Shown piece by piece: positions 1 through 32,538 of a stretch of 32,538 nt of DNA. The translations under genes and the position numbers were made by a program. This stretch comes from an uncultured Thermoplasmatales archaeon (GTDB taxonomy: Archaea; Thermoplasmatota; E2; DHVEG-1), in assembly GCA_964517155.1 (NCBI GenBank), contig CAZFAZ010000056.1:1-32538 (forward strand). Reading direction: 5' to 3'. Below the pieces are notes generated by a model. That model saw nothing but the letters and a program-made list of their open reading frames with translations, was not told where the DNA came from and ran no database searches. Within the stretch, counting starts at the first letter, position 1. Each line of letters begins with the position of its first letter.

Positions 1-73
1 GTATCGCAGCACCAAAAAATACTTTCATAATCTACGATAATTACTTGTTATATTAAAAAATTTGTTATATTTA

Positions 74-157
74 CGCGAGGAGGGAGATTCGAACTCCCGT
101 GGTCGTAAGACCAAAGGATTAGCAATCCTTCGCCGTGCCGGGCTGGGCCATCCTCGC
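74..157 (-). tRNA. tRNA-Ser (GCT)
   Basis: Reverse complement folds as a cloverleaf: acceptor GCGAGGA/TCCTCGC, anticodon arm AAGGA-TTGCTAA-TCCTT, long variable arm TGGTC-TTAC-GACCA, T arm GGGAG-TTCGAAT-CTCCC, discriminator G. CCA is not encoded. Confidence 0.97.
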
Positions 158-262
158 AAAAAAGTTGTTTTGAAGGGTGAAATAAAACATTCTGATAAAA
201 AGCTTGTGCCAATTTTAATAGTAAATATTAAAATAATACTTATCCTTATATTTAATCTGAAA

Positions 263-1675
263 ATGGAGGACTGGACAGAGAAATACCGGCCAAAATCTCT
301 TGACGAGATAGTTGGAAATGAAAAAGCAGTGCTCGAGTTTAGACGCTGGGCTAGTGCATGGTCCAAAGGTATTCCTAAAAATAAAGCAGTTATTTTATCA
401 GGAAAGCCTGGAACTGGTAAAACAAGTAGTGCTATCGCTCTTGCAAAAGATTTTAATTGGACTCCAATTGAATTAAATACTTCTGATGCAAGAAATGCTC
501 AGAAAATAAAAACTGTTGCTACATATGGTGCAGTCAACGAAACATTTTCTAGTGATGGCGCATTTATATCTTCTAAGAGGGGTGGGAGAAAACTTATAAT
601 TCTTGATGAAGCAGATAATCTTTACGAGCGTGCTGAAGTATCTGGAAAAGAAACAGGTGATTTTAGTGATCGTGGTGGAAAAAAAGCAATTATCGATACT
701 ATAAAAATCACAAGTCAACCTATGATTTTAATTGTTAATGACTATTATAACCTGATAAAAGGCAGTGGCGAAGTTTTAAAAAATAGTTGTAAACTCATAC
801 GTTTTTATGACCCGTATCCAAACCAGGTGGTTGGTCTTTTAAAAAGAATTTGTCTTTCAGAAGATATAAATGTCGATCAAAAAGTTTTGCAGAGTATTGC
901 CGATAGAGCAAAAGGAGATATTCGTTCAGCTGTTAATGACTTGCAATCTATTTCTATGAATAGAACTCAAATTGATTCAAAAAGTCTTGAAGTATTAGGT
1001 TATCGTGATCGTGAAAAAGATATTTTTGCTTTTATGCGCGAAGTATTTAAAACTAAAAATTTAAGTTCTATGAAAGAAAGCGTTCTTCATTTAGATGCTG
1101 ATCCAAATCTTTTGATACTGTGGCTTAATGAAAATCTTCCAAAGGAATACATTGATAGAAACGATCTTGTAAATGGTTTTGAAGCTTTATCAAAAGCAGA
1201 TATATTTCTTGGTAGAACTTTTGCCTGTCAAGAGTACTGTCTTTGGTCTTATGCATGCGACATTATGAATGGTGGTGTTGCAGTTGCAAAAACGCATAAT
1301 TATCCTAATAATAAATATGATTTTCCTGTTTGGCTTCGTAGTAAAAAAACAGGTAAAACAAGTTTTGATGTAAAAGATTCAGTTATTAAAAAATTAAGCA
1401 AAGCGACACATCTTTCAAATAAGAAAAACAAAGAAGACGTTTTTTTTTATTTTATTCACATGTTTAAAAATAACACTTCTTTTGCAATTAAGATGAAAGA
1501 AAAGTTAGATTTAAATGAAGATGAAGTAGAATTTTTACTTGGAAAAACACATGCTCATAAAATTAAAGAAATAATGGCTAGTTCTGAGTTAGAAAGATTG
1601 GAAATAACGGAAAAAGAAGAAGAAAACATAAAAGAAAAAGTTGATAATAATCAACAGAGTTTATTTGATTTTTAA
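263..1675 (+). CDS. rfcL: Replication factor C large subunit
   Basis: DWTEKYRP N-terminal motif, Walker A GKPGTGKT, ELNTSD, Walker B LIILDEAD, C-terminal PIP box QQSLFDF. Start moved to ATG 263 because the ORF-track start overlaps the tRNA. Confidence 0.96.
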   Translation: MEDWTEKYRPKSLDEIVGNEKAVLEFRRWASAWSKGIPKNKAVILSGKPGTGKTSSAIALAKDFNWTPIELNTSDARNAQKIKTVATYGAVNETFSSDGAFISSKRGGRKLIILDEADNLYERAEVSGKETGDFSDRGGKKAIIDTIKITSQPMILIVNDYYNLIKGSGEVLKNSCKLIRFYDPYPNQVVGLLKRICLSEDINVDQKVLQSIADRAKGDIRSAVNDLQSISMNRTQIDSKSLEVLGYRDREKDIFAFMREVFKTKNLSSMKESVLHLDADPNLLILWLNENLPKEYIDRNDLVNGFEALSKADIFLGRTFACQEYCLWSYACDIMNGGVAVAKTHNYPNNKYDFPVWLRSKKTGKTSFDVKDSVIKKLSKATHLSNKKNKEDVFFYFIHMFKNNTSFAIKMKEKLDLNEDEVEFLLGKTHAHKIKEIMASSELERLEITEKEEENIKEKVDNNQQSLFDF

Positions 1676-1693
1676 AATCAAAAAGTAAGAGAT

Positions 1694-2476
1694 TTATTTT
1701 TTAAAATCTTCTAACTGTTTCATTGTTTCTACGGCATCTTGTTTAAACTCGCCTTTAAGTTTATGATAAGTATCATCTGATATCTTTTTTCCTCTGTGTT
1801 TTTTTTCAATTTCTTTTAGCATTTCCATTAAAAGTGTTTTTTTAGTCGAAAGTAGTTCTTCTGATGCACTTCTTTGTTCTTTTTTCTTTGATGTTTTTTG
1901 TAAACTGCCGGTTTTTTTGCTTATTATTAACAAAAATATTATTGCAATAACAAGTAGAATTATGATATAATTATAAATTGAAGTATCTGCAGGTTCTATT
2001 ATTGTTTGCCCTTCTGTTTCTTTTTGTAAAACAACGTTTATTGTACTTCCAGATTTTAGATTTGTGCTAGAATATATCTCTTTTCCATCAAAAGTAATTT
2101 TTAATAAAGAAAGATTATAAATTATCGTTTTTTCAAATTTAGTTGTGTCTTTGTCTAGTTTATATGTTATTATGATATCTAAGTTATCTTCATCTGTTGT
2201 ATAAAGTGATAAATTAGTTAAATATCTGTTATTTCCAATTGATTCATGTTCTAAAGATTCACCTGATATTTTGACACTGATATCTGTTGCATCATTTTGA
2301 ACCCAAAATTCTAAAGAATCACCAGATGCTGTTTCAAATAATATGTTTTCAGTAACAGAAATTGAAGTATCATCTGAGGTTATAGTTGCACTTATTTCTT
2401 GGCTTTGTGCTATTAATACACAGCCGGATGTGATCATCACAATGGCGATTATTAGTGTAATTATTCTTTTTATCAT
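1694..2476 (-). CDS. Hypothetical single-pass membrane protein
   Basis: 260-aa ORF with an N-terminal signal peptide, a TM segment (YIIILLVIAIIFLLII) and a basic helical C-terminus (KKISDDTYHKLK). Confidence 0.75.
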   Translation of the reverse strand: MIKRIITLIIAIVMITSGCVLIAQSQEISATITSDDTSISVTENILFETASGDSLEFWVQNDATDISVKISGESLEHESIGNNRYLTNLSLYTTDEDNLDIIITYKLDKDTTKFEKTIIYNLSLLKITFDGKEIYSSTNLKSGSTINVVLQKETEGQTIIEPADTSIYNYIIILLVIAIIFLLIISKKTGSLQKTSKKKEQRSASEELLSTKKTLLMEMLKEIEKKHRGKKISDDTYHKLKGEFKQDAVETMKQLEDFKK

Positions 2477-2582
2477 AAACTCCCCGGCATGGTCATACTT
2501 TTAGTTATTTATGTATTTTTCTAAAATTTAATCAAATAAACGAAACATGTAAAAACTAGGTATCCTTTTACTAGTGTTAACT

Positions 2583-3008
2583 ATGAAAATCAAAAATATC
2601 AATTTAAAGACCATCGAAGCAAGAAGATACACTAATATTGATGAAAGGCCTAAACAGATAAGGATAGATCATAACAGTTCTTTTACTCATATAAGCTATA
2701 TAAAAGATAATCAAGCATCTGTTGATTTTCAATATGCTGCAAGTTATGGTTCAGTAGGCGTTATCAAAATTGAAGGTCAATTGATATATGAAAATATTGA
2801 TGCAAAGGATATATCAAAAGAGTGGAATGATAAAAGAAAGGTACCTGATGAAATAGCAAGTCGTTTGCATACAGCTATAATGCATGCTTGTGTTCCAGAG
2901 GCTGTAGGAATTGCAAAAGACTTAGCATTACCACCACCTATACCACTTCCACAAGTTCGCTTGGGAAATAAACCTACAAAAGCTCAATCTGGCCCAGAAG
3001 TAGCATAA
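2583..3008 (+). CDS. Conserved-looking hypothetical protein, possible SecB-like fold
   Basis: Clean ORF from ATG 2583 (GTG 2574 is an alternative). Beta-strand pattern followed by two helices and a Pro-rich tail LPPPIPLP. The fold is inference only. Confidence 0.7.
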   Translation: MKIKNINLKTIEARRYTNIDERPKQIRIDHNSSFTHISYIKDNQASVDFQYAASYGSVGVIKIEGQLIYENIDAKDISKEWNDKRKVPDEIASRLHTAIMHACVPEAVGIAKDLALPPPIPLPQVRLGNKPTKAQSGPEVA

Positions 3009-3057
3009 TTTTTTCTTTAAAAATAATAATAAATATTATCTGCATTCAGGCTAAAGT

Positions 3058-3732
3058 ATGGAAAAAATTGTAATAGCAATTGGCGGATCAGTGCTTTTTT
3101 CAGATCAAGTAGATAAGGATTTTTTTGAAAAATTAAATAATCTTTTTAAAAACTTATCAAAAAACTATAAAATTTATTTAGTAGTCGGTGGTGGAAAAAA
3201 AGCAAGACAGCTAATAAAAGAAGGAAGAAAACAAGGTCTTTCTGAAGAAAAACTAGATCTTATTGGTATAAATGTAACCCGTGAAAACGCAAAAGTTTTA
3301 TCAGGTATACTTGAAAATGCAAACAAGGTTATACCTGAATCAACAGATGAAGCAAAAAAAATGCTTGATAAAATAATTATTATGGGTGGTACAACACCGG
3401 GTCATAGCACAGACATGGCGGCAGCCGAGCTTGCTGAGAAGATTCATGCTTCAAAGTTTATTGTTGCAACTAATGTCGACGGTGTTTATGATAAAGATCC
3501 AAACAAGTATTTTGATGCAAAAAAATATGATGAAATTTCAATTGATGAAATGGTAAAAGAACATGGTACTAGTTGGGAGAGTGCTGGTAAAAACATGGTG
3601 ATTGATGGGCCTGCACTAGGAATTATACAAAAAGCAAAAATTCCGACATTTGTTTTAAATGGTAAAAACCTAGATGAACTTGAAAAAGCAATTACTAATC
3701 AGAAATTTAATGGTACAAAAATAAAAAATTAA
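3058..3732 (+). CDS. pyrH: UMP kinase
   Basis: IGGSV, VVGGG, GGTTPGHSTD and ATNVDGVYDKDP motifs of archaeal UMP kinase. Confidence 0.95.
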   Translation: MEKIVIAIGGSVLFSDQVDKDFFEKLNNLFKNLSKNYKIYLVVGGGKKARQLIKEGRKQGLSEEKLDLIGINVTRENAKVLSGILENANKVIPESTDEAKKMLDKIIIMGGTTPGHSTDMAAAELAEKIHASKFIVATNVDGVYDKDPNKYFDAKKYDEISIDEMVKEHGTSWESAGKNMVIDGPALGIIQKAKIPTFVLNGKNLDELEKAITNQKFNGTKIKN

Positions 3733-3759
3733 AAAAAAGAAAGAGAATTGATTTTTTTT

Positions 3760-4875
3760 TTAGCGAACAAAATCAATATCTACTTTTGCTTTTGCAACCA
3801 TAGGTTTCATTGGTTGTCTTTCAAGCATTGGTGTGCTTTTTGGACCAAGTATATTTGGTGATTGTACACCAGTCATAATTGCCATTACACGGCATTTGCC
3901 TTCAAACTCGGGTAGTACACGTGCACCAAGTATGACATTTGAGTAGCAGTCTAAATCTTCAGTTAATGATTTTGCTACATCTTGTACATATCTTAGGCTC
4001 ATGTTTGGTCCACCGGTAATATGAACTAATGCTCCAGTTGCACCTTTATAATCAACATTTAACAATGGATGATTAAGTGCTTCTTTTACAATTGTTTCTA
4101 CACCTGAATCTTCTTCTGCTTCACCCCAAAGCATAATAGAAAGTCCGCCTTGATCCATAATTGATTTCATATCTGCGTAGTCAAGATTTATTAATGACGG
4201 TACGGTAATTGTTTCAGATATTCCTTTTACTGTTTCAGAAATCATTTGATCCATAACTGAGAATGCTTGGTTTATTGGCAGATTTGGTACAAACTCTAAT
4301 AGCCTATTGTTGTCTAATACAACGGTACTATCTGCTTTTGTTCTAAGTTTGTCAAGTCCTTCATCTGCTTTTATAAGACGAGCACGCTCAACATTAAAGG
4401 GAGTGGAGACCATACAAGTTACAACTGCATTGTGTTTTTTTGCAATTTCTGCTACAACTGGTGCAGAACCGGTTCCAGTTCCACCACCCATGCCTGCAGT
4501 AATAAACACTAAATCTGAATCTTTTACAAGCTCTTCAATTTCATGTATGCTTTCACGAGCTGCTCTTTCTCCAACATCGGGAAAACCGCCTGCTCCGAGT
4601 CCACGTGTTAAACGACCACCAATTAAAATCTTGTGATCTGCTTCAACAAGATTCAGAGCCATTTTATCTGTGTTTATAGCTATTGTTTTTGCTCCTGTCA
4701 CTCCAAGTTTGTTTAACCTGGTTATCGTGTTTCCGCCGGCGCCACCGCATCCAACTATTGTGATTCTTGGTGTGCCAAACATTTCAGCGTCATCAAAATT
4801 TAATTTTGTTTCTTCTTCTTTTTTATTATTAATTGCGCTGGCTATAAAAGCCTCCATATTATTTTTTTCTCCCAT
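3760..4875 (-). CDS. ftsZ: Cell division protein FtsZ (FtsZ2-type context)
   Basis: [13 protein letters not shown], tubulin signature GMGGGTGTG and T7 loop INLDYAD. SD AGGAGG at 4891-4886. Lies downstream of an RHH gene, as in the cdrS-ftsZ2 arrangement. Confidence 0.97.
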
Positions 4876-4899
4876 CTATTACATTCCTCCTAAATTTTT

Positions 4900-4970
4900 T
4901 TGCTGGTAGTTTGAAGGACGCCCATCCCCACAGGCGCCCTTCTGTTAGGGGTGCATCCCATCCCCTCCAA
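4900..4970 (-). promoter_or_regulatory. Structured GC-rich intercistronic leader of ftsZ; putative sRNA target
   Basis: 10-bp hairpin GAAGGGCGCC/GGCGUCCUUC (4942-4913), fully paired only on the minus strand via G-U. Two GGGGAUGGG copies. The flanks match the 20160-20196 element. Confidence 0.75.
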
Positions 4971-4980
4971 TTTTTAACCA

Positions 4981-5208
4981 TTATTTTTTCATGTAAGGTT
5001 CAATGGACTCAACTGCAAGTTCCAATTCTTGGACCTTTTTGATTTTCTCCGCCTTATCAATTAAACTTTGGGCGTAGTTTTTAATAAAATCATTTACTGC
5101 ATGACGAATAACTTCAGAACGAGTAGCAAACTCCCCAGCTCTAACAAAAAGATCGATAGAGTGTATATCGTGCTGGGATAGTCTGATTGTTATCCGTTGC
5201 GTATCCAT
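4981..5208 (-). CDS. cdrS: Ribbon-helix-helix regulator, CdrS-like
   Basis: RITIRL...GEFATRSEVIRHAV CopG/RHH pattern, immediately upstream of ftsZ as in haloarchaeal cdrS-ftsZ2. SD GTGAGGAG. Confidence 0.85.
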   Translation of the reverse strand: MDTQRITIRLSQHDIHSIDLFVRAGEFATRSEVIRHAVNDFIKNYAQSLIDKAEKIKKVQELELAVESIEPYMKK

Positions 5209-5243
5209 TTTTTCTCCTCACATATTTTTTTTGTTGCCATACT

Positions 5244-5358
5244 GACATCATTCGTGTGTCAAACTCACGTACGTTGTGGGTCTAACAAACGACAAAAGAC
5301 ATCATTTGTCTGACAAACGTATAATTGAATGCGACGTTTAGTTTAAATAATTTTCGCT
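5244..5358 (-). promoter_or_regulatory. cdrS-ftsZ promoter (BRE-TATA) with repeated putative operator motifs
   Basis: Minus strand AGCGAAAA-TTATTTAAAC (5358-5341). Palindrome TTTGTC-T-GACAAA at 5305-5317. Direct repeats GTCT(A/G)ACAAACG at 5280 and 5308, and GACATCATT at 5244 and 5298. Confidence 0.6.
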
Positions 5359-5411
5359 ATTTTTGGCAGGTAAATATGCAGGCGTATATGTAGGATTTCT
5401 CCTTAAAAAAA

Positions 5412-6038
5412 TTACACCTGAACAATATGACCAAAAGCAACTGTTCCAGAAATTTTTTCAATTTTTACTTTAACAGATGTCCCTTTAATCGCGCCTGCTA
5501 CATAAATAATATATTTATCATGATAAGCGATGCCATCTCCTTTTTTACCAATGTCTTTAATGGTAAGTTCAAGTGTTGCACCTTCTTTAAGACTTTCTGA
5601 AGAAGGCGGACTTACAACCTTTTTCTTACGAGATTTAACTGAACGAAAAGCACCGCAAGCATCACAACGTATAAGCAGCTCACGTCCTTTTTTTACAAGA
5701 TGTGTATCAGGACGGCTACATTCAGAGCAAATAACAAACATATCAACATAATCTTTGATTTTATCATGGATGTTTTTAGTCGGAATCTTTCCTTGAAAAA
5801 CTGCTCTAGGGCCAACAAGTTCACCCGCTGTTCCAAGATTGCCTAATAAAAATTTTAAAACGATATCTGGTTCTCGATTTATTATATCTGTTATTTTATC
5901 AAAATTTTTTATAACGGTAGTGTTTCCTTCATAAAAAATATCTGCTTTTGGAAGTTTAAATCTATCCTCGGCTACTTCTTTTTTAGGAGTACTATCAATT
6001 ACTTTTTTAAGTAGGTTTTTGTAATCTAGATTAGTCAT
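5412..6038 (-). CDS. eif2b: Translation initiation factor aIF2 beta subunit with C-terminal TRAM domain
   Basis: EGNTTVIKNF, zinc ribbon CSECSRPDT...CDACGA, TRAM-like IGKKGDGIA tail. Confidence 0.93.
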   Translation of the reverse strand: MTNLDYKNLLKKVIDSTPKKEVAEDRFKLPKADIFYEGNTTVIKNFDKITDIINREPDIVLKFLLGNLGTAGELVGPRAVFQGKIPTKNIHDKIKDYVDMFVICSECSRPDTHLVKKGRELLIRCDACGAFRSVKSRKKKVVSPPSSESLKEGATLELTIKDIGKKGDGIAYHDKYIIYVAGAIKGTSVKVKIEKISGTVAFGHIVQV

Positions 6039-6117
6039 AATATAAAGGGCTAATACAATTCCTATCTAAAAATCTTTGGTTGAAAAAAGTAAAACCCCCT
6101 CTAAAGAATTTACTTTT

Positions 6118-6255
6118 TTAAAATTTTAGGATACTAGGTTTTACACGCATGCCCATTACAAGTTGTCCTTCTTTCATTGCTTGTTCTGCAACATCAGTGT
6201 TTTTAGTGAAAACCTTAGTACCTCCTTTTCTCCATGTCCAGATAAACTCTGACAT
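6118..6255 (-). CDS. Small hypothetical protein (45 aa), not in the ORF track
   Basis: MSEFIWTWRKGGTKVFTKNTDVAEQAMKEGQLVMGMRVKPSILKF*. Preceded by SD-like GGGGGAG and a TATA-like element near 6316-6326. Coding-like composition within an AT-rich gap. Confidence 0.7.
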   Translation of the reverse strand: MSEFIWTWRKGGTKVFTKNTDVAEQAMKEGQLVMGMRVKPSILKF

Positions 6256-6503
6256 TTTCTTTTATCTCCCCCAAACATGACTAACTGTTTGTAGCACTTG
6301 CAAATAAGGCTATTGTTTATATATTTTATTAAAAAAATGGCCTTATTGCTATAGCAATGTTTTTATAGAGTTATTATATGGAGAAAAAAGATTTGAATTA
6401 ATAAAATAATAATAAATCTTGGTAAAACAAAGATTATTAATATATAATTTAGTTACCGGGAAAACAAAACATAAAAAAGCAATAAAATAATGGTGAAAAT
6501 AAT

Positions 6504-6935
6504 ATGGTCGAATTCAAAGTAGTAGTAAATGATACAAAAGGCGGTAAATCATATCAGGTGCCAATTAGTGGTCATCATGCTAATTCTTTAATTGGTAAAA
6601 AAATAGGTGACGAAGTAGATGGTATATTTATTTCTTTACCTGGTTATAAATTACAGATAACTGGTGGTTCCGATAAAGATGGTTTTGCAATGAGAAATGA
6701 TCTGCCAGGCATGGTTCGTAGAAGACTTCTTTTAAGCGATGGTAAAGGATTTCATGAGATAGAAAAGGGTATGCGAAAGAAAAAATCAATGCGTGGTAAT
6801 ACTATAGGGCAAGATATTGTTCAGATAAATATGAAGGTTACAAAACATAGTTCAAAACCTATTGAATCTCTTTTGAAAAATGATGAGAAATCATCAGATG
6901 AGAAGAAAAAAGAGGAAGTTAAAGAGGATAAATAA
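6504..6935 (+). CDS. rps6e: 30S ribosomal protein S6e
   Basis: [36 protein letters not shown] and QINMKV motifs; followed by aIF2 gamma. Confidence 0.96.
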
Positions 6936-8176
6936 TGAGTCTTCCAAAACAACCTGAAGTAAATATTGGACTGATAGGCCATGTTGATCATGGTAAAACA
7001 ACTCTCACCCAGCGTCTTACAGGTAAATGGACTGATGAGCATTCAGAAGAATTAAAACGTGGTATCAGTATAAAACTTGGTTATGCAGATGCAGCTTTTT
7101 ATAAATGCCCAAAATGTGAAGAGCCGAAATGTTACGGTATAGCCCGTAAATGTCCAAGCTGTGGCAGCCCTACAGAGTTATTGCGCGTTGTATCTTTTGT
7201 TGATGCACCAGGGCATGAAACCCTTATGGCTATAATGCTTTCAGGTGCTGCAATTATGGATGGTGCAGTTCTTGTTATTGCTGCAAATGAGCCTTGTCCT
7301 CAACCTCAGACTCGTGAGCATTTAACTGCTTTAGATATTTCAGGTATTAAAAACATTGTTATTATTCAAAATAAAATAGATCTTGTAACAGAGAATAATG
7401 CTGTTAAAAACTATGAGCAGATTTTAAAATTTGTAAAAGGAACAGTTGCAGAGGATGCACCAATTATTCCAGTTAGTGCTCATCAGGATATAAACATCGA
7501 TGTTTTAATTCAAGCTTTAGAAAAAACTATTCCAACGCCGGTTCATGATAAAGACAAACCACCTTTAATGTATACAGCCCGCAGTTTTGATATAAATAAA
7601 CCAGGTGCTAGACCAAATGATCTTCGTGGCGGTGTGATAGGTGGATCGTTGATACAGGGTGTCTTTAAAAAAGGTGAAGAAATTGAAATCCGTCCCGGTC
7701 GTCATGTAGAAGTGGAAGGTAGGGCAAAAATTGAGCCTATTATTACTACGATTGATTCATTGTTTACAGCTGGCAAATCTGTTTCAGAGGCAACACCGGG
7801 GGGTCTTATTGCAATAGGCACATATCTTGATCCTGCTCGTACTAAATCTGATTCATATGCTGGAAAAGTCATTGGTAGGCCTAATGAATTGCCACCTGTG
7901 ATGGACAGCTTTAGTCTTTCTATTAATCTATTGAAACGTGTTGTTGGAACAGTTGATGAGAAAAATGTTGAACCTATCCGAACAAACGAGCCTTTAATGC
8001 TTACTATTGGTACTGCAACAACTGTTGGGATTGTAAAAGAGTTTCATGGTGAAATTGTTGGAGTTAAGCTTAAACTACCGGTTTGTGCTCAAGAATGTCA
8101 AAGAATAGCAATTAGTAGAAGGATTGATAGTCGATGGCATCTGATAGGTTACGGGGAAATCCAGCCTCAAAAATAG
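6935..8176 (+). CDS. eif2g: Translation initiation factor aIF2 gamma subunit
   Basis: [18 protein letters not shown], Zn ribbon, DAPGHE, QNKID and C-terminal RWHLIGYG. Confidence 0.98.
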
Positions 8177-8553
8177 TTGTTTTTGATAGTAGTGCAATAT
8201 TGATGCTTTTTGAGTATTCTATAAATTTAGAACAGGAGTTAACTAAGATTTTAGGTAGATATGAAATAGTTGTGCCCCTAAGGATTATTGAAGAACTTAA
8301 AGTTTTATCTGAAAAAGGAAAAGGTAAAAAGAAAAAACTTGCAAAACCTGCTCTTAAACTAGTTGAAAATTACAAGATAGTTAAGGATGCATCTGAAACC
8401 GCTGATGATGCGGTGCTTTCTATTGCAAAAAAATTAAATGGTATAGTTTTTTCAAATGATAAAGAACTTAAAATAAGAGCAAAAAAAGAAAAAATTAAAA
8501 CAATTTTTATGAGAAATAAGAATTATTTGATGATTAGTGAGGATTTTGTTTAG
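8134..8553 (+). CDS. PIN-domain ribonuclease (Fcf1/Utp24-like)
   Basis: VVFDSS, IIEEL, ADDAVL and SNDKEL acidic PIN motifs; usual position after aIF2 gamma. Start is uncertain because of the overlap. Confidence 0.85.
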
Positions 8554-8598
8554 AAAATTTTTATAATGATTGTTTTATACGGCTATTAAAAACCTATT

Positions 8599-8724
8599 GT
8601 CGGGGTGGCTCAGCTTGGTTAGAGCGCCTGACTCATAAGCAAAGCTATAAAGGGTTCGAAAAAAGTATTTGCCTTTTGGCGCTAAGATATCAGGAGGTCG
8701 CGGGCTCAAATCCCGCCCCCGACA
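8599..8724 (+). tRNA. tRNA-Met (CAT), elongator type, with a 51-nt intron at 37/38 (8638-8688)
   Basis: Acceptor GTCGGGG/CCCCGAC, anticodon stem CCTGA/TCAGG with CTCATA|intron|A, T arm GCGGG-CTCAAAT-CCCGC. The intron is self-complementary with BHB-like junctions. Confidence 0.92.
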
Positions 8725-8840
8725 CCTATTTAAATAATTTGTTTTAAAAAATACAAAAAAATGTATAATTTGAAACGATTTTATGTATTTTTTTCAGGCA
8801 GGATTTGAAGAATTAAAACTTTTTTTCCCATCGACATCTT

Positions 8841-9344
8841 TTATTCTATTAATCTTGTCTTGTTTTCTTTTTCCATGAGCCAAAAAGCAATAGGTCGTAC
8901 ATCTTCTGGTTTTGCATTTTTTGAATGAGTCCAAATATCAAGATCTTTTTTGCTTGAATCTATACAGCATTTTTCACAAGCAAAAAACTTGCTATGAATT
9001 ACAAGTCCTGAGAGATTTCTTTCAAAAATCATTCCTTTATGACATATATCACATACGCCAATTGAACCTGTTTCTTCTGATATATCTGTAGATAGATTTC
9101 CGATAGAATTTAAATCCTCATTTGGTGTTTTTTCAACTTCGCTTATTATCTGAAAAACATCTCCTGACGCAATATCATCAATGTTTAACTCTCCGGCAAC
9201 ATGACTAGTATTTTCCTGAATAATTTTTAATGGATCTGGTGTTTCTTGTTTTAAATCATCTGGAAAACTTTGTTTTTTTCTAAGCTCTTGTATATGTGTA
9301 AATACTTCTTTTAGCTCCTCATCCACAGCAATTTTTTTCCTCAT
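8841..9344 (-). CDS. Hypothetical protein with C-terminal putative zinc-binding domain
   Basis: 167-aa ORF with an acidic N-terminal part and CDIC...CEKC pairs. SD GGAG. Confidence 0.7.
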   Translation of the reverse strand: MRKKIAVDEELKEVFTHIQELRKKQSFPDDLKQETPDPLKIIQENTSHVAGELNIDDIASGDVFQIISEVEKTPNEDLNSIGNLSTDISEETGSIGVCDICHKGMIFERNLSGLVIHSKFFACEKCCIDSSKKDLDIWTHSKNAKPEDVRPIAFWLMEKENKTRLIE

Positions 9345-9478
9345 TTATACTTCTCCACGGCTATCCTATCAATTATATGAATAAAATTAAGGATATTTAA
9401 TTCCTGCGTATTATCAGGCTTTGCCCCAAAAGTCCCTTTTGACTCTAAAGTCGATAATTTGATCTTAAAGTAAAAAAA

Positions 9479-9634
9479 TTTGCAACGATTAAAAGAAAGT
9501 TTGGTGAAACAATAAAGTCTAAAAATCGTAATGCTCAGGAAAATGAGATTCTATGTAAAATTATTGATTATAATATTACAGTTCTTATTCATGCAATGAA
9601 GGAGTTTGGAATAAATCCAAGTTTTTGTGTTTAG
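9479..9634 (+). pseudogene. C-terminal remnant of a DDE transposase (IS4/IS5 superfamily)
   Basis: Startless frame FATIKRKFGETIKSKNRNAQENEILCKIIDYNITVLIHAMKEFGINPSFCV*. Resembles the segment after the catalytic Glu of IS5-type transposases. Confidence 0.82.
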
Positions 9635-9690
9635 ATTTTAAATAATTATTTAAAGAACAAAGTTATTTTACTTTGAAAGGACAGAAATAA

Positions 9691-10446
9691 ATGGAAAAAA
9701 TAAAAGTGTTGATAATTGGGATTACCTTATTTTTATCTATCACAATTTTTATTGGATGCACTGAAACAAATGAATCTGGTAATAATGTAGGATTAAATGA
9801 ATTACCTATTCCAATTATAACATTTCCCGAAGGAGCCCATCCTAGATGGTGGAATGATACCTTATTTGTCAATGCATTAGAGTCATATGATTTTGATGGT
9901 GATATAGTTGATTACAGATGGTTTTTTGAAACCAATATTGGATTAACACCTGATTCTTCAGAAACCAGAGCAGGTGATAGTACTAGCTATAAGATTCCTG
10001 AAGCAAATTTTATGGATGGATATGTAAATATTACTCTTGCAGTCACAGATAATAAGGGGGTTAGTTCATTTGCTTATTATGATATTCCACTGAGAAGGGG
10101 AAAAGGTGCAATTCACTTTGAACAGATTGACTCATCTACTGTCTTCAACATTACTTTTGTTCAAGGCGTTTCAAATGGAACCGGAGAAGGTTTTCTTGAT
10201 CTTTTTGAAAAAGAAATTTTTGTTGAAATTTATAAAAATGGATCATGGGATGGTCAACTTGGTTATTTCCCAGGCTATAAAGATGTAGATAACGATGGTA
10301 CAATATCCAAAGGCGATACTTTTGATATTTTCGATTCATTCTGGCCGAATTATTATGATGGATCAACTGTAAAAATTGATTTAATAGGTGGGAAAGGACA
10401 TAATCGAGAAACAATTGTAGGATCTTTAGAAGTTGAATTTGAATAA
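9691..10446 (+). CDS. Putative lipoprotein with PKD-like domain (transposon cargo)
   Basis: Signal peptide ending IFIGC (lipobox-like). PKD pattern SYDFDGDIVDYRW...ITLAVTDNKG. DxDxDG motif DVDNDGTISKGD. Confidence 0.8.
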   Translation: MEKIKVLIIGITLFLSITIFIGCTETNESGNNVGLNELPIPIITFPEGAHPRWWNDTLFVNALESYDFDGDIVDYRWFFETNIGLTPDSSETRAGDSTSYKIPEANFMDGYVNITLAVTDNKGVSSFAYYDIPLRRGKGAIHFEQIDSSTVFNITFVQGVSNGTGEGFLDLFEKEIFVEIYKNGSWDGQLGYFPGYKDVDNDGTISKGDTFDIFDSFWPNYYDGSTVKIDLIGGKGHNRETIVGSLEVEFE

Positions 10447-10548
10447 TTAAATATTTTGCACCTAAAATCAATACTCTGCACCTAAAGTCATTCATTTTTC
10501 ACACTTTAAGGGCAAAGCCGTATTATCATAAACAATTATAAGCAAAAA

Positions 10549-11565
10549 TTAGATGTTTAAGAGAGTTATCTTATCACTAAACATTGTAAGAACTGCAAAA
10601 GTTAATGCAAAAAAGATGTATTGGACATACATAATTGACCAAGCATGAACGTTTTCAAGTGTTTTGCTCTCCATGCCTTTAATCATAAGATAAAATATAA
10701 ACAGGCTGATAAACATAAAAAGACTAAGAGGCCAAAGATACCCCTTAATTAAATCAGCATGTATAAAAATAAAAATAAAAAGAAAGGGAAACAGCATAAA
10801 AGGTAAGCAAACAAGAGCTGTTTTTTTAACGCCAATTGTATTTATAAGAGTACGAGTGCCGGTTGCTCTATCTGCCTCTGAATCAGTTATATCTTTTGTC
10901 GCCATGCCACCTATTAGATAAGTCATAGCAATTCCTCCAATTATCCATGGTGTTGCATCGTTAAAAAGATTCTCAGAGCCAAAAACACTCCAGGATGCAA
11001 GAATTCCAAGTAATCCACGAGGTATAGCAATCCATATTTGATTAATAAACAGATATTTTTTCATTCTTGGAGGAAGAGAATAAGTAACTGTAAAAACAAT
11101 TATTAAAAATATAAAAAAACCAAACCAAAAATTGATAGTTACTGCGCGAAGAAGAGCAAAAAGATAAAGTATATATGCAAGGCTTTGAGCGCTATCTGCT
11201 CTTATAATCCCACGTGGTATTGGTCTGTATGGTTTTGATATTTTGTCTGCTTCTACATCTGCTGCTTGATTAAGTGAGTTTGAAGCAGCATTAACAAGTG
11301 CAATTGTAAACGCTGCTTGACCTATAGTAATCCACCAATACTGAGAAATTTCGTTTGGGTCAAGATTTCCTGTATTATAATTATAAATCAGGCTTGCAAC
11401 CATAATAGACATAGAAACAATAAATGGAGCTGCAAGAGTAAAAGGTCTGAAAAGATCTAAAGTGCCACGTGCTTGTTTTGAAAGAAACCTTGTTTTTGTA
11501 TAAGGCTCCTTCATTGTCCATTTACCGGGAACAATAACTTTAGGTCCTAATTCAGGTTTGTCCAT
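10549..11565 (-). CDS. UbiA-family prenyltransferase
   Basis: Multi-TM protein with NQAADVEADKISKPYRPIPRG and KDITDSEAD aspartate-rich motifs. Confidence 0.9.
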   Translation of the reverse strand: MDKPELGPKVIVPGKWTMKEPYTKTRFLSKQARGTLDLFRPFTLAAPFIVSMSIMVASLIYNYNTGNLDPNEISQYWWITIGQAAFTIALVNAASNSLNQAADVEADKISKPYRPIPRGIIRADSAQSLAYILYLFALLRAVTINFWFGFFIFLIIVFTVTYSLPPRMKKYLFINQIWIAIPRGLLGILASWSVFGSENLFNDATPWIIGGIAMTYLIGGMATKDITDSEADRATGTRTLINTIGVKKTALVCLPFMLFPFLFIFIFIHADLIKGYLWPLSLFMFISLFIFYLMIKGMESKTLENVHAWSIMYVQYIFFALTFAVLTMFSDKITLLNI

Positions 11566-11614
11566 TGTGGAATTAATATCATACCTACCTATTAAAATCT
11601 TTTTAAAAATATAC

Positions 11615-12997
11615 TTACAATAGCTCGGAGAGAATTCTGCCAGAGTTTAAAGCACAGTTAAAACCAATCCCAGGTGCTTTAACACAATCACCTACTAAAA
11701 ACAAGTTTTCAACAGGTGTTTTTATATCAGGTTTATTTTTATCAAGTGATTTTGCAACACCGTCAAGATGCCAAATCGCTGGATAAATTGCCCATTTAAG
11801 ATTTGATTTATAATCAGGTATTAAGTATTTTAAATTCTGATCCATTAAATCTTTAAGTTTTTTAAGAATTTTAGGATTTTTTGCTTCATCAGATGTACAG
11901 ATAATATATGATTGGATTAGAAAATCTTTTTTAGAACTAAGCCTAGATTTTTGTGAAGAAGACATAAAATCAATCATCCCTACAACATCGTTTCCTTCAA
12001 CACCGGCATCTCTTTCCAAGAAATGAAAAGTTTTACCAACTAAATTTGAAGGAATATCTTTTAATGCATAATATGCACAAAGGCTGCCCGTTCCAATTAA
12101 ACTTTTTATATAACTTACATAGTCACTTGGAAATTGTTTTTCATCAGCGATTTTAAAAAGGTCTTGAACTAATATATTTGAAATAACAAAATCACATAAA
12201 ATTTTTTCTTCTCCACATGCGACACCAATAGCTTTTTCCTCTTCAATAATTATTTTATCAACTTTTTTGCCAAATAAAATAGTTCCACCGTTTTTAATTA
12301 TTATATCTTTAAATTTTTTACAAATACTATCCATGCCACCAATAGGGTAACCTACTGGCTTAGAGCCTTTGTATAGATTGCGTTGAGCACGAATCATTTC
12401 GCCTGTTGAAATCTTATCAAGATTATTCATAGTAGTGATAGAGCGGGAAAAAACCTCAAGAATAAGTTTCATTTTTCCTTTACCATACTTTTTAATTGTA
12501 TCATCCATAGGAACACTATCTAAACGTTTTAGGGTTTTTTCACTTGCAAAAAGAAGTCTTAAGATATTCGGTAAAATTTTTAATTTATCCGCTCTTGAGA
12601 GAAATGGATAGTTATAACCATCCTCTTTTACAAATCCGACATAAGATTCTAGAAAATCAACATGCTCTTCAAAATCTGAAAGAACATTATTAACGTTAGA
12701 AAAAACCCCGCCACCTATTGCATGATATCCAAGATCTAGTCTGTATCCATTAAGCATTTTTTTAGAAAAAATAGTATCAATTGCAGGCTCCGAAAAAGCA
12801 ATATTCATGCTGAAGCGAGCAAGAATATTTCTGTATTCTTCGATACTTATATCTGATGCGTTAAACGTAAGTGCTCTGCCACCTATTAGTTGTTCTTTTT
12901 CAAAAATAGTTACTTTGTAACCTTTTTCTGAAAGAAGAGCACCCGCAGTTAAACCACCGATACCTGCACCTATTATCGCTATTTGCTTATTTTTCAT
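11615..12997 (-). CDS. FAD-dependent oxidoreductase, phytoene desaturase (CrtI/CrtD)-like family
   Basis: IIGAGIGGL...FEK...IGGRA Rossmann motif, YPIGG and C-terminal KTPVENLFLVGD. Confidence 0.85.
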   Translation of the reverse strand: MKNKQIAIIGAGIGGLTAGALLSEKGYKVTIFEKEQLIGGRALTFNASDISIEEYRNILARFSMNIAFSEPAIDTIFSKKMLNGYRLDLGYHAIGGGVFSNVNNVLSDFEEHVDFLESYVGFVKEDGYNYPFLSRADKLKILPNILRLLFASEKTLKRLDSVPMDDTIKKYGKGKMKLILEVFSRSITTMNNLDKISTGEMIRAQRNLYKGSKPVGYPIGGMDSICKKFKDIIIKNGGTILFGKKVDKIIIEEEKAIGVACGEEKILCDFVISNILVQDLFKIADEKQFPSDYVSYIKSLIGTGSLCAYYALKDIPSNLVGKTFHFLERDAGVEGNDVVGMIDFMSSSQKSRLSSKKDFLIQSYIICTSDEAKNPKILKKLKDLMDQNLKYLIPDYKSNLKWAIYPAIWHLDGVAKSLDKNKPDIKTPVENLFLVGDCVKAPGIGFNCALNSGRILSELL

Positions 12998-13033
12998 AAA
13001 TTGTCAACCTTGTTTACGTTATTAGTTTTTTTT

Positions 13034-14011
13034 CTAGTTGAATTTTAAAAACTCCATTATTTGTACATCGTCTATCTTTTCTTCATTATCATCAATTGAA
13101 ATAAATCCAGATGTTTGTACATGATAGCGCCAATAAGGCGATCTAAGAACGCTGCTGTAGTGTAAATCTTTTACTTTCATTTCTATATCTGCTTTTATAT
13201 GAGTTTGGTCTATCATCTCATCAATTTTTAATGTAAAATATGTTGGTGTTTTCTTTTTATTATCCAAGATATAGCTGTCTGGTTTGAAAATAATATTTTT
13301 AGGATTTATATTGTAAAAACCTTTTTGGTCTTTATTTACAATTGCAAGAAGATCCCATATATTGTCCTTTTTTACAACATTTGCCCAAACAATGTTATAA
13401 TTTTTGCTTCTTATTTTTCCCCAGTACCAACATTTACCATATGTAAGAGCTGTAAGAAAAGTGTAATTCCAGTTATGATCGTGATAACCAGTTCCTTCTA
13501 CTTTTATTTTTTTGCCATTGTATGTTATATCTCCTGTAACTTTTGCTTTTGGTAATGCAACAGTCCAGCTTTCTGCTTCTGTTTCAATTTTGAATCCTGT
13601 TACATCACCTATAAATTCAAGGTTTGCTTTGCAATCTTCAAGTGACATATCTATTTTATAAATCCATTTATTATCTTTTTTATATTTATCATAATCAAAT
13701 TCAATTACTGGTTTTTTGAATAGTTTTACAATAGGATATTCTTTTGATGTTTCAAAATTTTTAAATAAAAAACGTTTTTTCTTTTCAATTTCTAATTTAC
13801 CATTTTTATATAGTTCTAAAAAAGGTTGAATCATCCCAAGTTTTTTTCTTGAAAAAGTTCTACATCCAATATGAATGCTGTAGCTATTTGTAAAAATCGC
13901 ATCAAAGTACCACCATTCGGCAGCCACTTTTTTCTCTGAGCCATGAAATGCATCATCTTTTGGTGTTATTTCTACTGCAATGTTTTTTTTTATATTATGT
14001 GCTTTTTTCAT
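13034..14011 (-). CDS. CrtC/tocopherol-cyclase-like beta-barrel protein
   Basis: DDAFH, EWWYFDA and GTGYHDHNW motifs typical of the CrtC/AttH-like lipocalin-fold family. Confidence 0.72.
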   Translation of the reverse strand: MKKAHNIKKNIAVEITPKDDAFHGSEKKVAAEWWYFDAIFTNSYSIHIGCRTFSRKKLGMIQPFLELYKNGKLEIEKKKRFLFKNFETSKEYPIVKLFKKPVIEFDYDKYKKDNKWIYKIDMSLEDCKANLEFIGDVTGFKIETEAESWTVALPKAKVTGDITYNGKKIKVEGTGYHDHNWNYTFLTALTYGKCWYWGKIRSKNYNIVWANVVKKDNIWDLLAIVNKDQKGFYNINPKNIIFKPDSYILDNKKKTPTYFTLKIDEMIDQTHIKADIEMKVKDLHYSSVLRSPYWRYHVQTSGFISIDDNEEKIDDVQIMEFLKFN

Positions 14012-14026
14012 AGTATCTCATTCTAT

Positions 14027-15052
14027 CTATAGATTTGGAGCGATATCCTGACCTGAAAATACTGTGATTATAGAATACCAAATAAGTGGAAATATAATCA
14101 AGATTGTTGCATAAACTATTCCAATTATAGGTATTAACAAAAAGGGTATAAAACTATAACGAAGAACCCCTTGAATTGCAAGAAGTCCAAGTATCTTTTT
14201 GCGTTTGATTAGTGTTTTTATAGTGAATAATTTAACCGTTAGGATTAAAACAGTTATTGCTAAAAATGCAATCAAACTAATCTCCCATATTTTGTAAGGA
14301 ATATCAAAAAACAAAAATGGGACAAATAATAAAAAAGCTGAGAATAATCTAATTATCAATCCTATTGTTATAAATGTAGGCGGAAGATATATTTTTTTAT
14401 CTTTTGTTATTTTTACGCCTGTTTTTATAGCAAAATTTTTAGTTTTAAGCAGATAATCATGATCTGCATCTTTTATTCCACCAATTATCATATTCATAAA
14501 TAAGTATTGGGTAAAAACTAAAAGAAAAATAATCCACGTTAATATGCTTAATTTTCCATCTGGCGTTACAAGAAAAGCTCCTGCAATAACAAATATTCCT
14601 TCCGAAAAACCAACAAGAAAATCGGCACCTACAAATTTTTTGCCGTATTTATTATAAATATTGCCGATAGCTGCTGCAAGAATTATGCAAATAACACCAT
14701 AATAAAATGAGGGTTGATCTTTGTAAAAATAAATAAAAACGACTGCAAATGTTAATATTACTGTTATAATTGAAATGATAATCACAGTTTTTTTTGTTAT
14801 TTCTCCTGTAACAAGAGGTCTTCTAGTTGGATCACTAGATAGTTTATCAACTTCGATATCAAAATAGTCATTCATAACGCAGCCATGAATTGCTTTAAAC
14901 ATCCCTATAGAAAACAAAATAAATAATGTTAATATATTTACTTGTACTCCAATTTGTATTAGGCTTAGCGCTCCAAAAATTGGAGCCATAGCAAAACCAG
15001 CAAGTCCTGATAAGCGCAATAATCTTGCGTAGGCTAAAAATATTCGTCCCAT
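14027..15052 (-). CDS. UbiA-family prenyltransferase
   Basis: Multi-TM protein with NDYFDIEVD...RPLVTG and GGIKDADHD motifs. Confidence 0.9.
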   Translation of the reverse strand: MGRIFLAYARLLRLSGLAGFAMAPIFGALSLIQIGVQVNILTLFILFSIGMFKAIHGCVMNDYFDIEVDKLSSDPTRRPLVTGEITKKTVIIISIITVILTFAVVFIYFYKDQPSFYYGVICIILAAAIGNIYNKYGKKFVGADFLVGFSEGIFVIAGAFLVTPDGKLSILTWIIFLLVFTQYLFMNMIIGGIKDADHDYLLKTKNFAIKTGVKITKDKKIYLPPTFITIGLIIRLFSAFLLFVPFLFFDIPYKIWEISLIAFLAITVLILTVKLFTIKTLIKRKKILGLLAIQGVLRYSFIPFLLIPIIGIVYATILIIFPLIWYSIITVFSGQDIAPNL

Positions 15053-15099
15053 TAGTATATGTAAAATGATATTGTTTTTTGAATTTTTCCTAAATTTAT

Positions 15100-16119
15100 T
15101 TACATTGTTTTGGGCTGTAACAATGTTCCATGTAATATTAAATTATTTAAAATAAAGCCTATTAATGGGAAAAACATAAGGATACCTGCCCAGGGGTTTA
15201 ATGTCATAAGCATTATTGGAACTATCATAAAATTTATCATGTAATGGCTTCCTATGTACTTTCTTGCTTTTCCTCTTTCAAATTTTTTCATTGAAAGTAA
15301 TTTATGTGATATTGTAAACATTAGAATTGCAATGATTATAATTATTATCCATTGCAAGTATTGTAATATAGTTAGATTTTTTATATCCCAAAAAATAAAA
15401 AATGGTAGAAATACTATTATTAAGTCAATTATCTGAATGCCGTATGCAAGTGTCTTGAAACTATTTGATATCCTAAGTTTTCCTTCAGTGACTCTTACTC
15501 CAAGTTTTACAGCTAATGTTTTTGCACCCATTTTATAATCGTTTTCTATATCTTTGAGGCCACCTGCTATAAATTGCATAAACAAGACTTGAATTGGTCC
15601 TAAGACACATACAATCCATGTTAGTTTGTCTATCTCTTGAATACTGCCTGTGCTTGATGAAACAGTAGCACCGTATACTATTAAGAAAAATACGCCTAAT
15701 GCTACAAAAATGTCCATGCCTGGGAGTTTTTTGCTTATTAAATCATAGATTGTTATAAATAATGCAGAAAGCCCAAGCATTAATATCGGAAAATATGTCC
15801 CTGTGTCGTAAGCAATATATCCTGCGATTAAAAAAGCAATAATCATGGACAGTATTGCAAAAGCCCATGCTTTTTTAAGAGAAATTGTTCCACTAATAAG
15901 TGGTCTATCGCTTATTTCTGTAGATGATTTATCGATTTTGTAATCAATTATGTCATTTAGCACAAAACCATACGTATGTCCAAGAAAACCTGCTATAAAC
16001 AAAAGAAAGAGTGTAGCAATGTCATAATTCTGCATTGCAATTGCGCCCATTACAGGGCTTATTCCTGTTAAAACTGCATTAAAAGAACGTGCAAGTTTTA
16101 GATATTCTCTAATTTTCAC
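15100..16119 (-). CDS. UbiA-family prenyltransferase
   Basis: GTG start. NDIIDYKID...RPLISG and GGLKDIEND motifs. Apparent paralog of the neighbouring gene. Confidence 0.9.
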   Translation of the reverse strand: MKIREYLKLARSFNAVLTGISPVMGAIAMQNYDIATLFLLFIAGFLGHTYGFVLNDIIDYKIDKSSTEISDRPLISGTISLKKAWAFAILSMIIAFLIAGYIAYDTGTYFPILMLGLSALFITIYDLISKKLPGMDIFVALGVFFLIVYGATVSSSTGSIQEIDKLTWIVCVLGPIQVLFMQFIAGGLKDIENDYKMGAKTLAVKLGVRVTEGKLRISNSFKTLAYGIQIIDLIIVFLPFFIFWDIKNLTILQYLQWIIIIIIAILMFTISHKLLSMKKFERGKARKYIGSHYMINFMIVPIMLMTLNPWAGILMFFPLIGFILNNLILHGTLLQPKTM

Positions 16120-16303
16120 ATGTATTGAAAATTATAAGCTGGTTAAAAACTCATCGGAAAATTAGTGGGAAAAGTTTTGTTATAATCTATTTATGTCAGT
16201 AGGAAGTATAACATTTATTTTTTTGGAAAACCTTGTTTTTTTATTGTATTTTGCTTAAAATAATGAGTAATATTATATAAAGAAATCATTTTCTTGGTGT
16301 CAG

Positions 16304-17092
16304 ATGTATATAGATTTAATATCGCTTATAATTTTACTGCTTGCAGGTTTTGGAAGTGGTCTTTTTGTAAGTATATGTAGTGGGACTGCTGCAGGTTATA
16401 TGATACCTGTTTTAACTGCTTTTTTAGGTAAATCCATTCATAAATCAATTGGTACTAGTCTATTTATCGATAGCGTTGTTGCTCTTACTGCAGGATTAAT
16501 TTTTTTAAGGAATGGAAAAACCAAACTTAAACCAGTTTTATTGCTTGTTTTATTCTCAGCTGTTGGGGCTTTTTTTGGTAGCTTTTTTACAGATATTGCT
16601 CCTGAAGCTGGTTTAAATATATACATTGGTATCATTTTATTATTATTTGGTATTAATCTAGTTTATAATGGTGTTCGAAAAAATGTTGATTTTGTTAAAT
16701 CAAAATATTCTTTTAAATTCTTCAAAAAATACAAAACATTTTTGTTTATAATATTTGGTTTTGTTATAGGTATCGTGAGTGGTTTTACAGGATTTGGCGG
16801 TGCAGGTTTTATTGCTCTTGGTTTAGTTTTTATTTTAGATTATGATCTGCATACAGCGATTGGTACTTCTCTTATTGTTATGTTTGTTTTGGCAGGATTT
16901 GCATCAGTTATGCATTTTCTTAGAGAAAACTTTCTTTTAGATGCTGCTTTGATTGCAGGCGTTGCAGCAATATTTGGAGCTGTTTTGGGTTCTTTTTTTG
17001 CAAACAAGGTAAATGAAGAAAGATTGGGTAAAATAATTGGCCTTATACTGATAACATTAGGTATTGCGGTATTTGTTCGTATGTTTTTATAA
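16304..17092 (+). CDS. TauE/SafE (TSUP) family membrane transporter
   Basis: Internally duplicated Gly-rich TM protein with SIGTSL/AIGTSL and SGFTGFGG motifs. Confidence 0.88.
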   Translation: MYIDLISLIILLLAGFGSGLFVSICSGTAAGYMIPVLTAFLGKSIHKSIGTSLFIDSVVALTAGLIFLRNGKTKLKPVLLLVLFSAVGAFFGSFFTDIAPEAGLNIYIGIILLLFGINLVYNGVRKNVDFVKSKYSFKFFKKYKTFLFIIFGFVIGIVSGFTGFGGAGFIALGLVFILDYDLHTAIGTSLIVMFVLAGFASVMHFLRENFLLDAALIAGVAAIFGAVLGSFFANKVNEERLGKIIGLILITLGIAVFVRMFL

Positions 17093-17248
17093 AAAATTGC
17101 TTAAAATTAAAATATATATTTTCATATTAAAATATGATAATTTAACATATATTAAGTATAAATAAAGTACTCTTATGGCGTTATACGTTAATTATATAAA
17201 AATTGTATAATAAGATTTATATACTCTCTTCATATATATTTTTTTATT

Positions 17249-17320
17249 GAATGGGGGAGATAATTGATTTAGAATATTTTTTTTCTTAATCTCTCCTCAC
17301 CACCTTCATCTTCCCCATTC
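17249..17320 (+). ncRNA. Candidate small RNA 2 (terminal stem enclosing a pyrimidine-rich loop)
   Basis: 13-bp stem GAATGGGGGAGAT/ATCTTCCCCATTC, with a G-U pair only on the + strand. TTTATATA at 17216-17223. Lies between convergent genes with no long ORF. Confidence 0.55.
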
Positions 17321-17356
17321 TCTCCTTAGTACTATAAAAATAAAAATCGCTTCAGA

Positions 17357-18598
17357 TTAATTAAATAGAATTTTCTCAGCATTATTTGAGACAATATTTC
17401 TATGTTTTTCATCTGTTATAATCATTACAGCCCAGTCGGTAATCAAACGCGATTTAATAGCAAGGCTGATGGGTGTAAACTCATCCAGTTTTTTACAAAG
17501 ATTATTATCAAAAACCATAATATCTGTTTTATCAATGCGTGGCTCATTAAGATGCAGCTCAGTGTTTGGAAAATCAATAATTACATGACCTGAAGGTATA
17601 CCAAGCTTTTGTTCAAATTCTATTTCTTTTTTTCGTCTAAAAGAAGTATCATCAAGTTTTTTGATAAAATCAATTTTATCAGAAGACAATTCAACAACCG
17701 CTGGAGAATATGCTTGTTTGAATAGTTTACGATATTTTAGTCTAACTGCTGTTTCATGCTGAAAAACTCCCATCTTTTTAAGATTATTCATGAGTTCATC
17801 ATCAGTCATTTTAAAAAATTCAAAAGGATGAAAATCTTTAGAAAGCTCGATTGCCTTTGAAAGCATAAGCTCTGCTATTCTAACGGTTTTATGAAAATAA
17901 ACTGAGGAATACATAAGAGTACGTGCCATAAGTATATTTTCGACAACGCCAACTCCTTTTTTAGAGATGCCAAGAACCCCGTTGACAACAGTTAAAGAAT
18001 TCAAAAAACGCTCAGCGTCAATAAGCCCATAAGCAACACCTGTGTAATATGCATCACGCATAAGATAATCAAGCTGATCTACATCAACAGGACTATTTAG
18101 AAACTGCGAAAGATGATCTTTTCCGCTGCCTCGTATAATATCAATTATCTTACGATGATCTATATCATGTTTATTTAAAATATCAAAAACAGTCACAGGC
18201 TCAATTATCTCTTTTTCATAATCATCAAAAATTGCATGTTCGCCAAGTATTAATTTCTCGGTTAAATCCACATGATCAACATTTAGTGCATTTCTAAGAA
18301 TAGATTCAAGAGTATGCGAAAAAGGGCCATGACCTATATCATGTAAAAAAGCAGCACAAGAAACAAGTTTTTTTTCTTCAGTAGTTAGCTTTAATATTTC
18401 GCATGCTTTTACCGCCATAAAATAAGTGCCTAGTGAATGTTCAAGGCGGGTATGATGACCACCGGGAAAAACAAGATGCGCAAAACCAAGTTGTTTTATA
18501 TTGTAAAGTCTTTGAATTTCAGGTGCATCTAAAAAATCAAGGAAAATGCCCTCAATTTTGATATCGCCATGTATTGGATCACGAATTATTTTGCTCAT
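17357..18598 (-). CDS. HD-domain phosphohydrolase (SAMHD1/dNTPase-like)
   Basis: IRDPIHG, QRL..IKQLG, HTRLEHSLG, LHDIGHGPFSH, DVDQLDYL.RD and VYFHKT motifs. Confidence 0.93.
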   Translation of the reverse strand: MSKIIRDPIHGDIKIEGIFLDFLDAPEIQRLYNIKQLGFAHLVFPGGHHTRLEHSLGTYFMAVKACEILKLTTEEKKLVSCAAFLHDIGHGPFSHTLESILRNALNVDHVDLTEKLILGEHAIFDDYEKEIIEPVTVFDILNKHDIDHRKIIDIIRGSGKDHLSQFLNSPVDVDQLDYLMRDAYYTGVAYGLIDAERFLNSLTVVNGVLGISKKGVGVVENILMARTLMYSSVYFHKTVRIAELMLSKAIELSKDFHPFEFFKMTDDELMNNLKKMGVFQHETAVRLKYRKLFKQAYSPAVVELSSDKIDFIKKLDDTSFRRKKEIEFEQKLGIPSGHVIIDFPNTELHLNEPRIDKTDIMVFDNNLCKKLDEFTPISLAIKSRLITDWAVMIITDEKHRNIVSNNAEKILFN

Positions 18599-18663
18599 AC
18601 TAAATCATTTTATCCATTATTTATAGAAAAATAAAATATGAAATTAGTTGAAATATTTTATTT

Positions 18664-19734
18664 TTAAACTTCTTGTAATAAGAACGGCCAGAGACATTTA
18701 ACTCTTTCTTCCCATTCATCAGGATATAAGAATCTTTCAGCCGCAGTAACACTACTTAGAATACTGTTGCCGTCCTGTGGTGTAAAACAAAATCCGATAA
18801 CTTCGTTATCATTTAAAACATGAACTGTTGGTATCACTGCAACTGTTTGATCAAGTAATCGTCCGTAGTGACCATGCTCACGACCAAAAGAAAACACAAG
18901 ATTCGCAGATTTTTTATGCGTAACTGCGACACGCGGATTATCTATAAGTTTTTGTATTACTTCATCTTTTGTGATTTTTTTATCAAGTTTTAAATCATAC
19001 CAGATGCAGTGCATATACTGTGTGTTTAGTTTAAGAGCACTTGAAAAAACATTAAGATCGATTCCCATTGTTTTATATAACTGGTTGACGTCTACTGCAT
19101 GATGTGTACCCATTTTTGGGTCTTTATGACTACCAACTTCGGGTGAAGGTATAAAACTTTTTACCTGACTTATATCATTTGCACGACGAATACACAGGAA
19201 ACGTCCTTCTTTAAGTTGATTCTTGTTATTGTTTCCAATTGCAAGAGTTTTTATAAGAACTGCAATGTTGTGAGTATTGCAACTAACAATATGAATAAAT
19301 TTATCTTTAGGTGTTATCACTTCATCATTGATTCCTACAGCATACATTTTTCCAAAGCCGAATTCTGAGCCTTGAGCCATGAATCCTTTAACCTTGTTTT
19401 TGTATTTGTTGTAGTATTTTTCTTTATTCATCATACCTGTACCTTTTGGGGTACAATCAACTATAACAGATGCACGAGCTATTGCTTCTTCAGCCTCGTA
19501 CATTGGGTCTATTCCTAACTCTTGGAATTCTGTTTTCTTTTCATCATTTACGGCAAGGTTTGCACCTTTTTTTATAAGACCTCTTATTTTAGGTCTATCT
19601 GTAAGATTTGGGCTGTGTTTGTAAAAAGTTACTTCATCTATTCCAAGATCTTCTTGAGCGCTACATAAAAGACCAATTAATGGTTCTCCAATTGTGCCTG
19701 TACCTACAACATGAACAATTTTTTTATCTGACAT
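18664..19734 (-). CDS. Archaeal-type glyceraldehyde-3-phosphate dehydrogenase homolog
   Basis: GTGTIG nucleotide-binding loop, VDCTPKG, AQG, catalytic SCNT, RRAND and THHA motifs. Divergent from the canonical enzyme. Confidence 0.75.
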   Translation of the reverse strand: MSDKKIVHVVGTGTIGEPLIGLLCSAQEDLGIDEVTFYKHSPNLTDRPKIRGLIKKGANLAVNDEKKTEFQELGIDPMYEAEEAIARASVIVDCTPKGTGMMNKEKYYNKYKNKVKGFMAQGSEFGFGKMYAVGINDEVITPKDKFIHIVSCNTHNIAVLIKTLAIGNNNKNQLKEGRFLCIRRANDISQVKSFIPSPEVGSHKDPKMGTHHAVDVNQLYKTMGIDLNVFSSALKLNTQYMHCIWYDLKLDKKITKDEVIQKLIDNPRVAVTHKKSANLVFSFGREHGHYGRLLDQTVAVIPTVHVLNDNEVIGFCFTPQDGNSILSSVTAAERFLYPDEWEERVKCLWPFLLQEV

Positions 19735-19872
19735 GTCAATATACGCCTCCCCTTAAGCTTTTTTGGGCAGTTCTGTAATCAACATACTGCATTTAATTGT
19801 TGTCATTTTTAAACATATATCTGTCGTTTTAAAGGGAATAATTTAAAAAGGATGATATATTACACCCCATTC

Positions 19873-20088
19873 ATGGCGCTTCCGTTAGATGTACTGGAAA
19901 AAGCAATGAATCAAAAACTTTCTTTATTGCTAAAAGATAGTAGAGTTATAGAAGGAAAATTAACTGGTTATGATGAATACATGAACATGGTTTTATCAGA
20001 TGTAGAAGAAACACTAGGTGAAACCAAACGTCGTCTTGGTACTGTTATTCTACGTGGAAATAATGTTGTAAGTATTTCTCTTTTATAA
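19873..20088 (+). CDS. Sm-like archaeal protein (Lsm/SmAP1)
   Basis: Sm1 GKLTGYDEYMNMVL and Sm2 ILRGNNVV. TTTAAAAA about 30 nt upstream supports a leaderless start at ATG 19873. Confidence 0.95.
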   Translation: MALPLDVLEKAMNQKLSLLLKDSRVIEGKLTGYDEYMNMVLSDVEETLGETKRRLGTVILRGNNVVSISLL

Positions 20089-20108
20089 TACAATTTTTAG
20101 CCTTTTTA

Positions 20109-20125
20109 GCGAAATGTATATATAT
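20109..20125 (+). promoter_or_regulatory. BRE-TATA promoter of candidate sRNA 1
   Basis: GCGAAAT-G-TATATATAT; canonical spacing predicts a start at about 20146-20148. Confidence 0.65.
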
Positions 20126-20147
20126 GTGTTACTTATTTGATATATAT

Positions 20148-20223
20148 GGAAGGAATCGGGCTGGTAGTTTTTGTTAGAGTGCATCCCATCCCCTCCTAGT
20201 GAGGCCAGCCATCCTTCCTTTTT
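20148..20223 (+). ncRNA. Candidate trans-acting small RNA 1, antisense to the cdrS-ftsZ intercistronic leader
   Basis: GC-rich island with stems GGAAGGA/TCCTTCC and GGCTGG/CCAGCC, a small CCTC/GAGG hairpin and a 3' T-run. Blocks of 11, 6 and 18 nt are identical to the + strand of 4902-4968. Confidence 0.78.
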
Positions 20224-20282
20224 AACTATGTTATTTTAAAAAAGTTTTAAGTATAGTTTTATTATACATGCAACTGGTTTTT

Positions 20283-21932
20283 ATGGGGAGCAAAATAAAG
20301 GCTACAACAGGCATGAAACTTAGATGCAAAGGCTGGAAACAAGAAGCGATACTTCGCATGCTTGAAAACAATCTTGAAAATGCAGAAATTCCTGAAGAAT
20401 TAATTGTTTATGGTGGAACTGGTAAAGCTGCGCGAAATTGGGATTGCTACAAAAAGATAGTTGAGACACTTAAAAATCTTGAAAACGATGAGACTATGGT
20501 TATTCAATCAGGAAAACCTGTTGCTGTTTTTAAAACTTGGACAAACTCTCCTCGTGTTGTTATGGCTAACTCAAATATTGTCCCTCATTGGAGTTGTTGG
20601 GAGAAATTCTACGAGCTTGAAAGACTAGGACTTATTATGTATGCTCAGATGACTGCAGGTTCATGGTGTTATATAGGAACACAAGGGATAATACAAGGTA
20701 CATATGAAACATTTGCCGCTCTTGCGAAAAAACATTTTAAAAGTAATCTAAAAGGTAAGATAGTTTTGACTGGTGGTATTGGAGGTATGGGTGGTGCTCA
20801 ACCTCTGGCAGTTAAAATGGCAGGTGGCGTATGTATTGCAGTTGAATGTGAAGAAAGTCGCATTGATAGAAGAATTTCCGCAGGTTTTTGTGATAAAAAA
20901 ATAAAAGATGTTAATGAGGCTTTAGAGCTTGCCCAAAAAGCAAAAGCTGATGGAAAAGCACTTGCTATTGGGCTTCTTGGAAATTGTGCAGATATTTTGC
21001 CTTATTTAGTAAAAAAAGGTTTTAAACCAGATGTTGTAACAGATCAAACAAGTGCTCATGATGAGCTTAACGGTTATGTCCCTTCAGGTTTTTATGGTGA
21101 TAATTTAAAAGAAGCATTTGTTCTTAGGAAAAAAAATTCACAAGAATACATTAAAAAATCAATGCAAAGTATGAAAATTCATTGTAAATCAATGCTTGAT
21201 TTTAAGAAAAATGGCTCTGTTGTTTTTGACTATGGAAATAACCTGCGTGGTCAGGCGTTAAAGGCAGGTCTTTCTAATGCTTTTGATTACCCTGGTTTTG
21301 TACCAGCGTATGTTCGACCTATGCTTGCAGTAGGTCGCGGGCCTTTTAGATGGCTTGCACTTTCAGGGAATCCTGATGATATAATTAAAACTGATAAAGC
21401 AGTTCTTGAAATGTTTCCAAGGGATGATGTTTTATCTAATTGGATTAAACTTGCTGAAGAATTTTTACCTTGGGAGGGACTTCCTGCGCGTGTCTGTTGG
21501 CTTGGTTATGGTGAGCGTGACAGATTTGCTTTAAAAATTAATAAGATGGTTAAAAAAGGTGAGATTGGGCCTATTGCAATAACACGTGATCATCTTGATA
21601 GTGGAAGTGTTGCTTCCCCCTATCGTGAGACTGAAAGTATGAAGGATGGTAGTGACGTAATTGCTGATTGGCCACTGCTTAATGCTCTTTTAAATTGTGC
21701 CGCTGGTGCAGATAGCGTGCAAATTCATAATGGTGGTGGGGTAGGAATTGGTCTTTCTACTCATGCCGGCATGGTTGTTGTATGTGATGGAACTAGTGAA
21801 ACAGATGAAAGAATAAAACGTGTTTTTAAAACAGACCCGGGTATAGGTGTAGTACGTCATGCTGATGCAGGATACATTGAAGCATTAAATGTTGTGAAGA
21901 AAACAGATTTGAAACTTCCGATGATAAAATAA
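20283..21932 (+). CDS. hutU: Urocanate hydratase
   Basis: LIVYGGTGKAARNW, QMTAGSWCYIGTQGIIQGTYET, TDQTSAHD, RDHLDSGSVASPYRETE and HNGGGVG motifs. ATG 20268 is an alternative start. Confidence 0.97.
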   Translation: MGSKIKATTGMKLRCKGWKQEAILRMLENNLENAEIPEELIVYGGTGKAARNWDCYKKIVETLKNLENDETMVIQSGKPVAVFKTWTNSPRVVMANSNIVPHWSCWEKFYELERLGLIMYAQMTAGSWCYIGTQGIIQGTYETFAALAKKHFKSNLKGKIVLTGGIGGMGGAQPLAVKMAGGVCIAVECEESRIDRRISAGFCDKKIKDVNEALELAQKAKADGKALAIGLLGNCADILPYLVKKGFKPDVVTDQTSAHDELNGYVPSGFYGDNLKEAFVLRKKNSQEYIKKSMQSMKIHCKSMLDFKKNGSVVFDYGNNLRGQALKAGLSNAFDYPGFVPAYVRPMLAVGRGPFRWLALSGNPDDIIKTDKAVLEMFPRDDVLSNWIKLAEEFLPWEGLPARVCWLGYGERDRFALKINKMVKKGEIGPIAITRDHLDSGSVASPYRETESMKDGSDVIADWPLLNALLNCAAGADSVQIHNGGGVGIGLSTHAGMVVVCDGTSETDERIKRVFKTDPGIGVVRHADAGYIEALNVVKKTDLKLPMIK

Positions 21933-21938
21933 GTATAT

Positions 21939-23462
21939 TTATTCCAGTTTTCCAACTGTTTTTTCAACTTCAGAAAGTATTTCACAAGATTTAACAAGTT
22001 CTTTCATTTTTGTATGATCCGTATAAAGCGGTCTATCTACATCAAGGAATTTTACATGTTTACGAATTACGTCTTTTGCCTTTGTAACACCTTTACCAAA
22101 TTTGTAATCACGAAAATCAAGTGCCTGTGCTGCTGCCATAAGTTCTATACCAAGAATGCCATAGGCATTATCTATGATTTGGAAGTTTTTAATAGCTGTA
22201 TTCATAGCCATTGAGACAAAATCTTCTTGATCTGCTGCTGCAGGTATACTTTGTATAGATGCAGGATTTGAAAGTATTTTTTGTTCAACAATTAAATGAT
22301 CTGCTGTGTATTGAGAAAGCATAAGGCCTGAAAACATACCAGCGCCTTTAGTAAGAAATGCTGGAAGTCCAACACTTAGTGCAGGGTTATTTAACCTATT
22401 CATGCGTCTTTCACTTAAAATACATACCATAGTAATTGCAGTTCCTGCCATATCCATTGGTAGGCCCATGGGAGAGCCTTGGAAATTTGCACCTGAGAGT
22501 TGTAAATCTTCATCTGGGAAAAAAACTGGATTGTCTCCAACTCCATTAAGCTCGATTTCAATTTGTTCTTTTGCCCAGCGAAGTGCGTCATGAGCAGCAC
22601 CTATTACTTGTGGTGTTGAGCGCATTGAATATGCATCTTGTACTTTGCATTTCATTTTGCCGTTCTGAAGATCTCCATCTTTTACTAGTTTGCAGATTGC
22701 TTTTGCACTGCGGATAGCACCAGAAAATCCACGTGCTTCATGTAGTTTTGGAGTATATGGTTTCATATTTGCTTTGAGTGCTTCAAGGCTCATTGCTGCT
22801 GCTATTTCTGCTTGTTTTAAAAAATTATTAGCATCATGTAAAAAAATTGCACTCATTGCAGTAAGAAAGTTACAGCCGTTAATTATTGAAAGCCCGTCTC
22901 TTGCTTCAAGACCAGGAATTTTTATTCCTGTTTTTTTCATGGCGTCTTTGCCTTCGTAGAGTTTTCCTTTATAGTATGCTTTTCCTTCTCCAAGCATTAA
23001 AAGAGCAATTTGTGACATTGGTGCAAGGTCTCCACATGCACCAACACTTCCTTTTTGACAAACATATGGTGTTACACCTTTGTTTAGCATTTCAACAAGG
23101 GTTTGTGTAATTTGGGATCTGCAAGCACTTTGTCCATGAGCATGAACATTAACACGGGCAAGCATAGCACCACGAACATATTCTATTGGTGCAGGATCAC
23201 CTATTCCTGCTGCATGGTTATAAACTAAATATTTCTGGAATTGTTTTATTTTATCTTGTGTTAATACTACTTCTGAAAATTCACCAATTCCTGTATTTAC
23301 TCCATACATTATTTCTTTGGTTTTTATTTTTTTTTCAAGAACATCTCTGCATTTTTTTATGCGTTTTAGTGCATCAGGATGCAGTTTTATTTTTTCGTTA
23401 TGTCTTGCAACCTGTACTACTTTTTCAACTGTAAGATTTGAACCATCAATAACAATTGTCAT
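21939..23462 (-). CDS. hutH: Histidine ammonia-lyase (aromatic amino acid lyase family)
   Basis: YGVNTGIG, GSVGACGDLAP, VQDAYSMR, GANFQG and QEDFVSM motifs; adjacent to hutU. Confidence 0.9.
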   Translation of the reverse strand: MTIVIDGSNLTVEKVVQVARHNEKIKLHPDALKRIKKCRDVLEKKIKTKEIMYGVNTGIGEFSEVVLTQDKIKQFQKYLVYNHAAGIGDPAPIEYVRGAMLARVNVHAHGQSACRSQITQTLVEMLNKGVTPYVCQKGSVGACGDLAPMSQIALLMLGEGKAYYKGKLYEGKDAMKKTGIKIPGLEARDGLSIINGCNFLTAMSAIFLHDANNFLKQAEIAAAMSLEALKANMKPYTPKLHEARGFSGAIRSAKAICKLVKDGDLQNGKMKCKVQDAYSMRSTPQVIGAAHDALRWAKEQIEIELNGVGDNPVFFPDEDLQLSGANFQGSPMGLPMDMAGTAITMVCILSERRMNRLNNPALSVGLPAFLTKGAGMFSGLMLSQYTADHLIVEQKILSNPASIQSIPAAADQEDFVSMAMNTAIKNFQIIDNAYGILGIELMAAAQALDFRDYKFGKGVTKAKDVIRKHVKFLDVDRPLYTDHTKMKELVKSCEILSEVEKTVGKLE

Positions 23463-23571
23463 ATATTTTCCCCTTGAATTTTTTCTTATTGTAAGATACC
23501 TGTATCAAATTCTCTTCTAAATATTTTTACATTCTTAAATTTATAAACAAAAACATTGATAAATTAACTTC

Positions 23572-24651
23572 ATGTTTAACCTTTGTAAAAAGGTGAATGT
23601 TATAGTTAAACCAAAATCTACTCTTCAGGGTGTTATAAAAAGACTGCATCTTAATTCAGATAGAAAAGATAAAATTAAACTAGATTTAAATGAGAATTTA
23701 ATGGGCTGTTCACTTAAAGTTGTTGAAGCATTAAAAAAAGTTACTTGTGATGAAATATCTGTATATCCTGAATATGATGCTTTTACTGATAAACTTTCTT
23801 CTTATCTTAATGTAGAAAAAAATAATTTATTGATTACAAATGGTGCTGACGAAGCACTTAGAGTTATAATGGATACATATCTTGATAAAAATGATGAAAT
23901 AATTATTCCTATTCCAACTTTTTATATTTTTGAGTCGCATTCTGAGGTTATAGGTGCGGAGAAAATTTTAGTGCAATATAATCAAGATCTTAGTTTTCCT
24001 GTTGAACAAATAATGGAAAAAATAAATGATAATACAAAGATGGTAGCTATTGTAAATCCAAATAACCCAACAGGAACAATTGTTGGGAGAAATGATATAA
24101 TCAGGATTTTAGAAAAAGCAAAAAATGCAATTGTTTTAGTTGATGAAGCATATTTCCAGTTTAGTAGTAAAAGCTGTAAGGATTTGATAAATCAGCATAA
24201 TAATCTTATTATTGTTCAGACTTTTTCAAAAGGCTTTGGTCTTGCAGGTGTCAGACTTGGTTATATTATATCTAATTATACTGTTATAGAAAATCTACGA
24301 AAAATAGTTTTACCATATAGTGTAAATGGTTTAAGTATCGTAGCAGGTTCTGCCGCACTTGATGATTTAGATTTTGTAAATCATTATGTAAATCTTGTAA
24401 GGGATAACAGAAGTTATTTACTTGTTGAATTAGATAAAATAGGTGTTAGAACGTATCCTTCTGATGCAAATTTTATAGTTGCAAACTTTGGTGAAGATTT
24501 AGATATTATTCTTAAAAAGTTGCATGAGAAAAATATACTTGTAAATAATGTGTCAAATCTCCCGTTGCTCGAAGGTTGTTTAAGGATTGCAATTGGTACA
24601 AAAAGTCAAATGGAAATGCTTGTAAATGAAATAAAAGAAATTTTAAACTAA
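23572..24651 (+). CDS. hisC: Histidinol-phosphate aminotransferase family protein
   Basis: LDLNEN, TNGADE, NPNNPTG, VDEAY and PLP-lysine motif TFSKGFGLAGVRLGY. Confidence 0.85.
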   Translation: MFNLCKKVNVIVKPKSTLQGVIKRLHLNSDRKDKIKLDLNENLMGCSLKVVEALKKVTCDEISVYPEYDAFTDKLSSYLNVEKNNLLITNGADEALRVIMDTYLDKNDEIIIPIPTFYIFESHSEVIGAEKILVQYNQDLSFPVEQIMEKINDNTKMVAIVNPNNPTGTIVGRNDIIRILEKAKNAIVLVDEAYFQFSSKSCKDLINQHNNLIIVQTFSKGFGLAGVRLGYIISNYTVIENLRKIVLPYSVNGLSIVAGSAALDDLDFVNHYVNLVRDNRSYLLVELDKIGVRTYPSDANFIVANFGEDLDIILKKLHEKNILVNNVSNLPLLEGCLRIAIGTKSQMEMLVNEIKEILN

Positions 24652-24691
24652 AACTTAAATACGAGATGTTTTTTTAAGGTGCTTGGTAAAT

Positions 24692-25846
24692 ATGAGTTTA
24701 GAAGAGATATCTGCATCAATGAGTCAAAGTATTAATGAACTATTTGGTTTTTCAGATCCTTTGTATGGCGAACTAATTTTTTCATCTATTCTATTAGTCT
24801 TATTTTTATTTCTTGGATGGATTGTTAATCATGTTTTTGAACATTATTTTAAGAAATGGGCTCAAAAAACAAAAACAAAACTCGATGATGAAATATTAAA
24901 AAATGTCAATAAACCTATATATGTGTTAGTACTGTTTTTTGGATTTTACTATTTTATGCATAATATCAGCATTTTAGCTCAATACTTTGATATGACTACT
25001 GAGATATTCGATGAGGCAGGAAATGTTATAGGTCAGACAACAAAAGGAGTTTTTGACCTCAGTGAATTATTTTTATTAATTGAAGTTTTACTTGTCGCTT
25101 ATATCTTTACAAGAGTTACAAATGTTCTTTTTGCATGGTATATCGAAAGACAAGAGCGTAAAACAAAAGCAAGTCAGCATATTTTATATGTATTCAGAGT
25201 GGTTTTTAATGCAGTAATTTATCTTATTGCATTTTTTGTTTTCATGGGTCTTTCAGGAATAGATTTAACAGGTCTTGCAATAGGTGGTGCTGCAACAGCG
25301 ATAGTTATTGGTTTTGCGTTGCAGAGTATTCTTGGTGATTTTTTCAGTGCTTTTTCAATTTATTTTGATAAACCATTTGAAATTGGAGATTTCATAATCG
25401 TTGGTGATTACTCAGGAACTGTAAAAAAAATAGGAATGAAGTCAACACGTGTACAACTCCTACAAGGTGAAGAATTAGTCCTATCAAACAAAGAACTAAC
25501 TACTGCAAGTATTCGTAATTTTAAGAAAATGACAAGGCGAAGAATTGAATTTGGCTTTGGAGTAACATATGATACTTCTCTTGAAAAACTTAAAAAAATC
25601 CCGGATATAATTAAATCCATAATTAACACTGAAAGTATTAAACATGTATACAAACTTGATAGAGTTCATTTTTCAGAGTTCGGTGACTTTAGTCTTAATT
25701 TTGATGTTGTATATTATTTAGATACACAAGATTACAATAAATATAAAGATACTCAACAAGAAATTAACTTTAGAATCAAAGAATCCTTTGAAAAAGAAGG
25801 AATAGAAATGGCTTTCCCAACGCAGACTATATTTCTAAACAAGTAA
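24692..25846 (+). CDS. Small-conductance mechanosensitive channel (MscS family)
   Basis: IGFALQSILGDFFS, DKPFEIGDFI, GTVKKIGMKST, GVTYDT and GIEMAFPTQ motifs. SD AAGGTG upstream; TTG 24683 is an alternative start. Confidence 0.93.
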   Translation: MSLEEISASMSQSINELFGFSDPLYGELIFSSILLVLFLFLGWIVNHVFEHYFKKWAQKTKTKLDDEILKNVNKPIYVLVLFFGFYYFMHNISILAQYFDMTTEIFDEAGNVIGQTTKGVFDLSELFLLIEVLLVAYIFTRVTNVLFAWYIERQERKTKASQHILYVFRVVFNAVIYLIAFFVFMGLSGIDLTGLAIGGAATAIVIGFALQSILGDFFSAFSIYFDKPFEIGDFIIVGDYSGTVKKIGMKSTRVQLLQGEELVLSNKELTTASIRNFKKMTRRRIEFGFGVTYDTSLEKLKKIPDIIKSIINTESIKHVYKLDRVHFSEFGDFSLNFDVVYYLDTQDYNKYKDTQQEINFRIKESFEKEGIEMAFPTQTIFLNK

Positions 25847-25857
25847 TTTTCTTTAAT

Positions 25858-25930
25858 AGTCCCGTAATGTAGCGGTCAATCATCCGGGATTCTGGATCCC
25901 GGTACCCCAGTTCGAATCTGGGCGGGACTA
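25858..25930 (+). tRNA. tRNA-Gln (CTG)
   Basis: Acceptor AGTCCCG/CGGGACT with A1-U72 typical of archaeal tRNA-Gln. Anticodon arm CGGGA-TTCTGGA-TCCCG, T arm CCCAG-TTCGAAT-CTGGG. Confidence 0.96.
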
Positions 25931-25936
25931 TTATTT

Positions 25937-26539
25937 TTATCCAAGCATTTTAACTGAAATCTCTGTATTTATTTCGATAATTGCGCCCTCTCCACGTTTT
26001 CCTATACTACAATTCACAAAAACAGTATCATTAATTTTTTTGTATCCTGGATCTTCATGTATATGCCCACTCAAAACAAGTCGTGGTTTATATTTATCCA
26101 CAAGTGCTCTTAATTCTTTGCTACCGCCATGCATTCCAATGAAGATTTTATCTACTGTATCAAAAGGGGGTACATGTGTAACGAGAACTGTATTTTCATC
26201 TATCATTTTTTTATCGGATAGAATTTTGAAATGATTGAGATTAATACCACTTGTACCAACAAAAGGAATTCCTTTTTTTACAATTTTTTTAAGCTCAATT
26301 TTTGTAGCTTTACTGTCATCGATTCCTTTTTCAACATCTGGTGAGTCAATATTTCCAGTAACCGCTAATGTATCAACTTGTATTTGATTTAAGAAATTCT
26401 TTGCAACATCTCCTGGGCCGTATTGTGTTATATCTCCACATACAACTACAATGTCTGGAGCATGTCTTTGTATATTTTTTAAAATAAGATTTAGCCTATA
26501 TTGGGATCCGTGTATATCTGCTACGCTATAGATTTTCAT
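25937..26539 (-). CDS. Calcineurin-like metallophosphoesterase
   Basis: DIHG, GDIT, GNID, THVPP and SGHIHE motifs. Confidence 0.92.
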   Translation of the reverse strand: MKIYSVADIHGSQYRLNLILKNIQRHAPDIVVVCGDITQYGPGDVAKNFLNQIQVDTLAVTGNIDSPDVEKGIDDSKATKIELKKIVKKGIPFVGTSGINLNHFKILSDKKMIDENTVLVTHVPPFDTVDKIFIGMHGGSKELRALVDKYKPRLVLSGHIHEDPGYKKINDTVFVNCSIGKRGEGAIIEINTEISVKMLG

Positions 26540-26572
26540 TTTTTTACCTGTCTTATCTAACGATGCTTTTTT

Positions 26573-27841
26573 TTATGTTGGTAAGATTATATCTTCGTAA
26601 ATAGAACGCAGGTAATCAAATTTTTCCTCAAAAATTTCTGCTTGTTTTTGAATTATTTTTTCTGCTTGATTTATATCCATATCTTTTACATCTTTTGCAT
26701 AGCTTACAAAACGGCCAATCCATAGGGTTTTTAAAGTATCTAAAAGCAGGTATTTATCTGCATCAGTTCTAACATTTTTCCATGATGCAGCATAGTTGTA
26801 TACAACTTCTGTCCATAATTCACAATCAAATTTTTGTTTTTGGTTTGCAACTTTTTCAATGTCATTTACTATGCTTTCTGGCAAGAATTGTTTCATCGTG
26901 TTTATTGATGATTTAAACTCTGTTTCAAAAGATTTCTGCATATTTGGTATGCTGATTTTTACAGGAATTGGTTTTTGACTAAAACATTCTCTGTAGTATT
27001 TTGTTTTAAATCTTGGCCGATGGGATTTCCATTCATCTTCATAATATTCTGCTAGTTTAAACATACTGCCAGTTACTTTTCTAAACATCGGGATTAAAAA
27101 TTTTTCTGGCTCTAAATAACGAGTAGTTGATTCATGTATTTTTAAAGAAAATAATCCTTCTTTTACATAGAAGCATTCTGCTGCTGCAACTGTTAATATA
27201 AATATATCTATTCCAAAATCTGGTGGAAATAGTGGATGTGCTCTAAGTCTCTCGTAAAGATTTTTTGATATAGCGTATTCACCTGCAATAGGCTGGCGTA
27301 TATCAATTCCATATAATGCACGTGTGAAAGGATAGACTAAGTTGTTTGTTATTACTCCATCGTTTTTATCACGTATATAGTATGGCACGGTAAGATCAGC
27401 TCTTCCATAAACAATTGCATTTGCCATCATTGGAAGCCAGCTAGGTTTAATGCTTAACAAATCTCCATCCATTAAAACAACGCATTTAGCATCGCATTCA
27501 TGTGCGATTTCAAAAATAGTCATAACTCCGGCGCCTTTTCCTGCAGGAATTATATCTTTTGTTACTATTTTTTTAATAGATGAGTATGGTTGAAAAAGTT
27601 CAATCGCTTCATCTGTTTTATCTAAGGAATCTGCAGTACTTATAACAATTGCTTTTTTGTAATCTGGAAAATATCTATAAAGTCCTTCGTTTATGACGTT
27701 TAGAACATTTAAAATAGTTGTTTCTACGTCTTTGCAGAGTACGCCGACTAATATATCAGTTTCTTTTGCTTCTTTGCATTTTTTTATAACATCTGAACTT
27801 AGTTTCAGCTCTTTATTCCACTCTTGATTCATCCCATCCAC
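26573..27841 (-). CDS. GT-A glycosyltransferase, glucosylglycerate/mannosylglycerate synthase-like
   Basis: GKGAG, DGD, DGVITNNLVYP, IRQPIAGEY and FGIDI motifs. Confidence 0.75.
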   Translation of the reverse strand: MDGMNQEWNKELKLSSDVIKKCKEAKETDILVGVLCKDVETTILNVLNVINEGLYRYFPDYKKAIVISTADSLDKTDEAIELFQPYSSIKKIVTKDIIPAGKGAGVMTIFEIAHECDAKCVVLMDGDLLSIKPSWLPMMANAIVYGRADLTVPYYIRDKNDGVITNNLVYPFTRALYGIDIRQPIAGEYAISKNLYERLRAHPLFPPDFGIDIFILTVAAAECFYVKEGLFSLKIHESTTRYLEPEKFLIPMFRKVTGSMFKLAEYYEDEWKSHRPRFKTKYYRECFSQKPIPVKISIPNMQKSFETEFKSSINTMKQFLPESIVNDIEKVANQKQKFDCELWTEVVYNYAASWKNVRTDADKYLLLDTLKTLWIGRFVSYAKDVKDMDINQAEKIIQKQAEIFEEKFDYLRSIYEDIILPT

Positions 27842-27874
27842 TCATAATTGTAATATATCTCATCATTTTTGTAA

Positions 27875-29077
27875 TTATTCGTTGTCAGCAAGCACAACAT
27901 CCAAAAGTTGTTCTCTGATTTTACGACGTGCTGAAATAGTACGTAGCCAATCAGGTATACGTGTTCCAACAGGTTTTCGCAGATAACTTGTGCCTGAATT
28001 CATTATCTGCTGGCTAAACTTTTCAACCATGGTTTCTTCAAGGTGTCTATCATATTTTAAATTGTTAAAATGTGCATCAGCATGATATTTACGAATAATA
28101 TCACGTGCATATCTAACATATAAAACTCTGAGGGTGATAAGTGTTTCTTTTGATATTTCTACATGGTCTTCTTCAATTAAAACACGCAGTAGTGTTTTTA
28201 ATATATCTCCAGTCATTTTAGTAAGCCCTTTTTCATTGCTGTCCCCTATTTTTTGATGTTTATGATCATAAAAGCCTAAATCTGTCTGGCATATACTTTT
28301 TAATGCAACGTTTCTGTACATTTCAGACATAATTCCTATCTCAAGACCCCAGTCACCGGGTAAATCTACATCACGTGCAAGATCACTTGTAAGTGCAAAT
28401 TCTCCAGAGATAGGATACCTGAAAGACCGCAGAAAGCGTAAGAAATCTGTTTCATGGCCTATAGTATCTACAAAAGCGCGAAGTAAAGGATGTAAAAACA
28501 ATCTAAAAACTCGTCCATAGATTATTTGTTTTTGTAGATTTACCCGTGCGTAATATCCTTTGTTAAACTTAAAATCTAATTCTGGCTCAATTATGGGATA
28601 CAAAAGTTTTGTTGGAATCATTTCATCATAATGTAAAACATCTGCATCATGAAGAGCGATGCCATATGAATCAATACTTGCAATACCCATGGCAAGCCAT
28701 ACGTCACGGCCTTTGCCCTTATATTTTAAAAGATTAATTCCATCGTTTCGTAGTTCATTTAATAGTTTTTCTACTTTTGGGCCGTTGCACCACATTATAA
28801 TTTTAGGAATTTCAAGTTTTTTAAAGAAACGTTTAACATGTTCAAATTCTTGCTGTTCTTTTGCTGCAAGTGGAATTACAACTTCTTTTAGATACGTGCA
28901 TTTGTTAAGACCTGTTACAATATTTTTAAGTGCATCACTTTTTACTTCTCTGTAAAGCATTGGAAGTATAACTGAAACAGGGCGTTCTTGTGCAGCGTCA
29001 GCAACACTCTTCATAAGTTTTTTTTTATCTATGCAAAGTTCATGAAGAGTAGTTATTTCATCCTGTTTTATATCCAA
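27875..29077 (-). CDS. Glucosyl-3-phosphoglycerate synthase-like glycosyltransferase
   Basis: TTG start with SD GAGGTGA. GKGRDVW, HDAD, KGYYAR, YGRV.RL, YPISGEF, DWGLEIG and YDHKHQ motifs. Confidence 0.8.
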   Translation of the reverse strand: MDIKQDEITTLHELCIDKKKLMKSVADAAQERPVSVILPMLYREVKSDALKNIVTGLNKCTYLKEVVIPLAAKEQQEFEHVKRFFKKLEIPKIIMWCNGPKVEKLLNELRNDGINLLKYKGKGRDVWLAMGIASIDSYGIALHDADVLHYDEMIPTKLLYPIIEPELDFKFNKGYYARVNLQKQIIYGRVFRLFLHPLLRAFVDTIGHETDFLRFLRSFRYPISGEFALTSDLARDVDLPGDWGLEIGIMSEMYRNVALKSICQTDLGFYDHKHQKIGDSNEKGLTKMTGDILKTLLRVLIEEDHVEISKETLITLRVLYVRYARDIIRKYHADAHFNNLKYDRHLEETMVEKFSQQIMNSGTSYLRKPVGTRIPDWLRTISARRKIREQLLDVVLADNE

Positions 29078-29088
29078 ATTATATCACC

Positions 29089-29736
29089 TCATATATATTC
29101 TAATAATGTGTTCATATCACTAGTTATAACATCAGCATATTTGTTGACTTTGTCAGTTGCTTTAAATGCTACGCCTAGACCTGCTGTTTTTATCATGCCG
29201 ATATCAACAATTCCGTCGCCAACAGCAATTGATTCATCAACAGATATTTTTAAGTTTTTGCAGAGTTCTGTAAGTTTTTGTTCTTTACAAATCGAATAAG
29301 TATTTTCTGTTAAATCACTGATAAGTTCTTTATTGTTTATTTTAAGTTCACCTGTTATAACATCTTCCTCTATTATAAGGTTATTGGCAAAAGCAAAATC
29401 GATTTTTAGTCGTTTTTTCAAATCTTCTGCAAGAAACAAATAACTATCTGTGGCAATTGCAGTTTTAATATTTTTTTCGTTTAAAGTTTGAATAACTTTT
29501 TCTACATTGTCTTGTAATGGTACACTGCGAAAAATATTAAGAAATTCCTTTTTTGTAAAACCTTTGCATAGTTGTGCGATTTCAATACTTTTTTTGTAAA
29601 AAGGTATGTTTTTTTTGTTTTTAAAATAGTTTAATAATTCATTATAAAAACCTAGTTTTTCAGCGATTACAAAAATGCCTCTTCCGTTGAGTAGTGTTCC
29701 ATCCATGTCAAACATTACTAGTTTATATCTGCTCAT
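29089..29736 (-). CDS. HAD-superfamily phosphatase (phosphoserine phosphatase-like)
   Basis: FDMDGTL motif I, ATD, CKE and VGDGIVD motif IV. First gene of the glycosyltransferase operon; ATG 29769 is an alternative start. Confidence 0.88.
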   Translation of the reverse strand: MSRYKLVMFDMDGTLLNGRGIFVIAEKLGFYNELLNYFKNKKNIPFYKKSIEIAQLCKGFTKKEFLNIFRSVPLQDNVEKVIQTLNEKNIKTAIATDSYLFLAEDLKKRLKIDFAFANNLIIEEDVITGELKINNKELISDLTENTYSICKEQKLTELCKNLKISVDESIAVGDGIVDIGMIKTAGLGVAFKATDKVNKYADVITSDMNTLLEYI

Positions 29737-29829
29737 TTTGTGACACCATCTTTGTATGCTTAAATACAAGTTTTTTTAAAAGTCTTTACCAAAATCAAAT
29801 AAATAAAAAACATATTCAGAGAAGATACT

Positions 29830-31467
29830 ATGCCAGTTGTAACATTTGATTATAATGATTTCCTAAATTTATTAGGATATAAGATATCAAAAGAAGAATT
29901 ACTTGAAAAACTGCCTATGATAGGTGCAGATCTTGATAGGGTAGAAGGTGATGAGATTAGTATAGAGTTTTTCCCTGACCGGCCTGATCTTGCCTCTGTT
30001 GAGGGAATTGCACGTGCATCTCGTGCTTTTTTTGATTTTAAAACTGGGTTAAAAAAATATGATGTCAAAAAATCAGATGTTGTAATTACTGTTGATTCTA
30101 GTGTTAAAAAAGTAAGGCCTTTTGTTGTAACAGCTCTTGTTAAAAATGTTTCAATGACTGATGAATTGATAAAATCCTTAATGGAACTGCAGGAAAAACT
30201 TCATATGGGTCTTGGTCGTAACCGTAAAAAGGTAGCAATTGGTGTACATAATTTTGAACCTGTTACTCCGCCTTTTATTTATAAAGCAGTTGATCCTGAC
30301 TCAGTGCAGTTTGTACCTTTGAATAAAGTGGAATCGATGACTCTTACTCAGATTCTTGAAAAACATGAGAAAGGTGTAGATTATGCTCATATACTAAAGG
30401 ATTTTGATAAGCATCCTTTGATTGTTGATATAAATAATAATGTTCTTTCTTATCCTCCTATTATTAATGGTAGTCTAACTGAAGTTACACCTTTTACAAC
30501 TGATATTTTTATTGATGTTACAGGTAATGATAAAAAAGCGATAAATTACGCATTAAATATTGTTGTTACCGCTCTTGCAGAGAGAGGTGGAAAAATTTAT
30601 TCTACAACTGTAAAAGATGGCTCTGAAACATTTACTACTCCTCAGATAAACCCTGTTAAAATGAGTCTTTCTCTGGATTATGTAAATAAAATCCTTGGGA
30701 CAATTTTAGGTGCAGATGATGTTATAAAATCTCTTAAAAAACTTGGTTATAATGCAACAGAAAAATCAAAAAACGAGCTAAATGTTTTTATACCTGCGTA
30801 TAGAGCAGATATTCTTCATGAAATCGATCTTGTAGAAGACGTTGCAAAAGGTTATGGTTATGAAAACTTTGATTTAGAGTTTTCAAAGGCTCTTACTTTT
30901 GGTAAAAAACTTGCTTCTCAGCAGTTTCATGATGCACTTAGAACCATAATGATAGGTCTTGGTTTTAATGAAGTTACAACTTTTACAATTAGCAATGATA
31001 AAGATGAGTTTGAAAAAATAGGGCTTAAAAAAGAGACTTGTGTTGAAATTCAAAATCCTATTGGTGAAGAGTTTTCTTGTCTGCGTGTAGGTCTTATCTC
31101 ATCACTTCTTAAGATTTTAAATGAAAATAGGCATCATCCTCTTCCTCAGCAGATTTTTGAGCTTGGAGCCGTAGTTAATCAAGAATTTAGAAACAAGTTT
31201 AAACTAGGTTTTGTAAAAATAGATGCAAAAGCAAATTTTACAGAATGTAAATCTCTTGTCGAAGCAGTTATGCGAGATGCAGGTATTGCTTATGAAATTA
31301 AAGATTATGCTCATCCTGGTTTTGTAAAAGGTAGATGTGCATCAGTTGTTGTAGTGGGTAAAAACGTTGGTTTCTTTGGTGAGCTTCATCCTCAGACGAT
31401 TTCAAATTTTGAACTGGAGCATCCAATTATCGCATTTGAAATTGATGCAGATCTTTTGCATCAATAA
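29830..31467 (+). CDS. pheT: Phenylalanine-tRNA ligase beta subunit
   Basis: PDRPDLASVEGIARA, QEKLH...GRNRKKVAIGVH, PPIING, YRADILHEIDLVEDVA and GELHP motifs. Confidence 0.97.
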   Translation: MPVVTFDYNDFLNLLGYKISKEELLEKLPMIGADLDRVEGDEISIEFFPDRPDLASVEGIARASRAFFDFKTGLKKYDVKKSDVVITVDSSVKKVRPFVVTALVKNVSMTDELIKSLMELQEKLHMGLGRNRKKVAIGVHNFEPVTPPFIYKAVDPDSVQFVPLNKVESMTLTQILEKHEKGVDYAHILKDFDKHPLIVDINNNVLSYPPIINGSLTEVTPFTTDIFIDVTGNDKKAINYALNIVVTALAERGGKIYSTTVKDGSETFTTPQINPVKMSLSLDYVNKILGTILGADDVIKSLKKLGYNATEKSKNELNVFIPAYRADILHEIDLVEDVAKGYGYENFDLEFSKALTFGKKLASQQFHDALRTIMIGLGFNEVTTFTISNDKDEFEKIGLKKETCVEIQNPIGEEFSCLRVGLISSLLKILNENRHHPLPQQIFELGAVVNQEFRNKFKLGFVKIDAKANFTECKSLVEAVMRDAGIAYEIKDYAHPGFVKGRCASVVVVGKNVGFFGELHPQTISNFELEHPIIAFEIDADLLHQ

Positions 31468-31504
31468 CCTTTTTATTTTGTAGTTATTCCCTGTTTTTAT
31501 TAAA

Positions 31505-32419
31505 ATGACTAAGATTTGTAGTAAATGCAAGAGTCCATCTGTTACTTATATCAGGTATAACGGCACTCATTTGTGCAGTGATCATTTTATTCAGTATTTT
31601 GAAAAACGAGTTAAAAAAGACCTTAAAAAACAAGGTAAAACTCAGGGTCCTGCAAAGATAGGTGTTGCGGTATCTGGTGGTAAAGATAGTATAGTTTTGC
31701 TTCATATGATGCATAATATTTTTTCAGAGAGATCTGATGTTAAAGTTGTTTGTATAACAGTTGATGAAGGAATTAAAGGATATAGAGATAAAAGCTTAAG
31801 TTATGTTAAAGATAATTGTAAACTTTTAGATGTTGATTTTCATCTTGTATCTTTTAAAGATTTAGTAGGTTTTACAATGGATGAAATAGCTGCAAAAAAA
31901 GATGAACTTGGTGAATGCAGCTATTGCGGTGTCTTCAGAAGACTTTGTCTGAATCAGAAAGCAAAAGAACTTGGTGTTACAAAGCTTGCGACAGGTCATA
32001 ATCTTGATGATATGGCTCAATCTATTCTTATGAACTTTGTAAATGGCGATATGAAAAAATTAGCTCGTCTCGGCCCACATGTAAAGGTTCAACCTGGTCT
32101 TATCCCTCGTATTATGCCTCTGCGCAGTATTCCTGAGAAAGAAAACATGTTATATGCAATTTTAAGAAATCTGAAGTTTCATGATGCAGAGTGTCCTTAT
32201 TCTGCAAGGGCTCTAAGAGGTAGTTTTAGAGATATAGTGGATACTCTTGAGTATCAGACTCCTGGAACACGTCATGGTATACTCAACAGTTATGATTCAA
32301 TAAAAGATCTGCTTTTACAACAGTATCCACCTGCAAATTTAAGTAAATGCAAAAACTGTGATGAGCCTACAAGTCAAGAGTTTTGTAAAGTATGTCTTCT
32401 TAAAAAAAGAATAAGTTAA
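31505..32419 (+). CDS. tRNA 2-thiolation protein (TtuA/NcsA/Ctu1 family)
   Basis: N-terminal CxxC...CxxH, PP-loop SGGKDS, CSYCGVFRR, TGHNLDD, CPY and C-terminal CxxC...CxxC. Confidence 0.92.
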   Translation: MTKICSKCKSPSVTYIRYNGTHLCSDHFIQYFEKRVKKDLKKQGKTQGPAKIGVAVSGGKDSIVLLHMMHNIFSERSDVKVVCITVDEGIKGYRDKSLSYVKDNCKLLDVDFHLVSFKDLVGFTMDEIAAKKDELGECSYCGVFRRLCLNQKAKELGVTKLATGHNLDDMAQSILMNFVNGDMKKLARLGPHVKVQPGLIPRIMPLRSIPEKENMLYAILRNLKFHDAECPYSARALRGSFRDIVDTLEYQTPGTRHGILNSYDSIKDLLLQQYPPANLSKCKNCDEPTSQEFCKVCLLKKRIS

Positions 32420-32538
32420 GCCTTAAATTTATTTTAAAAAAGTTTTTATTCAGGTTTAACCCAATTTAAAATAAAAATTTAAGAGTTCACTTAAATTGAC
32501 GATTTGGTTTATAAAAAAGGAATTTTTTTATTAAACAA

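Follow-up and report, generated by a model that had tools for sequence, protein, structure and literature searches.

A predicted small RNA (sRNA) of about 71 nt and the leader between the genes cdrS and ftsZ, both encoded in the 32,538-nt stretch of archaeal DNA analysed here (the window), are complementary over some 35 nt, and the complementarity recurs, with lineage-specific changes, in relatives of several families. We consider the predicted pairing very probably functional. We also favour, with fair but lesser confidence, the view that the sRNA acts in trans by docking on the cdrS-ftsZ intercistronic leader and so controls ftsZ separately from cdrS. Production of the two RNAs, their encounter and the direction of any change in ftsZ expression are inferences from sequence comparison. 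The original prediction, drawn from the letters of the window, was of a post-transcriptional switch with two seed sites for the sRNA in the ftsZ leader, each a copy of GGGGAUGGG. What has stood is a conserved, structured leader whose single-stranded parts are complementary to the sRNA and co-vary with it; the second of the two seeds has turned out not to be conserved. The match of 9 nt on which that prediction was built also understates the extent of the complementarity.

The cdrS-ftsZ leader

The gene pair and its promoter are located as follows.

5340..5358, minus strand: predicted BRE/TATA promoter of cdrS, with a predicted start near 5318 (promoter matrix score 13.3)
4981..5208, minus strand: cdrS-like ribbon-helix-helix gene, 75 aa, first of the pair (open reading frame; Pfam RHH_8 6.2e-07, RHH_1 1.6e-05)
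4876..4980, minus strand: cdrS-ftsZ intercistronic leader, 105 nt (open reading frame boundaries, fold, DNA of relatives)
3760..4875, minus strand: ftsZ, 371 aa, cdrS-linked paralogue (Pfam Tubulin 1.4e-41, FtsZ_C 2e-25)

The genome assembly comprises 1.585 Mb in 91 contigs, with 31.8% G+C. Direct succession of cdrS and ftsZ on the same strand is seen in 28 of 30 loci of the family, the remaining two being truncated by a contig end, and the same order is found in other families. Synteny, the sole basis for the assignment, would place this ftsZ in the FtsZ2 branch; a second, more distant FtsZ gene is present in most of the other-family genomes searched.

Promoters were scored with a matrix built from 81 sRNA promoters, which weak or atypical promoters may escape. 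A strong, conserved promoter lies upstream of cdrS: in 26 of 28 family loci it scores at least 5 and its predicted start falls 94-118 nt ahead of the gene. The intercistronic gaps, where a start site for ftsZ downstream of the structured element was looked for, hold no conserved promoter and none above background by this matrix (median score 0.6 in leaders and 0.6 in the background, against 13.8 for sRNA promoters), and an internal ftsZ promoter was discarded on these scores. A conserved cdrS promoter followed by a promoterless gap fits a single predicted cdrS-ftsZ transcript. Among public sequencing runs searched for positions 3700-13600 of the window, no RNA run was listed, a result neutral as regards expression. 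Co-transcription of cdrS and ftsZ2 is documented experimentally for haloarchaea in the available parts of two reports (PMC7439475, PMC8406309).

Seven elements can be distinguished within the leader.

4951..4968, minus strand: site A, 18 nt, perfect complement of sRNA 20179-20196, with the invariant core GGGAUGGGAUGCA (sequence comparison)
4947..4966, minus strand: hairpin A, a 5-bp stem and a 10-nt loop AUGGGAUGCA that holds the core of site A (minimum free energy fold)
4943..4948, minus strand: CUAACA, a 6-nt extension complementary to sRNA 20172-20177 (RNAcofold)
4913..4942, minus strand: hairpin B, which separates the two pairing sites and consists of a 13-bp stem and a loop that varies (minimum free energy fold)
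4921..4929, minus strand: second copy of GGGGAUGGG, lineage-specific, in the loop and on the 3' arm of hairpin B (motif search)
4902..4912, minus strand: site C, AAACUACCAGC, an 11-nt complement of sRNA 20160-20170, with ACUACC invariant (RNAcofold)
4886..4891, minus strand: ftsZ Shine-Dalgarno (SD) sequence AGGAGG, 11 nt after site C (sequence)

The core of the leader is GC-rich within an AT-rich genome, as had been noted at the outset: its G+C fraction is 0.44-0.48, against 0.26-0.38 in neighbouring sequence and 0.318 in the genome. Both hairpins first proposed for the leader are present in its minimum free energy fold, which they make up (-35.3 kcal/mol, z -3.41, none of 200 shuffles equally stable). 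In hairpin A, 4966-4962 pairs with 4951-4947; across 77 leaders its four modelled stem pairs are 97.0% paired, and the outermost modelled pair changes from G-C (54 leaders) to A-U (17 leaders). Hairpin B is 99.4% paired in the same 77 leaders, with compensatory changes at 7 of 10 modelled pairs. Its base, GAAGG/CCUUC, is invariant or nearly so, while the length and sequence of its loop vary freely among family leaders. In a plain MAFFT alignment of leaders, pairing holds in 95.9% of cells, and compensatory changes are seen at 6 of 14 pairs. The corresponding values are 98.7% and 8 of 14 in a model-fitted alignment of 77 leaders from families f1, f2 and f3 and one f5 genome, which is fitted to the structure and hence biased towards it; none of 500 shuffles matches either result. 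Hairpin B is thus under selection at the RNA level.

DNA matching the leader was found in 106 of the 108 family genomes, the weakest matches being to the sRNA gene alone. Orthologous gaps retain the hairpins and the site A motif. The exact succession of site A, hairpin and site C occurs in 87/107 f1 genomes and 2/2 f3 genomes, and a covariance model places the leader upstream of ftsZ in all eight f2 genomes and one f5 genome as well. Outside f1, this model matched 28 genomes out of 58 searched, only 11 of which carry true ftsZ leaders; the other 17 matches were discarded, one as unrelated and 16 as the sRNA gene read in antisense. Three parts of the alignment of 68 family leaders do not vary: GGGAUGGGAUGCA at the core of site A, GAAGG at the foot of hairpin B, and ACUACC in site C.

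The positions given at the outset for GGGGAUGGG (4965-4957 and 4929-4921) and for its complement (20185-20193) are all correct. Counting the complement, the motif has three matches in the window where 0.02 are expected, a number reached by none of 100 shuffles, and seven in the whole genome. The copy at the apex of hairpin B fails as a conserved seed: of 68 leaders, 6 have the 9-mer and 21 (11 of 35 genera) the 8-mer GGGAUGGG. It may provide an extra contact in its own sub-group, outside the core design. It is AACUACCAG(C), on the 3' side of hairpin B, that forms the true second site.

Several other readings of the gap were considered. Hairpin B was rejected as a terminator or attenuator: AAACUACCAG comes next, and no U-run. 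The antisense strand of the gap was rejected as a paralogous sRNA, the 5' half of the terminal stem being absent there, and no BRE/TATA of the sRNA type was seen by eye on that strand. An Rfam E-value scan of the leader returned only a hit at chance level, to a sobemovirus frameshift element, with 19.7 bits and E 3.3 where the gathering threshold is 55.

It had also been suggested that the leader acts through translation of small upstream open reading frames. The two frames named are indeed present: AUG-CAC-CCC-UAA at 4956-4945, and a 23-codon frame at 4961-4890 that ends in the UAG of the ftsZ SD region. Two AUGs are moreover invariant in site A, and several real genes of the genome start within the same GAUGGGAUG motif, all of which would suit a mini-ORF starting in site A and controlling ftsZ by its translation. 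In the 68 leaders, however, no frame or peptide is conserved (lengths range over 5-40 and 3-38 codons), termination of the first frame at the SD, seen in 15 leaders, is not above chance, and the SD-like GGAGGGG noted before site A occurs in only 20. We regard control through such a frame as extremely improbable.

A predicted small RNA gene conserved across the class

The other partner is encoded on the plus strand.

20108..20125, plus strand: BRE/TATA promoter of the sRNA (conserved in 81 distinct sRNA loci)
20148..20223, plus strand: small RNA gene, about 71 nt (20148-20218), followed by a T5 run (fold, sequence conservation)

Folds of single sequences, together with a reading of the sequences themselves, give the sRNA a terminal stem, GGAAGGA/UCCUUCC, that encloses a large open loop and is followed by a T-run. 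RNAalifold applied to a MAFFT alignment of 57 sRNAs recovered the inner stem alone, because the 3' ends of the sRNAs are poorly aligned. The 81 distinct loci share a BRE, GCGAAAA, at -39..-32 and a TATA element, CATATATA, spanning -31..-23; position -1 is T, and the predicted start, +1, is the first G of the terminal stem. In silico, the sRNA thus appears to be an independent transcription unit with its own promoter and terminator. The gene usually lies directly after that of an Sm-like protein. A second copy is present in the same genome (G000, C32:25307-25384), in a different gene context. We considered whether the sRNA might be a cis leader of the downstream hutU-like gene, which is unlikely: it has its own T-run, the gene lies 130-200 nt away, and copies are found in unrelated contexts. 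An Rfam scan of the window at gathering thresholds reported two tRNAs only, and an E-value scan gave no match at the sRNA loci, to DicF or to any other family.

The DNA of the sRNA was matched in 107 of the 108 family genomes, at 83-100% identity and with one to five matches per genome, and a class-wide pattern search found its motif in 132 of 197 genomes. By family, the pattern is present in 105/107 genomes of f1, 4/8 of f2, 1/2 of f3, 1/1 of f4, 3/4 of f5, 2/2 of f7, 13/13 of f8, 1/25 of f9 and 1/1 of f10, and in 0/32 of f6. A looser search also located the sRNA in f9 and f6, with the linker or the 5' part diverged. Public contigs with the pattern belong, among the matches listed, to uncultured Thermoplasmata or Thermoplasmatota sediment archaea, some of whose isolate names we take to denote Marine Benthic Group D. 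Five bacterial matches among the 80 listed of 118 lie in apparent protein-coding sequence and were taken as chance.

Complementarity between the two RNAs across lineages

The predicted pairing consists of blocks of 18, 6 and 11 nt, in which 4968-4951 pairs with 20179-20196, 4948-4943 with 20172-20177 and 4912-4902 with 20160-20170. The 6-nt block, the CUAACA extension, is found in some genera only and is absent from g19 and g40 leaders. RNAcofold joins the two RNAs in a three-way junction that leaves hairpin B intact (-86.6 kcal/mol), with a ddG of -28.7 kcal/mol after the cost of opening both RNAs. The same architecture is predicted in three other lineages (ddG -19.2 to -34.0). When the genome was scanned for duplexes seeded with the sRNA loop, both sRNA genes being excluded as self, the leader was the best non-self site, with -55.0 and -51.0 kcal/mol; the site ranked after it reached -41.7.

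Comparison of lineages suggests that this pairing is kept by correlated changes in both loci. Within f1, leaders with AAACUACC carry an sRNA with GUAGUUU (35 genomes) and leaders with CAACUACC an sRNA with GUAGUUG (17 genomes). The A or C at the 5' end of site C thus tracks the U or G of the sRNA in 52 of 60 genomes; eight are discordant, some of which have only a second-type sRNA copy in the comparison. Since the same genera share another change in the sRNA, the switch between A:U and C:G may represent a single evolutionary event. At the site A core, the complementarity within each lineage's own pair extends over 12-20 nt. Among 11 lineage representatives, whose changes are few and partly non-independent events, the leader's own sRNA is the best or tied best partner in nine, and none of 20000 permutations reaches the observed sum.

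Upstream regions of ftsZ were further inspected in 20 genomes of other families. In f9, the leaders of genomes G172 and G176 contain perfect complements of 33 and 30 nt to their own sRNAs, with linkers that differ between the two genomes, and that of G170 contains 16 + 11 nt complementary to its own. This very long complementarity in f9 could also stem from gene conversion between the two loci. The f8 leaders have no hairpin B and carry a perfect complement of 19-23 nt to the f8-specific 5' stem of the sRNA, and one f6 leader combines 14 nt of complementarity with a different hairpin. In f2, an A-to-G change in the leader of G108 still allows pairing, as G.U, with the sRNA sequence of other f2 genomes, which was used for the comparison as none was found by pattern in G108 itself.

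Two readings would account for the complementarity without any meeting of the two RNAs. According to the first, a protein recognises the same 14-20 bp at the DNA level, in the gap as the operator of an internal ftsZ promoter and again in the sRNA gene, and the complementarity is a by-product. A/T-rich, TATA-like stretches do often lie just upstream of site A, a weak promoter match (scores 8.1 or less) puts a start inside or just after it, and the GGGG...CCCC arms of hairpin A can also be read as an inverted repeat. Yet the gap's promoter scores are those of the genome background, and the two blocks are 2-18 nt apart in the sRNA gene but 35-50 nt apart in the leader, where the extra sequence is a hairpin under compensatory selection. 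The variable linker of f9 co-varies between the loci, which a protein site would not require, and the change in the G108 leader is matched with the other f2 sRNA sequence only as a G.U pair. A common DNA site is therefore improbable in our judgement.

The second reading makes the leader a self-contained cis element, such as a protein-binding structure, a stabiliser or a spacer, whose likeness to the sRNA is the relic of an inverted duplication. Read antisense, the leader does resemble an sRNA with an inserted hairpin; hairpin B shares GAAGG/CCUUC with the terminal stem of the sRNA, and each of the two hairpins, A and B, is itself conserved. A relic would be expected to decay, yet the complementary blocks are the invariant columns, they follow lineage-specific changes of the sRNA in at least four families, and the f8 and f9 leaders without hairpin B keep or extend the complementarity. 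We hold this origin for very improbable, and retain pairing between the two RNAs as the preferred explanation.

Proposed consequences for ftsZ expression

In the mechanism that we propose, part of the open loop of the sRNA would pair with site A, the core of which is displayed in the loop of hairpin A. Another part of the loop, together with one strand of the inner stem, would pair with site C, just upstream of the ftsZ SD. As hairpin B would protrude between the two sites, the complex would form a three-way junction. Entry by contact between the loop of hairpin A and the sRNA, in line with the loop-kissing step first suggested, is a plausible route, since the 10-nt loop of that hairpin never varies and has its complement in the sRNA's open loop. 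Against the scheme, complete pairing needs the sRNA's own stems to be opened, and long helices within a stem-closed loop would, in our view, be topologically strained.

Docking would then alter the expression of ftsZ and leave cdrS untouched, a form of discoordinate operon control. Its most likely effect would be reduced translation of ftsZ, through a bulky duplex at or beside the ribosome landing zone or through a mark for cleavage in the intercistronic region. Given pairing, we see the chances of repression as evenly balanced against those of activation and processing, which share the remainder. The distance between the end of site C and the SD is 0 nt in f2 (8/8 genomes), 4-6 nt in f3 and a median of 7 nt in f1 (range 3-21). 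In the window, 27 nt separate the end of site C from the ftsZ AUG, a distance at or beyond the range within which bacterial sRNAs block binding of the 30S subunit. The SD itself is predicted to be left unpaired by the sRNA: its unpaired probability with the sRNA bound is 0.61-1.00, higher than without it in three of the four lineages (0.81 to 0.91, 0.38 to 0.61 and 0.42 to 1.00). With the SD left open in the complex, repression does not follow from secondary structure alone, and the effect could be activation. It is from the position of site C near the SD, the unpaired SD and its high or rising accessibility that separate control of ftsZ, rather than repression as such, is preferred as the claim.

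The main alternative, which we consider unlikely, is that the pairing is real and serves RNA processing or activation instead of a block to translation. In its processing form, the duplex would direct an intercistronic cleavage yielding a cdrS message and an ftsZ message that starts at a protective hairpin B; in its activation form, docking would free the ribosome-binding site of ftsZ. The rise in predicted SD accessibility in three of four lineages points this way, as does the very stable, conserved hairpin just 5' of the ribosome-binding site. So do observations in haloarchaea, as given in the available portions of the reports: Haloferax has a cdrS RNA that is monocistronic, besides other RNAs, possibly cleavage products of the bicistronic mRNA (PMC8406309), and Halobacterium has processing sites at ftsZ2 and a translation uncoupled from the mRNA level (PMC8303175). 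The geometry of f2, with the site C helix abutting the SD, favours blocking instead.

A clearly repressive geometry, which likewise speaks against that alternative, is seen at other genes. In 27 of 30 family loci, the same sRNA seed covers the start codon of EarA-like genes, so that the sRNA would appear to have more than one target. A second target of this kind would explain the near invariance of the sRNA, and reuse of the seed elsewhere is to be expected of a base-pairing regulator. On a wider reading, which we put forward tentatively, as something short of an even chance, one near-invariant sRNA of about 71 nt with one seed would be a class-wide archaeal riboregulator of division, its regulon comprising cdrS-linked ftsZ, EarA-like transcription factors and transposase genes.

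Parts of this scheme are familiar from bacteria. Discoordinate operon control is exerted by RyhB on iscRSUA and by Spot 42 on galETKM: the sRNA docks between cistrons, and expression of the downstream gene is changed while that of the upstream gene is not. In systems of this type the two parts of the mRNA meet different fates, set apart by a stable structure, and the machinery is bacterial, based on Hfq and RNase E; at the cdrS-ftsZ leader, unlike in these systems, the outcome is one that we infer. DicF, likewise a bacterial RNA, is carried by a prophage, depends on Hfq and pairs with its target at the ribosome-binding site. In common with the sRNA studied here, it is trans-encoded and pairs with the 5' region of ftsZ mRNA, in Escherichia coli, according to the available part of the source (PMC5069750), and so ties cell division to a riboregulator. 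The present sRNA differs from DicF in being a core gene of an archaeal class, with its own BRE/TATA and a predicted two-block pairing around a conserved hairpin. A further RNA against the region just upstream of ftsZ is StfZ, at the ftsA-ftsZ junction of E. coli, an antisense RNA which the accessible text places on the opposite strand of the same locus (PMC9628754), whereas the partner here is encoded 15 kb away.

Among archaea, sRNA162 of Methanosarcina mazei is comparable as a trans-acting sRNA with a bicistronic target mRNA that encodes a transcription factor (PMC3510493). As far as the available text of that report extends, sRNA162 is experimentally supported, whereas the present pair is known from sequence alone; its target, sequence and lineage are different, and neither a three-way junction nor a cell-division gene is involved. 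The haloarchaeal cdrS-ftsZ2 pair has the same genes in the same order, and the 5' end of ftsZ2 there hints at post-transcriptional control. The regulators described in the accessible parts of these papers are the proteins CdrS and CdrL, with no trans sRNA or intercistronic docking element among them (PMC7439475, PMC8406309, PMC8303175). In haloarchaea, post-transcriptional control of ftsZ2 is no more than suspected, judging from the portion of the source at hand (PMC8303175). Our literature search found no paper on an archaeal sRNA acting on ftsZ, nor on the sRNA of this lineage. To our knowledge, the timing of FtsZ-based division in archaea is largely open, and the known regulators of cdrS-ftsZ2 are proteins.

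Against this background, the analysis offers a concrete RNA-RNA pair derived from sequence, with partners defined to the nucleotide, natural compensatory variants in several families and a probable wider regulon. As the lineage is uncultured, tests are limited to in vitro or heterologous settings. The pair would add a conserved trans sRNA with a target in an essential pathway to the few archaeal sRNAs of known target, and an unusual recognition geometry in which two blocks are bridged by a hairpin on the target side. If the class-wide reading is true, this sRNA would be the first switch to act on the archaeal FtsZ machinery at the RNA level, and an independently arisen functional analogue of DicF.

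Candidate targets beyond the ftsZ leader

In the window's own genome (G000, whose contigs carry C numbers) and at family loci L425-L454, the starts of genes for EarA-like (PF07381) regulators fall inside GAUGGGAUGCA, a complement of the seed of the predicted sRNA. The sequence is kept at 27 of the 30 family loci and differs by one base in the remaining three; the EarA-like genes are likely to be further targets of the sRNA. Genome-wide, GAUGGGAUG occurs 28 times in G000, against 4.4 occurrences expected from base composition, and overlaps the start codons of three DDE transposase genes and a TSP3-repeat protein gene, as well as that of a 419-aa ORF for which a Pfam search returned no match. 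Two intergenic-looking sites match the sRNA target sequence over 10-14 nt, each with a second partial copy close by.

G000 C5:2339-2665 and C51:16982-17311: EarA-like regulator genes
G000 C10:29707, C10:31027, C86:5370, C26:15075 (-): GAUGGGAUG at gene starts
Window 27832..26576 (-): 419-aa ORF
G000 C67:4327-4340 (-) and C72:15450-15488 (-): intergenic-looking sites

A multi-copy repeat in the genomes of another family, f9, also contains an 11-mer of the seed (loci L392, L393, L397, L399, L406, L416 and L417), often at contig ends, and is possibly an insertion sequence.

The cdrS leader and tRNA calls

Two similar repeats (TGACA..., ...AUGAUGUCA type) lie inside the predicted cdrS 5' UTR of about 105 nt, and could form an operator for the ribbon-helix-helix protein itself. 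Look-alikes are also found in other genera.

Window 5315-5298 (-) and 5262-5242 (-): repeats

Elsewhere in the window, an Rfam tRNA match long enough to hold an intron is absent from the ARAGORN list, and a tRNA-Gln called by ARAGORN is absent from the Rfam gathering scan.

Window 8599-8724 (+): tRNA match, 126 nt
Window 25857-25931 (+): tRNA-Gln

Genomic setting of the sRNA copies

A second sRNA copy, 86% identical to the main one with a shorter linker, has its own BRE/TATA-like sequence and T7 run; it follows a response-regulator receiver gene and precedes an 84-aa ORF.

G000 C32:25307-25384 (locus L002, 1501-1579): second sRNA copy

The main copy is flanked by genes for an Sm-like (LSm) and a urocanase-like protein, an order found at 27 of the 28 evaluable family loci.

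Window 19852-20088 (+): LSm gene, upstream
Window 20148-20223 (+): sRNA gene, main copy
Window from about 20286 (+): urocanase-like gene, downstream

The position of an RNA-chaperone gene beside the sRNA suggests that the two are functionally linked.

Follow-up and report, generated by a model that had tools for sequence, protein, structure and literature searches.

The window, that is, the whole 32,538-nt stretch of DNA that was analysed, carries on its plus strand a short element between a gene for an Lsm (Sm-like) protein and hutU, and on its minus strand an ftsZ gene preceded by a gene for a ribbon-helix-helix protein (Table 1). The predicted cdrS-ftsZ target of the small RNA (sRNA) encoded by the element is read from the opposite strand and lies 15 kb from the sRNA gene. 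Pfam confirms the identities of FtsZ, Lsm, urocanase and the ribbon-helix-helix protein in the position of CdrS. We use the name CdrS because of the ribbon-helix-helix fold and the position before ftsZ, as in haloarchaea (excerpts of PMC7439475 and PMC8406309), and gene order together with the haloarchaeal work (excerpts of PMC7439475) suggests that cdrS and ftsZ form an operon. In distant genomes FtsZ served as the anchor, since a search with the 75-aa CdrS protein found a homologue in only one of five of them.

Table 1. Positions of the sRNA gene, the cdrS-ftsZ leader and neighbouring genes in the window.
Feature	Position	Strand	Basis or remark
ftsZ	3760..4875	-	Pfam Tubulin/FtsZ GTPase 1.4e-41, FtsZ_C 2e-25
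ftsZ Shine-Dalgarno GGAGG (UAGGAGGAAUG context)	4886..4890	-	11 nt downstream of the predicted sRNA pairing site
Leader block AAACUACCAGC	4902..4912	-	complementary to sRNA 20160-20170
Leader hairpin P2 (GAAGGGCGCC...GGCGUCCUUC)	4913..4942	-	between the two pairing blocks; 11 pairs
Leader hairpin P1, GGGG[AUGGGAUGCA]CCCC	4948..4965	-	loop and 5′ strand are the predicted main target of the sRNA loop
18-nt leader stretch, perfect complement of the sRNA loop	4951..4968	-	sequence
cdrS-like ribbon-helix-helix gene	4981..5208	-	directly upstream of ftsZ; Pfam RHH_8 6.2e-07, RHH_1 1.6e-05
Lsm (Sm-like) gene	19852..20088	+	directly upstream of the sRNA; Pfam LSM 1.6e-22
Putative sRNA promoter, BRE (CGAAA) and TATA box (TATATATA)	20110..20124	+	sequence
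sRNA gene body	20148..20218	+	71 nt; 100.7 bits with its own covariance model R1
Stem 1, 5′ strand GGAAGGA	20148..20154	+	pairs with 20212-20218
Stem 2, 5′ strand GGCUGG	20159..20164	+	pairs with 20205-20210; CUGG shared with pairing block 1
Pairing block 1 GCUGGUAGUUU of the sRNA	20160..20170	+	antisense to leader 4902-4912
U-rich single-stranded linker, candidate Sm/Lsm tract	20165..20178	+	U/G-rich; length variable
C-rich loop (seed) GUGCAUCCCAUCCCCUCC, 18-mer	20179..20196	+	invariant; predicted unpaired
3′ strands of stem 2 (CCAGCC) and stem 1 (UCCUUCC)	20205..20218	+	covariation alignment
Putative sRNA U-run terminator	20219..20223	+	T-run after the stem
Urocanase gene (hutU)	20268-21932	+	Pfam

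The sRNA gene has the sequence signals of a transcription unit of its own. A BRE of the CGAAA type and a TATA box end 22–23 nt 5′ of the first G of the RNA (GGAAGG) in 28 of the 28 family loci with at least 40 nt of upstream sequence, the flank beyond them being divergent between relatives, and 28 of 30 family loci have a run of at least three T behind the stem, both of which agree with the earlier proposal of an independent plus-strand gene. The sRNA itself has 90–100% identity in all 36 genomes compared within the family, while the Lsm and urocanase proteins that flank it are only 65–87% identical. The sRNA is probably transcribed. Its sequence is contained in metatranscriptome contigs (Logan), which as contigs cannot show strand, ends or level and do not prove transcription; neither their ends nor stretches that they leave uncovered count as evidence. 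One such contig ends exactly at 20148 and another crosses the promoter, with strand and true ends unreadable from either; as the contig from the X9 run spans the promoter region, it may represent DNA or read-through.

The order Lsm, sRNA, hutU is present at all 27 loci of a first set that reach far enough, the three further loci of this set of 30 being truncated before synteny could be read, and at 19 of 19 loci of a second set. Its location before hutU in the window's family, and the presence of more than one copy per genome, could indicate a cis-acting leader of hutU or a dispersed MITE-like repeat, the former put forward in the initial annotation as an alternative and the latter as an observation that would speak against an sRNA. 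We consider the probability of either to be negligible: the genome of the window has two strong and one weak covariance-model match, the synteny is conserved at 27 of 27 loci, and the sRNA has promoter and terminator signals of its own, after which a separate conserved promoter-like box precedes hutU. Moreover, the other copies, as well as the sRNAs of other lineages, are located beside different, unrelated genes.

Structure and distribution of the sRNA family

The RNA is built from a two-part stem, drifting and covarying between lineages, that holds open a large loop with a U-rich linker and an invariant C-rich 18-mer. In 54 aligned sRNAs, with the pairing counts taken from an alignment fitted to the covariance model, 96.1% of the cells of the whole stem are paired as opposed to 87.3 ± 0.5 in shuffles; compensatory changes occur at 11 of 13 stem pairs, none of 500 shuffles matches any of the measures, and slid controls pair in 32–63%. 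The closing stem anticipated in the initial annotation (stem 1) has both-sided changes at all seven pairs, with 95.1% of cells paired across 53 distinct sequences, and stem 2 has them at four of six pairs (97.3% of cells paired). As evidence for the strand, G·U outnumbers A·C among the stem cells by 32 to 13.

The distance from CUGG to GCAUCC ranges from 8 to 26 nt across lineages, the length of the linker varying accordingly. Together with the 3′ U-run, the linker provides the single-stranded U-rich tract that marks Sm/Lsm-bound RNA, and an Lsm gene adjoins the sRNA in families f1, f2 and f9 and in genome G064, with one genome each representing this adjacency in f2 and f9. It is conceivable that the neighbouring Lsm protein acts as a chaperone for the sRNA. 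The 18-mer is invariant in the sRNA alignments and has exact matches in no fewer than 118 public contig stretches, almost all of them titled Thermoplasmatota; conceivably, the loop might mimic the anti-Shine-Dalgarno 3′ end of 16S rRNA.

The element could alternatively be part of a gene for a small protein, either the 17-codon plus-strand ORF considered earlier or a minus-strand ORF starting MGCT, given that both frames are open in the window and that indels of 3 or 30 nt distinguish the three copies of the genome. There is next to no probability in this reading, however, as the plus-strand start codon is replaced by GCG in 3 of 28 loci and by ATA in the second copy, the linker lengths fall in every class modulo 3, and the indels of the leader are not multiples of three. 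Nucleotide identity near 100% without synonymous drift is, furthermore, a pattern of RNA.

Searches of Rfam returned no family at gathering score for 20148–20218 and none with E up to 1 at four sRNA loci, in line with the initial annotation, which did not recognise a described RNA family; DicF (RF00039) and every other Rfam covariance model were unmatched, and the leader gave solely a chance-level match to a viral frameshift element (E 0.22). Neither ARAGORN nor the Rfam tRNA model, both of which detect other tRNAs in the window, found a tRNA at 20148–20218. C/D and H/ACA boxes, by their usual consensus, are absent from the 54 aligned sRNAs, and the four sRNA loci are without a match to Rfam snoRNA models. 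Of 151 genomes sampled from across the Thermoplasmatota, 118 have a match to the sRNA's own covariance model, as do 59 of 61 genomes of the class, counts in which related genomes are non-independent samples. This spread across a phylum had not been foreseen in the initial annotation.

Complementarity between the sRNA and the cdrS-ftsZ leader

Three colinear blocks of the sRNA are identical to the plus strand of the leader, exactly as first described: block 1 (GCTGGTAGTTT; 20160–20170 and 4902–4912), block 2 (TGTTAG; 20172–20177 and 4943–4948) and block 3 (GTGCATCCCATCCCCTCC; 20179–20196 and 4951–4968). The 30 nt of the leader at 4913–4942 correspond to a single T at sRNA position 20171, and the leader GG at 4949–4950 to an A at 20178. 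Pairing stretches of the block-1 type, 10–12 nt long, recur in each of 20 genomes of the window's family. Block 2, in contrast to a conserved block, is an extension at the level of the genus, a limitation that emerged only from the present comparison.

Folding confirmed that the 30 nt absent from the sRNA form a hairpin (P2), perfect in the sense of the mRNA. The P1 and P2 alignment comprises 24 of 30 leaders; L046, L054, L055, L057, L058 and L059, which did not fit the search pattern, were left out and are present in a separate leader alignment. One pair of P2 is GU in 10 leaders, AU in 8 and GC in 6, and two other pairs are UG in 4 and 13; this alternation of G·U, A-U and G-C indicates that the helix forms in the mRNA sense, and since one pair is G·U on the minus strand and A·C on the plus strand, the hairpin is perfect only in the former. 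The loop of P1 and the ACUACCA of the other leader block are both invariant in 24 of 24 aligned leaders, the outer pair of P1 changing from G-C to A-U in two sequences. The predicted target within the gap is the loop and 5′ strand of this small conserved hairpin. We also considered whether the leader has a conserved upstream ORF (MHP-stop or MGCT...) and rejected this, as the frames differ between relatives.

The strength of the predicted pairing stands out in the genome of the window. In a seeded scan of the whole 1.59-Mb genome, the duplex with the ftsZ leader (-41.3 kcal/mol) is the best site after the antisense strands of two sRNA genes, while control queries, one reversed and six shuffled, reached -25 to -34.5 at best. 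With RNAcofold, the net energy of sRNA and leader is -30.6 kcal/mol, as against -9.1 ± 3.6 for 100 shuffled sRNAs and -0.6 ± 1.5 for 150 random genome windows.

The complementarity is conserved between genomes. Within at most 200 nt upstream of ftsZ, 52 of 54 genomes of the class have at least 13 nt of perfect complementarity to their own sRNA, whereas the same-sense control reached at most 9 nt and 40 shuffles per genome at most 12 (mean near 6.8); the remaining two genomes have only 9–10 perfect complementary nucleotides. Measured as the longest exact match, with controls, leaders of f10 (7/7) and f4 (11/11) have a longer match to sRNAs of their own family than to any from a foreign one. Own and foreign sRNAs were not separated by a chain score built from 6-nt blocks, the control of which was faulty. 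G059, G164 and G221, whose linkers differ from one another and are each mirrored in the leader, have contiguous matches of 33, 30 and 21 nt, respectively; in G068, where the linker is missing from both sRNA and leader, 26 nt match contiguously. In f6, three colinear blocks, none shorter than 7 nt and with inserts of 26–60 nt between them, are present in G211, G222 and G228, and two blocks in G215 and G231. When eight sRNAs were cofolded with eight leaders, the cognate sRNA was the best in four of the eight leader columns; the best sRNA in the other four (G065, G066 or G067) has the same 5′ arm and linker. In this way, complementarity to a separately encoded target is both conserved and compensated across families, as would suit the antisense relationship to the leader that had been proposed from the window.

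Two readings of the shared sequence dispense with pairing between RNAs. In one, the leader would be no more than an inverted copy of the sRNA gene that is now decaying, or would owe its likeness to gene conversion, without RNA-RNA function; the complementarity does take in part of the sRNA's own stem arm, like a plain inverted copy. Nevertheless, in 52 of 54 genomes, which belong to several families, the copy keeps its place between cdrS and ftsZ although the surrounding gap diverges; the leader, read as mRNA, has covarying hairpins of its own; indels in one partner recur in the other; and what is retained is the 5′ arm and loop, never the 3′ arm, with the exception of a short GCCUCAC block in five f6 genomes. 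These observations make a decaying duplicate very improbable. In the other, the sequence would be a double-stranded DNA site for a protein, e.g. CdrS, at the sRNA gene and before ftsZ; such a site could act independently of orientation, and CdrS-type proteins bind DNA (excerpts of PMC7439475). We find this highly implausible, as lineage-specific identity of at least 30 bp with linker indels goes far beyond the need of a ribbon-helix-helix operator, what is conserved is a loop that a structured RNA leaves unpaired, and the motif is located downstream of promoters, within 5′ leaders and on start codons.

Proposed action on ftsZ and further candidate targets

The window thus contains an sRNA gene with a covarying structure, promoter and terminator signals, and complementarity to the cdrS-ftsZ leader with which it co-varies. 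We think it likely that this is a trans-acting antisense sRNA of some 71–76 nt, representing a family of the Thermoplasmatota, that pairs with the cdrS-ftsZ gap in the following manner. First contact would be made as a kissing complex between the loop of the sRNA and that of P1, after which pairing would extend outwards and reach the second block, AAACUACCAGC, beyond P2. With P2 remaining folded, the result would be a three-way junction of some 35 bp ending 11 nt before the ribosome-binding site of ftsZ. Such a junction, envisaged in the initial annotation, is predicted by cofolding with P2 retained, and the two pairing blocks are 32–44 nt apart in the leader and only 7–15 nt in the sRNA in each of 20 genomes of the window's family. 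Pairing of block 1 requires the opening of sRNA stem 2. The Shine-Dalgarno sequence of ftsZ would not be covered by the pairing in the window's genome, and in the leader alone only a 4-bp invariant helix, and no strong structure, is predicted there. The most likely outcome would be reduced ribosome loading or re-initiation at ftsZ, or cleavage within the gap, by which FtsZ output would be set apart from that of CdrS. Both the pairing in the cell and this direction of its effect are inferred.

The invariant loop may also act elsewhere, and its matches to motility genes did not form part of the first reading of the window. Matches to the 12-nt seed UGCAUCCCAUCC are present at genes for EarA-like archaellum regulators, overlapping the start codon in 22 of 29 loci, and the seed motif lies just upstream of an archaellin gene in four genomes; all 41 family genomes contain the pattern GGATGGGATGCA, with 242 occurrences in total against 0 for the backwards control pattern. 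Net cofold energies were -18.2 for EarA C5, -17.5 for an IS transposase, -3.0 for EarA C51, -3.9 for archaellin and 0.0 for IS C10, with random windows giving -0.4 ± 1.2. The location of the seed at EarA-like start codons and before archaellin suggests that the sRNA may co-regulate division and motility. In two Poseidoniales genomes the sRNA has just an 8-nt match, at the start codon of ftsZ. In family f11, which possesses a variant of the sRNA that is present in complete genomes, a strict search for FtsZ was empty and a lax one returned only partial matches of 35% identity, and near-matches to the motif are mostly within coding sequence; an sRNA alongside only weak FtsZ-like genes implies that ftsZ cannot be the sole or universal target.

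These findings also bear on the idea that the roles are reversed, the abundant cdrS-ftsZ leader being a sponge and the real targets of the sRNA being other mRNAs, for example those of EarA-like genes, archaellin or transposases, or G-rich ribosome-binding sites generally. It would account for an sRNA in lineages where no site was found in an ftsZ leader (f11 and Poseidoniales), for the enrichment of the seed motif at other translation starts and for a leader site outside the ribosome-binding site; the ftsZ Shine-Dalgarno sequence in f4 and G068 is, in addition, GGAGGGGAU, a second match to the loop. The two readings presuppose identical pairing, and nothing in the present data separates them. 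The leader site, however, is always just before ftsZ, at 5–12 nt from the Shine-Dalgarno sequence in f4 and f10 leaders, a position that suits action on ftsZ itself, and we regard a sponge as unlikely. More tentatively than for the antisense mechanism, and with some doubt, we suggest that the sRNA could be a core riboregulator of the phylum, often located beside an Sm-like gene, that by way of its single invariant C-rich loop ties division (cdrS-ftsZ) to motility (EarA-like activators and an archaellin) and perhaps to the synthesis of transposases, in which case it might constitute the first deeply conserved regulon of an archaeal trans-acting sRNA and the first RNA control of archaeal FtsZ, with multi-way junctions between the RNAs, at the hairpins repeatedly inserted between pairing blocks, as a designed feature.

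Known systems and significance

Intercistronic pairing by Spot 42 on galETKM and by RyhB on iscRSUA alters the output of the downstream relative to the upstream gene. These systems are bacterial and depend on Hfq, whereas the operon link between cdrS and ftsZ is one that we infer. DicF, assisted by Hfq, pairs at the ribosome-binding site; the present sRNA, by contrast, would pair upstream of this site, in the intercistronic gap, bridging a hairpin, and neither site has an Rfam match. Like DicF of Escherichia coli (RF00039; excerpts of PMC5069750), it is a trans-encoded sRNA with antisense complementarity to the untranslated region 5′ of ftsZ. By analogy, it would be an archaeal functional counterpart of DicF, although the latter is bacterial, prophage-borne and of narrow range and the present sRNA is a core gene of a phylum.

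A stable stem scaffold that exposes unpaired C-rich loops for pairing with G-rich, Shine-Dalgarno-like mRNA, together with wide conservation for an sRNA, is also known from RsaE/RoxS of Gram-positive bacteria. The same likeness extends to 6C RNA (excerpts of PMC6486639). Both belong to another domain of life, show no model match to the present sRNA and differ from it in having several short loops instead of one long one. Among sRNAs with C-rich loops, we know of no counterpart of a co-varying match of at least 30 nt to one leader.

Trans-acting sRNAs of Methanosarcina, Haloferax and Sulfolobus likewise regulate by base pairing, and some are connected with Sm-like proteins. To our knowledge, archaeal trans-acting sRNAs are species- or genus-level, those with proven targets are few and of narrow range, and none is phylum-wide, targets ftsZ or has this sequence; nor do we know of much that controls FtsZ levels in archaea beyond the transcription factor CdrS. 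In the literature searched, the motif occurred in neither alphabet and on neither strand, and no RNA regulator of archaeal division was described. SHOxi is one archaeal sRNA described previously (excerpts of PMC8583180). Tan1, an abundant ncRNA of Marine Group II (excerpts of PMC5069720), has 229 nt and is hence a different RNA, and the motif is absent from a supplementary file of that paper.

The sRNA is a strong candidate RNA regulator of cell division in archaea and would be the first with wide conservation; its target pair is backed by natural compensatory mutations in dozens of genomes, a kind of evidence that is usually made at the bench. It offers a directly testable link between division and motility and possibly a natural substrate for an archaeal Sm-like protein, and it may serve as a marker RNA for abundant uncultured archaea of sediments and the sea, including MBG-D-like lineages and Poseidoniales.

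Complementarity between the sRNA and the cdrS-ftsZ leader

The initial annotation described three colinear blocks shared by a predicted small RNA (sRNA) gene and the untranslated cdrS-ftsZ leader about 15 kb away. Re-reading the sequence at both sites confirmed that all three are identical on the + strand and occur in the same order, with 30 nt of the leader replaced by a single T in the sRNA and a leader GG by an A. The match is beyond chance, since, when the complete assembly (1.59 Mb, 32% G+C) was scanned for seeded duplexes, the ftsZ leader, at -41.3 kcal/mol, ranked right behind the antisense strands of the two sRNA genes themselves, whereas the control queries (one reversed and six shuffled) reached only -25 to -34.5 at best.

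Features of the window and of other contigs (C) of genome G000
Feature	Position	Strand	Basis or remark
FtsZ	3760-4875	-	Pfam
Ribbon-helix-helix protein in CdrS position	4981-5208	-	Pfam
Lsm	19852-20088	+	Pfam
Urocanase (hutU)	20268-21932	+	Pfam
Block 1, sRNA gene = leader	20160-20170 = 4902-4912	+	identical
Block 2, sRNA gene = leader	20172-20177 = 4943-4948	+	identical
Block 3, sRNA gene = leader	20179-20196 = 4951-4968	+	identical
Leader segment replaced by T	4913-4942		30 nt
Second GGGGAUGGG	4921-4933	-	hairpin P2
Promoter-like box AAAAAAGTTTTAAGTATAG	20225-20267	+	
Histidine ammonia-lyase-type gene	21939-23462	-	convergent to hutU
tRNA, probably intron-bearing	8599-8724	+	Rfam, 126 nt
tRNA-Gln	25857-25931	+	ARAGORN
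Second full sRNA copy	C32:25309-25379		87% identical
Weak third sRNA candidate	C88:5050-5117	+	sRNA covariance model (CM R1), E 0.17
EarA-like gene	C5:2339-2665		PF07381
EarA-like gene	C51:16982-17311		PF07381
Archaellin gene cluster	C5:4872-7391		
IS transposase with motif	C10:29701		
Copy of this IS transposase, cut off at contig start	C28:23		
Second transposase-like ORF	C86:5367		near-variant of the motif at its start, GCG for GCA

Comparison between genomes supports the interpretation of these blocks as pairing sites. Of 61 genomes sampled across the class, 57 had an FtsZ orthologue, 59 had the sRNA and 54 had both, and in these 54 each genome's own sRNA was compared with up to 200 nt before ftsZ. 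The longest perfect complementary stretch was at least 13 nt in 52 of the 54, against at most 9 nt in the same-sense control and at most 12 nt (average about 6.8) in forty shuffles per genome; the exceptions were G037, with 10 nt and a bulge of one base, and G058, with 9 nt. For f1 and f6 the longest block coincides with the invariant loop and would be matched by every sRNA. In f10 (7/7) and f4 (11/11) each leader is matched by sRNAs of its own family over a longer stretch than by any sRNA from another family. The G059 linker ...GGCUGGUUGCAAAGGCAUCCC... faces ...GGGAUGCCUUUGCAACCAGCC... in a contiguous 33 nt, the linkers UAGUAUAGC of G164 and UAGCAGGC of G221 are mirrored in their leaders (30 and 21 nt), and f10 genomes set GGAUAGGCUGGUAGUUGUUA against UAACAACUACCAGCCUAUCC. 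A change of AUAGGC to UUUGGC in the G070 sRNA is met by GCCUAU to GCCAAA in its leader, and in G068 the linker is absent from both partners, leaving a contiguous 26 nt. When eight sRNAs were cofolded with eight leaders, the cognate sRNA was best in four leader columns (G000, G063, G064 and G068), and in the other four the best was the sRNA of G065, G066 or G067, whose 5' arm and linker are the same. We regard this co-variation as the decisive test, and its outcome is positive.

Selection on the sRNA gene and its fold

The sRNA element occurs at 90-100% identity in 36 of 36 genomes of the window's family. Across 30 aligned same-family loci the body is conserved and the flanks have freely diverged; a CGAAA-type BRE and TATA box end 22-23 nt 5' of the initial G of GGAAGG in 28 of the 28 loci with upstream sequence, a T-run lies 3' of the body in 28 of 30, and the Lsm and urocanase neighbours are merely 65-87% identical at the protein level. 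This combination points to selection acting at the nucleotide level on a + strand RNA with its own transcription and upholds the predicted + strand gene with its promoter and terminal T-run. The excess of G.U over A.C in stem cells (32 vs 13) agrees with this strand. Thirteen metatranscriptome records labelled RNA contain part of the stretch, of which four were mapped, all of them contigs in which strand, ends and level are not readable; one ends at 20148 and one spans the promoter region. The stretch is present in RNA libraries, and we conclude nothing beyond presence. Most family loci also carry the second promoter-like box between the sRNA terminator and hutU. The third candidate in G000 has a different closing stem, AGUCUGGA/UCCAGACU around GCGCAUCCCAUCCCAUUCC, and may be a diverged paralogue.

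The covariance model, built from 26 sequences, has a two-helix structure. In the 54 sRNAs aligned to it, a fit that is biased toward structure, standard pairs fill 96.1% of stem cells as opposed to 87.3 +/- 0.5 in shuffles, 11 of 13 stem pairs have changed on both sides, and the covariation score is 0.306 against 0.144; none of 500 shuffles reached any of these measures, and sliding the stem partner by 1-3 columns lowers pairing to 32-63%. The effect size and the wholly different stem sequences are still telling: read side by side, the loop is identical letter for letter between lineages and the enclosing stems are lineage-specific (GGAAGGA/UCCUUCC in the window's family, GAACAGGG/CCCUGUUC in Poseidoniales, GGGAAGGAUAGGC/GCCUAUCCUCCC in another group and G+C-rich versions elsewhere).

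A 17-codon mini-ORF had been offered as an alternative reading of the locus. We reject it, as its ATG is replaced by GCG in three loci and by ATA in the second copy, and the CUGG-to-GCAUCC distance varies from 8 to 26 nt through all classes modulo 3, which argues against a protein gene. Neither the locus nor the leader matched an Rfam family, in keeping with the earlier impression of an undescribed RNA; ARAGORN found no tRNA at the locus, and a literature text search found no published paper containing the loop motif. The two finders disagree on the two tRNA calls in the table above: ARAGORN misses the first and the Rfam scan at gathering score lacks the second.

Leader architecture and the predicted junction

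Leaders of 30 relatives were aligned in mRNA sense and 24 were re-aligned for folding, leaving out six that did not fit the pattern. The cdrS stop codon and a short variable stretch are followed by hairpin P1, GGGG[AUGGGAUGCA]CCCC, whose loop is invariant; hairpin P2, GAAGGRCGCC...GGCGYCCUUC, whose loop varies; an invariant (C)AACUACCAG; 3-25 variable nt; and UAGGAGGAAUG before the ftsZ start codon. One P2 pair is G.U in 10, A-U in 8 and G-C in 6 sequences, and two other pairs show U.G, indicating that P2 folds in the message sense and not on the + strand. The leader is itself a structured RNA, and its sRNA-complementary parts are exactly its invariant parts. In many close relatives the second GGGGAUGGG, in the loop and 3' strand of P2, offers the sRNA loop another match of 9 nt, which is lost in more distant members of the window's family. 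The ftsZ Shine-Dalgarno is an extended GGAGGGGAU in f4 and G068 (loci L389, L381, L390 and L219), complementary to 9 nt of the sRNA loop, so that these leaders present two sites to one seed.

For G000, RNAcofold predicts the three-way junction that had been proposed: sRNA nt 13-49 would pair with leader sequence flanking P2 on either side while P2 itself remains folded, with a net gain of -30.6 kcal/mol compared with -9.1 +/- 3.6 for shuffled sRNAs (minimum -20.2) and -0.6 +/- 1.5 for random genome windows. In 20 of 20 genomes of the window's family the two blocks are colinear, separated by 32-44 nt in the leader and by 7-15 nt in the sRNA. The layout is similar in G037 (f2) and G058 (f9); among f6 genomes, G211, G222 and G228 carry three colinear blocks, each 7 nt or longer and set apart by insertions of 26-60 nt, and G215 and G231 carry two of this kind; f4 and f10 have an uninterrupted site. 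Hairpin insertion between the blocks is therefore a recurrent design and no accident of the window. The identity of block 2 (TGTTAG) is real, but the block varies within the family and does no more than lengthen the duplex in the window's genus. The idea that the GG-to-A difference keeps the seed open fits the data, as at least 90% of 53 sRNAs have A directly in front of GUGCAUCC and at least 70% have G one base earlier; with these bases the sRNA cannot form the P1 complement, and its loop is predicted to stay open.

Distribution, further targets and proposed function

The exact loop 18-mer is present in no fewer than 118 public contig stretches, and among 80 titles listed for its matches all but two, which are bacteria, are Thermoplasmatota, synonyms or Poseidoniales. 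The covariance model matches 59 of 61 sampled class genomes and 118 of 151 sampled phylum genomes (81/102 in the high-quality subset), including f11 complete genomes with the variant loop GUGCAUCCCAUCCCUUCUGAC. The Lsm-sRNA-hutU order and direction hold in 27/27 first-set loci reaching far enough (three more of the 30 are cut off), and the order in 18/19 second-set loci, the last (L411) having Lsm and the sRNA and ending before hutU. Lsm also lies 5' of the sRNA in one f2 genome, one f9 genome and G064, and not in the nine f6, two f10, three Poseidoniales and five f11 loci inspected. Sm-like proteins are expected to bind U-rich tracts, for which the linker and 3' U-run are candidates. In Poseidoniales (Marine Group II; L186, L191, L185) the sRNA lies in a different, also conserved-looking context, flanked by a methionine-aminopeptidase-like gene and by one whose N-terminus resembles that of archaeal pilins (…AVSPVIATILMVAITVVLAGVLYVWA…).

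The suggested genome-wide seed search found matches at other translation starts in G000. GATGGGATGCA occurs 10 times in G000, about 0.24 being expected by our own base-composition arithmetic; two are sRNA genes, one is the ftsZ leader and the rest lie at translation starts. These include two EarA-like winged-helix genes (2.7e-26, 5.8e-27), starting at the motif's second AUG and one lying upstream of the archaellin cluster; an archaellin (PF01917, 7.3e-20), 3 nt before its AUG; a secreted repeat protein; and an IS transposase. In G065 the motif stands at IS transposase starts at six contig ends (L189, L194, L198, L200, L202, L203), and multi-copy transposase N-termini at the motif read MQNMFF..., MGCAKK... 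and MGCKKQ...; the sRNA might restrain transposase translation as well. GGATGGGATGCA occurs 242 times in 41/41 family genomes, and its backwards control not once. A search of 24 family genomes gave 1-4 EarA-like matches in each (L283-L312), and 22 of 29 EarA-like loci, drawn from two families, retain the non-coding GGAUGGG before the AUG. The conserved BRE/TATA (CGATTAATTTATAAATA) of the EarA-like genes lies about 30 nt before GGAUGGGAUGCA, so their mRNA leaders are probably very short. In Methanococcus and Pyrococcus, EarA activates the archaellum operon (PMC5512572, PMC10665913). Among the 30 archaellin loci listed, four (G000, G012, G024, G003) have the motif just upstream of or across the start, three others have it as part of a neighbouring EarA-like gene, and 23 are without it. 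A further site, CUGGCCUCACGCCAGGGAUGGGAUGCAUUCGGG, upstream of another gene in G063 (L197) resembles an antisense remnant of the sRNA 3' half and loop. Net cofold values are mixed (-18.2 for one EarA-like gene, -17.5 for one transposase, 0 to -3.9 for the other candidates, -0.4 +/- 1.2 for random windows), and we therefore keep a regulon beyond ftsZ as a secondary hypothesis with roughly an even chance of holding.

The loop match in two Poseidoniales genomes is limited to GGAUGGGA at the ftsZ start codon, and in f11 the search found only weak FtsZ-like genes and no clear target; the RNA must hence have other or older targets. The leader might even serve as a sponge for the sRNA. Since the leader alone has no convincing predicted structure over the Shine-Dalgarno, we lean somewhat toward repression or processing of the ftsZ message rather than activation. 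On the comparative evidence, the sRNA appears to represent a new family within a known type of regulator, unusual in its phylum-wide range, in having the ftsZ leader as target, in pairing that would invade its own stem arm and in its predicted junction-forming target sites.
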